A DNA stretch of 64,000 nucleotides from Syntrophales bacterium (GTDB taxonomy: Bacteria > Desulfobacterota > Syntrophia > Syntrophales > UBA2185): positions 9,282 to 73,281 of the forward strand of contig JBEKXK010000003.1 of assembly GCA_049512055.1 (NCBI GenBank). Reading direction: 5' to 3'. Within the stretch, counting starts at the first letter, position 1; each line of letters starts with the position of its first letter. This document shows positions 1 to 64,000 of this stretch, piece by piece. The notes below the pieces were generated by a model. That model made no database searches. It saw nothing but the letters and a program-made list of their open reading frames with translations, and was not told the DNA's origin. The translations under genes were made by a program, and so were the position numbers.

Positions 1-554
1 TCTTCCATCTCCCGGCTCCTGGCCTTTCCCCGGATAGTCGGAATTACACAATAGGAGCAGCGATTGGAGCAGCCTTCGGCGATCTTGAGGTAGCTGGTGT
101 AAAATGGCGTAGTTATCAGGCGTGGAGTTTGCGCATTCATCAGGAAGTCGGGTTTGCCGATGATAGAGCGGCTGCCCGGGACTTCTGTCTGAGATAAACC
201 GTTTAGGTGATGTATGATGTTTGCTATTTCCCCGACCCCCAAGAAGAGATCAACCTCCGGCAGCTCTTTTTCCAAACTTTTTCCGTATCGCTGGGGCAGA
301 CATCCTGTTACGACCAAATGGGTGCAGGCAATCTTTTGCTTTTTTTTCCACTCGACCATCTTGAGGATTTCATCTATGGATTCTTCTTTTGCGGAAAGGA
401 TAAAGGAGCAGGTATTGATCAGGACGATGTGCGCCTCGTCTGCCAGGGAAGTGATGCTATAGCCGCCTTTTGCAAGGAGTGCGGCCATGACCTCGGAGTC
501 AACCAGATTCTTCGGACATCCCAGGCTTATGATGTGAACATTTCTGTGTTTCAA
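1..554 (-). CDS. rimO: Ribosomal protein S12 methylthiotransferase RimO, N-terminal part (gene continues beyond window start)
   Basis: Absent from the ORF track because it has no stop in the window. My translation of the minus strand from TTG 554 gives LKHRNVHIISLGCPKNLVDSEVMAALLAKGGY...VVTGCLPQRY...YLKIAEGCSNRCSYCVIPTIRGKARS. That is an MTTase N-domain (RimO-type LGCPKNLVDSE) followed by a radical-SAM CxxxCxxC. The start overlaps the ftsK stop (TTGA). Confidence 0.75.
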   Translation of the reverse strand, partial: MKHRNVHIISLGCPKNLVDSEVMAALLAKGGYSITSLADEAHIVLINTCSFILSAKEESIDEILKMVEWKKKQKIACTHLVVTGCLPQRYGKSLEKELPEVDLFLGVGEIANIIHHLNGLSQTEVPGSRSIIGKPDFLMNAQTPRLITTPFYTSYLKIAEGCSNRCSYCVIPTIRGKARSREME

Positions 555-2467
555 CGGGGGATCTTTCTGGCCAGTACTTTTCTCGGTTTGACGCCGTCGG
601 AGGGTCCAACGACTCCTTCTGCCTCCATCCGTTCGATCATGCGGGCAGCGCGGTTGTATCCGACTTTCAGGTATCTTTGTACCAGAGAGATTGAAGCCTG
701 TCCCAACTCAGTGATAAGTTCGACAGCCTCGTCATATTTTTCGTCAAATTCACCGTCCGACTTTTCTGTGTCCGATGAATCTGCCCGGTATTCCGTTATC
801 GTTTCATCGTAGGAAGGTCTGGCCTGTTTCTTTATGAACTCCACGATTCTTTCTATCTCTTTGTCTGACACATATGGCCCGTGAATGCGGGTCAATTTGG
901 ACGTGCCGGGGGGCATAAAGAGCATGTCGCCGGAGCCTAACAGATTTTCGGCGCCCAGTTGATCGAGGATCGTCCGCGAGTCAACCTTTGACGATACCTG
1001 AAATGATATTCTCGTGGGGAAGTTCGCTTTTATGACACCCGTAATTACGTCCACGGAAGGTCTCTGAGTGGCCAATATCAAATGAATCCCCGCGGCCCTC
1101 GCCATCTGGGCCAGCCGGGCGAGTGACTCTTCCACGTTTCTCTGTGCGACCATCATCAGGTCTGCGAGCTCGTCGATGATGATCACGATATAGGGCAATT
1201 TGGACGGCAGTTTGCTGTCGGGTTCCTCTTTTTCAGCGGCGCCGAGCGGCTGAATGGTCTTCTCTTTCAGCTTCTTGTCTATAAGCTTGTTATACGCCTC
1301 GATGTTCTTGACCCCGAGCTCGACAATTGTCTGGTACCGCTTTTCCATTTCTTCCACAGCCCACTTGAGAACCTGGGACGCTCTCTTGGGGTCGACGACG
1401 ACCGGGTGCAGCAGGTGCGGTATCCCTTCATATGCAGACAGTTCGAGTCTCTTCGGGTCGATCATGAGAAACTTGGTATCATCAGGGGGGGTCTTGAACA
1501 GGATGCTGCAGATCATGGCATTGAGGGAGACGCTTTTCCCAGATCCCGTTGTGCCGGCAATCAGGAGGTGAGGCATCCTCGCAAGGTCGGTGATTACGGG
1601 GGTCCCTATGATATCTTCGCCCAAGGCGATGGGGAGCTTAAATTGAGATTCGAGAAAAGCATCGTTATCCAAAACATCTTTCAGGTGAACCGGCTCCCGT
1701 TCATGGTTGGGAATCTCAATGCCGATCACCGCTTTTCCGGGAATGGGGGCGATAATTCTGATGCTGGGCGCCCTCAGCGCTAAAGCGAGATCGTCGGACA
1801 GATTGGTAACCTTGGTGATCTTGACGCCGGGTGCGGGCTCCAGTTCGTACATGGTGATGAGGGGACCCGGTTTGACTTCCACCACTTTTCCTTCGACGCC
1901 GAAATCGGCAAGCTTCTTTTCGAGGATCCGGGAATTCATAATAAGGCTGTCCCGCTTTATCCGCGTATCTTTTCGCTCAACCTGGTCCAGGAGTGTTAGC
2001 GGCGGCAGTTTGAAGGCGCCCTCCTTTTGAATGAAATCAAAATGGGTCTGCTCCACCCTTTTTCGCTTCATCCTTTCTACGGACGGAGATGGGGCGTCAA
2101 TCACGGGCACTGTTTTGGGGATTTTTTCTCTTTCTGCTGCTCTTCCTCTTCGTTCTTTCAGCATGTCCGTTTTTGTGGATGTGAATCTTTTCAATCCGTC
2201 CCATAAAAAAACAAAGATACCTTTAAACCTCTTGCTCACAGAAACCAGGGATAAGTTGACTATGATAATCAGGGATATGATGAGGACAAGCAAGAGTATG
2301 ATATACGTGCCTGCCTGATCGAAGTAATTGATGAGCAGCTCTGCTGACACAGTTCCCAGGAGGCCTCCTGCACTGAGTTTAACGCCGTACACCTGGACAT
2401 CTGCCAGGCTTGTTGCAAGGAGCGCAGATGTGGAAAAGATAAGACCGCCAAGACCCGCGACGCCCAC
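551..2467 (-). CDS. ftsK: DNA translocase FtsK, main part (TM3-TM4, linker, motor and gamma domains)
   Basis: 638-aa ORF with Walker A LIAGTTGSGKSV, Walker B IVIIIDELADLMMV and the gamma winged helix ISLVQRYLKVGYNRAARMIERME. It is in frame with the 2507..2749 fragment upstream. Confidence 0.93.
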   Translation of the reverse strand: MGVAGLGGLIFSTSALLATSLADVQVYGVKLSAGGLLGTVSAELLINYFDQAGTYIILLLVLIISLIIIVNLSLVSVSKRFKGIFVFLWDGLKRFTSTKTDMLKERRGRAAEREKIPKTVPVIDAPSPSVERMKRKRVEQTHFDFIQKEGAFKLPPLTLLDQVERKDTRIKRDSLIMNSRILEKKLADFGVEGKVVEVKPGPLITMYELEPAPGVKITKVTNLSDDLALALRAPSIRIIAPIPGKAVIGIEIPNHEREPVHLKDVLDNDAFLESQFKLPIALGEDIIGTPVITDLARMPHLLIAGTTGSGKSVSLNAMICSILFKTPPDDTKFLMIDPKRLELSAYEGIPHLLHPVVVDPKRASQVLKWAVEEMEKRYQTIVELGVKNIEAYNKLIDKKLKEKTIQPLGAAEKEEPDSKLPSKLPYIVIIIDELADLMMVAQRNVEESLARLAQMARAAGIHLILATQRPSVDVITGVIKANFPTRISFQVSSKVDSRTILDQLGAENLLGSGDMLFMPPGTSKLTRIHGPYVSDKEIERIVEFIKKQARPSYDETITEYRADSSDTEKSDGEFDEKYDEAVELITELGQASISLVQRYLKVGYNRAARMIERMEAEGVVGPSDGVKPRKVLARKIPR

Positions 2468-2506
2468 GAGATTGATCTTAAAAGGTTCGTCGAGAAAATA
2501 CCTGAA

Positions 2507-2749
2507 TTAGACTATAAGAAGAAAAAAAGGAATGATAAATGCGCCTATGCCGAGTAACCTGATGAGGGAATCCGCTATATGTGATCCCACTGAACCTATG
2601 AGGTTGTGCGTCTTCGTATTATCGGTTACAAAATGCGTGAACGACGGATCAAGAGGATGGTAGGAGGCCAAGCACAGAAGCAAGAAAATGGCGCTCGCCA
2701 GGCAAGTGGCCCCCCATATTTCTTTTAATTTTCTGTCGTCCAATTTCAC
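2507..2749 (-). CDS. ftsK: FtsK N-terminal fragment (TM1-TM2), separated from the main ORF by an in-frame TAA
   Basis: 80-aa ORF: ...CLASAIFLLLCLASYHPLDPSFTHF...NLIGSVGSHIADSLIRLLGIGAFIIPFFLLIV. This is the canonical FtsK N-terminus. The TAA at 2507-2509 is followed by 13 in-frame sense codons before GTG 2467. Confidence 0.8.
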   Translation of the reverse strand: MKLDDRKLKEIWGATCLASAIFLLLCLASYHPLDPSFTHFVTDNTKTHNLIGSVGSHIADSLIRLLGIGAFIIPFFLLIV

Positions 2750-2889
2750 TTCTTCATCTCATAAATTAACTGCAGCATTCCACGAGCGCCCAAAGCACAA
2801 CCACGCGTCATCTCCTATTGCATCAGGCAAATGGAAAGAATATCACTCCACGTGCCCGATTAACAGCCTTGTCGCCGGATATTAATAGA

Positions 2890-3612
2890 TCATGTCGCTT
2901 GTGCAATTGATGGAGCTTCATAATTTTTGACGATGATATTCTGCACCTTATCTATCAGCTCCTGCCGGTTCTCAAGGGAATATCCTGTGACGTCTATGGG
3001 CTTATCTATGACCATGGTGATTTTTCCGGGTTTTATGCGCAAGGACCTCTTCGGCATGATTTCTCCTGCACCTATGATGGATATAGGCACTATAGGGACG
3101 CCCGACTTTATGGCAAGGTAGAACATGCCATGCTTGAACGGCTTGATCTTACCATCCTTGCTTCTTGTTCCCTCGGGGAAAGACATCACTGATTTCCCTT
3201 CCCTGATCTTCATAGCGGCTTTGTCGATACTCATCATCGCCTTTTCACGGTCTTCTCTGTCGATTTCTATATATCCCGCACTTTGCATCGCTCTTCCAAA
3301 AAGGGGGATCTGGAAGAGTTCCTTTTTGACTATCCAGCGGAACTGGCCTTGCAGGTGAGCCAGGACGATCAGTATATCGAAATCACTTTGGTGATTCGCC
3401 ATGAAGATTTGTGGTTTTCCTGTCAGAACGTTTTCAGCGCCGATAATCTCAACCTTGGTGTTTGCGACGGCAAGGAGCATCTTGGCCCAGATATTTGCCA
3501 CCCTGTGAACCATATTTTCATCAGAGGTAATAAACCCAAAGGCAACTGCGCAACCAGACATAAATGCAGTGATCGCTATGCCTACCGTTACTAAAAATAA
3601 AGCCCGGATCAT
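2890..3612 (-). CDS. plsC: 1-acyl-sn-glycerol-3-phosphate acyltransferase
   Basis: 240 aa with an N-terminal TM segment, the HxxxxD motif NHQSDFD and the FPEGTRS motif. Confidence 0.85.
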   Translation of the reverse strand: MIRALFLVTVGIAITAFMSGCAVAFGFITSDENMVHRVANIWAKMLLAVANTKVEIIGAENVLTGKPQIFMANHQSDFDILIVLAHLQGQFRWIVKKELFQIPLFGRAMQSAGYIEIDREDREKAMMSIDKAAMKIREGKSVMSFPEGTRSKDGKIKPFKHGMFYLAIKSGVPIVPISIIGAGEIMPKRSLRIKPGKITMVIDKPIDVTGYSLENRQELIDKVQNIIVKNYEAPSIAQAT

Positions 3613-3836
3613 GGATTAATCCTCAATATCCTCGATAAGTTTTACCATTGGCAGGTATTTTTTTACTTGATAATATGGGCTAAGTCAATAACGATTATAC
3701 CGTCTCTTCCGGAGGAAATACTGTACCGAGAAAAGGATTGACAAAAGATAGTCATGATAATAGCATGACTGCCCCGAGAAAAAGCCGAAGAATTGTTATT
3801 GTTCAATTTCCAGAAGGAGCATCTCAAAAAAATGGC

Positions 3837-4835
3837 ATGGTTTCCATGAAAAAAATTCTAAGCAAAAAAAGGGCATTGGAAATTATTAAGAACTTTCCCA
3901 GAGCAAAGGTTCTGGTGGTCGGCGATATCATGGTCGATCATTTCATATGGGGCAAGGTGGTGCGGATTTCGCCAGAGGCCCCTGTTCCTGTCGTGGAGAT
4001 CCAATCGGACTCGCTTTTGCTGGGGGGCTGTGCGAACGTATTAAATAATATCTTTTCCCTGGGAGGGAAAGTTTACGGGGCGGGAGTCATAGGCGACGAT
4101 GATATGGGAAAGAGGCTGCTCCTGGAGTTTCGCAACAGACAGATAAATACAGATGGAATTGTTGTAGAAGCGAACCGTCCGACTACATTGAAAACCAGAA
4201 TTGTGGCCCACGGTCAGCAGGTAGTCAGATTTGATCAGGAAAGCAGGGAGCCTATTCGGCCCAGCAGTGTGGAGAAGATAACGAAGTACATAAAAAAATT
4301 GCGCAATGATCTGGGAGCCGTGGTCATCTCGGACTACAATAAGGGAGTTGTAACGAGGCAGCTCCTGGATAGTATTCGCCGAGTCACATCCGGGAAAGGC
4401 ATCTCCGTTTGTGTAGATCCCAAGCAGAATGATTTTTCCCTATACAAGGACTTTGACATCATTACGCCTAATCACCACGAAGCAGGCCGAGCAGCCGGTA
4501 TGGATATTATTGACGGCAATGACATTGCAAAAATAGGGAAGACGCTTCTCAAGAAATTTAATTTCAAGGCGCTTCTTATTACCCGCGGTGAGGAAGGAAT
4601 GAGTCTCTTCGAAAGCAATGACAACACAATGCATACAGCCTTTCCGGCTGAGGCGAGGGAAGTCTTTGATGTCACCGGCGCCGGGGATACGGTCATCGGC
4701 GTGCTAGCTCTCTGCGTGGCCTCCGGGGCGACTTTTAAGGAGGCAGCGGCTCTGGCCAATATTGCCGCCGGCATTGTTGTGGGAAAGGTGGGAACGGCAA
4801 CGATTTCTCTGGATGAACTCAAAGGGGTCTTATGA
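3837..4835 (+). CDS. hldA: D-glycero-beta-D-manno-heptose-7-phosphate kinase (RfaE/HldE domain I only, PfkB family)
   Basis: KVLVVGDIMVDHFIWGKVVRISPEAPVPVV and the C-terminal DVTGAGDTV kinase motif. No domain II is present. The ORF is open from 3738; ATG 3837 or 3846 is the more plausible start, so the start is uncertain. Confidence 0.8.
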   Translation: MVSMKKILSKKRALEIIKNFPRAKVLVVGDIMVDHFIWGKVVRISPEAPVPVVEIQSDSLLLGGCANVLNNIFSLGGKVYGAGVIGDDDMGKRLLLEFRNRQINTDGIVVEANRPTTLKTRIVAHGQQVVRFDQESREPIRPSSVEKITKYIKKLRNDLGAVVISDYNKGVVTRQLLDSIRRVTSGKGISVCVDPKQNDFSLYKDFDIITPNHHEAGRAAGMDIIDGNDIAKIGKTLLKKFNFKALLITRGEEGMSLFESNDNTMHTAFPAEAREVFDVTGAGDTVIGVLALCVASGATFKEAAALANIAAGIVVGKVGTATISLDELKGVL

Positions 4836-5356
4836 GCAAGCCGCGGCCCGCAGAGGCAGTCAAATTGCTCATGAGCCATATATATGCAGACGGCAATCTG
4901 CTGAAAAGCATTCTTGAGGCATTATCTGAACACTATGGAGACATTGACTTTGTCAGTGCCCGGATTCCGTTTCACTACACTGACTACTATACGGAGGAGA
5001 TGGGATCACCCCTTGAAAGACGATTTATTTTTTTCGACACATTGATCAGGCCTGAATCATTGCCCGATGTGAAGCTATGTACAAATGATATTGAGGACAA
5101 AACTTCGGAGGGCGGAAAAAGAAGGGCAAATATTGACCCCGGATATATGTCTCAGGCCCATTTAATTTTGGCAACCGGCAAGGGCTATACTCACCGTCCT
5201 TACTTGAGGGCTGGCGTTTATGCAGATCTGGCCCTCATTTACATGGGGAAATCCTTTCAACCCCTGTCGTGGACCTACCCGGATTATGGAGAAAAGCCGG
5301 TCATTGAAATGTTTAACAGGATTAGATCAAAATATCTCATGCAGTTGAAACATTAG
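4832..5356 (+). CDS. DUF4416 family protein
   Basis: 174 aa with FHYTDYYTEEMG, NIDPGYMSQAHLILATGKGYTHRPYL and WTYPDYG, as in DUF4416. Its ATG overlaps the hldA stop (ATGA). Confidence 0.6.
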   Translation: MSKPRPAEAVKLLMSHIYADGNLLKSILEALSEHYGDIDFVSARIPFHYTDYYTEEMGSPLERRFIFFDTLIRPESLPDVKLCTNDIEDKTSEGGKRRANIDPGYMSQAHLILATGKGYTHRPYLRAGVYADLALIYMGKSFQPLSWTYPDYGEKPVIEMFNRIRSKYLMQLKH

Positions 5357-5480
5357 ATTCATGGTCGAAGAATTTGACAGCCTTTTGAGGATTCGCGATA
5401 TCTCTATTTTGCAGCCAATTTTGAAGAAGAACCAGATTTATTAGGTGGATTTATTATTCATCGGTATTGACTAGGAGTAC

Positions 5481-6368
5481 ATGATGATTCAAAGCATGAC
5501 CGGCTACGGCAGAATCGAGTCTGTCCAAAATGGCAGAAAATATACGGTGGAAATGAAGTCTCTCAACCATCGTTATCTGGAGATTTCCCTTCGGGTGCCT
5601 GCTATTCTTTCTCCCTTGGAACTAGACATCAAGAAAAGGATTAGCAGTAAATTTACCCGCGGCAGGGTGGAGGCAATCATCAGGATGGATTCCGAATGCA
5701 GTTCCATCATCGAAAGCAGGTATGAGTTGAATCTCCCGCTTATCCGCAATTATTATGAGTTGCTTGTACAATTGCGAGAGGAGCTTAAGCTTGAAGAGGA
5801 GATTACTTTGAGCATGATGACCGGATTCAGAGATGCTTTTGTGCAGAAGGAACCCAGCCTGGATCTATCCGCAATCTGGGACGAGTTAAGAGTGGTGCTT
5901 GATACGGCAATGACGGCTTTAATAGACATGAGAGAAAGGGAAGGAAGAAATGTCTGTGCTGACTTAGTGCTGAGAATAGGTCTGATCGTAAAGTCACTCG
6001 ATTCGATCGCGTTCCGGGCGCCTCGGGTTGTTTCAGAGTATCAAGTAAGACTTGCTGAGCGGGTGAAGGAACTTGTGGGAGGGATCGCGCTTGATGAACT
6101 GCGATTGCAGCAAGAGGTGGCTATCATGGCCGAGAAGTGCGATATCAGCGAGGAGATTGTCCGCTTGAATAGCCACATCGTACAGTTCCGTGATCTCTTA
6201 GAGAGTAGCGATGCCGTCGGGCGGAGCATGGATTTCCTGATTCAAGAGATGATAAGAGAGGTAAATACTATAGGCTCCAAGAGCAGCGATGCAGAGATAT
6301 CGCGTAAGGTAATTGACATCAAGAGTGAACTTTCCAGAATAAGAGAGCAGGTGCAGAACATTGAGTAA
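5481..6368 (+). CDS. yicC: YicC/YloC family stress-induced protein (endoribonuclease family)
   Basis: 295 aa with the MTGYGR N-terminus and a C-terminal DUF1732-like region, DISEEIVRLNSHI...REVNTIGSKS. Confidence 0.88.
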   Translation: MMIQSMTGYGRIESVQNGRKYTVEMKSLNHRYLEISLRVPAILSPLELDIKKRISSKFTRGRVEAIIRMDSECSSIIESRYELNLPLIRNYYELLVQLREELKLEEEITLSMMTGFRDAFVQKEPSLDLSAIWDELRVVLDTAMTALIDMREREGRNVCADLVLRIGLIVKSLDSIAFRAPRVVSEYQVRLAERVKELVGGIALDELRLQQEVAIMAEKCDISEEIVRLNSHIVQFRDLLESSDAVGRSMDFLIQEMIREVNTIGSKSSDAEISRKVIDIKSELSRIREQVQNIE

Positions 6369-6996
6369 GGGCGATTCGCAGAAGTCTGAAGGATTGTATA
6401 TTGTAGTTTCCGCGCCTTCAGGCACCGGCAAAACTTCGATACTGCGAAAAGTGTTGAGGATGTGCCCTAATCTGCTGTTCTCCGTTTCGTATACCACGAG
6501 GCCGCGTCGTCCCGGCGAGAGAGATGGGAAAGACTATCATTTTATTACCGAGGAGGCGTTCAAGGATAAACTGGCCCGTGGAGAATTTGCTGAGTGGGAA
6601 GAGAATTACGGCTACCTCTACGGGACATCGTCGAAAACGATGAAGGAGTTATTGGATTCCTTGCAGAAAGGATTCGATCTGGTACTGGATCTTGACTGGC
6701 GAGGCGCAAAAAAGTTGAAAAAGAATTACCCGGGTGGGATATTTGTCTTTATCCTTCCGCCATCAAGACGTGAATTAGAGAGAAGGCTTCGCGGGAGAGG
6801 GGCTGATAGCAAAGAAAACATAGATAAACGCCTGGCGAAGGCTTTAGATGAAATCAAAGAAATTGTGTGGTATGATTATTTAATCTTTAATGATCATCTT
6901 GAGACTGCCGTTGACACTCTGAGATCGATTTATGTGGCAGAAAAGAGTAAGAGGGAAAGATTAGCTTCTAAGACTAAGGAATTTCTTGCATTGTGA
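6361..6996 (+). CDS. gmk: Guanylate kinase
   Basis: P-loop SAPSGTGKTS and TTRPRRPGERDGKDYHF. It lies in the conserved yicC-gmk-rpoZ order. Confidence 0.93.
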   Translation: MSKGDSQKSEGLYIVVSAPSGTGKTSILRKVLRMCPNLLFSVSYTTRPRRPGERDGKDYHFITEEAFKDKLARGEFAEWEENYGYLYGTSSKTMKELLDSLQKGFDLVLDLDWRGAKKLKKNYPGGIFVFILPPSRRELERRLRGRGADSKENIDKRLAKALDEIKEIVWYDYLIFNDHLETAVDTLRSIYVAEKSKRERLASKTKEFLAL

Positions 6997-7012
6997 GGAG
7001 GTCATTTGAAAT

Positions 7013-7285
7013 ATGGCAAGGATAACGGTAGAAGACTCGTTGAAGGCAGCGAAAAACAGATTTGCTTTGGTTGTATTGACTGCGAAAAGGTCAAGGCAAT
7101 TGCTGAAAGGTGCTAAACCCCTGACCGATATTAAGAACAATAGGGAGATCGTAGCCTCGTTGAGGGAAATAGCCGCAGGGAAAGTTACATACGCCAATCC
7201 TGACTATTTACAGGGCATCAAAATAGATTACAAACCCATATTGGATGATACGGAATTTGTTGATGATGAAGAATACCTTGAATAA
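7013..7285 (+). CDS. rpoZ: DNA-directed RNA polymerase subunit omega
   Basis: 90 aa, [10 protein letters not shown]...[16 protein letters not shown]. Confidence 0.93.
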
Positions 7286-8027
7286 GAATCCAAGGGAGAT
7301 GCTTATCTTTGCCCTTGATGTCGGGAAGGGTATCGAAGAAGCAATGACATGGGTCAAACGTCTTAGGGATCATTTGGAGATATTCAAGGTCGGAAAAGAA
7401 TCCTATACACGATATGGTCCTTGCATAGTTAAGAAAATCAGAGAAAGCGGCAAGAAAGTATTTCTGGATCTGAAGTTTCATGACATTCCTAACACAGTTG
7501 CCGGAGCTGCTGTCGGGGCTGTTGAGCAGGGCGTCTATATGTTCAATGTCCATGCCCTCGGCGGACGAGAGATGTTAGAGAAAACCGTCGCCGCTGTCAG
7601 TAGGGCCGTGCAAGATACTGCCCTGCCTCCTCCCATAATCCTTGCTGTTACGGTACTGACGAGTCTCAATGATATTGATCTTGAGCAAATGGGCTTTAAC
7701 TGTTCTGCAAGCGAGCTTACGCTGCGTCTGGCAAGACTCGCAAAGGATTCCGGTGTTTCCGGAGTGGTAGCCTCAGCCCATGATATTGCCGGCATCCGCG
7801 GGGCTTGTGGAAATGATTTCATCATTGTAACACCTGGTATCAGAGAGGCAATGGCGGTAGATGATGATCAGAAGAGAATATCCACAGTGAGAGATGCGGT
7901 AATGAGAGGAGCCGACTACATAGTTGTCGGAAGACCCATCAGACAAGCCGCTGATCCGGTTCAAAGGGTCGAAGAGATTGTATCCGAAATTGCCGACGGC
8001 CTTGCAATGCGAGGAAGAGTAGTATAG
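7245..8027 (+). CDS. pyrF: Orotidine 5'-phosphate decarboxylase
   Basis: LIFALDV, FKVG and [13 protein letters not shown] motifs. The start is uncertain: several ATGs at 7245-7299 overlap the rpoZ 3' end. Confidence 0.9.
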
Positions 8028-8111
8028 GTTCAATACACTTATCGGCCATTAGCTCATTGTCATATTCAGTTTTCATTGTGACTATGTCAGTCATATTGAT
8101 GGAGTGAGGGC

Positions 8112-8849
8112 GTGCAGGTAATCTTTGGTATTAATCCCCTGTTAGAGGATCTCAAGAGTCAGACTGGGAGGGTAAATAGAATTATTGTTGCCCAGGGAAG
8201 AGGAGGCGAGGCCTGCCAGAAAGTCCTGAATCTGGCGAAGCAAAAGGGGATTCATATAGAATTCAGAGAGAGAAGCTACTTAGACAGAAAAGCAGGTCAG
8301 GGGTCTCATCAGGGAATTGTCGGTTTCTGTGAGCCATTCGTGTATGCAAGTGTGGATGATGTTATTGCAAATCGTCATCCTGATTTTAATTATAATTTGA
8401 TTCTCATCCTTGATGGCATTACTGATCCACAAAATCTGGGCACACTGATAAGAACGGCTCATTGTTGCGGTGCTAATGGAGTTATTATACCCGAGAATCG
8501 TTCCGCATCGGTAACAGGCACTGTGATAAAGGCATCAGCCGGAGCCGCGAACCATACATCCATAGCCAGGGTGGTAAACCTGTCCAATACTATTGACCAT
8601 TTGAAGGAGCAGGGATTCTGGATATATGGTACTGACCCTGCGTCAGGCAAAGATTTCGGTTCTTTTGATTATGATGGGCACATCGGCCTCGTGCTGGGTA
8701 GTGAGGGGACGGGCATAAGGCCGCTCATCAGAAAAAAATGTGATTTTTTTCTCTCGATTCCTACAATGGGTAAGATAGACTCACTGAATGTTTCGGTAGC
8801 AGCGGGGATTATACTTTATGAGATATTGAGAACGTTTGGAAAAGTCTGA
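8112..8849 (+). CDS. rlmB: 23S rRNA (guanosine-2'-O)-methyltransferase RlmB (SpoU/TrmH family)
   Basis: 245 aa with a substrate-binding N-domain followed by SpoU motifs LILDGITDPQNLGTLIRTA, LVLGSEGTGIR and IPTMGKIDSLNVSVAAGI. Confidence 0.85.
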   Translation: MQVIFGINPLLEDLKSQTGRVNRIIVAQGRGGEACQKVLNLAKQKGIHIEFRERSYLDRKAGQGSHQGIVGFCEPFVYASVDDVIANRHPDFNYNLILILDGITDPQNLGTLIRTAHCCGANGVIIPENRSASVTGTVIKASAGAANHTSIARVVNLSNTIDHLKEQGFWIYGTDPASGKDFGSFDYDGHIGLVLGSEGTGIRPLIRKKCDFFLSIPTMGKIDSLNVSVAAGIILYEILRTFGKV

Positions 8850-8872
8850 GTGTTTGAAAGGGGTTTTCAATT

Positions 8873-10087
8873 ATGGTAGAATTCTTATGGGAAGCGGCGA
8901 CAAAAAAAGGTGAGTTAAAAAAGGGAGAGATGGCCGCCGCTGATGAAGGTGTGGTCAGGGGGTCCCTTCGTCGTCAGGGCTTCAAATCAATCACCGTAAA
9001 GAAAAAGCCAAAGGACCTGGCCGAATATTTGCGATTTGGCAAGCATAAGGTCAAAGAAAAGGAAATAGTCGTCTTTGCTCGAATATTTTCAACCATGATC
9101 AACGCCGGGCTACCCCTTATCCAATGTCTCGATCTGCTTGCCCAACAGGAAAAGAACAAGACCTTTGCTAAGATCATCACGTCTGTAAAGGAAGAGATTG
9201 AAGGTGGAGCGACTTTGCACGAAGCCTTGAGAAAGCACCCCAGGGTATTTGATGATCTTTTTGTCAATCTCGTTGCTGCTGGGGAGAGCGGCGGTACCCT
9301 TGACGTTATTCTTAACCGCCTTTCGACTTATATGGAAAAGGCGATGAAATTGAAAAGCAAGGTCAAGGGCGCTATGACTTACCCTGCCAGTGTGCTTGTC
9401 ATCTCCATAAGCGTCGTTACCATTCTATTGTGGAAGGTTATTCCCGTATTTGCGAAGATGTTTGAAGGCATGGGCGGTCAGCTGCCGGCACCCACGCAAT
9501 TTCTCATCAGCGCCAGCCAGTTCGTGCAAAGTTATTTTATTTTCATGATTGCTGGTATCGTGCTGGTCATATATGCCTTTCGAAGATATTACCGTACGGA
9601 AAATGGAAAACTTACAGTTGATGCCTTGACTTTGAAGGTGCCTGTATTCGGCCCGTTAATGAACAGGGTTGCGGTAGCGAAATTTACCAGAACCCTTGCA
9701 ACCATGTTAGGTAGCGGTGTTCCGATTCTCGAGGGACTGAGTATCGTCAGTAAAACTGCTGGAAACAAGATCGTTGAGAATGCTATAATCAAGACAAGAC
9801 AGAGTATCAGCGAAGGAAGGACCATCGCGGAACCACTTTCGGAAACCGGTATATTCCCGCCGATGGTTGTTCAGATGATCGCAGTTGGTGAGGCTACAGG
9901 CGCCCTCGATTTGATGCTTTCCAAAATTGCGGATTTTTACGACGATGAAGTGGATGCGGCTGTGGACGCCATGACATCACTCCTTGAACCTGTTATGATG
10001 GTTTTTCTTGGGGGAGTTGTCGGAGGGATGATCATTTGCATGTACCTGCCGATCTTTAAGATGGCTTCTGTCGTCGGTGGCGGCTAG
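8873..10087 (+). CDS. pilC: Type IV pilus platform protein PilC (GspF/T2SS-F family)
   Basis: 404 aa with two T2SSF repeats (…LVAAGESGGTLD…, …MIAVGEATGALD…) and three TM segments. Confidence 0.85.
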   Translation: MVEFLWEAATKKGELKKGEMAAADEGVVRGSLRRQGFKSITVKKKPKDLAEYLRFGKHKVKEKEIVVFARIFSTMINAGLPLIQCLDLLAQQEKNKTFAKIITSVKEEIEGGATLHEALRKHPRVFDDLFVNLVAAGESGGTLDVILNRLSTYMEKAMKLKSKVKGAMTYPASVLVISISVVTILLWKVIPVFAKMFEGMGGQLPAPTQFLISASQFVQSYFIFMIAGIVLVIYAFRRYYRTENGKLTVDALTLKVPVFGPLMNRVAVAKFTRTLATMLGSGVPILEGLSIVSKTAGNKIVENAIIKTRQSISEGRTIAEPLSETGIFPPMVVQMIAVGEATGALDLMLSKIADFYDDEVDAAVDAMTSLLEPVMMVFLGGVVGGMIICMYLPIFKMASVVGGG

Positions 10088-10155
10088 GGATATTGACAGG
10101 CCTTACGGGGCTAAGAAAGATTTACATTTTATGCCGCCTTCAGGCGGGAAAAGCA

Positions 10156-10232
10156 TGGTCGGGATGGCGCGATTTGAACGCGCGACTCCTGCGTCCCGAA
10201 CGCAGTGCCCTACCGGACTGGGCCACATCCCG
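10156..10232 (-). tRNA. tRNA-Pro (anticodon CGG)
   Basis: The minus-strand read CGGGATGTGGCCCAGTCCGGTAGGGCACTGCGTTCGGGACGCAGGAGTCGCGCGTTCAAATCGCGCCATCCCGACCA folds as a cloverleaf. The acceptor is CGGGATG/CATCCCG, the anticodon loop is TTCGGGA, and CCA is encoded. Confidence 0.9.
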
Positions 10233-10280
10233 ACATGATGTAACAATATTTTTGGAAGATATATAATTAAGCTCTAAATG

Positions 10281-10309
10281 TCCACATTATTTTTTTCCAT
10301 ATGTATAAT
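10281..10309 (+). promoter_or_regulatory. Putative sigma70-type promoter upstream of the DUF1178 gene
   Basis: TCCACA, a 17-nt spacer, then a perfect TATAAT at 10304-10309, which ends 15 nt before the ATG at 10325. Confidence 0.3.
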
Positions 10310-10324
10310 CGGGGGAAATAGCCC

Positions 10325-10741
10325 ATGATCATATACGATTTAAGATGTGAAAAGGGTCATAAATTCGAAGGATGGTTCAATGACAGGTGTGCATTTGAAA
10401 CGCAGCAGACACAAAAGCTGATAATTTGTCCTGCTTGTGGAAGTTCCGACGTTGAAATGGTGCCTTCCACAATCTCCATTATGGGAAAGGATATCAAGGA
10501 ATCTAACAGGAGGGATGCTGAAGAATCATCCTTGCCGAAGGCCTTAAAATTGTTTCAAGAATACCTCGACAAGAATTTCGAAGATGTCGGTAAGAAGTTT
10601 GCTGAAGTGGCCTTGAGGATTCATCATGGCGAGGAAGAAGGACGGAATATCAAAGGGATCACTACAGAGAACGAAGAAGAAACCTTAACGGAGGAAGGAG
10701 TTCAATTCCTCAAAATTCCTGTGCCCAAGTTTGACAGTTGA
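10325..10741 (+). CDS. DUF1178 family zinc-ribbon protein
   Basis: 138 aa, MIIYDLRCEKGHKFEGWF...CPACGSSDV, typical of the DUF1178 N-terminus. Confidence 0.6.
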   Translation: MIIYDLRCEKGHKFEGWFNDRCAFETQQTQKLIICPACGSSDVEMVPSTISIMGKDIKESNRRDAEESSLPKALKLFQEYLDKNFEDVGKKFAEVALRIHHGEEEGRNIKGITTENEEETLTEEGVQFLKIPVPKFDS

Positions 10742-10840
10742 AAGATCGAGAACCTTTTAATTCCTTGGACCATCACGGAGCCGTCATCTCTTACGTTTTG
10801 AATTCTGCCATATCTATCCATTTTTATCAGTAATTTCATC

Positions 10841-13150
10841 ATGAAAAGAATGTATAAGAGCATCATAGAAAGTATCGGAAATACGCCGCTGGTGGAAATC
10901 CGTAAGCTTAATCCCAGCAAGAAGGTTAGAATATATGCGAAGCTTGAATATTTTAACCCGGGAGGCTCCGTAAAGGACAGGATAGCCCTTTATATGGTAA
11001 ATGAAGCGGAAAAGAGGGGGGAACTGTCGGGCGATAAGATAATCCTTGAGGCCACGAGCGGCAATACCGGGATCGGTCTTGCACTTGTAGCTGCCGCCAA
11101 GGGATACAGATTATGTCTGGCGATGTCTGAATCTGCCAGTGAGGAAAGAAAGAGAATCCTTAAGGCCATGGGAGCTGAGGTATACTTGACTCCGGCAAGT
11201 CTCGGCACAGACGGCGCCATCGAAGTTGCATATAGCATGATGCTCAAGGACCCAGGAAAATATTTTGGCACCGACCAGTTTAATAATGCCGATAATACGC
11301 TGGCTCATTATCACGGCACTGGGGAAGAAATTTGGCAACAGACGAATGGGGCTGTGACGATGGTGGTGGCAACCTTGGGGACGACGGGCACTGCTATGGG
11401 TATTTCGAGACGACTCAAGGAATATAATCCTGAGATCAAGATAGTAGGCGTTGAACCTTACCTGCAGCATAAAATCCAGGGTCTGAAGAATATGAAGGAA
11501 TCTTACCGACCGGGCATCTATGACAAAAACCAATTGGATGAGAAGATAAATATCCTTGATGAAGATGCATTTGAAACAGCAAGGATGCTGGCCGGAGAGG
11601 AAGGTCTCTTTGTAGGGATGAGTTCAGGGGCTGCCATGTATGTAGCTATGCAGAAGGCAAGAGAAATGGAAGATGGGCTCATCGTTGTGATTTTTCCTGA
11701 CGGGGGAGAGCGATATCTGAGTACGGAACTCTTTGCCGATAAGAAACAATCTACCCTACGTCTCTACAACATATCGACGAGAGAAAAAGAGTTTTTCAAA
11801 CCAATCAATTCTGAAGAAATTCTGATGCATACGTGCGGGCCCACAGTTCATGAAGTTCCCCACGTGGGCAACTATCGGCGTTTTGTCGTTTCCGACCTGA
11901 TCCTGCGCTACCTCGAATTTAAAGGCTTTAAAGTCAGACACGTTATGAACATAATCGATTTGAACGACAGATCCATTAAGGAAGCCGAGCGGGCAAGCAT
12001 AGACTTGGATACGTATACAGAAAGATACACAAGCAAATTCTTCAACGATATAAAAATGTTAAATATCAAACAAGAGGAGGTCTATCCTCGGGCAAGTGAA
12101 AATGTCGAGGCCATGGTGAACCTAGTCGAAAAGCTCGTGGTGAGAGGGCACGCCTACGAAAAATTGAGGTCCGTCTACTTTGACATATCAAAAATAGACG
12201 ATTATGGTCGCCTGTCCAACATTGATCTGAAAAAAGTGAAACGCGGCAGGACTATTGAATCTGATGACTATGAAAAAGACAGTCCCGTGGATTTTACTCT
12301 CCTGAAAAGGTCTTCCCTAAATGAATTGAAGAGGGGGATCTATTTCAAGACCCGTTGGGGCAACGTGAGACCCAGCTGGCACCTTGAGTGTGCGGCAATT
12401 TCCCTTAAATATTTGGCAGACAATTTTGATATTCATGTGAGTGGAACCGACGTCATCTTTCCTCACAGTGAAAACGTCATGGCCATAGGGAGAGCTGCAA
12501 CCGGCAAACGGATGGCCAACTATTGGATCAATACGGAACTGGTCATGGTGGATGGCAAGAAAATGTCCCGTTCTTTAAACAATGTCAAGACAATAGAAGA
12601 TCTGGAGACAGTGGGATATGGCGGCCGACAAATCAGGTTCTTTCTGCTCGGCACTCACTACCGTAAGCCTCTAAATTTTTCCGCCGGTGCCTTAGAGACG
12701 GCGAGAAATACGGTCAAGAAGTTGGATAGATTTATTCAGCGCCTGATTCGTTATACCCCAGGTGAAGGATACCCTGACGCTGATCAACTTGTCTATGACA
12801 TCAAACAGAGATTCTCCAACGCCATGGATGATGATTTCAACATATCCGATACAATGGCCTCTCTTTTTGAATTTATAGGGAAGGTCAGTATTCCACTCTC
12901 TCTCGGGCAGTTGAGTGAAAGGGAAAAGGACAATGTGCTCGATGTCCTAAAGAGGATTGATGCTGTTCTCGGGGTCATGAATTTTGAGGAAGAGACATTG
13001 AACGACGATGCGCTTCGGCTTTTGGAAGAGAGAGCACACGCGAGAAGAATTGGTGATTGGAAGACTTCCGACGATATCAGAAAGAAGCTTCTTGGCATGG
13101 GAATTGAGATATCAGACACCGCCCACGGAGTGACGTGGAGATTAAAATAG
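10841..13150 (+). CDS. Fusion protein: PLP-dependent cysteine synthase (CysK/CysM-like, aa 1-300) joined to a divergent cysteinyl-tRNA synthetase-like module (aa ~306-769)
   Basis: One uninterrupted 769-aa ORF. The N-module has GGSVKDR (PLP Lys), TSGNTGIGLA, GTTGTAMG and SSGAAMY. The C-module is collinear with the canonical CysS at 55093..56574: LYN.T..KE.F.P, CGPTV, HVGN for HIGH, WHLEC, FDIH, FPHSEN, KMSRS, and a conserved C-terminal helix-bundle tail. Confidence 0.85.
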   Translation: MKRMYKSIIESIGNTPLVEIRKLNPSKKVRIYAKLEYFNPGGSVKDRIALYMVNEAEKRGELSGDKIILEATSGNTGIGLALVAAAKGYRLCLAMSESASEERKRILKAMGAEVYLTPASLGTDGAIEVAYSMMLKDPGKYFGTDQFNNADNTLAHYHGTGEEIWQQTNGAVTMVVATLGTTGTAMGISRRLKEYNPEIKIVGVEPYLQHKIQGLKNMKESYRPGIYDKNQLDEKINILDEDAFETARMLAGEEGLFVGMSSGAAMYVAMQKAREMEDGLIVVIFPDGGERYLSTELFADKKQSTLRLYNISTREKEFFKPINSEEILMHTCGPTVHEVPHVGNYRRFVVSDLILRYLEFKGFKVRHVMNIIDLNDRSIKEAERASIDLDTYTERYTSKFFNDIKMLNIKQEEVYPRASENVEAMVNLVEKLVVRGHAYEKLRSVYFDISKIDDYGRLSNIDLKKVKRGRTIESDDYEKDSPVDFTLLKRSSLNELKRGIYFKTRWGNVRPSWHLECAAISLKYLADNFDIHVSGTDVIFPHSENVMAIGRAATGKRMANYWINTELVMVDGKKMSRSLNNVKTIEDLETVGYGGRQIRFFLLGTHYRKPLNFSAGALETARNTVKKLDRFIQRLIRYTPGEGYPDADQLVYDIKQRFSNAMDDDFNISDTMASLFEFIGKVSIPLSLGQLSEREKDNVLDVLKRIDAVLGVMNFEEETLNDDALRLLEERAHARRIGDWKTSDDIRKKLLGMGIEISDTAHGVTWRLK

Positions 13151-13241
13151 TTATTGGGGTTGCGTGAAGCGAATAAAGTGAATATATTATTCGACTGATA
13201 TTTGCCTTCAATTGCTTGCTGACCTGAATGAATGAAAAGAT

Positions 13242-14081
13242 ATGATGGATAAGGAAATCAGAAAGTCAGTTATTGCAGGTACTTGGTATCCTGGCAGTCC
13301 CAAAGTTTTGCGGGCAGATATAGTAGACTTTTTTCAAAACGCACCTGATGTAATGATTGACGGCATTATCAGAGGCCTGATCGTTCCCCATGCGGGATAT
13401 ATCTATTCAGGCCAGATTGCCGCAATAGCTTATAAAATCATTAAGAAAAAAACCTTTGATGCCGTCTTGGTTTTGGGCCCGAGCCACAGGGCATTTTTCC
13501 AGGGTGTTTCCATATATAATAGAGGCGGATATGAAACCCCCTTAGGCGTGGTACCCGTGGATGTGACCTTGGCAAATGATATAATGGCCCAAAGCGAAAC
13601 GATATCCTACATACCGGCTGCTCATTCTCAGGAGCATTCAGTCGAAATTCAACTCCCTTTTCTTCAAGTCGCACTCGGAGAATTTAGCTTTGTTCCGCTT
13701 GTCATGGGGGAGCAAGACCGCGAGACATGCGAAAAACTCGCTGAGAGTATAGTGAATGCGATAAATGGTAGGAATGTCTTGATCGTGGGAAGTACTGATC
13801 TCTCACATTTCCACTCTTATGAGCAGGCTGTGAAACTTGATTCGGTGGTGATCAAACGTATAGAAGAAATGGACGGCGGGGGCCTCTTGCAAGATTTGGA
13901 AAAAAATCTAGGTGAGGCCTGCGGCGGAGGGCCAGCAGCCGTGACCATGATGGTTTCAAAAAAATTGGGTGCAGATAGGGTGAAGTTGCTGAAATACGCC
14001 AATTCGGGAGATGTGACGGGAGATAAAAGAAGCGTTGTTGGTTATGCTTCCGCTATTTTTTATAAGGGCCGGGATTCTTAG
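13242..14081 (+). CDS. Memo-like protein (AmmeMemoRadiSam system protein B)
   Basis: 279 aa with AGTWYPG, VPHAGYIYSG, GPSH, HSVEIQLPFL and GSTDLSH motifs of the MEMO1 family. Confidence 0.8.
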   Translation: MMDKEIRKSVIAGTWYPGSPKVLRADIVDFFQNAPDVMIDGIIRGLIVPHAGYIYSGQIAAIAYKIIKKKTFDAVLVLGPSHRAFFQGVSIYNRGGYETPLGVVPVDVTLANDIMAQSETISYIPAAHSQEHSVEIQLPFLQVALGEFSFVPLVMGEQDRETCEKLAESIVNAINGRNVLIVGSTDLSHFHSYEQAVKLDSVVIKRIEEMDGGGLLQDLEKNLGEACGGGPAAVTMMVSKKLGADRVKLLKYANSGDVTGDKRSVVGYASAIFYKGRDS

Positions 14082-14287
14082 CTTTGAAGAAAGCTTAGGT
14101 TTCTGCATATGCAGTTCATAGCGCCTGAGTTGCTTTAATATTCTGCTGTGTGAATAAACAGACCCGAATGGGGCACACATGGACAGATCATAGATTAAAA
14201 TAATGAATTAGTCACTTACACCCCCTTACTTGAAAGCTATAATAAGTGTTCCGACGCATATTATTGAGATGTTGGTGAGGTATCATT

Positions 14288-14833
14288 ATGGCGCTGACAG
14301 ACATGGAAAGAAGGGCGCTTCTTGATGTCGTAAGAAAAACGATAGAGGCCAGACTAACAGGTGGGTCTCTCCCGGAGCTTCAACTGCCCTCGAAAGTCCT
14401 TAAAGAAAAAAAGGGAGCATTTGTAACCCTTAAAAAGCACAGTCATCTCAGAGGTTGCATCGGTTATATCGAGGCGAGAAAACCGCTTTACAATACCGTG
14501 GGAGAAATGGCTTTGGCCGCTGCCTTTGATGATCCACGTTTTCCTCCTCTAAAGCCGGACGAGCTGAAGGACATAACTGTCGAGATATCCGTGTTAAGCC
14601 CGCTCAAAGAGGTTAAGAACATAGATGAAATAGAAGTGGGCATCCACGGCCTTTACATTACTAAGGGGTTTCATTCCGGCCTGTTACTGCCGCAAGTGGC
14701 GACGGAATATGATTGGGATAGCTTGACATTTGTTCAGGAAACCTGTTACAAAGCCGGCCTTCAACGCGATGCGTGGAAAGATAAGGATGCCAAAATTTAT
14801 AAATTTTCTGCTGAGATATTTGGCGAGCACTGA
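14288..14833 (+). CDS. AMMECR1 domain protein (AmmeMemoRadiSam system protein A)
   Basis: 181 aa with GAFVTLKK...LRGCIGYIE, DPRFPPL and GLLLPQVA motifs. Confidence 0.82.
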   Translation: MALTDMERRALLDVVRKTIEARLTGGSLPELQLPSKVLKEKKGAFVTLKKHSHLRGCIGYIEARKPLYNTVGEMALAAAFDDPRFPPLKPDELKDITVEISVLSPLKEVKNIDEIEVGIHGLYITKGFHSGLLLPQVATEYDWDSLTFVQETCYKAGLQRDAWKDKDAKIYKFSAEIFGEH

Positions 14834-15240
14834 TTGACCGTCTAGAAGGAAGCCGCAAACCGGTCTGGATACTGACGGCAAGAAACGTTCGAATGAGATG
14901 TTGGTTGCAGCTACACATTACCGGCAAAAAAGAAAAGATCACATAGGAGCCCTCGCCCCCTCCCAAGCAGGGGGATCACTGAGTCGCATCCGGGCGGGGG
15001 ACTGCTGCTCACGTTAATAGATGTCGAAGTGGCCGGAGATGCTTTGACATGTGAAATGTTGATACGCAAGGAAGTCATCCTCTGCTGATCTTGAAATTAC
15101 GGGCTGATATTTAACCTTCTATAAAATGAACGTTTATGCAACGTATTTATCAATACTCAAAATCTCTTCTCCACAGTATTTTCTTATATATGCTGAGCCT
15201 GTATGCAAATCTCTCAGCACAACAGTACGAAAAATAATTG

Positions 15241-15269
15241 TTGACAAATTTTGATTATGGAATTACCAT
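15241..15269 (+). promoter_or_regulatory. Putative promoter for the tRNA/rpmG/secE-nusG transcription unit
   Basis: Perfect TTGACA (15241-15246), a 17-nt spacer and TACCAT. An A/T-rich tract lies upstream. The element ends about 80 nt before the first tRNA. Confidence 0.3.
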
Positions 15270-15349
15270 TAGAGGCTTTTGTTTTTGGGAAAATTTAACC
15301 GCTCTTTTGTAGGATGTAAGTAAAGTTTTCCGTTCTGGTTAGTAAGTCG

Positions 15350-15425
15350 GCTGGCGTAGCTCAACAGGTAGAGCAGCTGATTTGTAATCAGCAGGTTGCG
15401 GGTTCGAGTCCCATCGCCAGCTCCA
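15350..15425 (+). tRNA. tRNA-Thr (anticodon UGU)
   Basis: GCTGGCGTAGCTCAACAGGTAGAGCAGCTGATTTGTAATCAGCAGGTTGCGGGTTCGAGTCCCATCGCCAGCTCCA. The anticodon loop is TTTGTAA and CCA is encoded. Confidence 0.92.
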
Positions 15426-15443
15426 GCTTTTGGTGATATAACT

Positions 15444-15525
<82 letters not shown>

Positions 15526-15592
15526 TCAGAGAAATGAATTGGACAGGAACCTTTGCGGGATGGACTTCAAGGTGCACTTCAATATTTTGAGA

Positions 15593-15668
15593 GCGGGAGT
15601 AGCTCAGGGGCTAGAGCGTCAGCCTTCCAAGCTGAGGGTCGCGGGTTCGAATCCCGTTTCCCGCTCCA
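15593..15668 (+). tRNA. tRNA-Gly (anticodon UCC)
   Basis: GCGGGAGTAGCTCAGGGGCTAGAGCGTCAGCCTTCCAAGCTGAGGGTCGCGGGTTCGAATCCCGTTTCCCGCTCCA. The anticodon loop is CTTCCAA. Confidence 0.92.
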
Positions 15669-15767
15669 TTTTATATTTTTTCTTGGCCAGCTTTTTTTGA
15701 AAATGTGTTTTGATGTGCTGATTATATGGGGTGCATGGAATAAGGAGTCCTCTTGATGAATTCGTTA

Positions 15768-15843
15768 GCCCACGTAGCTCAGTCGGTAGAGCACATCCTT
15801 GGTAAGGATGAGGTCACCAGTTCAATCCTGGTCGTGGGCTCCA
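15768..15843 (+). tRNA. tRNA-Thr (anticodon GGU)
   Basis: GCCCACGTAGCTCAGTCGGTAGAGCACATCCTTGGTAAGGATGAGGTCACCAGTTCAATCCTGGTCGTGGGCTCCA. The anticodon loop is TTGGTAA. Confidence 0.92.
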
Positions 15844-15865
15844 TTACGGTAAAAGTAGGTTAATT

Positions 15866-16015
15866 ATGAGAAATATTATTACCTTGGCCTGTACAGATTG
15901 TAAGCAGAGAAATTATACGACGACGAAAAATAAGCGAACCATGCAGAATCGACTTGAGTTAATGAAGTATTGTAAATTCTGTCGATCTCACAAGCTTCAC
16001 AGGGAAACTAAGTAA
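15866..16015 (+). CDS. rpmG: 50S ribosomal protein L33 (zinc-binding form)
   Basis: Below the ORF-track size cutoff. My translation is [49 protein letters not shown] (49 aa). Confidence 0.92.
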
Positions 16016-16050
16016 ATTTCCTTTATCAGGGAATATGCAGCAGAATGAAC

Positions 16051-16127
16051 AGGCCAGTAGCTCTAATGGATAGAGCGCCGGACTCCAAATCCGGATGCTG
16101 GGGGTTCAAGTCCCTCCTGGCCTGCCA
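16051..16127 (+). tRNA. tRNA-Trp (anticodon CCA)
   Basis: AGGCCAGTAGCTCTAATGGATAGAGCGCCGGACTCCAAATCCGGATGCTGGGGGTTCAAGTCCCTCCTGGCCTGCCA. It sits in the classic position between rpmG and secE. Confidence 0.92.
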
Positions 16128-16252
16128 TTTTGTTTCAACGAAATTTGGCCTTTAATATTTGGAGTGACGCGAAGAAAAGATATGATCAAACTGACCGTGA
16201 GTGAGTGAAACGGGGCGAAAGGCGTGAGCTTTGATCTTAAGGGATTGTACTG

Positions 16253-16456
16253 ATGAATAAGGTGAGAATAATAGCTGAAAAAATACTACGGTTTTTAAAA
16301 GAAGCAAAGATTGAATTAAAAAAGGTGACATGGCCGACTCCCAGGCAGACCCTTGCCTCCACTTCTGTGGTGATAATTGTGGTGATAATTGTGTCTATAT
16401 TTCTAGGTATTGTGGATTTGGGGTTGGCTAAGGCAATAAGGATGGTTTTGGGTTAG
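16253..16456 (+). CDS. secE: Preprotein translocase subunit SecE
   Basis: 67 aa with KEAKIELKKVTWPTPRQT followed by a single TM segment. It lies directly upstream of nusG. Confidence 0.9.
   Translation: MNKVRIIAEKILRFLKEAKIELKKVTWPTPRQTLASTSVVIIVVIIVSIFLGIVDLGLAKAIRMVLG
16367..16393 (+). repeat. Tandem 12-nt direct repeat (GTGGTGATAATT x2 plus a partial copy) inside secE
   Basis: Read directly: gtggtgataatt gtggtgataatt gtg. It encodes VVIIVVIIV within the TM helix. Confidence 0.9.
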
Positions 16457-16461
16457 AGTCT

Positions 16462-16992
16462 ATGGCGTTCAAATGGTATGTCGTTCATACATATTCCGGC
16501 TTTGAGAACAGGGTAAAAACCTCTCTGCAGGAAAGAATTGAAGCAGCAGGAATGCAGGAGCACTTTTCGGATATCCTTATTCCGGAAGAAGATATCGTAG
16601 AACTGGTGTCAGGAGAGAGGAAGACGTCGAAAAGGAAGTTTTTCCCCGGGTACATCCTCGTCAAGATGGAGATGAATGACGAAACGTGGCACCTTGTCAA
16701 AGGGACACCCAAAGTGACGGGGTTTATTGGGGGTAAGGAGAAACCATCGCCAATCCCTGATAAGGATGTGGATAACCTCAAGACCAGGATAAATGAAGGA
16801 ACCTTAAAGCCAAAACCAAAATTCAGGTTTGAGGTCGGCGATCACGTCAGGATAATTGATGGTCCATTTACGAACTTTGACGGGGTTGTCGATGAGGTCA
16901 AACCGGAGAAGGGAAAGTTAAGGGTCATCGTCAGCATATTTGGCAGGTCGACGCCGGTTGAACTGGATTTTATCCAGGTTGTTCAGCATTGA
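16462..16992 (+). CDS. nusG: Transcription termination/antitermination factor NusG
   Basis: 176 aa with the WYVVHTYSGFE NGN domain and the KOW motif GDHVRIIDGPFTNFDGVV. Confidence 0.95.
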   Translation: MAFKWYVVHTYSGFENRVKTSLQERIEAAGMQEHFSDILIPEEDIVELVSGERKTSKRKFFPGYILVKMEMNDETWHLVKGTPKVTGFIGGKEKPSPIPDKDVDNLKTRINEGTLKPKPKFRFEVGDHVRIIDGPFTNFDGVVDEVKPEKGKLRVIVSIFGRSTPVELDFIQVVQH

Positions 16993-17037
16993 CAATAGGG
17001 ATAGGTTACTAACAACAACACAATTAGGGTGGTCATA

Positions 17038-17463
17038 ATGGCAAAAAAGGTTATAGCGAATATAAAGCTTCAGATTAAGGCAGGCAAAGCAACTCCATCT
17101 CCCCCCATCGGGCCTGCCCTAGGGCAGCACGGCGTCAATATTATGGAGTTCTGCAAGGCTTATAATGCCATGACACAAAACCAGGAAGGTACGGTGATTC
17201 CCGTCGTTATTACAGTATATGCCGACCGATCATTCACCTTTGTGACCAAGACTCCGCCTGCATCTGTGCTTCTCAAACAGGCTGCCAAGATTGCGAAGGG
17301 TTCCGGGGACCCGAGGAGAGAGAAGGTCGGCACCGTGACACGTGAACAGATCAGGGAGATCGCTACCTCAAAATATAACGACCTCAACGCTGTTGATATA
17401 GAAGGGGCGATCAGAATCATTGAGGGAACGGCGCGGTCAATGGGAATCGAAATAGCAGGATAA
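17038..17463 (+). CDS. rplK: 50S ribosomal protein L11
   Basis: [40 protein letters not shown]. The ATG at 17038 is preferred over the GTG at 17029. Confidence 0.96.
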
Positions 17464-17580
17464 AATAATTGAGGACATTGTCAAGAAACCTGCAATCCAT
17501 GTGCGTGTGTAAAGTTAAACACTTGCCAGTGCGGGAAGCCCAGCCCCGTAAGCGGCAATATCAATAACAGAGGTTTTGAC

Positions 17581-18279
17581 ATGGTTAAGAGAGGCAAGAC
17601 TTACGCAGAAGCGAAAAAAAAGATTGAGGCGGGGAAACGGTACACCTTAAAAGAGTCTGTACAATTGCTTGTCGGTACGGCGAGAACAAAATTTGATGAA
17701 ACCGTAGATGCGGCTATCCGGCTGGGCGTAAGCCCACAACACGCTGATCAGATGGTCAGAGGCAGTGTTGTCTTGCCGAATGGATTAGGCAAGTCAGTCA
17801 GAGTGCTCGTCTTCGCGAAAGGAGAAAAGGAGAAAGAGGCCCTCGATGCGGGTGCCGATATTGTCGGTTCAGACGATGTTATTGAAAAAATCAAGGGAGG
17901 ATGGCTCGATTTTGACAGAGTAATTGCCACGCCCGATATGATGGGTAATGTTGGAAAGCTCGGGAAGATTTTAGGCCCCCGCGGACTGATGCCTAATCCA
18001 AAGGTGGGTACAGTAACCTTTGACTTGGCGAAGGCTGTCAATGAACTAAAATCCGGTAAGGTTGAATTTCGCGTAGAAAAAACAGGTATAGTGCATAGTC
18101 CGGTTGGAAAGGTATCTTTTGGAGCGGATAAGTTAACGGAAAACATCAGTGCCCTTTTGGAGGCGATAATCAAGCTGAAACCGGCATCGAGTAAGGGAAC
18201 TTATCTCAAAGGCATATCGTTGTCTACCACTATGGGGCCGGGGATAAAAGTTGATCCTTTGGATGTTAGAAACATTTGA
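17581..18279 (+). CDS. rplA: 50S ribosomal protein L1
   Basis: 232 aa, GKRY...[11 protein letters not shown]...[13 protein letters not shown]. Confidence 0.96.
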
Positions 18280-18636
18280 AATCAGGACCGGCACAAACAT
18301 ATGTGCCTGCGGATCTGGTGAACTTGTATCTACCAAAAGAGGGTTTTGTGGAAAATGGCGGCTTCGCAAAAAGAATACATGGGATATGGTGATCTTGCGA
18401 TCCCGTCGGATTTGATGATACGATAATAGAAGTCTGAGACAGCAGGTACAGGGGTTTAAACGATTTTAAGCGGCCTGCCGAGACCATTAGATGGTGTTGC
18501 AGCAACTTGATTCAGTAATGTACATCATGTTTAGGAACTCCCCTGTATGATGAATAGTTCTCTGACTTCCGATGACATTCTTGTTTGCAAGAGTTAGAAG
18601 TTTTACAAATTTAATGTAGTGAAAGGAGGTTAAAGA
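18280..18636 (+). promoter_or_regulatory. Long untranslated rplA-rplJ spacer; candidate L10 (rplJL) autoregulatory leader
   Basis: 357 nt contain no credible ORF. The position corresponds to the L10(L12)4-binding leader known in many bacteria. The structure was not verified. Confidence 0.35.
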
Positions 18637-19161
18637 TTGGATCGGAGAACTAAGGAGAAGGTTGTAGCTGAGCTTCATGAAAAACTTAAAGATACCAAGT
18701 TGGCCGTTCTTGCCGGTTATACTGGCATGAATGTTGAGAAGTTGACTGTCTTGAGAAATACTTTACGTAAGTCAGGCACAGAACTTCGGGTCGTTAAGAA
18801 CACGCTGCTCGGAATTGCCTCGGAGAATACCGATTTTAGCGGGCTGAAAGAGTATTTCAAAGGACCATTGGCTATTCTCTTGAATCGCGGGGATGTGGTC
18901 CGGCCGACAAAGGTGTTAGTCGAATTTGCCAAAAAAAACGCCGAGCTGGAAATAAGGGTCGGTATGCTGAATGGCAAGGTATTAAGCAGGGATCAGCTCA
19001 GCGCGCTGTCAGAGTTGCCGAGTAGAGAAGTCCTTCTGGGAAAACTCCTTTCCATGATGGTAGGAGTCCAAACTTCGCTGGTTAACGTTTTAAGCGGGGT
19101 CCCGAGAAGCTTTATTTGCGCGCTTGACGCTTATCGTGCAAAAAAACAATCAGGAAACTAA
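18637..19161 (+). CDS. rplJ: 50S ribosomal protein L10
   Basis: TTG start preceded by GAAAGGAGG. 174 aa, KEKVVAELHEKLKDTKLAVLAGYTGMNVEKLTVLR. Confidence 0.95.
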   Translation: MDRRTKEKVVAELHEKLKDTKLAVLAGYTGMNVEKLTVLRNTLRKSGTELRVVKNTLLGIASENTDFSGLKEYFKGPLAILLNRGDVVRPTKVLVEFAKKNAELEIRVGMLNGKVLSRDQLSALSELPSREVLLGKLLSMMVGVQTSLVNVLSGVPRSFICALDAYRAKKQSGN

Positions 19162-19185
19162 AATATACAGGAGAGGATAAGAAAG

Positions 19186-19572
19186 ATGGCCAGTAAAATT
19201 ACAAAAGATGATGTCATAAAATTCATTGAAGGAATGACAGTCCTTGAACTTTCTGAGTTAGTGAAGGAATTGGAAGAGAAATTCGGAGTATCCGCAGCCG
19301 CACCTGTGGCAGTGGCTCAAGTTTCTGCAGGGCCTGAACAGGCGGCGCAGGCAGAGGAAAAAACAGAATTTAATGTTATTCTGACCGGATTTGGCGAACA
19401 GAAAATTCAGGTTATCAAGGTTGTCAGGGCTCTTACCGGTCTCGGACTTAAAGAAGCCAAAGACTTGGTAGATGGTGTGCCTAAGCCGATTAAGGAAGGT
19501 GTTCCGAAAGAAGAAGCGGCAGATATAAAGAAGAAGATAGAGGAAGTCGGAGGCACCGTAGAAATTAAGTAG
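19186..19572 (+). CDS. rplL: 50S ribosomal protein L7/L12
   Basis: 128 aa with an Ala-rich hinge and the C-terminal [19 protein letters not shown]. Confidence 0.97.
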
Positions 19573-19680
19573 CAGGCAAACAAAATAGAAGAATTATTGT
19601 TCGGAGATTTTGCAATCCAAGGCAACGGGAACAACTGATTCTGTGTTTGAACATATATTTGAATAACACAAAAGGATAAT

Positions 19681-22600
19681 ATGAACGAGTTTAGAAAGAA
19701 TTTTGGCCGCATAAGAAAGATACTAGAAATACCAAATCTAATTGATATCCAGAAGAAGTCCTACGAGAAATTTCTTCAGAAGGAAGTGGCCCCGTTGGAA
19801 CGGGGGAGCTTTGGACTTCAGGGTGCGTTCAAGAGCGTCTTCCCAATCTCCGACTTTAGCGGGAAGTGTTCGCTGGAATTTGTAAGTTACAAGATCGGAG
19901 ACGTCAGATATGACGTGAAAGAGTGCATTCAAAAAGGCATGACGTATGCCGCTCCTTTGAAGATTGTGGTGAGGTTGGTTGTATTTGATGCTGATCGCAC
20001 CTCCGGGCATAAAACAATCCGGGACATAAAGGAGCAGGAAATATACTTCGGAGAAATTCCCTTGATGACAGATAACGGCACCTTCATCATGAATGGTACG
20101 GAAAGAGTCATCGTTAGTCAGCTTCATAGATCGCCGGGTATATTCTTTGATCACGACAAGGGGAAGACCCTCGCCAGTGGGAAGCTGATTTATTCGGCGA
20201 GGATCATACCTATTAGAGGATCTTGGCTGGATTTTGAATTTGATTCAAAAGATCTCCTCTATGTGAGGATCGACAGGCGAAGAAAGATGCCCGTGACGAT
20301 TCTTTTTAAGGCTATGGCAAACTCTACGGAATTCCTCCTCGGTTATTTTTACAATATCGAGAAGGTATTTGTAGATCATAACAAGTTTTATATGATTGTG
20401 GATGAATCCCTTGTAGGTGAGAAGGCCCCCGAAGATATAAAGGAGCCCGGATCCGGCGAAGTGATTGTTAAGAAGATGCGGAAGTTTACCAAAGCCCACA
20501 TCAAGAGAATGACTGAGCTGAAGATCAAAAGGATACAGATTAAGGACTCGGACATAGTTGGAAAAATTCTTGCCTCGGATGTAAAGGATCCCAACACCGG
20601 CGAAGTATTGTTGACATGTAATGAAGAGTTAACACTCGATGGTCTGGAGCGTGTCAGTGAAAAAGGGATTCAGGAGCTTAGGTTTATTTACATGGACGAA
20701 GAAAGGTCCAATGCTTCAATTAAAGATACTCTGCTCATCGATAAGATTGAGAATCAAGAAGAGGCAATAATTGAGATATACAGAAGGTTGAGGCCGAGTA
20801 ACCCGCCTACACCAGAGACGGCACATAAGTTCTTCAACAGTCTCTTTTTTGATCCTGCAAGTTACGACCTCTCGGACGTGGGGAGGGCCAAGATGAATTA
20901 CAAGCTTCGCTTGGATGTCCCGATAGATGTGACAGTTCTTCGTAATGAGGATATCCTTGCTGCTGTCAAATACCTGATTGATCTGAAAAATGGTTCTGGT
21001 GACTGCAGTGTCGACGATATTGATCACTTGGGAAACCGTAGAATTAGATCGGTAGGCGAACTGATCGAAAATCAGTACCGCATAGGTCTGGTTCGAATAG
21101 AGAGGGCCATCAAGGAGAGAATGAGCCTCCAGGACATTGAAACAATGATGCCCCACGAGCTTATCAACGCCAAACCTGTTTCTGCCGTCGTGAATGAATT
21201 TCTTGGAAGCAGCCAACTTTCACAGTTCATGGATCAGACTAATCCCCTCTCGGAGATTACCCACAAGAGAAGGCTTTCCGCCCTTGGTCCCGGTGGTCTC
21301 ACCCGTGAAAGGGCAGGGTTTGAGGTCAGGGATGTTCATCCTACCCATTATGGCCGCATCTGTCCTGTTGAAACGCCGGAAGGTCCCAATATTGGTCTCA
21401 TTGTTTCCCTTAGCACATATGCGCGAGTCAATCCATTCGGTTTTATAGAAACACCTTACAGAGTAGTCAGTAACGGAAGGGTTCTTGATGAAGTTCGCTA
21501 CCTGACAGCCATTGAAGAGGAAAAGTACATTATCGCGCCAGCAGATATGGCTCTCGATGGCAGAGGAAGGTTTATAGGAGAACTGGTTTCTGCCAGAAAG
21601 GGGAGCGATTTCCTCTCTATTCCGCCAACCGAGATCAATTTGATGGATGTATCTCCGGATCAGCTTGTCAGTATTGCGGCAGCATCAATTCCGTTTCTTG
21701 AGCATGATGATGCCAACCGTGCGCTCATGGGTTCCAATATGCAACGACAGGCAGTGCCCCTTTTAAGACCCGAAGTTCCCATAGTGGGTACGGGGATGGA
21801 ATCTATTGTTGCCAGGGACTCAGGCGCAGTTGTTGTGGCGAGGCGCGCCGGAGTAGTTGAACAGGTGGATGCTTCAAGGATTGTGGTCAAGTGCGATGGA
21901 GACGGAGAGGATGAACTTGATACGGGTGTTGATATTTATAACCTTGCAAAGTACCAGCGCTCAAACCAGGATACCTGCTTTAACCAGAAGCCGATTGTTA
22001 ATAAGGGAAATTTGGTCAACAAAGGTGATATCATTGCCGATGGTCCCGCCACGGATTCCGGGGAACTTGCATTAGGGCGAAACGTGATGGTCGCTTTCAT
22101 GTCATGGGGGGGATACAACTATGAAGATTCCATCCTGGTAAGCGAAAGACTCATAAAAGATGACATCTACACATCAATCCATATTGAAGAATTCGAGACA
22201 ATGGCGAGAGATACGAAGCTGGGTAAGGAGGAGATCACAAGAGATATTCCAAATGTTGGAGAGGAAGCCCTCAGGAACCTTGACGAAAGCGGCATTGTAA
22301 GGATGGGCGAATTTGTGAAATCAGGGGATATTCTTGTTGGGAAGATCACGCCGAAGGGAGAGACTCAGTTATCTGCGGAGGAAAAACTGCTTCGGGCGAT
22401 ATTTGGTGAAAAGGCAAGCGACGTTCGAGACACATCCCTCCGGGTTCCCCCTGGTGTTGAAGGTACAGTGATAGATGCCAAAGTATTTACCAGAAAGGGT
22501 TCTGAAAGGGACCACAGAACGCAATCCATCGAAGATGAAGCTATGAGGGATTTGCATAAAGACCGGGATGACGAGATCAGAATCATCACGGAAAGCGTCA

Positions 22601-23772
22601 AAAACAATATTGCCGGCATGCTCGTCGGAAAAACTTCTGCCTCAAAGCTGGTCGATTCAAAGAAAAAAAAGATGTTACTGAAAAAGGGAGAGGCAATTGA
22701 AAAAGAAGTTCTGGAAAAGATACCGTTTGGCCTGTGGAAGGATATTTCTCTCGTCCGCGACGAGGCGGCAGAGGAAAAAATAGGCACTTTGATTGCAAAC
22801 TATGAGAGAAAAAAGGAGATCATTGAGACATTCTTTGAGGAGAAGATCAGCAAGCTGAAGGCAGGCGATGAACTTCCCCCAGGAGTGATCAAAATGGTCA
22901 AAGTCTATATCGCCATCAAAAGAGGACTGTCCGTAGGTGACAAGATGGCTGGCAGGCACGGTAATAAAGGGGTATTGTCGAGGATACTCCCGGAAGAAGA
23001 CATGCCTTATTTTAAGGATGGAACAGCAGTTGACATCATTTTGAATCCTTTAGGGGTTCCTTCACGCATGAATGTAGGGCAGATCCTTGAGACGCATTTA
23101 GGCTGGGCCGCAAAGGGGTTGGGTGAGAAGATCAATGCCATGCTGGAAAAGCATCACAGTACCGATCGGTTGAAAAAGGAATTGCGAAGCATTTATTCCT
23201 CGCCTGATTTTGATCGTTTTATCGATGGTATCTCCGAGGACAAACTCAGAGAATTCATTAGTAAATTAAAGAGGGGTATTTTGGTTTCTACTCCGGTTTT
23301 TGATGGTGCAGAAGAAGGCGAAATCAGGGATATGCTGAAGAAGGCGGGTATTCCTGAGAACGGGCAGACCATTCTTTTTGACGGGAAGACCGGTGACCCT
23401 TTTGATCATGAGGTCACGGTCGGCATGATCTATATGCTGAAGCTGCATCATCTTGTTGATGACAAGATTCACGCGAGATCCATAGGGCCCTATTCCTTAG
23501 TGACTCAACAGCCCCTAGGAGGAAAGGCGCAATTTGGCGGTCAGAGGCTCGGTGAAATGGAGGTGTGGGCCATGGAAGCCTATGGTGCTGCTTACTCACT
23601 GCAGGAGTTCCTTACCGTCAAGTCCGACGATGTGGCAGGCAGAACCAGGATATACGAAGCAATCGTGAAGGGTGAGCATACCTTTGAACCGGGGCTCCCA
23701 GAGTCATTCAATGTTCTTGTCAAGGAACTGCAGAGTCTTTGCCTTGATGTGGATCTAATTGAAGAAGAGTGA
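19681..23772 (+). CDS. rpoB: DNA-directed RNA polymerase subunit beta
   Basis: 1363 aa with [43 protein letters not shown] (rifampicin cluster), NMQRQAVPL and AGRHGNKGV. Confidence 0.99.
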
Positions 23773-23857
23773 AAATATGAAACATGATTTTATTTTGGAG
23801 AGCATTTAGAATTTAGGTTTTCAATTGATAACCCCTAATAATCAGGAGATGTAAATA

Positions 23858-26800
23858 GTGGAAGATATTTTTAGTTATTTTGAAAAACCGAAGGATCCTA
23901 TCAGGTTTAGTGCAATCAAAATGTCACTTGCTTCGCCGGAGAAGATACTTTCCTGGTCCCATGGTGAGGTCAAGAAACCTGAGACGATTAATTACAGGAC
24001 ATTCAAGCCGGAAAGAGACGGACTGTTTTGCGCAAAAATATTCGGCCCCGTGAAAGATTACGAATGTCTCTGTGGCCGCTATAAGCGGATGAAATATCGC
24101 GGTGTTGTATGCGAGAAATGTGGCGTAGAGGTTATCCAATCAAAGGTTCGCAGAGAAAGGATGGGCCACATTACCTTGGCCACACCGGTGGCTCACATAT
24201 GGTTTCTCAAGAGCCTTCCTAGCCGGATAGGAAATGTCCTCGATTTGAGCCTAAAGGAACTGGAAAAGGTTCTTTATTTTGAGTCTTGGATCGTGCTCGA
24301 CCCCAAGAACACCCCGCTGAAGAAAAAGGAACTCCTGTCTGAGGAAGAGGTAAGTGAATTAAAAGAGCAGTATGGCGAAGATGCTTTTGAAGTCGGGATT
24401 GGAGCCGAGGCCGTCAGAAAACTTCTTGTCGAAATTGATCTGATAGAGATCGATGAAGAACTGCGTGAAGAGCTAAGATCGACCGTTTCTGATACGAAGA
24501 AGAAGAAGCTTGTAAAGCGGTTGAAAGTAATCGAGTCCTTGAAAAAATCCAAGACAAACAGACCTGAATGGATGATTCTCACGGTGTTACCTGTCATTCC
24601 TCCGGATCTGCGACCTCTGGTGCCGCTGGATGGAGGCCGTTTTGCGACATCCGACCTCAACGATCTATACAGGCGGGTAATCAACAGGAACAACCGTCTG
24701 AAGCGTTTGCAGGAATTAAACGCTCCGGAGATCATAGTCAGAAACGAAAAGAGAATGCTCCAGGAGGCAGTTGACGTCCTCTTCGATAACGGCAGAAGAG
24801 GCAGGGCTATCACAGGTTCCAATAAGAGGCCCCTTAGATCCTTATCCGACATGCTGAAAGGGAAACAGGGCAGGTTCAGACAGAACCTGCTTGGCAAGAG
24901 GGTTGATTACTCAGGACGGTCGGTCATTACAGTGGGGCCTGATCTCCGGCTTCATCAGTGCGGTCTTCCCAAGAAGATGGCGCTGGAGCTCTTTAAACCA
25001 TTTGTCTATAATCGCCTCGAGGAAAAGGGTTATGTAACCACTGTGAAAAGCGCTAAAAAGATGGTGGAAAGAGAGACTGCAGAGGTATGGGATGCACTGG
25101 ATGAAGTGGTTCGTGAATATCCAGTTATGCTCAACAGAGCTCCTACCCTGCACAGGCTTGGCATTCAGGCCTTTGAACCGGTCCTGATAGAGGGCAAGGC
25201 GATACAGCTCCATCCCCTGGTCTGCACGGCATTTAACGCGGATTTTGACGGGGACCAGATGGCCGTCCATGTCCCTCTGTCCATTGAGGCTCAGACAGAG
25301 GCCAGAGTCCTGATGATGTCAACGAATAATATACTTTCTCCAGCCAATGGAAAGCCAATTATTAACCCCAGCCAGGATATCGTGCTCGGGATTTATTACC
25401 TGACGCGTGCCCTGTCTAACGTCAAAGGTGAGGGGATTACTTTTTCAGATCCTGAAGAAGTCCGTAGAGCCCTCGATGCTGATGCCGTTCGTCTTCACGC
25501 AAAGGTGCGAGTCCGCATCGACGGTGAATTGAAGGATACTACCGTTGGCAGGGTTATTCTTTATGATATTATCCCTCAGGAAATTCCCTTCGATGCCATC
25601 AACAAAGTGATGAATAAGAAGGAGCTAGCGAATCTTATTGATAATTGTTACCGGTTGTGTGGTGCAAAGACGGCTGTCTTGTTGGCCGACCAGCTTAAGG
25701 ATTTGGGATTTAAGTATGCTACGTCTTCGGGGTCATCTATTGCGATCCATAATATGGTCGTCCCAGAGAACAAGAAAGATATAGTAGCTTTGGCTGATAA
25801 AGAGGTACTGAAAGTGCAGAATCAGTATATGGATGGCCTTATTACGGATGGTGAGCGCTACAATAAGGTCATCGACATCTGGGCACAGGCGACGGAAAAA
25901 ATTGCCGCGGAGATGTTAAGCGGTATCGGGGCAGAAGAAGATGAGGCAGTTACTGGGTCGAAGAGACAGGGAGAAAGTCTGAATCCCATCTATATGATGG
26001 CCGATTCTGGTGCGAGGGGCAGTGCTGTTCAGATCAGGCAGCTTGCGGGGATGAGGGGTCTGATGGCCAAGCCATCAGGGGAAATAATTGAAACCCCGAT
26101 CACCGCAAATTTCCGTGAAGGCCTTACTGTTCTTCAATATTTTATATCTACCCACGGTGCCAGGAAAGGCTTGGCCGACACGGCCCTGAAAACAGCCAAT
26201 TCCGGATATCTGACCAGACGGCTTGTCGACGTGGCTCAAGATTGCATTATAAGTGAAAATGATTGCAATACCATTGATGGAATTTATGTTTCGGCCCTCA
26301 TGGAAGGCGGGGAGATTATAGAAGCGGCGGGAGAAAGAGTTCTCGGCAGAGTTGCTCTTGAAGAAATAAAGGACCCTTTTACCGGTGAAATCCTCGTACA
26401 TGCCAATGAAGCAATCGATGAAGCCTTAGCAGAGAAAATTGATAGGGCCGGTATAGAAAGGGTAAATATAAGGTCTGTTCTGACATGCAAATCAAAGCAA
26501 GGCGTCTGCGCAATGTGCTATGGGAGAGACTTGGCTCATGGTCATCTCGTCAATATCGGCGAGGCCGTTGGTATTATTGCAGCTCAGTCCATCGGTGAAC
26601 CTGGAACCCAGCTGACAATGCGTACATTTCACATCGGCGGTACTGCAAAGTTTGAGGAACATTCCACCCTTGAAGCAAGGCATGACGGTACCGTGAAGTA
26701 CGTGAACCTCAATACTGTTAAGGGTCATGGGAAAGATATCGTCGTCATGAACAGAAACGGAGAAGTTCATGTCCTTGACGAACAGGCCAGAAGCCGCGGG

Positions 26801-28012
26801 AAATACCCGGTTCCTTATGGAGCCCATCTCAAAGTCAAGAATGGCAACGTCGTGAAGACGGGGGATCTGCTTGCGGAATGGGATCCTTTTTCCATACCGA
26901 TACTTGCCGAGGTTGACGGAACTGTGAAGTATGGCGATATATTGGAAGGAAAGACAATGCAGGAACAGGTCGATGAAGTAACCGGTCTCTCAAGAAAGGT
27001 TATAGTCGAATATAAGGGTGCCAACTTACGTACTCGGGTTTCCATCAAAGACGAGAAAGGCAAGACAGTTAAGATCCCCGGTACGAATTCCGTGGCAAGA
27101 TATCTCCTGCCCGTGGGTGCAAATATTGTGGTTTCCGAGGGTGATAAGGTCAAGGCAGGCGACATTGTTGCCAAGATTCCTAGAGAAACAACTAAAACCA
27201 AGGATATCACGGGAGGCCTTCCAAGGGTCGCAGAGCTTTTTGAGGCTCGAAAGCCTAGGGAGTTCGCGGTTATAAGTGAGATTGACGGGACGGTGTCATA
27301 CGGTAAAGATGCAAAGGGGAAAAGGAAAGTAGTTATCACCCCTGACGTTGGAGAAGACAAGGAATATCTCATTCCTAAAGGAAAACATGTCAGCGTTCAG
27401 GAAGGCGACAGGATTCAAGCCGGTGAAGCGCTGATGGATGGTGTACACAATCCACATGATCTTCTTGCGATCAAAGGCGAAAAGGCTTTGGCGCGGTACC
27501 TTGTAGACGAGGTGCAGGAGGTATACAGACTTCAGGGAGTGAAGATCAATGACAAGCATATGGAGATAATTGTGCGCCAGATGCTGCGCAGGGTGAAAGT
27601 GAAAGATCCCGGCGACACGGCATTCATCGCTGATGAGCAGGTCGAAAGATATCGTTTCCAGGAAGAAAACGAGCGAGTCGTTAGTAAGGGGGGGAAGCCC
27701 GCTATCGGCGAACCGATGCTTCTGGGCATTACCAAGGCATCTCTAAGCACGCAGAGTTTCATATCTGCTGCCTCCTTCCAGGAGACGACACGTGTTCTTA
27801 CGGAAGCCAGCCTTGCCGGAAAGATAGATTACTTAAGGGGGCTCAAGGAGAACGTAATAATGGGGCGACTGATTCCCGCGGGAACTGGTCTTCCTATGTA
27901 CAGGAAGCTGGGCATCAAGGTGGCGGATGCCGAGACCGCAGTCGAACTGGAAAATCATCAGGCGGTTGAAAAATTAATTGAAAAAGATGTTGACATAAAG
28001 GCCGCAAATTGA
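23858..28012 (+). CDS. rpoC: DNA-directed RNA polymerase subunit beta'
   Basis: 1384 aa with a GTG start, the Zn finger [20 protein letters not shown] and the catalytic [14 protein letters not shown]. Confidence 0.99.
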
Positions 28013-28069
28013 TACAAAATTACCTTTTATGCACGAATGGCATAAGTTAAGAGAATTTTAGGAGGAATC

Positions 28070-28441
28070 ATGCCGACGCTGAATCAATTGGTCCGCAAGG
28101 GAAGGACGAAAATACAGAAGAAGACGTCAACACCTGCTCTGGCCGGTTCGCCGCAGAGACGGGGTGTTTGCGTTCGCGTGTATACCTCCACACCCAAGAA
28201 ACCAAATTCTGCTTTGAGAAAGGTCGCAAGGGTTCGTCTCGCCAGTGGATATGAAGTGACATCTTACATACCGGGAGTGGGCCACAATCTTCAAGAGCAC
28301 TCCGTTGTTTTAGTTAGGGGTGGCAGGGTGAAAGATCTTCCGGGTGTACGTTATCACATCATCAGGGGCACGCTGGATGCCGTGGGAGTTCAGGACAGAA
28401 AGCAGGGCAGATCAAAATACGGGGCAAAGAAACCGAGCTAA
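28070..28441 (+). CDS. rpsL: 30S ribosomal protein S12
   Basis: [12 protein letters not shown]...[17 protein letters not shown]. Confidence 0.98.
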
Positions 28442-28454
28442 GTGAGAATAGGTC

Positions 28455-28925
28455 ATGCCGAGAAGAAGAGAGATTGCAAAAAGAGAAGTAATACCGGATC
28501 CAAAGTACAATAATAAACTTGTGGCAAGATTTATTAATTGTCTGTTGCGGAGGGGCAAAAAAAGCATTGCAGAATCGATGTTCTACGGGGCTTTTGATAT
28601 TATTGAAAAGCGAACGAAAGAACAGCCTGTAGAAGTTTTTGAAAAGGCCGTAAGTAACGTCAAGCCTCTGATAGAAGTAAAATCACGACGTGTCGGAGGA
28701 TCCACGTATCAGGTGCCAACTGAAGTTGTGCCGGAGAGAAGAGTTGCCCTGGCAATTCGCTGGTTAATTCTTCATGCAAAAGAACGTGCCGAAAAAACCA
28801 TGCAAGAAAAGCTTGCCGCCGAATTGATCGATGCCGCTAACAACAGAGGCGCTTCCGTCAAGAAACGAGAAAGCGTTCATAAGATGGCAGAGGCGAATAA
28901 GGCATTTGCCCACTACCGGTTTTAG
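28455..28925 (+). CDS. rpsG: 30S ribosomal protein S7
   Basis: [20 protein letters not shown]...GGSTYQVP. Confidence 0.98.
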
Positions 28926-28954
28926 CTTTGCTTGAAGGTTTGGGTGAATATTAA

Positions 28955-31042
28955 TTGGCACGCATTGTTCCTTTACAGAGTCTTCGCAATATCGGCATTA
29001 TGGCGCACATTGATGCCGGCAAGACGACAACAACCGAACGGATCCTTTATTATACGCACGGCTCCTACAAGATGGGTGAGGTCGATGAAGGAACGGCCAC
29101 CATGGATTGGATGGAGCAGGAGCAGGAGCGGGGTATAACCATCACGGCTGCGGCTACTACATGCACGTGGAGCGACCACCGCATCAACCTCATCGATACG
29201 CCCGGCCATGTTGATTTCACTATAGAAGTGGAAAGATCTTTGAGAATTTTAGACGGTGCTGTTGCCCTTTTCTGCGCAGTGGGAGGCGTGGAGCCCCAGT
29301 CCGAGGTAGTTTGGGGTCAAGCGGATAAGTATCGCGTCCCGCGAGTTATCTTTGTCAATAAGATGGATAGGGTAGGGGCCGATTTTGAGAAGGTTGTTGC
29401 CGCGATCCGCGACAGGCTCGGGGCGCATCCGATACCCGTTCAGATGCCCATCGGCAAGGAAGAATTTTTCCGGGGAGTAATCGATCTTATACGTATGAAG
29501 GCGATCATTTACGATGAATATTCCCTGGGGGCTAAGTTCAGCGTGAGTGAGATTCCGCCTGATCTACTTGATGCATCTCGTCGGGAGCGAGAGAAGCTCA
29601 TCGAGTTTCTTTCCGATCACGATGAGAACCTGATGAAGAAATATCTCAATGAAGAAGCTCTTTCACAAGAAGAGATTATAAGCGCCTTGAGGAAGGCGAC
29701 ACTGTCCTTGAAAGCGACGCCGGTACTGTGCGGCTCTGCCTTCAAGAATAAAGGTGTTCAACCTCTCTTGGATGCAGTTATCGATTACCTTCCTTCTCCG
29801 CTGGACATGCCTCCGGTTGTCGGCATGGGCAGGAAGGGGGAGAAGATAGAAAGAATGCCGGACGATGATGAAGCTTTTTCAGCGTTGGCATTTAAGATTG
29901 TGACTGATCCCTATGTCGGTCAGGTGACCTATTTCAGGGTATACTCCGGTGTACTCTCTGCCGGTTCCTATGTATATAATGTGTCCAAAGGAAAGAAGGA
30001 GCGCATTGGCCGCTTGCTAAAAATGCATGCCAATAAGAGGGAGGAGATCAAAGAAGTACGCACCGGTGACATAGCTGCCGCCGTGGGTCTTAACCTGACG
30101 ACTACCGGCGATACCCTTTGTGATACGGAAAATTCTCTTGTATTGGAGACTCTGGAGTTTCCCGATCCCGTTATTGCCATAGCCATAGAGCCAAAAACGA
30201 AGGCGGATGAGGAAAAACTGGATACGGCTCTCAGAAAGATCTCCCGTGAAGACCCTTCCTTCAGGGTTAAGGTCGACAAAGATACGGGTCAAACCTTAAT
30301 CTCGGGGATGGGAGAGCTGCATTTAGAAATTATTGTCGACCGGCTATCGAGAGAGTTTGGATTAGGCGCCAACATCGGTGATCCGCAGGTGGCTTACAAG
30401 GAGACTATCAGAAAAAGAATCAGATCTGAAGGCAAGTTTGTTAAACAGTCCGGCGGCAGAGGACAGTATGGTCACGTGTGGCTGGAGATTGAACCTAATG
30501 AACCAGGTCGAGGATTTGAATTCAGGAATAAGATTGTCGGCGGGGTTATTCCCGGAGAGTATATTCCGGCAGTGGCAAGGGGCGTTTCCGAGGCAACACA
30601 GGAGGGTGTTCTGGCAGGCTTCCCCGTGGTAGATGTCATTGTCAGTGCCGTGGATGGTTCTTTTCACGACGTGGACTCTTCCGAAATGGCATTTAAGATA
30701 GCGGCCTCCATGGCGTTCAAGAGCGGGGCAAGAAGGGCTCACCCCGTCTTGATGGAGCCGATAATGTCTGTGGAAGTCATCGTCCCCAAAGAATATATGG
30801 GTGATGTTATTGGAAATCTCACTTCGAGGCGGGGAAAAATCGTGAGTATAGAGTCAAGGCCTTCTGTAGAGGCAATTAATGCCGAGGTTCCTCTGGCAGA
30901 AATGTTCGGATATGCTACTGACCTTAGATCAAAAACTCAGGGAAGAGCAACTTTTACCATGCGTTTTCTTAATTACCATGCGGTGTCGGAAAGTCAGGCG
31001 AAGCTGGTCATTGACAGACTAAAGACAATCGATGAAGCATAA
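28955..31042 (+). CDS. fusA: Elongation factor G
   Basis: 695 aa with a TTG start and the motifs [25 protein letters not shown] and NKMD. Confidence 0.98.
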
Positions 31043-31092
31043 AAAAGTATAGTGAATAAACGAACCATTTAAAGTTGAAGGAGGTAATGGAT

Positions 31093-32286
31093 ATGGCTAA
31101 GAAGAAATTTGAGAGGACGAAACCGCATGTGAATATTGGCACCATTGGGCACGTAGATCATGGTAAGACTACCCTGACGGCGGCAATTACAAAACACTTG
31201 CAGAAAAAAGGATTGGCCGAATTCAGACCCTTTGATTCCATAGACAATGCACCAGAGGAAAAAGAAAGGGGAGTTACCATTAACGTTGCGCACGTGGAAT
31301 ATGAGACAGCGAAGAGACATTACGCCCACGTAGATTGCCCCGGCCACGCGGACTATATAAAGAACATGATATCAGGTGCCGCTCACATGGACGGAACGAT
31401 CCTGGTGGTGGCTGCTTCGGATGGTCCCATGCCTCAGACAAGAGAACACATCCTCCTTGCAAGACAGGTTCGGGTTCCCTATATCGTTGTCTATTTGAAC
31501 AAGATCGACCTTGTAGACGACCCGGAACTTCTGGATCTCGTGGAACTTGAATTGAGGGAGCTCTTGACGCAGTATGAATTTCCCGGCGATGAAGTTCCCA
31601 TAATCAGAGGGTCAGCCTTGAAGGCACTGGAGACTGATGATCCCGATTCACCTGATGCGAAGTCTATCTGGGAGTTGATGGATGCCGTCGATACCTATAT
31701 TCCGGAGCCTGCGCGCGACCTGGATAAACCTTTCCTCATGCCTATTGGTGATGTGTTCTCCATATCAGGCCGGGGGACCGTGGTTACCGGCAGGGCAGAA
31801 AGAGGCATCATCAGAACGGGAGATGAAGTGGAAATAGTCGGTTTCAGACCCACGTTTAAAACAGTCTGTACGGGTGTGGAGATGTTTCGCAAGACCCTTG
31901 ATGAGGGCAGGGCGGGCGATGACATCGGTGTTCTCTTAAGAGGCACCAAACGAGAAGAGGTTGAAAGAGGCCAGGTTGTGGCAAAACCGGGATCAATTAC
32001 GCCCCATACGAAATTCAAAGCGGCAGTCTATGTTCTGACCAAAGAGGAAGGTGGCAGGCATACGCCCTTCTTTCCCGGCTATCGTCCCCAGTTCTATTTC
32101 AGAACCACGGATGTTACAGGGATATGTACGCTGCCTGAAGGTGTCGAGATGGTGATGCCTGGTGACAATATCGAAGTTGAAGTAGATTTGATCACCCCCA
32201 TTGCCATGGAAGAACAGCTCAGGTTCGCCATCAGGGAAGGCGGTCGAACTGTAGGCGCCGGTGTTGTCAGTAAGATAATTGAATAG
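31093..32286 (+). CDS. tuf: Elongation factor Tu (the only copy in the window)
   Basis: [35 protein letters not shown] and NKID. The ORF is open from TTG 31075, but AAGGAGG at 31077-31083 favours the ATG at 31093. Confidence 0.98.
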
Positions 32287-32312
32287 AAGGAATGCTATAG
32301 GTTGATATATCT

Positions 32313-32621
32313 ATGAAAGATCAGAGAATAAGAATCCGCCTCAAGGCATATGATTATAAACTCCTTGATCGGTCTGTCGAAGATATTGTTGAGACGGCAA
32401 AAAGGACGGGAGCACGTGTGGCCGGGCCCATACCTCTGCCCACGGAAATCAACAAATTTTGCGTCAATCGATCTCCGCACGTAGACAAGAAATCAAGGGA
32501 GCAATTTGAGATAAGGACACACAAGAGACTCATTGATATTATTGAACCGACGCAATCTACTGTAGATGCACTGATGAAATTGGACCTGTCTGCGGGCGTT
32601 GACGTTGAGATAAAATTATAG
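32313..32621 (+). CDS. rpsJ: 30S ribosomal protein S10
   Basis: [19 protein letters not shown]...PLPT...[13 protein letters not shown]. Confidence 0.98.
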
Positions 32622-32821
32622 ATCGTACACGAGATACTATCAGCATCTTCTTTGTCATGTGTGAAGGGATTGTATGTCATTTGTTGGAAATGATGGCGCC
32701 CTTATAAAGAGTCGTATACTGAAGTAATCAGGCATACGGAGAACTAACCGGCAGTTGTAAAGGCTGACGCGCACGTAAGCTTTTGGACTGCTCATCAAGT
32801 GCTAAATATTGTGGGAAGAAC

Positions 32822-33454
32822 ATGAAAAAGTTGCTCGTCGGCAGGAAATTAGGCATGACACAAATTTTTGCGGAAGACGGCGAATCTGTCCCGGTAACTA
32901 TCATCGAGGCGGAGCCATCTGTTGTTGTTCAGAAAAAAACCCAAAAAGATGATGGCTATGATGCACTACAACTGGGATACGGACGGATTAAGCAGAAGAA
33001 TGTGACGAAGGCCCTGCAAGGCCATCTTAATAAAGCAAACAAAGGGTTCTTCCGTAATCTCAAGGAATTCAGAACTGCTACAGATAGCTATGAGCTTGGG
33101 CAGGAACTGAAGGTCGATATGTTTACGATTGGAGATTATATAGATGTCGTCGGAACCTCAAAAGGCAAAGGGTTTGCCGGCGTTGTCAAGAGACACGGCT
33201 TCAGCGGCGGTAGGGCGACGCACGGATCGATGTTTCATAGAGCGCCCGGATCTATCGGGGCGAGTGCGGAGCCATCGCGGGTTCTGAAGGGGAAAAAGCT
33301 TCCAGGACAGATGGGCGATGAGAGGAAGACAATACAAAATTTATTGGTGATGGGTATAAGGCCGGAGCGGAATCTGATTTTGGTTAAGGGATCTATTCCG
33401 GGGTGTAAAAATAGCATTGTCATTATCAGGCAATCAACTAAAATGGGTGGTTAA
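32822..33454 (+). CDS. rplC: 50S ribosomal protein L3
   Basis: MKKLLVGRKLGMTQIF.... The ORF is open from 32783, but the ATG at 32822 matches the conserved L3 N-terminus. Confidence 0.95.
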   Translation: MKKLLVGRKLGMTQIFAEDGESVPVTIIEAEPSVVVQKKTQKDDGYDALQLGYGRIKQKNVTKALQGHLNKANKGFFRNLKEFRTATDSYELGQELKVDMFTIGDYIDVVGTSKGKGFAGVVKRHGFSGGRATHGSMFHRAPGSIGASAEPSRVLKGKKLPGQMGDERKTIQNLLVMGIRPERNLILVKGSIPGCKNSIVIIRQSTKMGG

Positions 33455-33475
33455 GCAGGGTCTGGAGCAGATAAA

Positions 33476-34099
33476 ATGCCAGTTGCCGGTGTATACGATA
33501 TTGAAAATAACAGAGTATCCGAGATCGATTTGAGTGATGCCGTCTTTGCTGCGGAGGTCAATGAAACCGTACTGCATGATGTCGTGAGAATGCAGATGGC
33601 GGGGAAAAGGTGCGGTACCGCGTCAACCAAGAGAAGGCAGGAAATCAGAGGAGGAGGCAAGAAACCTTGGCGCCAGAAAGGTACAGGCAGGGCGAGGGCC
33701 GGGACGACGCGATCCCCTCTCTGGCGGGGCGGCGGGATTGTGTTCGGGCCTCATCCGCGGAGTTACGCATATAAAGTACCGAAGAAAGTCAGGAAGCTGG
33801 CCTTGGTGTCTGCCCTGAGCATGAAGGTAAGGGAAGGGAAGATGTTGATACTGAAAGATTTTCCCATGGACGAAATTAAGACAAAGAAATTTAAAGAGGT
33901 TGTTGATCGATTCGGTTTTAAAAAGGCCTTGCTTGTTTTAGACAAATCTAATCCTGTCTTGGAGAAATCCTCAAGAAATGTAGAGGGAATCAAATTGATT
34001 AGGTCGGAGGGGATTAACGTTTATGACCTTCTGAACTATGATCATGTGGTTCTCTTTGAACCATCGGTGAAGATGATTGAAGGGGCGTTATTGGCATAA
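33476..34099 (+). CDS. rplD: 50S ribosomal protein L4
   Basis: 207 aa, RGGGKKPWRQKGTGRARAGTTRSPLWRGGG. Confidence 0.97.
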   Translation: MPVAGVYDIENNRVSEIDLSDAVFAAEVNETVLHDVVRMQMAGKRCGTASTKRRQEIRGGGKKPWRQKGTGRARAGTTRSPLWRGGGIVFGPHPRSYAYKVPKKVRKLALVSALSMKVREGKMLILKDFPMDEIKTKKFKEVVDRFGFKKALLVLDKSNPVLEKSSRNVEGIKLIRSEGINVYDLLNYDHVVLFEPSVKMIEGALLA

Positions 34100-34386
34100 T
34101 GGATATATATCATACTATTAGAAGGGCGCTGATTACTGAAAAGAGCACTGCTGCGAAGGATGAAAGCAATAAGTATATCTTTGAAGTAGATCGAAGGGCA
34201 AACAAGATTCAGGTTGCCACGGCAGTGGAAAAGCTCTTTAAAGTGAAAGTATTGGATGTTCATGTTATGAATATTGTCGGAAAGAAGAAGAGGGTTGGGA
34301 GGATTATGGGTGAAAAGCGTTCATGGAAAAAAGCAATTGTCACCCTTGCCCCCGGTAATCGTATTGAAATTCATGAAGGCGTGTAA
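34099..34386 (+). CDS. rplW: 50S ribosomal protein L23
   Basis: 95 aa, ...ITEKS...YIFEVDRRANKIQV..AVEKLF.VKV. TAATG overlap with rplD. Confidence 0.96.
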   Translation: MDIYHTIRRALITEKSTAAKDESNKYIFEVDRRANKIQVATAVEKLFKVKVLDVHVMNIVGKKKRVGRIMGEKRSWKKAIVTLAPGNRIEIHEGV

Positions 34387-34407
34387 ACGGGAGAGAGATA
34401 CAGTCGG

Positions 34408-35229
34408 ATGGCTATAAGGAAATATAAACCAACATCGCCGGGCAGAAGATTCCAAACGTGCTCAGATTTTAATGAGATCACGCGAACGGTGCCTGAAAAA
34501 AGTTTGCTCATACCTCTACAACGTACAGGCGGCCGAAATTGCTACGGAAGAATAACAATGAGGCACGTTGGAGGCGGTCATAAGAGGCGATACCGGGCAA
34601 TTGATTTTAGACGAGACAAGACGGAAATACCTGCCAAAGTAGCGGAGCTGGAATACGATCCCAATCGGAGTTCACGGATTGCCTTGCTGTATTATCTTGA
34701 TGGCGAGAAGAGATATATCATAGCTCCGTCAAAAATGGACATAGGCGATACTATCGTAAGCTCCGAAAAAGCCGATATCAAACCCGGAAACACTATGCCC
34801 ATAAAGAATATACCACTCGGCTCCTTTATTCACAATGTGGAGTTGAAGGTTGGGCGTGGAGGCCAGTTGATCCGATCGGCAGGGACATACGGGCAGCTTA
34901 TGGCTAAGGAAGAAGGTTATGCCCAAGTAAGACTCCCTTCGGGAGAGGTAAGAAAGATCTTGCTCGATTGCAAGGCGACCATAGGGCAGGTGGGCAATAT
35001 TGATCATGAAAATATTAGCATCGGCAAAGCCGGTCGGTCAAGGTGGCTGGGAAGACGCCCCAAGGTGAGGGGCGTGGCCATGAATCCAGTCGACCATCCT
35101 ATGGGCGGAGGGGAAGGCAAATCGTCTGGAGGAAGACATCCCTGCACACCGTGGGGCGTTCCGACAAAAGGACATAAGACGCGGAAAAACAAAAAGACTG
35201 ATAAATACATTGTTAAGAGAAGGGGTTAG
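34408..35229 (+). CDS. rplB: 50S ribosomal protein L2
   Basis: [14 protein letters not shown]...[16 protein letters not shown]. Confidence 0.98.
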
Positions 35230-35232
35230 AAG

Positions 35233-35514
35233 GTGGCGCGTTCAATTAAGAAGGGGGCATATATAAATGAGAAGCTCCTCGACAAGGTCAGAAAGGCTGA
35301 AGAGTCGGGAAGCAAGAGTGTCATAAAGACTTGGTCTCGCCGGTCGACAGTTACTCCTGAATTGATAGGGCATACCTTTGCAGTTCATAACGGGAAGAAG
35401 TTTATTCCAGTCTTTGTTACAGAAAACATGGTGGGACACAAACTCGGTGAATTTGCACCCACGAGAACGTTTTTCAGCCATGCGGGTGATCGGAAAACGA
35501 AAGTACGGAGATAA
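35233..35514 (+). CDS. rpsS: 30S ribosomal protein S19
   Basis: GTG start, [10 protein letters not shown]...[24 protein letters not shown]. Confidence 0.97.
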
Positions 35515-35551
35515 TAACTTAAGTTGAGATCGGTGGTTGGAGTTTAGAGAT

Positions 35552-35884
35552 ATGGAAGCAAAGGCAGTTGCCAAGTATATTCGGGTTTCTCCTCAGAAGG
35601 CTCGATTAGTGGTCGATTTAGTGAGGGGGAAGAAAATTGACGAGGCGAGAACGATACTGCAATTTACGAAGAAATATTCTGCAGGTATCATCAGTAAAGT
35701 TTTGAAATCCGCAGTTGCTAATGCAAAACAGAACCCTAACATCGATGAGAGCATCCTTTATGTAAAGGATATTTTTGTAGATCAGGGTCCTTCACTGAAA
35801 AGATGGCGAGCAAGGGCGCAAGGGAGAGCGGCATCCATAAAGAAGAGGATGAGTCATATAACGATTATTCTGGATGAAGAGTGA
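35552..35884 (+). CDS. rplV: 50S ribosomal protein L22
   Basis: MEAKAVAKYIRVSPQKARLVVDLVRGK. The ORF is open from TTG 35537. Confidence 0.96.
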   Translation: MEAKAVAKYIRVSPQKARLVVDLVRGKKIDEARTILQFTKKYSAGIISKVLKSAVANAKQNPNIDESILYVKDIFVDQGPSLKRWRARAQGRAASIKKRMSHITIILDEE

Positions 35885-35902
35885 GAATTGAGGAGGTGAA
35901 GT

Positions 35903-36550
35903 TTGGGGCAGAAGGTTAACCCGATCGGTTTCAGGCTGGGCGGTATAAAGACGTGGCGGTCGCAGTGGTTTTCAGAGAAGAATTACTCGGAGTTGGTTCA
36001 CGAGGATATCAATATTAGGAAATACCTGAAAAAGAAACTCTATCATGCAGGTATTTCAAGGATAGAAATAGAGAGGGCTGCCAGCAAGGCCAAGGTCAAC
36101 ATTTATGCGGCACGTCCAGGGATCATCATAGGCAAAAAGGGTTCGGAGATAGAGAAACTGAAAAAAGAGCTTGAAGGGGTTTCGAAAAGCGAGATTATTA
36201 TAAATATACTTGAGGTGCGCAAGCCCGAAGTGGACGCACAGCTTGTTGCTGAGAATGTCGCCCTTCAGCTGGAGAGACGTGTTGCTTTCAGGAGGGCCAT
36301 GAAAAAATGTGTTACCTCTTCCCTTAAATTCGGTGCCAAGGGAATCAGAGTAAATTGTGCCGGCAGGCTCGGCGGAGCCGAGATGGCGAGGTCCGAATGG
36401 TACAGGGAAGGAAGGGTGCCCCTGCACACGCTGCGGGCTGATATCGACTGGGGATTTGCAGAAGCGAATACTGCCTATGGACTTATTGGCATAAAGGTAT
36501 GGATATTTCACGGAGAGGTGCTTCCGAGCAAGAAGGGGGCAGATAAATAG
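35903..36550 (+). CDS. rpsC: 30S ribosomal protein S3
   Basis: TTG start after [22 protein letters not shown], with KH and S3-C domains. Confidence 0.97.
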
Positions 36551-36557
36551 ATAAACT

Positions 36558-36650
36558 AAATCCTGAATCCTAACGCCAGTATATTATACAAGATCGAAGA
36601 TGCCTATCTGAAATTTACATACTTTTGATATTTTTTAGAACTCAGGATTT
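36558..36650. repeat. 9-bp perfect inverted repeat (AAATCCTGA ... TCAGGATTT) bracketing a 75-nt A/T-rich spacer between rpsC and rplP
   Basis: The arms are at 36558-36566 and 36642-36650, read directly from the sequence. Confidence 0.7.
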
Positions 36651-36700
36651 CTGCTTAAAGGATATTGTTTTTTTGCTGTGACAACTGAGGTCGTTGAATT

Positions 36701-37117
36701 ATGTTGATGCCAAAGAGGGTTAAGTACAGAAAAGTGCAGAGGGGCCGCATGAGTGGCAAGGCAACCAGGGGAAGTGTAGTGACTTTTGGAGAGTATGGCC
36801 TTCAGGCCGCCGAATGCGGCTGGATAACATCCCGGCAAATTGAAGCTGCCCGTGTTGCCATGACCCGCCACGTCAAACGAGGGGGAAAAATCTGGATAAG
36901 AATATTTCCTCATAAGTCAGTAACGAAGAAACCGGCGGAAACCCGGATGGGTAAAGGAAAAGGAGCCCCTGAAGGGTGGGTTGCAGTTGTAAAACCTGGT
37001 GTTGTCCTTTATGAAATGGAGGGGGTTACGGAGGAAGTTGCCCGCGAAGCCTTCAGACTGGCTGCTCATAAGCTTCCGATTGCAACTAAGTTTCTATCAA
37101 GGGAGATGATTGGGTGA
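36701..37117 (+). CDS. rplP: 50S ribosomal protein L16
   Basis: [21 protein letters not shown]. Confidence 0.98.
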
Positions 37118-37311
37118 AGATTAAAGAGATAAGAGATCTTGATACTGACGAACTCATGCAGAAAAATAAAGAGCTTGTTGAGGAACTTTTTAAACTCCGC
37201 CTGCGACATACGACGGGTCAGTTGGAATCTCCTGCCATGATGAGTTCTGTGCGGAAAAGTATTGCACGTATTAGGACAGTGCTCAGGGAGAGGGAGGTTC
37301 AGAAGATATGA
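37114..37311 (+). CDS. rpmC: 50S ribosomal protein L29
   Basis: 65 aa with a GTGA overlap with rpl[31 protein letters not shown]. Confidence 0.95.
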
Positions 37312-37565
37312 GGGAACGCGGCAATAAGAGAATCATTAAAGGTGTAGTGGTCAGCAACAAGATGGACAAGACAATTGTAGTTCGAGCAGAGAGGCTGGTC
37401 AAGCATTCCGTGTTTCACAAGTATATGAGACGATATGTCAAGTACAAAGCCCATGATGAGGGAAATGCGTGTAATATTGGTGATAAAGTACTCATAGTTG
37501 AGTCAAGGCCATTGAGCAAGGAGAAGCGGTGGCGCATGCGCACGATAATTGAAAGGGCCAAATAA
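37308..37565 (+). CDS. rpsQ: 30S ribosomal protein S17
   Basis: 85 aa, [15 protein letters not shown]....VKH..YHKY. Confidence 0.96.
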
Positions 37566-37587
37566 CTGAAAATCTACGGAAGAAATT

Positions 37588-37616
37588 CTGTTCGGGAATG
37601 AATGATTCCCGAACAG
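37588..37616 (+). promoter_or_regulatory. Perfect 12-bp stem-loop at the S10/spc operon junction (no U-tract)
   Basis: CTGTTCGGGAAT-gaatg-ATTCCCGAACAG, located between the rpsQ stop and the rplN start. Confidence 0.6.
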
Positions 37617-37629
37617 GTATGGTGATATC

Positions 37630-37998
37630 ATGATTCAGATGCAGACTATTTTAAATGTGGCAGATAATTCCGGTGCCAAGAAGGTCGCATGTATTAAGGT
37701 TCTTGGCGGGTCGAAAAGAAGGTATGCCAGCGTGGGTGATGTGATTGTCGTTTCTATAAAGGAAGCCATTCCCAATTCGAAGGTTAAGAAAGGGGATGTC
37801 ATGAAAGCCGTTGTCGTGCGTACCGCAAAAGAAGTAAGGAGGCCCGACGGATCTTATCTGAAGTTTGATGATAATTCTGCCGTCCTGATTACTAATCAGA
37901 TGGAGCCCATCGGAACGAGGATTTTTGGACCCGTTGCAAGGGAGTTACGGGCTAAGCAGTTCATGAAGATCATTTCGCTGGCGCCCGAGGTCTTATGA
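37630..37998 (+). CDS. rplN: 50S ribosomal protein L14
   Basis: [27 protein letters not shown]. Confidence 0.98.
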
Positions 37999-38021
37999 AG
38001 GGTCGGAGTGGGGTATAGGAA

Positions 38022-38342
38022 ATGCAAGTCAAACGACTGAAAAAAGGCGATATGGTGAAAGTGATTACCGGTAAAGAAAAGGGAAAAACCGGTAAGATTA
38101 TGAAGGTCATAAATGATAGAGACCAAGTGGTTGTAGAGAAGTTGAACATCGTTAAGAGACATAAGAGGCCCGATCAAAAGGGGAAGGGTGGAATCGTGGA
38201 AAAAGAAGGGCCGATCAATATCTCCAACGTCATGTTCCTTTGCAATAAGTGTGATGAAGGTGTCAGGGTCGGATACAAGCTCCTGGAGGATGGGGCGAAG
38301 ACACGAGTTTGCAAAAAATGCAACGATATATTGGATACGTAG
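38022..38342 (+). CDS. rplX: 50S ribosomal protein L24
   Basis: 106 aa with the KOW motif [20 protein letters not shown]. Confidence 0.96.
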
Positions 38343-38353
38343 GTCAAGATAAA

Positions 38354-38893
38354 ATGGCGAGACTGAGAAATTATTATATAAAACAGGTCGTACCTTCTCT
38401 GGTTAAGGAGTTCAATTATAAGAACCGTATGCAGGTGCCAAAACTCGACAAGATAGTCGTGAATATGGGCGTCGGTGAAGCAATTCAGAACATAAAGGCG
38501 TTGGAAAGCGCAGTCGCGGACCTCTCCATGATTGTAGGGCAGAAGCCCGTGATAACAAAAGCAAAGAAGTCGATAGCCACATTTAAGCTTCGCCAAGGCA
38601 TGTCAATAGGATGCCGGGTTACACTTAGGGGAGACAGGATGTATGAGTTTTTTGACAGGCTTGTCAATGTCGCGCTTCCCAGAGTCCGTGATTTCAGGGG
38701 CATATCGCCGAAATCTTTTGACGGTAGAGGGAATTTTGCCATTGGATTGAAGGAGCAGATAATCTTCCCCGAGATAGATTATGACAAAATTGATAAAATC
38801 AGAGGGATGAATATTGTAATTGCGACGACTGCCAAGACAGATGAAGAGGCGAGGCAACTCCTTAGGTTCATGGGTTTACCATTTAGAAACTGA
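38354..38893 (+). CDS. rplE: 50S ribosomal protein L5
   Basis: [41 protein letters not shown]. The ORF is open from 38309. Confidence 0.97.
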
Positions 38894-38928
38894 TAAAGGG
38901 AATAGGAAAGATATCTGGAGGAATAGGT

Positions 38929-39114
38929 GTGGCGAAGAAGTCCTTGATTGCAAAAGCGAGAAGGAATCCAAAATTTTCAGTGAGGGTTTACAACCGTTGC
39001 CCCATATGCGGTAGGCCGAGAGCTTACTTCAGAAAATTCGACATGTGCAGAATCTGCCTGAGGAATCGTGCACTGAAAGGCGAAATTCCCGGGCTCATTA
39101 AGTCCAGCTGGTAA
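38929..39114 (+). CDS. rpsN: 30S ribosomal protein S14 type Z (zinc-binding, 61 aa)
   Basis: GTG start, [45 protein letters not shown]. Confidence 0.96.
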
Positions 39115-39135
39115 GCTATATTAAGGAGTAATGTT

Positions 39136-39537
39136 ATGGGGATGACAGATCCTATCGCTGATATGTTAACAAGAATTCGTAATGCCAACAATGTGCGATT
39201 CAAGAACGTGGATGTTCTCTTGTCCAGGATAAATCTCAATATCGCAAAAGTATTGAAGAAATCCGGGTATATAAGCGGCTACGATATTAAAAAAGATGCC
39301 AACGGACATCAGACATTGAGAATATACCTAAGATATGCAGACGCAAAAAGGTCGGTTCTAACGGGCATTCAAAGGGTCAGTAAACCCGGAAGAAGGGTCT
39401 ATGTGAGAAGTGAGAGGATACCAAAGGTATTGAACGGTTACGGTATTGCGATTCTCTCCACATCAAAAGGGATATTAACAGATAAAGAAGCAAGTGAGTC
39501 GAAACTGGGTGGAGAAGTGCTCTGCAATGTATGGTAG
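39136..39537 (+). CDS. rpsH: 30S ribosomal protein S8
   Basis: MTDPIADMLTRIRNA. Confidence 0.97.
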   Translation: MGMTDPIADMLTRIRNANNVRFKNVDVLLSRINLNIAKVLKKSGYISGYDIKKDANGHQTLRIYLRYADAKRSVLTGIQRVSKPGRRVYVRSERIPKVLNGYGIAILSTSKGILTDKEASESKLGGEVLCNVW

Positions 39538-39581
39538 AAATCTTTTTCGACATCGTCATTTAGTATCTGGAGATTTATTCA

Positions 39582-40121
39582 ATGTCAAGAATCGGTAAGA
39601 AACCCGTTATAATTCCTCAAGGGGTGAAGATCAGTCGGGATAAATCGACAGTCAACGTTCAGGGCCCCAAGGGGATCCTGTCTATGGAAATACCCCAGGG
39701 AGTTGAGGTAACGATAAATAATGGGACGATAGAGGTCAATACATCCTCTGAGACTAGAAAAGGGAAAGCCTATCACGGCCTCGTGAGGACACTGATAGCG
39801 AATATGGTGATGGGTGTTACCGTTGGCTTTCAGAAGGGCCTGGAACTCTCTGGTATCGGATACCGGGCCGAGAAAAGTGGTGATATTCTCAGATTGGTTT
39901 TAGGATTCTCAAGTCCTTTGGAGTTCAGGATTCCTAAGGGAATAGATGTAAAGATTGATAAACAGATCAATATTATGGTCAGTGGAATTGACAAGCAACT
40001 CGTAGGAAGAGTTGCTGCTGAAATTAGAGACCTAAAAAAACCTGAACCCTATAAAGGAAAAGGGATAAGGTATGTTGGAGAAAAGGTTAGAAGGAAAGTG
40101 GGTAAGTCCGTCGGGGCCTGA
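39582..40121 (+). CDS. rplF: 50S ribosomal protein L6
   Basis: MSRIGKKPVIIPQGVKI...V.GPKG. Confidence 0.97.
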   Translation: MSRIGKKPVIIPQGVKISRDKSTVNVQGPKGILSMEIPQGVEVTINNGTIEVNTSSETRKGKAYHGLVRTLIANMVMGVTVGFQKGLELSGIGYRAEKSGDILRLVLGFSSPLEFRIPKGIDVKIDKQINIMVSGIDKQLVGRVAAEIRDLKKPEPYKGKGIRYVGEKVRRKVGKSVGA

Positions 40122-40190
40122 TGTATTGATTCGTCCATGGTTTGAAAACATCTTTAACGGTGTGGTGATGAACGCATAAGGGGTAAAGAA

Positions 40191-40556
40191 TTGGCATCGA
40201 AAAAAGTAGAGAAGATACGAATTAAACGTAAGAAGAGGGTGAGAGGAAAAATATTCGGCACGGAGACTAGGCCGCGTCTTTCTATTTTTAGGAGTTCTAG
40301 ACATATATATGTTCAGGCTATTGCAGATGATGTCGGACGGACGCTGGTTGAGGTTTCAACACTGAGCAAAGAAATCAAGGGTACCCTTGATGGTTCTAAG
40401 AAGGTTGATGCAGCGAAGAAAGTCGGCAAGCTTGTTTCAACAAAATTGAAGGCTCTGGGTATAGAACATGCTGTTTTTGACAGAGGATGTTACCTGTATC
40501 ACGGGCGTGTTGAGGCGCTCGCCGAGGGGGCAAGAGAGGCAGGGTTAAAAATTTAA
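40191..40556 (+). CDS. rplR: 50S ribosomal protein L18
   Basis: TTG start, [18 protein letters not shown]...[24 protein letters not shown]. Confidence 0.96.
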
Positions 40557-40560
40557 GTTT

Positions 40561-41082
40561 TTGGGTCTACATTACTCGAAGGGAATGGTTATTACTGAGG
40601 ATATGGAAGAATTAGAACTTCTTGACAGAGTCATAGCAATTAACAGAACAGCCAAAGTCGTCAAGGGCGGGCGAAGGTTTCGGTTCAGTGCTATAGTTGT
40701 CGTTGGAGACGGACATGGATCTGTGGGGGCCGGTCTGGGAAAGGCCCACGAGGTCCCGGAGGCGATCAGAAAAGGCATGGAAAGGGCCAAGAAAAGCATG
40801 GTTAAAGTTGCCATTTCCAATAGGACGGTTCCCTACGAGGTTGTTGGAAAGTATGGTGCAGGTAGGGTTCTCCTGAAGCCCGCTTCCGAGGGAACTGGTC
40901 TCATAGCAGGAGGGGCGGTGAGAGCGGTTCTTGAAGTTACGGGAGTCCATAACATACTGACAAAATGTTTAGGTTCACATAACCCGCACAATCTGGTCAA
41001 GGCTACAATTGAAGGTCTTTGTCAATTGAAGGACCCGGCGGAAATCTCATCCCTGAGAGGGAGAACTGGCGCTGACAGCTGA
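40561..41082 (+). CDS. rpsE: 30S ribosomal protein S5
   Basis: [40 protein letters not shown]. The start is uncertain (TTG 40561, ATG 40585 or ATG 40603). Confidence 0.95.
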
Positions 41083-41170
41083 TGATTTCATAAGAGGTCG
41101 TCGATCGCCACTGCTGAATGGCCTCATATGAGTTGTAATAATCAGTATGCGCGTTATAGAGGGACAAATT

Positions 41171-41368
41171 GTGGGTAAGAAGCTCAAAATAACAATGGTG
41201 AAAAGCTATATAGGCAGGCCACAGAAACAGCGGCAGATACTTCGTGGGATGGGATTGGGGAAATTGAACAAAACTGTTCTGCTTGAGGATACACCCGAGA
41301 TTCGCGGCATGATTAAGAAAGTGAGTCATCTGGTGTCTATGGAAGAACTAAAGGGGAACGAGGCATGA
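41171..41368 (+). CDS. rpmD: 50S ribosomal protein L30
   Basis: (M)[35 protein letters not shown]. The GTG at 41171 follows GAGGGA. The ORF is open from ATG 41147. Confidence 0.92.
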
Positions 41369-41808
41369 ATTTGAGTTCATTGAAGCCGCCAGAGGGTTCA
41401 AGGAAAAAAAGAAAAAGAATCGGCCGCGGCGATGGATCAGGGCATGGCGGCACATCGACAAAGGGACATAAAGGTCAGAATGCCCGTTCAGGAGGAAAAG
41501 TCAGACCAGGTTTCGAGGGTGGCCAGATGCCCCTTTCACGAAGATTGCCGAAGAGAGGGTTTCGTAACCCTTTCCGGACAAACATTGTGATCATAAATAT
41601 AGATCAATTGAAAAGATTTCCCGAGGGTTCCATTATTGACAAGGATGCTCTCTTAGAAGCCGGCCTGGTGAACAGAATAGGAGATGGTATCAAAGTCTTG
41701 GGCAAAGGCAACATAGAGTATCCGATATCGGTGAAGGTTAATATGATAAGTCGCGGAGCCAAAGTCAAGATCGAGGCTGCCGGCGGCTCGGTAGTAGAGG
41801 TTATCTGA
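41365..41808 (+). CDS. rplO: 50S ribosomal protein L15
   Basis: [35 protein letters not shown]. Confidence 0.97.
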
Positions 41809-41809
41809 T

Positions 41810-43117
41810 TTGTTAGACGGCTTAAAAAATATCGGGAAGATTCCTGAGCTCCAGAGGAGGATTCTTTACTCGTTTCTGCTTTTGGCTGTTTACAGAATAG
41901 GTGCGCATGTGCCCACGCCCGGTATCGATACAGCAGCCTTAGCAGCTTATTTTGAACAGGCAAAGGGTTCATTGCTTGGGTTCTTTGACATGTTTGCCGG
42001 CGGAGCGCTTTCCAATCTTTCAGTTTTCGCCCTTGGCATCATGCCCTATATCAGCGCCTCGATTATTCTTCAGCTTCTAACCATCGCTATTCCCCATCTG
42101 GAGAGACTCTCCAAGGAAGGTGAGGCGGGACGGAGGAAGATCACGCAGTATACCCGTTACGGGACGGTTATCTTAAGCCTCATACAGGGCTTTGGTATCT
42201 CCGTTGGACTGGAAAATATGGCCGGACCAACAGGAGTTTCCATTGTTATGGAACCTGGCTGGAGCTTTCGTCTGATGACGGTGATCACACTGACTGCCGG
42301 CACGGCATTTATCATGTGGCTGGGGGAACAGATTACAGAAAAGGGCATAGGCAACGGCATATCGCTGATCATCTTTGCCGGTATCGTCTGCAGGGGTCCG
42401 GCAGCGATCTATCAGACATTTACATTGCTCTCCGCGGGCGAGATGGGCATCTTCTTCATCATTATACTCATTGTCATGATGATCGCCGTTATAGGGGTCA
42501 TCGTTTTCGTAGAGAGTGGTCAGAGGAGAATACCGGTACAATATGCAAAACGCGTTGTCGGACGAAAGATGTATGGCGGACAGACGACCCATCTACCTCT
42601 CAAAGTGAATACTGCGGGCGTCATTCCTCCGATCTTTGCATCCTCGATCATTATGTTCCCGGCAACAATCGCTAATTTCATAGATCACCCATGGATGAAG
42701 CTGATTTCAGGCGCCTTGATTCCCGGGAAAATGGTTTATGAATTGATGTATGTCGTCTTCATCGTATTTTTCTGTTATTTCTATACGGCTGTTGTATTCA
42801 ATCCTGTGGACGTTTCGGACAACATGAAAAAATATGGCGGGTACGTCCCGGGCATAAGACCAGGTAAGAAAACTGCGGAATATATTGATGACGTCTTGTC
42901 TAAACTGACATTTGGTGGTGCTATTTATGTATCAGCTGTCTGTGTCCTTCCCAGTATACTGATTAGTTATTTTAGTGTACCATTTTATTTTGGGGGCACC
43001 GCCCTTTTAATTGTGGTCGGCGTTGCACTTGACACTGCAGGCCAGATCGAAACCCATTTGCTGACGAGACAGTACGAGGGGTTCATGAAGAAGGGCCGCA
43101 TCGCGAAACGGCGCTGA
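41810..43117 (+). CDS. secY: Preprotein translocase subunit SecY
   Basis: 435 aa, about 10 TM segments, ALGIMPYISASII and FAGIV motifs. Confidence 0.97.
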   Translation: MLDGLKNIGKIPELQRRILYSFLLLAVYRIGAHVPTPGIDTAALAAYFEQAKGSLLGFFDMFAGGALSNLSVFALGIMPYISASIILQLLTIAIPHLERLSKEGEAGRRKITQYTRYGTVILSLIQGFGISVGLENMAGPTGVSIVMEPGWSFRLMTVITLTAGTAFIMWLGEQITEKGIGNGISLIIFAGIVCRGPAAIYQTFTLLSAGEMGIFFIIILIVMMIAVIGVIVFVESGQRRIPVQYAKRVVGRKMYGGQTTHLPLKVNTAGVIPPIFASSIIMFPATIANFIDHPWMKLISGALIPGKMVYELMYVVFIVFFCYFYTAVVFNPVDVSDNMKKYGGYVPGIRPGKKTAEYIDDVLSKLTFGGAIYVSAVCVLPSILISYFSVPFYFGGTALLIVVGVALDTAGQIETHLLTRQYEGFMKKGRIAKRR

Positions 43118-43136
43118 TGATGCCATATTCAGTCGC

Positions 43137-43886
43137 ATGATTGTCCTGAAGCTGCCAGAAGAGATTGAGAAGATGAGGGCGAGCAACCATATCGTTGCTG
43201 AGATATTGAACATACTGAAGGAAAAAGTCAGGCCTGGTGTAACCACCGGCGAACTGGATATATGTTCGGAAGAGCTTGTTCGTAAAAAGGGGGCGGTACC
43301 TGCATTTAAGGGTTATATGGGCTATCCTAATTCACTTTGCATATCGGTTAATTCGGAAGTAGTTCATGGAATACCGTCAAATAGGATTTTAGACGCGGGG
43401 GATATCGTGAGCCTCGATTTCGGGGCATATTATAAGGGATACTACGGAGATGCTGCCATAACGGTGCCTGTCGGCGATGTTTCCCGGGAAGCGGCAAGGT
43501 TAATTCGCGTTACTGAACAAGGACTCTACGATGGCATCAGGGAAGCAAAAACCGGAAACCGTCTCGGTGATATATCTGCAGCCATTCAAATGCGGGTTGA
43601 GACTGCCGGGTTTTCTGTTGTGAGAGATTTTGTGGGCCATGGAATCGGAAAGAAACTTCACGAGGAACCACAGATACCCAATTATGGCATAAAAGGCAGA
43701 GGTATAGAATTGAAGACCGGCATGGTATTGGCTATTGAACCAATGGTCAACGAAGGCACGTACAAGGTCAAAGTAACTGATAATGGCTGGACTGTTGTTA
43801 CGGAAGATGGAAAATTATCAGCCCACTTTGAACATTCAATTGCCATAACCAAGGATGGTCCGGATATCCTGAGCAGGATGAATTAA
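43137..43886 (+). CDS. map: Type I methionine aminopeptidase
   Basis: 249 aa with metal ligands in VHGIP, DIVSLDFGAYYKGYYGD, FVGHGIG, LAIEPM and HFEHS. Confidence 0.96.
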   Translation: MIVLKLPEEIEKMRASNHIVAEILNILKEKVRPGVTTGELDICSEELVRKKGAVPAFKGYMGYPNSLCISVNSEVVHGIPSNRILDAGDIVSLDFGAYYKGYYGDAAITVPVGDVSREAARLIRVTEQGLYDGIREAKTGNRLGDISAAIQMRVETAGFSVVRDFVGHGIGKKLHEEPQIPNYGIKGRGIELKTGMVLAIEPMVNEGTYKVKVTDNGWTVVTEDGKLSAHFEHSIAITKDGPDILSRMN

Positions 43887-43943
43887 GAGAGAAACAAGAA
43901 GGATTTTTTCAAGGGTGTTGGTAATTAATTGATATAGGTTGTT

Positions 43944-44162
43944 ATGGCAAAAGAGGAACCAATTGAGGTTGAAGGTAAAGTAGTTGAAACTTTGCCAAAC
44001 GCAATGTTCCGGGTTGAGCTCGAAAATGGACACCGCGTCCTGGCTCATATTTCAGGAAAGATGCGCATGCATTTTATCAAAATACTGCCGGGTGATAAGG
44101 TTACTGTCGAGCTTTCTCCCTACGATCTTACTCGGGGAAGGATTATATACCGGACAAAATAA
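43944..44162 (+). CDS. infA: Translation initiation factor IF-1
   Basis: [40 protein letters not shown]...[22 protein letters not shown]. Confidence 0.98.
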
Positions 44163-44261
44163 ACCGAAATAAATAGAGTGCATTTGCGGCATTGCAGTGT
44201 GCCATCGGCAGATCGCCCGGCGCGCTTGGAGCCTCAGCCCACTCTGTTAAGGAGCGAATAT

Positions 44262-44376
44262 CGTGAAGGTGCGGTCTTCAGTTAAAAAGATTTGTGACAA
44301 ATGCAAAATTATCAAGAGGCGCGGTGTGTTGAGGGTTATTTGCGAGAATCCAAAACACAAACAGCGCCAGGGATAA
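44262..44376 (+). pseudogene. rpmJ: 50S ribosomal protein L36 gene with a 1-nt frame disruption after codon 6
   Basis: Not in the ORF track. AAGGAG, then 8 nt, then GTG 44262 gives MKVRSSG-stop (TAA at 44283). The +1 frame from 44281 reads [31 protein letters not shown]-stop (44374-44376). Skipping one G of the GG at 44280-44281 restores a perfect 37-aa L36. Confidence 0.8.
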
Positions 44377-44413
44377 TTCAGCGTACAGTGCCCTTTCATC
44401 AGGAGGTTATCAA

Positions 44414-44782
44414 GTGGCAAGACTTGCGGGTGTGGACTTACCGAAAAACAAGAGAATGGAAATTGCTTTAACGTATATATATGGAATTGGCAGGAGCAGC
44501 GCGCGAGATATCCTCGAAAAGGCTGGTGTCAGCCTTGATAAGAAGACAGATAATATTGCCGACTCGGAAATAACCGCCATAAGAAATATCATAGATAAGG
44601 AACACAAAGTCGAAGGTGATTTAAGGCGAGACATCTCTATGGCAGTGAAGAGGTTGATGGATCTCGGGGCTTACCGTGGACTGAGGCATAGAAAAGGGCT
44701 TCCCGTCAGGGGCCAAAGAACGAGTACAAATGCTCGAACAAGGAAAGGTCCGAGGCGGTCGATTGCTGGCAAGAAGAAATAG
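44414..44782 (+). CDS. rpsM: 30S ribosomal protein S13
   Basis: GTG start, [26 protein letters not shown]. Confidence 0.97.
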
Positions 44783-44806
44783 AGAAGGAATTGATCCGGA
44801 GGAAAG

Positions 44807-45199
44807 ATGGCAAAACAGGTAAGAAAAACAGGGAAAAAAAAGGAAAAGAAGAACATAACGGAAGGAGTTGTGCATATTCAATCTACCTTTAACAATACTA
44901 TTATTACAATCACCGATCTCAGCGGCAACGTGGTCGCCTGGTCTTCTGCCGGTACGCAGGGATTTAAAGGTTCGAGAAAAAGTACGCCTTTTGCGGCGCA
45001 GGTGGCAGCTGAGGATGCGGTTAAGAAGGCGAAGGAACATGGAATGAGGCGAGTTCAAGTGTACGTGAAGGGACCCGGTTCAGGCCGGGAATCGGCATTA
45101 AGGTCATTGCAGGTGGCTGGCTTGAACATCAGTCTTATCAGAGATGTTACGCCGATTCCCCATAACGGGTGCCGTCCTCCGAAGAGGAGAAGAGTATGA
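44807..45199 (+). CDS. rpsK: 30S ribosomal protein S11
   Basis: [20 protein letters not shown]...[19 protein letters not shown]. Confidence 0.97.
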
Positions 45200-45257
45200 G
45201 ATAGGTCTTATTTAGGGTTTACATATAGAATTATGATTTTTTTATTGGGAGGTTTTT

Positions 45258-45884
45258 TTGGCAAGATATAAAGAATCCGTGTGTCGGTTATGCAGAAGAG
45301 AGGGCCTGAAACTTTTTCTCAAAGGGGACAGGTGTTACGGTGATAAGTGTGCCTTTGAGAGGAGGGGTTATGCTCCGGGAGATCATGGTCAGCTTCGCAG
45401 GAAACACTCCGATTACGGCGTACAATTGAGAGAAAAGCAGAAACTCAAGAGAATGTATGGCCTGTTAGAAAGACAATTCAGGAGTTATTTTGAAAAGGCT
45501 GACAAACAGAAAGGGATAACAGGAACCAATCTTTTACTTTTCTTGGAAAGACGTCTCGATAATATGGTCTTCCGAATAGGCTTTGCCAATTCGAGAAATG
45601 AGGCAAGGCAGCTTGTAAGGCATAATCACTTCTTAATAGACGGGAAACCGATAAATATCCCATCCTACTTGGTTAAGGTAGGCAGCGAGATTCGGGTGAG
45701 AGAGAAAAGCAGAAAAATGGAAAGAATAGTAGAGGCAATGGAAATAGTTGCCAGACGTGGCATACCGCAGTGGTTGGAGCTGGATAAGGATAATTTCAGA
45801 GGACTGGTAAAAACCCTGCCTTCCCGTGAAGAATTGGTTATGCCCGTTCAGGAACAATTAGTCGTTGAGCTTTATTCAAAGTAA
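45258..45884 (+). CDS. rpsD: 30S ribosomal protein S4
   Basis: TTG start, [26 protein letters not shown], with an S4 RNA-binding domain. Confidence 0.97.
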
Positions 45885-45930
45885 GATTGTCATATACTTA
45901 AAACATACCCCAAAGGTAAGGAACTAAAAA

Positions 45931-46950
45931 ATGCAAAAGAGCTGGCGCACTTTAATACGACCGAAGCGAATTGAAATTGATGAGAGCACGCATACACGCT
46001 TTTATGGCGAATTCACCTGTCAGCCTTTAGAGCGGGGTTTTGGCATTACTCTCGGAAATGCCCTCAGAAGGGTATTGCTGTCGTCTATTCAGGGAGCGGC
46101 TATTGTCTCGATGAAGGTTGACGGAGTCCTTCATGAATATTCAACAATTCCAGGCGTCAAAGAAGATGTAACAGATATTATACTGAACCTCAAAGGCGTT
46201 CGATTAAAGCTCAATCAGGACGGTCCGAGAGTCGTTCATATTGACACCTCAAAAGAGGGAATATTGACTGCAGCAAATATTATTACCGACGGGACTGTGG
46301 ATATTCTCAATCCTGATCACCACATTGCGACCCTCTCAGGGAGCACCAAATTTAAGGCTGAACTTGTTGTGAAGACAGGGAAGGGGTATGTACCAGCCAG
46401 AAGGGAAAGGGCTCCTGATCAACCTGAAGGGACTATAAATGTTGATGCAGCTTTTTCACCTATTAAGAAAGTAAATTATACGATTGCTCATGCAAGGGTA
46501 GGACAGATTGCTGATTATGATCGCCTTGTAATGGAAGTGTGGACCGATGGTAGCGTCCTTCCGGAGGATGCTCTCGCTTTTGCGGCAAAGATATTGAAGG
46601 GGCAGTTGGACATATTCATAAACTTTGATGATGTGGATGAGGAAGAACAGCAGGAAGTGGTCGAGGAAAAGGAGAGCGCCAATGAAAACCTCCTGAGGCA
46701 TGTTGACGATCTCGAACTATCCGTAAGATCGGCCAACTGCTTGAAAAATGCGGGCATTAATCTGATAGGAGAGCTTGTTCAGAAGACGGAAGCGGAGATG
46801 CTAAAGACCAAGAATTTCGGCAGAAAATCTTTGAATGAAATAAAGGAAATTCTTGCAGAGATGGGACTCAGCTTTGGTATGAAACTCGATTTGCCTCCCT
46901 GGAATAAGGAAGAGAGGAAAGATATTGGTGACTTCGTTGCTAAAGAATAA
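45931..46950 (+). CDS. rpoA: DNA-directed RNA polymerase subunit alpha
   Basis: 339 aa, [21 protein letters not shown], and the C-terminal domain [21 protein letters not shown]. Confidence 0.98.
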
Positions 46951-46986
46951 AGAGTTTTATGCTTAGCGGAGAAGGGAGATAGTTAG

Positions 46987-47385
46987 ATGCGTCACGGGAA
47001 ATCAGGAAGAAAGCTGGGCAGAACTAAGAGTCATAGGGAAGCTATGTTGAGAAACATGGTAACATCTTTTTTGAAATATGAGAAGATTACGACGACAGAT
47101 GCCAAAGCGAAAGAATTGAAAAAAGTTGCTGAAAAAATGATTACCCTTGGGAAGAAAGGCGGTCTTCATGCAAGGAGACAGGCCCTTTCCTACGTGAGGG
47201 ATAGGGAAGTTGTGGGGAAACTTTTTGATGAACTTTCGTTGCGGTATCGTGACTGCGCAGGCGGTTATACGAGAATAGTAAAGATGGGTAATCGTGCAGG
47301 TGATAATGCCCCCGTGTCCATAATTGAGTTTATCCGGGATATCGGTCCGGATCAAACAAAGAAGAAGGTTCTTTCGCAAAAGTAG
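46987..47385 (+). CDS. rplQ: 50S ribosomal protein L17
   Basis: [22 protein letters not shown]. Confidence 0.97.
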
Positions 47386-47418
47386 CAAGGCGCGACGCAT
47401 GATTTCTTATGTTCAGAG

Positions 47419-47455
47419 CAAAGCAGGGTTTTTCGCCGACCCTGCTTTGCTTTTT
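47419..47455 (+). terminator. Rho-independent terminator of the alpha operon
   Basis: 11-bp perfect stem CAAAGCAGGGT/ACCCTGCTTTG with an 8-nt loop, followed by CTTTTTT. Confidence 0.85.
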
Positions 47456-47588
47456 TCGCTTGTTTTTTTGTCGGAAAAAATATACTTCATATCAAGTTAC
47501 CACTTTCGTAACAGTCTCAACTCATCAACGGTTCTTTACAGAGTCAGATTGCGATTTTTATTTGGGCAACGGAGAAGGAGGATTCGTT

Positions 47589-47846
47589 ATGGCGGAAGAA
47601 AAGATAGGCGAAGTTGTAAAATTTTTTGCGAAGCCGTGCGTTGCGGCGATAAAAGTAACAAATGGCGAGGTGAAAGTGGGCGACACGATCAAGATAACCG
47701 GTCACACTACAGATATAACAAACACACTTGAATCGATGGAGATCGAAAACCAAAAGGTTGAGAAGGCTGTGGCAGGAGACTATATTGGTGTCAAAGTCTC
47801 CGATCGTGTCCGCCCTGGTGATGAAGTTTTTAAAGTTGTACCATAA
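47589..47846 (+). CDS. Stand-alone EF-Tu domain-II-like beta-barrel protein (translation-factor-like)
   Basis: 85 aa from the ATG after GAAGGAGG: MAEEKIGEVVKFFAKPCVAAIKVTNGEVKVGDTIKITGHTTDITNTLESMEIENQKVEKAVAGDYIGVKVSDRVRPGDEVFKV. The pattern resembles the domain II barrel of translational GTPases. The upstream part of the 145-aa ORF spans the terminator and is rejected. Confidence 0.5.
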   Translation: MAEEKIGEVVKFFAKPCVAAIKVTNGEVKVGDTIKITGHTTDITNTLESMEIENQKVEKAVAGDYIGVKVSDRVRPGDEVFKVVP

Positions 47847-48270
47847 TAATCTATTGATTTTGCAAGCCAGGGTATCTGCAAATTGTAACTGCTGCTTTCC
47901 CTCTTGTTAAGAAGGATTCGGATTGGACTTGCTTCTATCATCGGTAATAATTAAAGTTCGAAGAGCTACCCGGTAAGGAAAAAATTTATCTTACATAGAA
48001 CCCCTTGCCTCGCTTTGCAGGGTTATGGTAAAGATTCCCGGTCTTTTATCCGCCACAATACCCTCTCTGCAAGTTGTACAATCGTTCTATAAAGTTGTTG
48101 CCTGAACAGGAAAGGTATGTTAGCGTTCCGCCGGCTTCTGACATTGAGAGTAGATAACCGGTTCTTCCGTTAAAGCATATTCTGAGGCCGCATAGCACAT
48201 CGAATGCCTTCCTGACCAGGAAGGACATGGGCCATTAGCATTAGGAACTCCACTCATAGGATGGAAAGAG

Positions 48271-49038
48271 ATGCAGATCAGAGTATTGGGTTGCCACGGA
48301 TCACAGACGCCCGGATGCAATACGACGAGCTTTCTTTTGGATGGAAATATCCTTGTCGATGCTGGAGCTATTACATCTTTATTAACTATTGAAGAACAAG
48401 TTAATATAGATTATGTCCTTGTCACCCATGCTCACCTCGATCATGTTAGAGACATAATGTTTCTGGCAGATAATATCTGTTATCTGCAGAAAGGTCGTCC
48501 CCTGACTGTTATCGGAACCCGTAATATCATCGATACCCTCAGGACACATCTCTTCAATAATATAGTTTGGCCTGATTTTTCCCTGATACCCAGCCCCGAA
48601 AATCCGGTTCTAAAGTTCATGGCCATAAAGCCTGGGAAAAAGACTAAGCTCGGCGATGTAGATATTACCGCCATCTTAGTGAATCACGTCATAGAGACAG
48701 TCAGTTATGCAATAGAATCCGAGAAAGGATCATTTATAATTATCGGAGATACTGGTCCCACTGAAGAGGTATGGAAAACCGCAAACAAGATGAGTGATTT
48801 AAAGGCCGTCTTTATTGAAACATCGCTCCCCGACAGCATGAAAAATGTCGCAGAAATGACGGGTCATCTAACACCTTCGGGCTTGGAGGAAGAATTAAAG
48901 AAATTGAATGCTCCCAATCGCAATATTTATCTTTATCACATGAAGCTCCAGTACCGCGAAGCGATTCAGAGAGAGATAGCGATGATAAGAGATAGAAATA
49001 TTCATATCCTCGAAGACGGCGAGGTCATTCAGATCTGA
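48271..49038 (+). CDS. MBL-fold metallo-hydrolase, class II cyclic-nucleotide phosphodiesterase-like
   Basis: 255 aa, MQIRVLGCHGS...SFLLDGNILVDAGA...YVLVTHAHLDHVRD. Confidence 0.55.
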   Translation: MQIRVLGCHGSQTPGCNTTSFLLDGNILVDAGAITSLLTIEEQVNIDYVLVTHAHLDHVRDIMFLADNICYLQKGRPLTVIGTRNIIDTLRTHLFNNIVWPDFSLIPSPENPVLKFMAIKPGKKTKLGDVDITAILVNHVIETVSYAIESEKGSFIIIGDTGPTEEVWKTANKMSDLKAVFIETSLPDSMKNVAEMTGHLTPSGLEEELKKLNAPNRNIYLYHMKLQYREAIQREIAMIRDRNIHILEDGEVIQI

Positions 49039-49210
49039 CTTTTTTTGATTAGGTTACTCAAAGATATCCCGGGGCGAGTCTTAAACACGCCTTTCGCATC
49101 AGGCCGCAGGGAACAGAACCAAATACCCCTCGACGCGCGTATCGCTCGCTCAGGGTCAGTCCAACTGAGTCCTTTTTCCTCGGCACAGAGTTGAAAGAGA
49201 CCGGGGTTCA

Positions 49211-50476
49211 TTGAATCAAATGCAGTCGCCTATTGAACATCTCGATGGACTAAAAAGGTTAGATATCCGTTTCAGCCTTGATCCTATATCGCGATTCCTT
49301 GATCGCTTGAATAATCCCCAGGACGCTTACGGGACAATTTTGGTCGGCGGAACCAACGGGAAAGGTTCCATTGCGGCTATGGTGGCATCGGTTATGTCCC
49401 GCGGTTTTCGCATTGGCCTCTACACATCGCCGCATTTGGTCGATGTCCGGGAGAGGATAAGAGTCGACGGCGACATGATATCACGGGGGGAGATGGATGC
49501 GTGGATAGAAGTAGTAAAGGCGCACTCGAAAGAAAACCTAACCTACTTCGAATTTCTCACCGCAGTTGCCTTTCTTTATTTCCACTCGCGAAAGGTGGAT
49601 TTGGCCGTTCTGGAAGTGGGAATGGGGGGCAGACTCGATGCAACTAACGTGGCTTCACCTCTCGTATCTGTGGTGTCGAATATCTCCATCGATCATTCTG
49701 AATACCTCGGCAAGCGTCTCGAAGAGATTACCTGGGAGAAGGGCGGCATAATTAAGGATGGAGGGGTTCTCATAACGGCGGTGAAACAGCGGCGCTTGCA
49801 AGAGCTTCTGGAAGAAATATGCCGCACGAGAGGTGCAACACTATACCGTGTGGGAAGGGAAATAAGGATCAACACACACCCCGATGGTTCATTTTCCTAT
49901 CGAGGCATTGGGACGAGATACGATAATCTTGTTTGTCCTCTGAGAGGGAGACATCAGAAAGTAAACGCCGCTGCGGCCATTGGTGTCATTGAATGTTTGG
50001 CCATGAAGGGGTTCGGTGTCGATGACGATGCCGTCTTGAAAGGAATTCATGACGTTAAATGGGAAGGAAGACTGGAAGTCATCCGGTATTCACCAACGGT
50101 TCTTCTGGATGGCGCCCACAATGCGGGTGGCGCATCGGCCCTTTGCCGTGCACTGAAGGAGGAATTTCCCTTCAAGAAGTTGATATTCATCTTTGGCGTT
50201 CTTAAGGACAAGGACTACGAGACTATGCTCAAAAAGCTGCTGCCACTGGGGGATCGACTGATCTTAACGAGTCCGGATGTTGAAAGGGCAATGCCTCCCG
50301 AGGCATTGTTGCCGGTGGCAAACAAATACATAAAAAGAACCGAGATCGTGCGTAACTCCCATGACGCCCTGAAACGGGCATTATCTATAGCCGATCAGAA
50401 TGATCTTATCTGTGTGACCGGTTCTCTTTATCTTGTCGGTGAAATTAAAAGGGCATTCTCTGCGGCATTTTCGTAA
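49211..50476 (+). CDS. folC: Bifunctional folylpolyglutamate synthase / dihydrofolate synthase
   Basis: 421 aa of the Mur-ligase family, VGGTNGKGS, YTSPHL and EVGMGGRLDATN. The start is TTG 49211 or ATG 49220. Confidence 0.9.
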   Translation: MNQMQSPIEHLDGLKRLDIRFSLDPISRFLDRLNNPQDAYGTILVGGTNGKGSIAAMVASVMSRGFRIGLYTSPHLVDVRERIRVDGDMISRGEMDAWIEVVKAHSKENLTYFEFLTAVAFLYFHSRKVDLAVLEVGMGGRLDATNVASPLVSVVSNISIDHSEYLGKRLEEITWEKGGIIKDGGVLITAVKQRRLQELLEEICRTRGATLYRVGREIRINTHPDGSFSYRGIGTRYDNLVCPLRGRHQKVNAAAAIGVIECLAMKGFGVDDDAVLKGIHDVKWEGRLEVIRYSPTVLLDGAHNAGGASALCRALKEEFPFKKLIFIFGVLKDKDYETMLKKLLPLGDRLILTSPDVERAMPPEALLPVANKYIKRTEIVRNSHDALKRALSIADQNDLICVTGSLYLVGEIKRAFSAAFS

Positions 50477-50481
50477 TGTAA

Positions 50482-52770
50482 TTGTTTACAAAAATAGTCT
50501 TAAGGCGGGATGGTCAGGTGATTGTTTTGCGGAGGGCGAGATGGCGATGCTCCTTTATTTGTCTGATCATCTTTTTTTATTTCAATCCCGCTTATAACTC
50601 AACTGCTGCTGAGACTGATATCAAGGGGCCCATAACATTGGAGGCGGATAGTGTTGCCTATGACAAGGAGGAAGATACCTATCATGCGAAGGGCAATGTT
50701 CTGATTGTCTTTTCCGGGGGCATCCTCATGGCAGAGTCGGTAGTTCTCAATAGGGCAACGAACGAGGCGAATGCCGAAGGTTATGTGATGCTCATAAGCG
50801 ACGGAGATATTCTCGAGGGAGACACGGTTGACTTTAACATTGAATCGAAGACTGGTGTCGCCTACCAAGGCAAGATGTTTTTTGCCGCTAATCATTTTTA
50901 TGTAAAGGGCTCAAAAATTGAAAAAACAGGGGAAGCCTCATACCGTTTTGAAAATGCCACGGCGACCGCATGCGATGGAGATTCTCCGGACTGGCGTTTG
51001 ACGGGGAGGGAACTGGATGTAACCGTTGAAGGCTATGGAACCCTTAAAGATGCTAAGTTTCTGGCAGGTAGCGTCCCCCTTCTCTATTCTCCCTATATGC
51101 TGTTCCCGGCAAAGAAGGCCCGGCAGTCAGGCTTCCTTTTTCCTTATATGGGCTACTCTGCGGATAAGTTGGGCTGGGATATCGAACTCCCTTACTACTG
51201 GGCGATTTCAGAGGATACAGATGCAACATTTTATCAGCGATATATGGATAAGAGGGGGTTTAAAGAAGGCGTTGAATTCAGATACTTCCTCAGCAAGGAT
51301 ACATTTGGCACCTTTTACGGCGACTTCATGAATGATGCTGCCCGCATTACCGAAACGGGTGAAACAACCGGAGGAATACCCAGAGACTGGCAGTCCGACC
51401 ACAAGAGATGGTCATACTTTCTGAATCACGAGACCACCTTCGATCCTTCATTTTCCCTCAGGACAGATATCCACAAGGTTTCAGACAGCTTTTACTTCAA
51501 AGACTTTTCCTCGCATAATTATTATCTCGATAATTATTCATTGACGGAAGCAGATAGATTCAAGAAGGTTCCCTTTTATGGTGACGAAACTCTTGGTTCA
51601 CTGAACTCGACAATCCGTATGGCCAAGAACTGGCAATTATACAATCTGACAGCACTTATAAGCTACACCGATGATTTCTCGAGCGCCTCTAATGACGCAA
51701 CTTTGCAGAAGTATCCCGAAATAACACTTCATGGAATAAAGCGTCCTATCTTTGGCTCTCCTGTCAATTTTGAGTTTGATACAGCTTATGATTATTATTA
51801 CAGAAATGACGGGCAAAAGGGACATCTTTTTGACCTGCAACCTGCCTTGTCCCTGCCTCTGCGCTGGCGTGATTTTCTCCAGGTCACGCCGCAGGTAGGC
51901 ATTAAGAGTACTACCTGGGACCGGGATGACAATATTGACACAGGCCAAGGCAAACGGGGCTCCCGGGAATTGTACAATATCGGAGCAACGGCTACTACGG
52001 AAATCCACAGGATATTCGATGTAGGCGGCGAGACCGTAGACAAAATTCGACATGGCATCAGGCCTGAATTCACGTACAACTATATTCCCAATGTGTCTCA
52101 GACGGATCTTCCCGACTTTGTTGCTGCCATACCTGAGCAGAACACCTTAACATACTCCTTGACCAACACGCTCTTGGCAAAAATGAAAGAAAAGGACGGT
52201 GGAAAAAGTTACCTTGAGTTTCTGCGCTTCAAGGTGTCCCAGACCTTTGATTTCAAAGAGGCAAGAAGGGGCGATGTCGATCCACCGAGGGACAGAAGGC
52301 CTTTCAGTGAGGTTGACATGGAACTCGACATCAAACCCTTTCAGTATTTTTCACTCATGGCGCGTAACAATTACGATGTGAATTCAGGCCAATGGCTTCA
52401 AACCAATTATGATATGAACATCAGCGATTGGCGGGGAGATTCGGCGACCGTAGGATATCGATCTTCCAAGAGTATTGTCAACGTGGTCAGCCCCGCTACG
52501 GCGACAACGCCACTTACCTCCTTCCAATACACCCAGGCTGCCAATGAAGAGTTAGACATCTCCCTTAAAGTTGTGGTAACGAAATCCGTAGACCTTATTT
52601 ATGTTTCGAGAAAGGATCAGCTGAATGATATAATCATGGAGCGGACATATGGCGTCAAATATCGCGAGCAGTGCTGGAGCGTCGAAGTATACATCTCTGA
52701 AACTGCGACTGATAGGACTTTTATGGTAGGATTTTCTCTTCTCGGGCTCGGTAAAATTGGCGGGAGGTAG
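50482..52770 (+). CDS. lptD: LPS-assembly outer-membrane protein LptD
   Basis: 762 aa with a signal/TM-like N-terminus, an OstA-like N-domain (ADSVAYDKEEDTYHAKGNVLIV...) and a large beta-barrel with aromatic-rich strands. Confidence 0.85.
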   Translation: MFTKIVLRRDGQVIVLRRARWRCSFICLIIFFYFNPAYNSTAAETDIKGPITLEADSVAYDKEEDTYHAKGNVLIVFSGGILMAESVVLNRATNEANAEGYVMLISDGDILEGDTVDFNIESKTGVAYQGKMFFAANHFYVKGSKIEKTGEASYRFENATATACDGDSPDWRLTGRELDVTVEGYGTLKDAKFLAGSVPLLYSPYMLFPAKKARQSGFLFPYMGYSADKLGWDIELPYYWAISEDTDATFYQRYMDKRGFKEGVEFRYFLSKDTFGTFYGDFMNDAARITETGETTGGIPRDWQSDHKRWSYFLNHETTFDPSFSLRTDIHKVSDSFYFKDFSSHNYYLDNYSLTEADRFKKVPFYGDETLGSLNSTIRMAKNWQLYNLTALISYTDDFSSASNDATLQKYPEITLHGIKRPIFGSPVNFEFDTAYDYYYRNDGQKGHLFDLQPALSLPLRWRDFLQVTPQVGIKSTTWDRDDNIDTGQGKRGSRELYNIGATATTEIHRIFDVGGETVDKIRHGIRPEFTYNYIPNVSQTDLPDFVAAIPEQNTLTYSLTNTLLAKMKEKDGGKSYLEFLRFKVSQTFDFKEARRGDVDPPRDRRPFSEVDMELDIKPFQYFSLMARNNYDVNSGQWLQTNYDMNISDWRGDSATVGYRSSKSIVNVVSPATATTPLTSFQYTQAANEELDISLKVVVTKSVDLIYVSRKDQLNDIIMERTYGVKYREQCWSVEVYISETATDRTFMVGFSLLGLGKIGGR

Positions 52771-52860
52771 AATTATCTAATCTGCTCAAGGTTTTTTCTT
52801 GACAAATAGCAGGAAATTTCGTAGCTTCCTTATTTACATTTTCGGCAAGTGGGTGAATCT

Positions 52861-53289
52861 ATGAAGACTTATAACGCGAAGAAAGAGGACATCGTCAGAA
52901 ACTGGTATGTCATCGATGCGGAAGGACATATTCTCGGCAGACTAGCCAGTGAGGTTGCAAGACGTCTCAGAGGCAAACATAAACCCGTTTATACACCATA
53001 TATGGATGCAGGGGATTTTGTGATAGTTGTCAATGCCGGTAAGGTTTCTCTCTCCGGCAAGAAACTGTCCGATAAAGTATATTATCACTATTCCGGTTAC
53101 CCGGGTGGTATCAAAAAAACGTATGCCGGCAAATTGTTAAAGGAAAGCCCGGAAAAGGTCCTGATGTATGCGGTCAGGGGTATGCTGCCGAAGAACTCTT
53201 TAGGCAGGAAAATGTTGAAGAAACTCAAGGTCTATGTAAATAATGATCACCCTCACGAGGCCCAGTGCCCTGAGGTAATCAAGTTATAA
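52861..53289 (+). CDS. rplM: 50S ribosomal protein L13
   Basis: MKTYNAKKEDIVRNWYVIDAEG.ILGRLAS.VA..LRGKHKP.YTP. Confidence 0.97.
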   Translation: MKTYNAKKEDIVRNWYVIDAEGHILGRLASEVARRLRGKHKPVYTPYMDAGDFVIVVNAGKVSLSGKKLSDKVYYHYSGYPGGIKKTYAGKLLKESPEKVLMYAVRGMLPKNSLGRKMLKKLKVYVNNDHPHEAQCPEVIKL

Positions 53290-53370
53290 TGGTTTTTGTT
53301 CGATTGGTTGGTATCGTCTGATACTTGCCGGATTTTGCATACCACGTTTATTGTCGGGAGATATGAAATA

Positions 53371-53760
53371 ATGGAAAAACGGTTTTATGCCACGGGGAAA
53401 AGGAAGTACGCCATTGCCAGAGTCTATATGAAGGAAGGCAGCGGAAACCTTTTAGTGAACAAACGGAATTTCGATGATTATTTTACTCGGGATAGCCTCA
53501 AAATGATTATCATGCAGCCGCTCGAAATTGTGGGGGCGCGAAACAAGTTTGATTTTTTTGTCAACGTATCAGGCGGCGGCGTAGCCGGGCAGGCAGGGGC
53601 TATAAAGCACGGCATAACCAAGGCGCTCGTTGAATATGATGCGGAATGGCGCTCAGTACTTAAGAAAGCGGGTTTCTTAACAAGGGATTCGCGCATAAAG
53701 GAAAGAAAAAAGTACGGCCAGCCGGGTGCGAGGAAGCATTTCCAATTTTCAAAAAGATAG
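53371..53760 (+). CDS. rpsI: 30S ribosomal protein S9
   Basis: [22 protein letters not shown]...VN and the C-terminal [25 protein letters not shown]. The ORF is open from 53296. Confidence 0.97.
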
Positions 53761-53770
53761 TATTATGGAA

Positions 53771-53796
53771 GGAGGCTTCTCGGCCTCCTTTTTTTT
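53771..53796 (+). terminator. Rho-independent terminator after rplM-rpsI
   Basis: GGAGGC-ttctcg-GCCTCC followed by T8. Confidence 0.85.
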
Positions 53797-53945
53797 GGAC
53801 GAAACATAAGATTATCATGTCGACCGACGAAAGAAATCTTATGAGTTACTTAAATATTTTGAGATTGCACGGCATGTCCCGTCCGCAATGACACTTGTGT
53901 AGACTTGTAACTTTTTTTTTCGCAAATAAACAACAGGTAACATAT

Positions 53946-54983
53946 ATGCTTAAAGTAGGGATATACGGGGCGAGTGGATACACCGGACAGGAACTTCTCA
54001 GGCTTCTGCTCAGGCATCCGCAGGCTGAAGTTGTGGCGGTGACATCTCGGAGATATGCGGGGGTCCCGGTTGCTGATATCTACCCTGTATTTGCCGGCTT
54101 GACCGATTTGGCATTCGTTGACGCGTCTCCGGAGGATATAGCAGGCGCGGCGGATATCGTTTTTCTGGCCCTGCCCCATGGGGTTTCCATGACTGTGGCC
54201 CCGCTTTTCTTGAAGGCCGGGAAGAAGGTGATCGATCTCAGCGCGGATTTTCGTCTGCACGATGTTGCCACTTACGAAAAATGGTATAGCAGGCATACTG
54301 CTCAGAATATTATAAAAGAATCAGTTTACGGAATACCGGAGCTATACGGAAACGAAATTGCCAAGGCAAGGTTGGTTGCCAATCCCGGCTGTTATCCAAC
54401 CAGTGTAATTCTTGGCCTTGCCCCGTTGGTGAAGGCAAAATTGATCGATGATTGCTCTATTATAGCTGATTCAAAATCCGGCGTGAGCGGTGCGGGAAGA
54501 GAGCCGCAGGTCGGGACGCTCTTCTGCGAGGTTGACGAAGGATTTAAGGCTTACAAAGTTGGAGAGCACCGGCATACGCCGGAGATGGAACAGGAGATCA
54601 GTATTCTCGCCGGTTGCGATGTGATGATTTCGTTCACACCCCACCTCCTTCCCATAACCCGGGGAATCCTCAGCACGATATATGCTACGCTTCAGAAGGA
54701 AGTTGCAACGGCGGAGCTGATCGATCTTTACCGGGTATTTTACAAGGGAAAGAAGTTTGTCAGGGTATACAAGACGGGTGCGCTTCCCAATATTTCTTCG
54801 GTCCGGGGTTCCAATTACTGTGACATAGGTCTCTCTGTTGATGCCAGAACAAGAAGGGTTATCATCATATGCGCCATCGACAATCTTATCAAAGGTGCGG
54901 CCGGCCAGGCTGTACAAAATATGAATCTCATGTGCGGCCTCAGCGAAGATATGGGACTTGGCATGATATCCTTGTTTCCTTAA
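53946..54983 (+). CDS. argC: N-acetyl-gamma-glutamyl-phosphate reductase
   Basis: [21 protein letters not shown] and the active-site ANPGCYPT. The ORF is open from 53895. Confidence 0.93.
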
Positions 54984-55092
54984 GAGAACGTCCTTTGCCG
55001 ATGTGATTCCTTACGACTGCTCATGGCTGCGGCTCATCTAGGAAGTGACACTTAGCGCAAATTTTCAAAGGACTGCACTGTAAGAGAGATAG

Positions 55093-56574
55093 ATGTCTAT
55101 AAAAATATACAACACGCTAACAAAGAAGAAAGAGACATTCGAACCCCTCGTTGAAGGACGGGTGGGTATCTATGCGTGCGGCATCACCGCCTATGATGTC
55201 TGTCATGTGGGCCATGCCCGTTCGGCTGTAGTTTTCGATGTCATCACAAGGTATTTTCAGTATAGAGGATATCATGTCACGTACGTGAAGAACTTTACGG
55301 ACGTGGATGATAAGATTATCATGAAGGCCAATGCGGAAGGGAAAACAATATCTGAAATATCGGAGAGGTATATCAGAGAGCATGACGAAGATATGGATGC
55401 GCTCGGGATAGCCAGGCCTACAATTGCGCCCAGGGCCACAGAGCATATCGCCGGCATGATAAAGCTGATCAATATTCTTCTTGCCAGCGGCCTTGCCTAT
55501 GAGGCCGATGGCGATATCTATTATGCGGTTGAGAAATTTAAAGGATACGGGAAGCTTTCGGGCAGAAATCTGGAAGAAATGATAGCCGGCGCCCGCGTGG
55601 ATGTAAGTGAGAAGAAAAAGTATCCCCTCGACTTCGCCCTCTGGAAAGCCAGCAAGGAAGGGGAGCCATGGTGGGACAGTCCCTGGGGCAGAGGGAGACC
55701 GGGATGGCATATCGAGTGTTCAATTATGAGCCAAAATTTTCTCGGGGATACTTTCGATATCCATGGCGGCGGAGAAGATTTGATATTTCCCCATCATGAG
55801 AATGAGATTGCCCAGTCGGAAGGGGCGACTGGTAAACCGCTTGCCAGATTCTGGATCCACAATGGCTTTGTAAAGGTCAGCAGTGAAAAGATGTCTAAGT
55901 CGCTCGGCAATTTTTTTACCATTAAGGACATATTGAAGAATTACCATCCGGAGGTACTGAGGCTCTTTATGCTTCAGAGCCATTACAAGGGGCCCGTGGA
56001 CTTTTCGGGCGAGTCACTTGCCGAGGCAAGGATGGGCATGGAACGGTTTTATGCCACTCTGAAAGCTGTCAAGGGCACGCTTGCAGCCTGTGGGGATCTT
56101 TCCGCGGTCACCATGGAAAAACTTTCTGGAAAGGATAGAGATATATTCGACAAAATTGCTTCGCTCCCGGATAGATTCAAAGAGGCCATGGATGATGATT
56201 TCAATACACCGAGGGCCATAGGCTACGTCTTCGACACCGTGAGACTTGTAAACGGTTATATGTCAGAGGAAAAATTCTCCGTATCCGCCGAGGCTTGCCT
56301 TATTCTGGATAAGGCGAGAATGGTCATTGCGGAAGTCGGTGGGGTCTTGGGATTATTCCTCGACGACCCTGATGATTATTTTATGCAGGATCGAAACAGG
56401 GAGGCCGGAAAGCGGAGCTTGGACGTGCATGAAATCGACCGTCTGATTGAAGAGAGGCGGGCAGCCCGGCTGGCCAAGGACTGGAAGAGGGCCGATGAAA
56501 TCAGACATCTCCTCGCGGAAAAAAATATCATTCTCAAGGATACCCCTGCCGGTACATCCTGGAAGATAGAATAA
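55093..56574 (+). CDS. cysS: Cysteine--tRNA ligase (canonical)
   Basis: 493 aa with YACGITAYDVCHVGHARS (HIGH), NFTDVDDKI, GWHIECS, FDIHGGGEDLIFPHHENEIAQS and KMSKSLGN. Confidence 0.96.
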   Translation: MSIKIYNTLTKKKETFEPLVEGRVGIYACGITAYDVCHVGHARSAVVFDVITRYFQYRGYHVTYVKNFTDVDDKIIMKANAEGKTISEISERYIREHDEDMDALGIARPTIAPRATEHIAGMIKLINILLASGLAYEADGDIYYAVEKFKGYGKLSGRNLEEMIAGARVDVSEKKKYPLDFALWKASKEGEPWWDSPWGRGRPGWHIECSIMSQNFLGDTFDIHGGGEDLIFPHHENEIAQSEGATGKPLARFWIHNGFVKVSSEKMSKSLGNFFTIKDILKNYHPEVLRLFMLQSHYKGPVDFSGESLAEARMGMERFYATLKAVKGTLAACGDLSAVTMEKLSGKDRDIFDKIASLPDRFKEAMDDDFNTPRAIGYVFDTVRLVNGYMSEEKFSVSAEACLILDKARMVIAEVGGVLGLFLDDPDDYFMQDRNREAGKRSLDVHEIDRLIEERRAARLAKDWKRADEIRHLLAEKNIILKDTPAGTSWKIE

Positions 56575-56634
56575 AATTCTGAGAACCTTGGCAGATATTC
56601 GCGAGGTGCAAAAAGCCTCGGTAAGTAAATCCCT

Positions 56635-57432
56635 TCAAAAGCGGTCAGATAACTTTCCTTGCAATATGGTAACGGCTTGGCCGCCCAGGTGAACACGTTC
56701 ATTATCCACGCGTACCCTCACGAAGCCGCCCCTTGTTGAGGCCTGATAGCCGACCATCTCATCCCTGCCGAAACGAGCTGCCCAGTATGGAGCAAGGCAG
56801 CAATGGGCGGAACCGGTAACGGGGTCCTCGTTTACGCCTACCTGCGGGGCAAAGAAGCGGGAGACAAAATCGTATTCACTGGAACTCGAAGGGCTCGTAA
56901 CGATGACGCCGCGCATCGGTATTGTGTTGAGGAGCGCAAAGTCGGGATTGATCCTGCGGAGCATTTCTTCTGACTCTATTTCCACGAGGTAGTCGAAGCG
57001 ATTTCTTCCCACATATTTGAAGCCGACCCCCAGCGCCTTGGAGAGATCCAAAGGGGCGGACGCTCTTGTCTCTGGTTCAGCAGGGAAATCCATTTCAATC
57101 CAGCCATCTTTGCGTTTGGCAGTCAGCAATCCGCTTATCGTATAAAAGCGGCACTGTTCTTTCGCACCCATGTGCCCGCCTGCCCATAAGGCATGAGCAC
57201 TGGCGAGGGTGGCATGTCCGCAGAGGTCCACCTCCACGGCCGGTGTGAACCACCGTAGATTATAACCATTCTCCTTTTCTTCCAGAAATGCCGTTTCAGA
57301 CAGGTTCATCTCCCGTGCCACATTTTGCATCCATGCGTCATCATGATGTCGTGTCAGGATACAGACAGCGGCCGGATTTCCTCTGAATGGTTGATCTGTA
57401 AATGCGTCAATCTGAAAAATTATCTCCCCCAT
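56635..57432 (-). CDS. PhzF family isomerase-like protein
   Basis: 265 aa, FQIDAFTDQPFRGNPAAVC, ETAF and CGHATLA motifs. Confidence 0.8.
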   Translation of the reverse strand: MGEIIFQIDAFTDQPFRGNPAAVCILTRHHDDAWMQNVAREMNLSETAFLEEKENGYNLRWFTPAVEVDLCGHATLASAHALWAGGHMGAKEQCRFYTISGLLTAKRKDGWIEMDFPAEPETRASAPLDLSKALGVGFKYVGRNRFDYLVEIESEEMLRRINPDFALLNTIPMRGVIVTSPSSSSEYDFVSRFFAPQVGVNEDPVTGSAHCCLAPYWAARFGRDEMVGYQASTRGGFVRVRVDNERVHLGGQAVTILQGKLSDRF

Positions 57433-57477
57433 AGATTTTTCCTCATAGTGTTATTAAGCAGTCTCCTAAATAGCATC

Positions 57478-58410
57478 TCATTTTCTTCTCTTAATAACAC
57501 GCCACAGGGCGAGCACTCTCTCTGCCAGGATGGCAACGATCACCCGCGGCACCCAGAGCCAGAAAGGACTGAGGCCAAGCGACAGAAACAGGCTGGGGTC
57601 TTCCACCAGGGCATGATTGATGCCTATGGAAAGGTGAAGTTCTTCCAGTTCTTCTTCAGTCAAGTGTCCGGCTTTAACCTCTTCAACGATCACGGCGCCG
57701 CCGTAAAGGATCCCGAAAATGACGGCGGTGAGCCAGAGAAAACCCACCTTTTGCTTGAGTCCCATAATCTTTAAGAGAGGGTTAAGCACCCTGACCATGG
57801 GACTGATCAGATCAAATGTCTTTAAGATTTCCAATAGGGTGAGGATGCACATGATAATAACAAATATCTTGATGCTGAGGCCTAGTGTAGTCAAACCCCA
57901 CTCCTGCAATGCCTCAATTAAGGGCCGGGTCATTTCCAGAGACGAGCCCTTTTTTTCTGGTGCAGTCATCGTAATATTAAAAAAAGGCGCCACTGCGATT
58001 ACCGTGATTGTGGCGGCGACAAGACGAAATAACGTGGCTTTAAGAGGATGAATTCTTGACTTTGCCTGGACAATGCCCTCTTGAATCAGATTATGGGCAA
58101 TGAGAAGAAAGATGGCCATCAAAGTCATTTGGTCCTGAGAAAACGGCAGCACGGACATAGCGGCGATGCCACCGTAGATACCTGTAAGCATGCCGATCAG
58201 GAGTGGAAGGGTGGCCATAGCCGGTAGGCTGAGGATGCTCATCACGGGCTGAAGGAGAAAATCCAGGCGACCCAGCCATCCGGTCCATGCAAGGAGGGCA
58301 GTAAAAAGAGAGACGGGAATGAGGATCTTCATGATCCAGAGGAAACCATTCAGCCCTTTGCGAAGGCCCGATTGCAGGCCTTCTTTGATTCGACTCCTAT
58401 CCAATTCCAT
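57478..58410 (-). CDS. Polytopic membrane protein with nucleoside-recognition (Gate) domain-like repeats
   Basis: 310 aa with about 8 hydrophobic segments. Gly-rich helices (LLIGMLTGIYGGIAA; VIFGILYGGAVIV) resemble Gate/FeoB-C-type domains. The family call is tentative. Confidence 0.4.
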   Translation of the reverse strand: MELDRSRIKEGLQSGLRKGLNGFLWIMKILIPVSLFTALLAWTGWLGRLDFLLQPVMSILSLPAMATLPLLIGMLTGIYGGIAAMSVLPFSQDQMTLMAIFLLIAHNLIQEGIVQAKSRIHPLKATLFRLVAATITVIAVAPFFNITMTAPEKKGSSLEMTRPLIEALQEWGLTTLGLSIKIFVIIMCILTLLEILKTFDLISPMVRVLNPLLKIMGLKQKVGFLWLTAVIFGILYGGAVIVEEVKAGHLTEEELEELHLSIGINHALVEDPSLFLSLGLSPFWLWVPRVIVAILAERVLALWRVIKRRK

Positions 58411-58435
58411 GATTTCTCTATCACCATCTCACTGA

Positions 58436-59590
58436 TTAAATTAGCCCAAGGAGGTGGAATATCTTCTCAAAACGCATTTCCCAGGAATGTTCGCTGCGTG
58501 CCCGCTCGTAGCCTTTCCTTCTGATCTCATCCGCCTTCTCGGGATTTGACAGGAGAAAGCGGATCTTTTCAACTAGGTCATCAAAATCTCTATAGGTGAC
58601 GATTTCAGAACCGATATCATAAAATCTATCCAGCTCAGGGTGATATTCAGTAAGGTAGAGTCCTCCGCTCATGGGAATTTCAAAATCCCTCCCTTTGAGG
58701 CAGTATGTGTTACTGAGGCCGATGACGCTTCCGAAGCCCAGGTTAATCCTGCTTATTGAATACATGCGCACCATGTCCTCCGCGGTAAGAGGGGCATTCG
58801 GCCAACCAAACCCATATGCTTCAACGTGAATGCCGTGAGATTCAAGTCTTCTGATGACCTCAGGTCGGTTTCCGTAGCATTGACCGACGAAAGACACATC
58901 AATAGTTTTGTCCGTATCATATGGTTTATGGATTTCAGGGTTTGCTCCTTCGGGGAGATAGATGGGGACGGCCCCCTCCACGCAATATTTTTTCACGGCG
59001 TCTGCCGTACTGGTCCAGCAGATATCAAAGAAACGACAGATGTCTCTGGAGCCCATGGAGTGGCCGCTTTTGATTTTTCCCACAAAATGTTCTTTGTCGT
59101 TCAAGGCAAGATTAACCATGGGGATACCTAAGCTCTTTAATGCCTGGACAGTTTCCGGCGATACGATCTCTCCCGAAAGATAGGTAAAGATGACATCGGT
59201 TGTATCCTGTTTGACCCATTGTTCTAACTGTTTCACGAGGTATCTGTTCATTTCTGGCCTTAGAGCTTTATGCCAGTTTTTTCTCTGGTGATTGAATCGC
59301 TCGACCCAATCGTAGTGCCGGACGTATCCGAATTTTTCTAACGACGGTTTCAACGATTCGTTTTCCCAGTTGTAGTGATGATAGATGGCGAGGATGCTAA
59401 GGGTTCCTTTGGCTTTGGAGCGGATGTGGGGAAACCTTTTCCTCATCTCCTGCCGGATGGTCTCTTCGTCGGGTATCTTGAGATGGCGCGAGGCAAACGC
59501 GCTCTCGTAATAGCTGCCTTCCCGCTTCAATCTGAGATCATTTTTCCAGATCCGGAATTTGATGCGGTATTTTTTCAGCGGGTCATTCAT
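58436..59590 (-). CDS. CgeB-family / GT1-like glycosyltransferase
   Basis: 384 aa. The C-terminal half reads INLGF...KGRDFEIPMSGGLYLTEY.PELDRFYD.G.EIVTY.DFDDLVEKIRFLL..PE....IR..GYERA..EHSW..RF, as in CgeB-type glycosyltransferases. Confidence 0.5.
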   Translation of the reverse strand: MNDPLKKYRIKFRIWKNDLRLKREGSYYESAFASRHLKIPDEETIRQEMRKRFPHIRSKAKGTLSILAIYHHYNWENESLKPSLEKFGYVRHYDWVERFNHQRKNWHKALRPEMNRYLVKQLEQWVKQDTTDVIFTYLSGEIVSPETVQALKSLGIPMVNLALNDKEHFVGKIKSGHSMGSRDICRFFDICWTSTADAVKKYCVEGAVPIYLPEGANPEIHKPYDTDKTIDVSFVGQCYGNRPEVIRRLESHGIHVEAYGFGWPNAPLTAEDMVRMYSISRINLGFGSVIGLSNTYCLKGRDFEIPMSGGLYLTEYHPELDRFYDIGSEIVTYRDFDDLVEKIRFLLSNPEKADEIRRKGYERARSEHSWEMRFEKIFHLLGLI

Positions 59591-59619
59591 CGTGACATAG
59601 GAGTTAGTTTTAACAGGTA

Positions 59620-60555
59620 TCAGTCTGTGTTCTTCGTTTTCCTGATGGTGTACAGCCTCGCTCCATTGGACTTGTCCACCCGGTCATTCATCATATTGAG
59701 CGCGTGCCCGGCATCGATGGCGGGGATGGAAAACCGCATTGCCACATCGACGCATACAGGGAGCGATCCTATACCAGCTCCAACGATGCATAAAGCGGTC
59801 TCAGATGATATCTGCTTTAAAATCCCTTCTTTTATCGATTCCCATCGTGTTGCAACGTACTCGGCGGGTGTTTCCACAAACGACAGATCTGGCTGGCTCG
59901 AAAACCGGGCAAACCAGTTTGTACAGGACTCTCTGTTGAAATCCGAGTTCAGTATGCAGACCTTCTTGTTGTCCACAAGGCGTATGAAAGCCTCTGACGT
60001 CAGATATGCATAAACCACATAGAAGGGGATGTAATTTTCAGAAGTCAGGTAGATCCCGTTTTGAAAGAGACATTTCAGAAACGTGGAGGCCGATGGTGCC
60101 TCTTTTGACTTGCGGAAAAGCTTGAACAATTTTTTTTCCTTACCGGTGGTATTTCCCGGGAAAATCAGGGGAGCAAGTATCCCCGATGAGGCAAGGATTC
60201 CCAAGGCATCAATATGTGAGGGCATCGCCTCTCTGATGGCACGAACAGATTCGGCCTGCTGATAGAGACCATTACAACTGAGATCGTATTCATAAAATGC
60301 GTATTCCCCATCGGCAAAACGAACAACCGGCGTTGCCCTTCGCTCTGATAATCCACGGGAAATAGCAAGATGCAATATCCTGAAATAGTCATCACCTGTA
60401 GGAACGTCCCGGTGGAACAGACAGGTTTCCTGATCTACAATATCCGGGGCGTTGATCTTGATGACAGGGAGATTATCAATATCCTTGAGAAGGAGCCTTT
60501 CAAATCGGAATTTTCCATTTTCAAGCAAGCGGTTTAGAGGTGACATGTCTTCCAT
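59620..60555 (-). CDS. Hypothetical protein, possibly a GT-D (DUF1792-like) glycosyltransferase
   Basis: 311 aa. VVRFADGEYAFYEY resembles the R-[FY]-GDGE signature, and the C-terminal CIVGAGIGSLPV...IPAIDAGH resembles the DUF1792 core. The assignment is weak and rests on motifs only. Confidence 0.3.
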   Translation of the reverse strand: MEDMSPLNRLLENGKFRFERLLLKDIDNLPVIKINAPDIVDQETCLFHRDVPTGDDYFRILHLAISRGLSERRATPVVRFADGEYAFYEYDLSCNGLYQQAESVRAIREAMPSHIDALGILASSGILAPLIFPGNTTGKEKKLFKLFRKSKEAPSASTFLKCLFQNGIYLTSENYIPFYVVYAYLTSEAFIRLVDNKKVCILNSDFNRESCTNWFARFSSQPDLSFVETPAEYVATRWESIKEGILKQISSETALCIVGAGIGSLPVCVDVAMRFSIPAIDAGHALNMMNDRVDKSNGARLYTIRKTKNTD

Positions 60556-60788
60556 AAATAAGATACCTCACTGCAATCATTAAGACTAGTGCTAACCTGC
60601 GGAAGTTCGCATTGTATCATTTCGACCCCGTCGTTTTTACTCAGGGTAAACTCCGTGAGAAATATCTTCCACTCACATTTAAGATTTCCCAGTCACTCCG
60701 TTCCTTCAAGATGACACGTTTTTTTGAAGGTTGGTACAAGTGTCATTCATCATGTTATTATCAAACGGATACCTTTACGCACCGCATT

Positions 60789-61614
60789 TCATAATGATGA
60801 TTCTTTTCGAGAGACGACGGCAACACTGTGGTCCGAACAACATCGCGCTATGAGGTGGGCAAATGGCCTCATCAAAAGGTTCTTCTCAAGGCCCTCATTT
60901 ACATATTCCGAGAGATAATCCTTTTTACGGATTGGCCGGAATCCATATTGTGGCAACATATCACATAGGGTTTGCTCAGTAAAATGATACAGGTGATGGG
61001 GTAGCTGCCATCACTTCCATTGTTCCCATGTCTTCTGGGCATCCGTTCCTGCATAGCTGGGCACGTCGACCACCAGAAGCCCGCCCGGCTTCAGCCACTG
61101 CCATGTTTTCTTGAGATACACCCGCGGGTCAGGTGTGTGTTCCAGAAAATGCCACATGGTAATAATATCCCAGGATGCGCTTTCATAAGGCAGAGATGCT
61201 ATATCGCCGGTCTTCACCGGTATTTCAAGTCTTCCCTTCACATAGGCGGCTGCATCGTCAGATACCCTCCACGTGGTAACCATAATTGCGGCAGGCGAGG
61301 AGGAAATAGCCCATTCCGCATCCGATATCAAGCAGCCGTCCCCGCTTCTTTATACCGCGGAAGAAGCGCACGCGGTGATCCTCGTGGGACAGTCGCCGTT
61401 TCATCTCCGATGATCCCGGTTCTAAACCTTTGTCATACTGTTCCTGGAAGTAACTGCTTTGGTAAAGGGCGTCCCGCTCATTTTGGTCAGAACGAGGATC
61501 AAGAATACCGAGGCCACAATCCGAGCATCTGTAAACACTCCAATGTCCCTGCTGGTACAACAATGCGCGTCTCTCGCTGTTGCAAAGAACACATCTTGTG
61601 TCGGCGCGTTCCAT
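60789..61614 (-). pseudogene. Class I SAM-dependent methyltransferase with an N-terminal zinc ribbon, disrupted by one frameshift and one in-frame TGA
   Basis: There are three collinear pieces. (1) 61614-61258: CVLCNS...CSDCG...LLDIGCGMGYFLLACRNYGYHVEGI-stop. (2) A shifted frame down to 61014: VSDDAAAYVKG...FLEHTPDPRVYLKKTWQWLKPGGLLVVDVP, ending at the TGA at 61011-61013. (3) The same frame then continues WQLPHHLYHFTEQTLCDMLPQYGFRPIRK to the TGA at 60789-60791. Confidence 0.8.
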
Positions 61615-61630
61615 CGATTCAGCCCTTTTT

Positions 61631-62500
61631 TTATTCTTGACAGTTCTGTCGCATTGCCTTGCAGGTAATCCTGTATTTAATCAGTTTCGCCTCGGCCTTC
61701 GCCCTGTCCTTAAGAAAGGGTATCGTCAAATTAAGCATTGCTATCCGCCAGCGCGCCTGCAGGAGCTTTGCCCTCCTGATGCGTGCGATGCTTTCGGGTA
61801 GATAATGTTTGCCATAAAATAGAAGCTCGGCACTTGTTTTTTTCTGCCATATTTCTGACAGCGGAGTTTGACGCTCACTCTGCCCCCCCAGATGGACGAC
61901 AACCGCGGATTCTATATAACCGATCTCGAACCTTGACTTCCTGATTCTCAGGCACAGATCCTGATCCTCGCCGTAAAGGAAGAAGTCTTCATCAAACCCA
62001 CCGACAGCTTTCATCACGTCGGGACGAACAATCGTGCTTGAGCCCTGAACGCAGGCTATGGAACCTTTAAGGGGTGATAGCTCACGGCCAGTATACTTCT
62101 GTCCGGGATACCTGTAAGAGACCGATTCGTGGAGTGTGCCGTCAGGATTGGTTAATTTCGTGCCTGCCAGACCGATGTGCGGCATTGCATCCATGTACGA
62201 TAAGGCTTTCCCGAATGCCCCTGAAACTACCTCGGTATCCGGGTTGAGGAAAAAGAAGTAGCGTCCCCTGCACTGCGGCAGGACTTGGTTGTTGGCGGCA
62301 GCGAATCCCCTGTTCTCGGTGTTTGCAATGAGGCTGACGGAAGGGAAATTTTTCCGGATGAAGTCCGCACTTCCATCTGTTGATGCGTTGTCGACGACGA
62401 ATACCTCTTTGTTAATATCGTCAGCCGCATGGACGGAGGCGAGGCAAGTGCCAATTAGATCAGATGTATTATAAGATACAATGATAATAGACAAATCCAT
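61631..62500 (-). CDS. Family 2 glycosyltransferase
   Basis: 289 aa, LSIIIVSYNTSDLI..CL.S........EVFVVDNASTDGS and a DxD-like YGEDQDL. Confidence 0.88.
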   Translation of the reverse strand: MDLSIIIVSYNTSDLIGTCLASVHAADDINKEVFVVDNASTDGSADFIRKNFPSVSLIANTENRGFAAANNQVLPQCRGRYFFFLNPDTEVVSGAFGKALSYMDAMPHIGLAGTKLTNPDGTLHESVSYRYPGQKYTGRELSPLKGSIACVQGSSTIVRPDVMKAVGGFDEDFFLYGEDQDLCLRIRKSRFEIGYIESAVVVHLGGQSERQTPLSEIWQKKTSAELLFYGKHYLPESIARIRRAKLLQARWRIAMLNLTIPFLKDRAKAEAKLIKYRITCKAMRQNCQE

Positions 62501-62505
62501 GATAT

Positions 62506-63645
62506 TTATGAAGGACGTTTCATTAACTCATCATAGATGAGTTCGTATTTTCTTGCGACAGCCTCCCAGGAGTTATTCATGGCCGTCTCGTAGGCAGCTT
62601 CCCCCATCCTTATCCTCATTTCCCTTTTCAATAGAAGGCCTATTTTTTCACTGATTGCATCTATATCCGTTCTTTCTTCTATGACGAATCCATTGGTGCC
62701 TTGCTTTACAATGTCCTTCGCACCAACATTGCCGCTCAAGACGACGGGCAGGGAAGCAGCCATTGCCTCTAGGACCGTAATGCCGAATGTGTCGAATTTT
62801 GAAAGAATGGAAAACACATCGCTGGCCATATATATGGGTTCGAGTTTTTCTTTGTGGACGCCGGCGAAAATGACATCGTCGCCGATTCCCAGGCTCTTTG
62901 CCATTTGTCTGTATTTTTTTTCTTCACCTTTTCCCACGATGAGCAATTTTAGTTTTTCTTCCGGATTGTTCGATTTCGTTTTCGCTACTGCCGCCATGAG
63001 TGGATCAAGGCCCTTGATATCAAAGTTCATGGATACGAAGAGGATAACAATATCTGCTTGACCTATTCTCCAGAGGCTCCTGATTTCACGACGGCACAAT
63101 TCCCGGTCAAGGCTCCGAAATCTTCCCGAATCTATGCCGGGGTGAATAACCCGTGTACTCTCCGCGTCAATGTGATAGGCCTGCAGGAATTTTTCTTGCG
63201 CCAAATTGGATACGGAGATGAATCTTCTGCATCCTGAGCGCTCTACCAAAATTTTTTCCGTCCATTCCGTTGCACGATCATTGAGACTCATATTCTTCTT
63301 CCGGACTTCATGAATCCATAGTTTGTGGGGAATCCCGTGCATCGTATAAATATCGGCCCCAAATATCCTGTCATGGGCGTGAATAAGATCAAATTTCATC
63401 CTTGCCATTTTGTTTTTTGCGAAATGGGCAAAGCTCATGGTGGTTAAGAATTTCGGAAAATTAATAACTGGAACCTTATGGAATGCTACGCGTGGAGAGT
63501 TTGACGACCATCGGTTTGCGAAGACATGGATATCATAGCGGGGGTTCAGGGCAATACGCTTGGTAAGTTCCGCAACAAAATGTTCTGCTCCGCCCACGAG
63601 ACCATATTTGGGAATCGCGATAGCGATTTTGTGCACATCAGACAT
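62506..63645 (-). CDS. Family 4 (GT-B, group 1) glycosyltransferase
   Basis: 379 aa with a GGAEHF N-domain and the C-terminal E(x7)E region FDTFGITVLEAMAASLPVV.S...G..DIV..G.NGF. Confidence 0.85.
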   Translation of the reverse strand: MSDVHKIAIAIPKYGLVGGAEHFVAELTKRIALNPRYDIHVFANRWSSNSPRVAFHKVPVINFPKFLTTMSFAHFAKNKMARMKFDLIHAHDRIFGADIYTMHGIPHKLWIHEVRKKNMSLNDRATEWTEKILVERSGCRRFISVSNLAQEKFLQAYHIDAESTRVIHPGIDSGRFRSLDRELCRREIRSLWRIGQADIVILFVSMNFDIKGLDPLMAAVAKTKSNNPEEKLKLLIVGKGEEKKYRQMAKSLGIGDDVIFAGVHKEKLEPIYMASDVFSILSKFDTFGITVLEAMAASLPVVLSGNVGAKDIVKQGTNGFVIEERTDIDAISEKIGLLLKREMRIRMGEAAYETAMNNSWEAVARKYELIYDELMKRPS

Positions 63646-64000
63646 CTACTTTTTTGTTTCTTCCTCAATCTCATTAGATTGGCGGTATACCGTTTTGAAT
63701 GCTTCCACCTTGCACCACCAGGTCTCGTTCCATTCCATCGGGAGATTAGTGCTGCTGGTGCGGCCAACGGCTGCATGATCATATTTTCTGGGTGTCAGTT
63801 GTGGATAATCATTGGCAATGTCATGAAGAAAAACATGGTCTTCCTGTTTCATCAGAGTTGCCAGTTTACTCCCCCAGATAGCCTCGGTGGTGCAATTTCC
63901 ATCAAAGGTTTGCAGTCCTCCAGGTTTCTCAGGAGGATAAACCCGAAGAGGGATTCTTCGGACTTCGCTGCAATGTGGCGAATAGGCGAGTCCTCCCACT
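63646..64000 (-). CDS. Hypothetical protein, C-terminal part (gene continues beyond window end)
   Basis: The frame is open to the window edge. Its stop lies immediately 5' (on the minus strand) of the GT4 start, indicating the same operon. No family was recognised. Confidence 0.45.
   Translation of the reverse strand, partial: VGGLAYSPHCSEVRRIPLRVYPPEKPGGLQTFDGNCTTEAIWGSKLATLMKQEDHVFLHDIANDYPQLTPRKYDHAAVGRTSSTNLPMEWNETWWCKVEAFKTVYRQSNEIEEETKK

Follow-up and report, generated by a model that had tools for sequence, protein, structure and literature searches.

One gene on the forward strand of the window, the stretch of 64,000 nucleotides of a Syntrophales bacterium that was analysed here (contig JBEKXK010000003.1), encodes a cysteine synthase joined to a divergent second copy of cysteinyl-tRNA synthetase (CysRS), and many sulfate-reducing and syntrophic bacteria have conserved this pair, either as a fusion or as two neighbouring genes. 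The gene, at 10841..13150 (+), is one unbroken ORF composed of a CysM-type module (N-module), a 7-aa linker and a CysRS-like module (C-module). A canonical cysS is located about 42 kb away from the fusion, and the same arrangement of the two genes is found on an independent contig. The main features of the locus are the following:

10325..10741, +, DUF1178 zinc-ribbon gene, conserved upstream partner in Syntrophales (Pfam)
10841..13150, +, whole fusion ORF, 769 aa, stop codon included (ORF list; frame continuous over the junction; full-length homologues)
10841..11734, +, CysM-type PLP cysteine-synthase module, aa 1-298 (Pfam PALP, E 3.6e-69; TIGR01136; Foldseek)
11735..11755, +, linker ADKKQST, aa 299-305 (translation, raw DNA)
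11756..13147, +, CysRS-paralogue module, aa 306-769 (TIGR00435, BLASTP, Foldseek, separate clade)
55093..56574, +, canonical housekeeping cysS, 493 aa (TIGR00435, 563.5 bits; canonical motifs all intact)

The original prediction had described a single ORF of 769 aa, and this is borne out by the ORF list and by the raw letters of the junction DNA, where the frame is unchanged and zero stops are present; a stop or frameshift at this point, named beforehand as the sign of two ordinary genes, is absent from these letters. The motifs GGSVKDR, TSGNTG, GTTGT and SSGAA and the linker ADKKQST all lie where they had been placed. Pfam assigns PALP to aa 10-287 (E 3.6e-69) and tRNA-synt_1e to aa 319-622 (E 1.5e-85), followed by DALR_2 at aa 657-713 and CysS_C at aa 720-767, and the AF2 model has a mean pLDDT of 85.7, with values below 50 at aa 294-302 in the linker region. 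The fusion is neither chance nor assembly error, since it is in frame in 75/80 Syntrophales species loci, at the same genomic position and including the complete genome of Syntrophus aciditrophicus, and its homologues are full length in 120/120 among the matches listed. Both halves are under strong purifying selection, with dN/dS of 0.05 for the N-half and 0.10 for the C-half; in one genome pair the identity is 78% for the N-half, 68% for the C-half and 69% for canonical CysS, and the C-half is constrained, evolving as slowly as the essential cysS. That a sequencing or assembly error has merged two ordinary neighbouring genes, or that the gene is a decaying pseudogene, could be argued from the 2/80 related loci (L005 and L072) in which the halves are out of frame with each other and from the truly split versions of other lineages, but the probability of such an artefact is practically nil given the continuous frame in the window, the recurrence of the in-frame fusion also in a finished genome, the selection on both halves and the confident AF2 model.

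In the N-module, the residues and loops expected for cysteine synthesis are located as follows:

10973..10975, +, PLP-binding lysine K45 in GGSVKDR (translation; homologue alignment)
11054..11071, +, substrate (Asn) loop TSGNTG, aa 72-77 (translation; invariant in alignment A2)
11378..11392, +, PLP-phosphate loop GTTGT, aa 180-184 (G180, T181, G183 and T184 invariant)
11474..11518, +, active-site lid loop IQGLKNMKESYRPGI, aa 212-226 (invariant in Syntrophales and Desulfovibrionales)
11621..11635, +, SSGAA, aa 261-265, Ser to PLP pyridine N (translation; alignment)

Every catalytic hallmark of a cysteine synthase that had been claimed for this half is present. The CysM catalytic residues K45, S73, N75, Q146, T181, T184 and S261 are kept in 72/72 Syntrophales homologues, and K45 is also a lysine in 120/120 homologues from Desulfovibrionales. 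The module passes the cysKM model TIGR01136 (362.5 bits, cut-off 344.15) and falls slightly short of the cysM equivalog TIGR01138 (375.1 bits versus a cut-off of 394.2), while Foldseek gives a TM of 0.95 to the CysM structures 2bhs and 2jc3. CysM of E. coli (2BHS) and Salmonella (2JC3) is also the best PDB sequence match (E about 4e-79) and shares with the N-half all the PLP and substrate-loop residues. The fusion differs from it in the covalent tie to a CysRS-like module and in the lid loop, which reads GLKNMKESY instead of the GIRRWPTEY of E. coli, corresponds in the alignment to the loop of E. coli CysM that holds R210/R211, and shows low AF2 pLDDT at aa 217-223.

The C-module was predicted to be collinear with the CysS encoded at 55093..56574, and BLASTP indeed aligns aa 305-769 of the fusion end to end with residues 2-493 of that 493-aa protein (33% identity, E 3e-85). 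It passes TIGR00435 with 386 bits (trusted cut-off 340), and Foldseek returns CysRS structures with TM of 0.86-0.92, the tRNA complex 1u0b among them. The domain order, that is Rossmann fold, CP, SC-fold, helical bundle and C-terminal anticodon-binding domain, is identical to that of canonical CysRS (E. coli CysS; PDB 1LI5, 1U0B). The description of this part as a full-length CysRS-like protein therefore holds for its length, its fold and the purifying selection acting on it. In an NJ tree the C-module falls in its own clade, apart from canonical CysRS, with 89% bootstrap; a recent duplicate of the resident cysS is ruled out by the 33% identity together with the separate clade, and by these sequence comparisons the C-module is a distinct, old CysRS paralogue and no copy of the normal enzyme. 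Its domains and key residues are listed below:

11834..11836, +, C332, equivalent of the Zn ligand C28 (residue mapping)
11861..11872, +, HIGH-type motif HVGN, aa 341-344 (alignment)
11954..11956, +, I372 at the T68 position (alignment)
12146..12379, +, CP-domain region, aa 436-513, with the clade signature AYEKLRSVYFD ... DFTLLKR ... WGNVRPSW (invariant columns)
12377..12391, +, WHLEC, aa 513-517, equivalents of Trp205, His206 and the Zn ligand C209 (C517) (alignment)
12464..12478, +, HSENV, aa 542-546, H234 kept (H542), H235 replaced by S and E238 by V (alignment)
12560..12574, +, KMSRS loop, aa 574-578, R instead of the second K of KMSKS (alignment)
12809..12979, +, DALR_2 helical-bundle domain, aa 657-713 (Pfam, E 1.1e-06)
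12998..13141, +, CysS_C anticodon-binding domain, aa 720-767 (Pfam, E 2.9e-06)

The residue numbers C28, T68, C209, H234, E238 and the like are those of the E. coli CysRS equivalents obtained by residue mapping, and the counts refer to 72 fusion homologues from Syntrophales and to 95 representatives of canonical CysRS. The C-module resembles the canonical enzyme in keeping H-x-G, K-M-S-x-S, C28, C209, H234, W205 and the invariants of the anticodon domain. In particular, the equivalents of H37, G39, W205, H206, C209, H234 and N237 are kept in 72/72 homologues; the HIGH-type motif has H and G in all of them and N, S or T at the fourth position, HIGN being the commonest form among the canonical representatives. 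The KMSRS loop is nearly as strict (K 72/72, M 71/72, S 72/72, R 71/72, S 72/72), and the C28 equivalent is a cysteine in 65/72 homologues and missing in the other seven. In the anticodon domain the equivalents of R423, D436, R439 and D451 are found in 72/72 homologues and 6/6 canonical-invariant columns are retained.

The C-module differs from canonical CysRS in the replacement of T68, H235, E238, Q241, K269 and W184, besides carrying an N-terminal cysteine synthase and coexisting with a normal cysS. T68 is a threonine in 100% of the 95 canonical enzymes and I or V in 70/72 fusion homologues; K269, equally a lysine in 100% of the former, is R in 71/72 of the latter, and Q241 to I and W184 to L are further clade-wide replacements of residues invariant in the canonical set. 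The position of H235 is occupied by C in 64/72 homologues, the S of the window being an outlier. At the E238 position V, I or L is found in 72/72, and in the window, where it is V, three of the four canonical Zn ligands are present (C332, C517 and H542). Judged from the alignment, the amino-acid pocket of the C-module is remodelled (T68 to I/V, E238 to V/I, Q241 to I, K269 to R), and in a separate paralogue with such a pocket ordinary CysRS chemistry is not to be assumed. Its substrate or chemistry may differ from ordinary cysteine activation, because residues invariant in canonical enzymes are replaced throughout the clade, including T68, which in the structure of the E. coli enzyme contacts the amino group of the substrate.

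Most of the columns invariant over the whole paralogue clade lie in the CP-domain region, whose signature motifs were used as patterns for the genome scan. The family-invariant columns of the C-module are in fact located in the CP and C-terminal domains, outside the ATP site. The fusions of Desulfovibrionales (n=120) have the CysM residues in 120/120 but have lost HIGH, C28 and C209, and their KMSKS loop is deleted; nevertheless they keep 89% of the canonical-invariant columns of the anticodon domain, and Pfam CysS_C is still matched in most of them. At least some members of the family can thus do without aminoacylation, since these proteins lack HIGH, KMSKS and the Zn cysteines, and because they retain the fusion and the anticodon domain after the loss of all aminoacylation motifs, the role conserved family-wide looks like the binding of tRNA-Cys, not the activation of cysteine. 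Of the stand-alone members of the clade, 5/5 immediately follow a PALP gene; in the two split pairs compared, the PALP gene is 60% identical to the N-half of the window and the spacers are of 2 and 4 nt. A separate, independent fusion occurs in a Nanoarchaeota genome.

The neighbouring genes of the fusion are DUF1178, Memo and AMMECR1. The DUF1178 gene is directly upstream and on the same strand in 58/59 loci, and no terminator-like site was found between it and the fusion. Sulfur or thiol operon partners are absent from the window, S. aciditrophicus, M. hydrothermalis and the split loci, and across the window and 30 related loci neither a tRNA-Cys nor a Sec-like tRNA is linked to the fusion. 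A search for a special tRNA-Cys, a T-box or a riboswitch with ARAGORN and Rfam (gathering threshold) gave ordinary tRNAs only.

The best explanation, to which we give somewhat less than an even chance, is a cysteine synthesis coupled to tRNA-Cys, probably by direct charging in Syntrophales. The N-module would produce L-cysteine from an activated serine, O-acetylserine or O-phosphoserine, and reduced sulfur in a PLP-dependent reaction, and the C-module would contribute an ATP site (H-x-G, KMSRS), a zinc/Trp site for thiol recognition and an intact tRNA-Cys anticodon-binding domain. The Syntrophales protein would dock tRNA-Cys and spend ATP to load onto it the cysteine made by the N-module, acting alongside the housekeeping CysRS, so that synthesis and Cys-tRNA formation would be physically coupled and no free cysteine pool would build up. 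The constants of the family are the cysteine synthase and the predicted tRNA-binding part, the catalysis of the C-module having presumably been lost in Desulfovibrionales. Direct charging is favoured by the near-invariance of H-x-G, KMSRS and the Zn/Trp site in 72 Syntrophales and by the TIGR00435 score above cut-off; against it stand the clade-wide replacements of canonical-invariant residues, the missing C28 in 7/72 species, the Desulfovibrionales fusions devoid of aminoacylation motifs, the lack of a linked tRNA-Cys gene and the fully canonical cysS of the same genome, which leaves no evident need for the fusion to charge tRNA-Cys. The coupling of synthesis to activation proposed in the original prediction gains from the adjacent, nearly abutting genes of other lineages.

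For a link between synthesis and charging, the nearest conceptual precedent is the MetRS of Mycoplasma penetrans, which forms one protein with a Met-synthesising PLP aminotransferase (PMC13215547); there, as here, a class I aaRS is covalently joined to a PLP enzyme able to make its amino-acid substrate. The two cases differ in the aaRS, in the PLP fold type and in the host lineage; moreover, in M. penetrans the organism's own MetRS is fused, in contrast to a paralogue beside the canonical enzyme, and the case is reported from a single organism, whereas the present fusion spans a broad clade.

A possible but rather unlikely alternative to direct charging is that the C-module is non-aminoacylating in Syntrophales too and binds tRNA-Cys, perhaps with ATP or cysteine, and so signals the state of charging or the need for cysteine to the synthase joined to it, which would be a tRNA-gated enzyme. 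The Desulfovibrionales proteins, with intact synthase residues, no adenylation motifs and a largely preserved anticodon domain, fit this role, as do the position of the family-invariant columns away from the ATP site, the remodelled pocket of Syntrophales and the presence of a canonical cysS. On the other hand, pure tRNA binding predicts drift of the kind seen in Desulfovibrionales, and KMSRS, H-x-G and the Zn/Trp site are near-invariant in 72 Syntrophales, with a C-half as slow-evolving as essential CysRS; furthermore, we know of no tRNA-regulated cysteine synthase. A family-wide version, likewise possible but rather unlikely, holds that the CysRS-derived module is a tRNA-Cys-binding device and not a synthetase, giving a tRNA-coupled cysteine synthase that would work through gating by charging state or through PLP action on a tRNA-bound substrate, with Syntrophales as a still-adenylating intermediate and Desulfovibrionales as the pseudo-synthetase end state.

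It is improbable that the C-module is a ligase with another product, activating cysteine or a derivative made by the N-module and transferring it, in the way of MshC, either to another tRNA or to an acceptor that is not a tRNA, with a low-molecular-weight thiol or another cysteinyl conjugate as the result. The remodelled and more hydrophobic pocket and the loss of the Zn ligand E238 are compatible with such a role; the zinc of MshC is likewise held by only three protein ligands, without a Glu, and MshC and CysRS* demonstrate that CysRS paralogues can acquire new functions. Against it, the conserved anticodon-binding domain is still complete, and Syntrophales, Desulfovibrionales and the split loci have no conserved thiol-biosynthesis or glycosyltransferase neighbour. 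MshC is, as here, a CysRS paralogue recruited beside the normal enzyme, but it is truncated and devoid of the anticodon-binding domain that the fusion keeps, and the fusion has no mycothiol gene context and its host is not an actinobacterium. The MshC-like reading raised in the original prediction is disfavoured by the retained anticodon domain and by the MshC model TIGR03447 (182.9 bits versus a cut-off of 485.1), and identity with MshC is ruled out by this score and by the retained DALR_2 and CysS_C. The CysRS* of Desulfobacterales is a second divergent CysRS beside the canonical enzyme in Desulfobacterota, as is the C-module, but it has no cysteine synthase attached; moreover, it is devoid of an anticodon-binding domain and genetically linked to the selC* tRNA-Cys(UCA) and selB* (Mukai et al. 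2017, PMC5389517); it is ruled out here, the anticodon domain being present and selC* and selB* absent nearby. For the persulfide synthase activity of E. coli CARS the PLP-binding lysines K73, K76, K266 and K269 have been defined (PMC10655014), which correspond to R377, K380, K574 and R577 in the window; among 72 species the K269 position carries R in 71, the K73 position carries R in 38 and K in 32, and the K76 position varies. These lysines are not conserved in the fusion, and the suggested persulfide product finds no support.

Highly improbable is a chemistry performed on the tRNA itself, in which tRNA-Cys loaded with, for example, Ser, O-acetylserine or phosphoserine would be held by the C-module and turned into Cys-tRNA-Cys by the PLP module, as a fold-type II analogue of SepCysS. 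In its favour, the family as a whole conserves the synthase and the tRNA-binding part, also in members with a dead adenylation site; without the Zn ligand and T68 the pocket could be less specific for cysteine; and PLP enzymes acting on aminoacyl-tRNA exist, such as SepCysS. However, to our knowledge no fold-type II PLP enzyme accepts aminoacyl-tRNA, the Desulfovibrionales proteins appear unable to load any precursor themselves, the thiol site (C209, H234, W205) kept in Syntrophales argues for cysteine and not serine as the ligand, and no SepRS-like gene was seen nearby. The likeness to SepRS/SepCysS, in which a PLP enzyme ties cysteine synthesis to Cys-tRNA-Cys, is one of function only: the proteins are not homologous, SepRS being a class II enzyme and SepCysS a fold-type I PLP enzyme, and the route there passes through Sep-tRNA, whereas on-tRNA chemistry by the fusion is hypothetical.

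Whether the architecture is already catalogued had been left undecided in the original prediction: the proteins are present in databases under generic names, as 'cysteine--tRNA ligase' or 'cysteine synthase' in hundreds of genomes, and no paper describing or characterising the fusion was found in open-licence PMC papers and bioRxiv. Either generic label distorts the metabolic reconstructions of syntrophs and sulfate reducers. The family offers an evolutionary series of split genes, a fusion whose active site looks alive, and a fusion whose active site is dead while the anticodon domain is intact, which makes the questions of charging and of a regulator or platform directly testable. If the C-module is a tRNA-binding regulator or an on-tRNA platform, it would represent a new link between tRNA status and amino-acid supply and a new use of an aaRS scaffold. 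If instead the Syntrophales protein charges tRNA-Cys with freshly made cysteine, it would channel a newly synthesised amino acid directly to translation. The organisms concerned grow close to the thermodynamic limit and in sulfide-rich environments, in which cysteine in free form is expensive as well as reactive.

The 769-aa ORF joins a CysM-type cysteine synthase (N-half, aa 1-298) to a CysRS-like module (C-half, aa 306-769) and is organised as follows:

10841..13150, + strand: fusion ORF, 769 aa (ORF list)
nt 11735-11755, + strand: linker ADKKQST, aa 299-305 (translation)
aa 10-287 of the fusion, + strand: PALP domain (Pfam, E 3.6e-69)
aa 319-622 of the fusion, + strand: tRNA-synt_1e domain (Pfam, E 1.5e-85)

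In translation the N-half carries GGSVKDR, which includes K45, TSGNTG (aa 72-77), GTTGT (aa 180-184), and SSGAA (aa 261-265), and both DALR_2 and CysS_C are also detected by Pfam. With the NCBIfam models the N-half scores above the cysKM subfamily cut-off and just below the cysM equivalog cut-off, while the C-half reaches 386 bits on the cysS equivalog model (cut-off 340), on which the 493-aa housekeeping CysS (55093..56574, + strand) scores 563.5 bits. The ORF list, Pfam, and NCBIfam bear out the original prediction of a single ORF with synthase motifs and a short linker; the predicted collinearity with the canonical CysS is confirmed by BLASTP, which aligns aa 305-769 of the fusion with residues 2-493 of that protein (33% identity, E 3e-85), and the reading frame is uninterrupted, as proposed, since the raw window DNA shows no stop or frame change across the junction. 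The AlphaFold2 model, based on a 49-sequence alignment, has a mean pLDDT of 85.7 and a pTM of 0.69, with low confidence limited to the CysM lid loop (aa 217-223), the linker (aa 294-302), and a CP loop (aa 467-481). Foldseek matches the N-half model to CysM (TM 0.95) and the C-half model to CysRS structures, including the tRNA complex 1u0b (TM 0.86-0.92).

The 120 homologues listed, among which are Syntrophus aciditrophicus and S. gentianae, are all full-length fusions of 739-803 aa (one exception has 660 aa) with 69-94% identity. The S. aciditrophicus locus (CP000252.1, with the fusion at about 294520-296829) reproduces the gene order of the window gene for gene, from FtsK, acyltransferase, DUF4416, YicC, Gmk, RpoZ, PyrF, SpoU, PilC, and DUF1178 to the fusion, followed by Memo, AMMECR1, the tRNA cluster, and rpmG-secE-nusG-rplKAJL-rpoB. 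Two C-half-specific peptide patterns, run against a single genome for each GTDB species, gave at least 599 confirmed matches. The best 80 all carry the label Syntrophales, Syntrophaceae, Smithella, or just Deltaproteobacteria, and 75 of them have an in-frame fusion to the PALP half; the other five are contig ends (three) and frame breaks (two). The in-frame fusions, their labels, and the S. aciditrophicus locus together indicate that the fusion is an ancestral feature of Syntrophales, to which the source of the window belongs.

At two related loci (L005 and L072) the two halves are out of frame with each other, perhaps through a frameshift in the assembly or because the fusion has recently split. 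In the MAG DASRZZ01 (isolate SMAG_U15336) the fusion occurs twice, on separate contigs (L004 and L009), with C-halves 82% and 86% identical to that of the window; a duplication or a bin that mixes strains could explain this.

Measured against the closest relative, the N-half has a dN/dS of 0.054 and the C-half one of 0.100. An independent 150-kb contig has the fusion and the canonical cysS about 42 kb apart, the same as in the window, and its genome differs from the window to a similar degree in the C-half (68% identity) and in the canonical CysS (69%), the N-half being 78% identical. The likeness of the first two values shows that the C-module is constrained as much as the essential synthetase, and this speaks for a demanding role in Syntrophales.

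When the representatives of clusters at 50% identity were searched exhaustively, further fusion clusters appeared at 40-56% identity, together with some CysRS-like proteins nearer to the C-half (40-46%) than the CysS of its own genome (33%). In a neighbour-joining tree of 124 CysRS-type sequences the fusions and their CysRS-like relatives form one clade (89/100 bootstraps) in which the Syntrophales subclade is found in 100/100 bootstraps, and the CysRS half is an old paralogue. P0124, a PALP-CysRS fusion from a Nanoarchaeota MAG (a DPANN archaeon) with fully canonical CysRS motifs, is placed among ordinary CysRS; this position indicates an independent fusion, so that the architecture has arisen at least twice. 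Three proteins (P0195, P0250, and P0166) represent another CysRS-like variant with PGWHIEDT and FPHH(D/E)CEI, in which C209 is replaced by D and N237 by C, a form that we do not recognise; in P0166 (858 aa) a truncated module of this type precedes a complete canonical CysRS.

Five members of the clade that seemed to stand alone have a separate PALP gene directly upstream on the same strand. In L090 and L092 a genuine stop codon ends the PALP gene and the next gene begins after a spacer of 2 and 4 nt, respectively; L091, whose source is different, has the 2-nt spacer too. There is a 20-nt overlap between the genes of L093, L094 shows the same order at a contig start, and a gap of 100 nt separates the genes of L095 (Desulfamplus). 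The PALP partners of L090 and L092 are 60% identical to the N-half of the window and share its HKIQGLKN lid loop. The occurrence of the same two proteins as neighbours and as a fusion shows that this CysM subtype and this CysRS paralogue form a conserved pair, which is classic evidence for functional coupling.

The surroundings of the fusion comprise the following genes:

10156-10232, - strand: tRNA-Pro(CGG), just upstream of the DUF1178 gene
10325-10741, + strand: DUF1178 zinc-ribbon gene, directly upstream of the fusion
13242-14081, + strand: Memo-like gene, following the fusion
14288-14833, + strand: AMMECR1 gene, after the Memo-like gene (AmmeMemoRadiSam-type pair)
15350-16127, + strand: tRNA cluster Thr-Tyr-Gly-Thr, then Trp, preceding rpmG-secE-nusG

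In 58 of 59 Syntrophales loci the gene immediately upstream of the fusion, on the same strand, is DUF1178, and no terminator-like site separates the two; at the loci examined, DUF1178 is absent beside the Desulfovibrionales or split versions, and its product may be a lineage-specific partner. The tRNA-Pro(CGG) gene recurs in 28 of 29 scanned loci of the Syntrophales type, a sign that the local gene order is very stable. The Memo-like gene is directly downstream of the fusion in 30 of 63 related loci, and in other loci the tRNA cluster comes directly after the fusion. A tRNA cluster ahead of rpmG-secE-nusG is the usual bacterial arrangement; it is kept in the relatives and nothing unusual was seen there. 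No other sulfur or cysteine metabolism genes were found within the window, and no linked tRNA-Cys gene, T-box, or other Rfam element in the window or related loci.

Residues of the C-module were mapped to E. coli CysRS numbering through an alignment with 1LI5 and counted over 72 Syntrophales species. The equivalents of H37, G39, W205, H206, C209, H234, and N237 are each present in 72/72 and that of C28 in 65/72, and the KMSRS loop is kept at every position (K 72, M 71, S 72, R 71, S 72). At its fourth position the HIGH motif has N, S, or T, which is not alarming because HIGN is the commonest canonical form. The anticodon-binding domain at the C-terminus retains 6/6 canonical-invariant columns, and the equivalents of R423, D436, R439, and D451 occur in all 72 fusions. 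In contrast, residues found in 100% (T68, H235, E238, and K269) or about 98-99% (Q241 and W184) of 95 canonical CysRS representatives are replaced: T68 by I or V (70/72), H235 by C (64/72), E238 by V, I, or L (72/72), Q241 by I (72/72), K269 by R (71/72), and W184 by L (69/72). At the H235 position the conserved Cys may take the place of the lost E238 as a zinc ligand, in which case it would be missing from the window genome, an outlier with S543 (nt 12467-12469) beside the Zn ligand H234. From these kept and replaced residues the C-module looks like an enzyme whose amino-acid pocket is conserved but remodelled and more hydrophobic, with an intact tRNA-anticodon domain.

The most economical reading for the window is that the N-module would make cysteine, the C-module would bind tRNA-Cys through its intact anticodon domain, and the latter would probably still adenylate cysteine and transfer it to tRNA-Cys, in parallel with the housekeeping CysRS; charging is considered probable because strong selection holds the ATP and thiol-recognition residues of the C-module fixed. 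The main rival, in which the C-module is a tRNA-Cys (or cysteine/ATP) sensor controlling the synthase, is favoured by the pocket substitutions and by the fusion clusters with degenerate motifs, which belong to Desulfovibrionales (Desulfovibrio ferrophilus, Desulfocurvus, Maridesulfovibrio, Desulfocurvibacter, and others) and are annotated by NCBI as 'cysteine synthase'. These pseudo-synthetase fusions have the full set of CysM catalytic residues (120/120) and have lost C28, the HIGH motif, C209, and, by deletion, the KMSKS loop. They still carry W205, H234, N237, the CP-domain signature, and the C-terminal domain, and of the canonical-invariant columns they keep 33-42% in their catalytic parts as against 89% in the anticodon domain; in Maridesulfovibrio hydrothermalis the gene lies at 151411-153705 of FO203522.1. 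However, KMSRS, H-x-G, and the Zn/Trp site are invariant in Syntrophales, which speaks against the sensor reading. Chemistry on the tRNA is possible but weaker, since we know of no precedent in this PLP fold type. The original suggestions of an MshC-type non-translational ligase or a persulfide product are disfavoured, the former by the retained anticodon domain and the HMM score, the latter by the motif lysines of CARS-type persulfide synthases, which are not conserved.

Among paralogues, MshC and CysRS* come nearest as precedents, but the fusion differs from both in their defining features, as it does from canonical CysRS at K269, E238, and T68; the closest conceptual precedent is the Mycoplasma penetrans MetRS fused to a methionine-making PLP aminotransferase. 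Full-text searches of open-licence PMC papers and bioRxiv found no description of the fusion, which appears in databases under generic names only. The fusion is real, broadly conserved, uncharacterised, and testable, its mechanism being a proposal, and it would represent a paralogue of an aaRS that is linked to the enzyme making its own amino acid.
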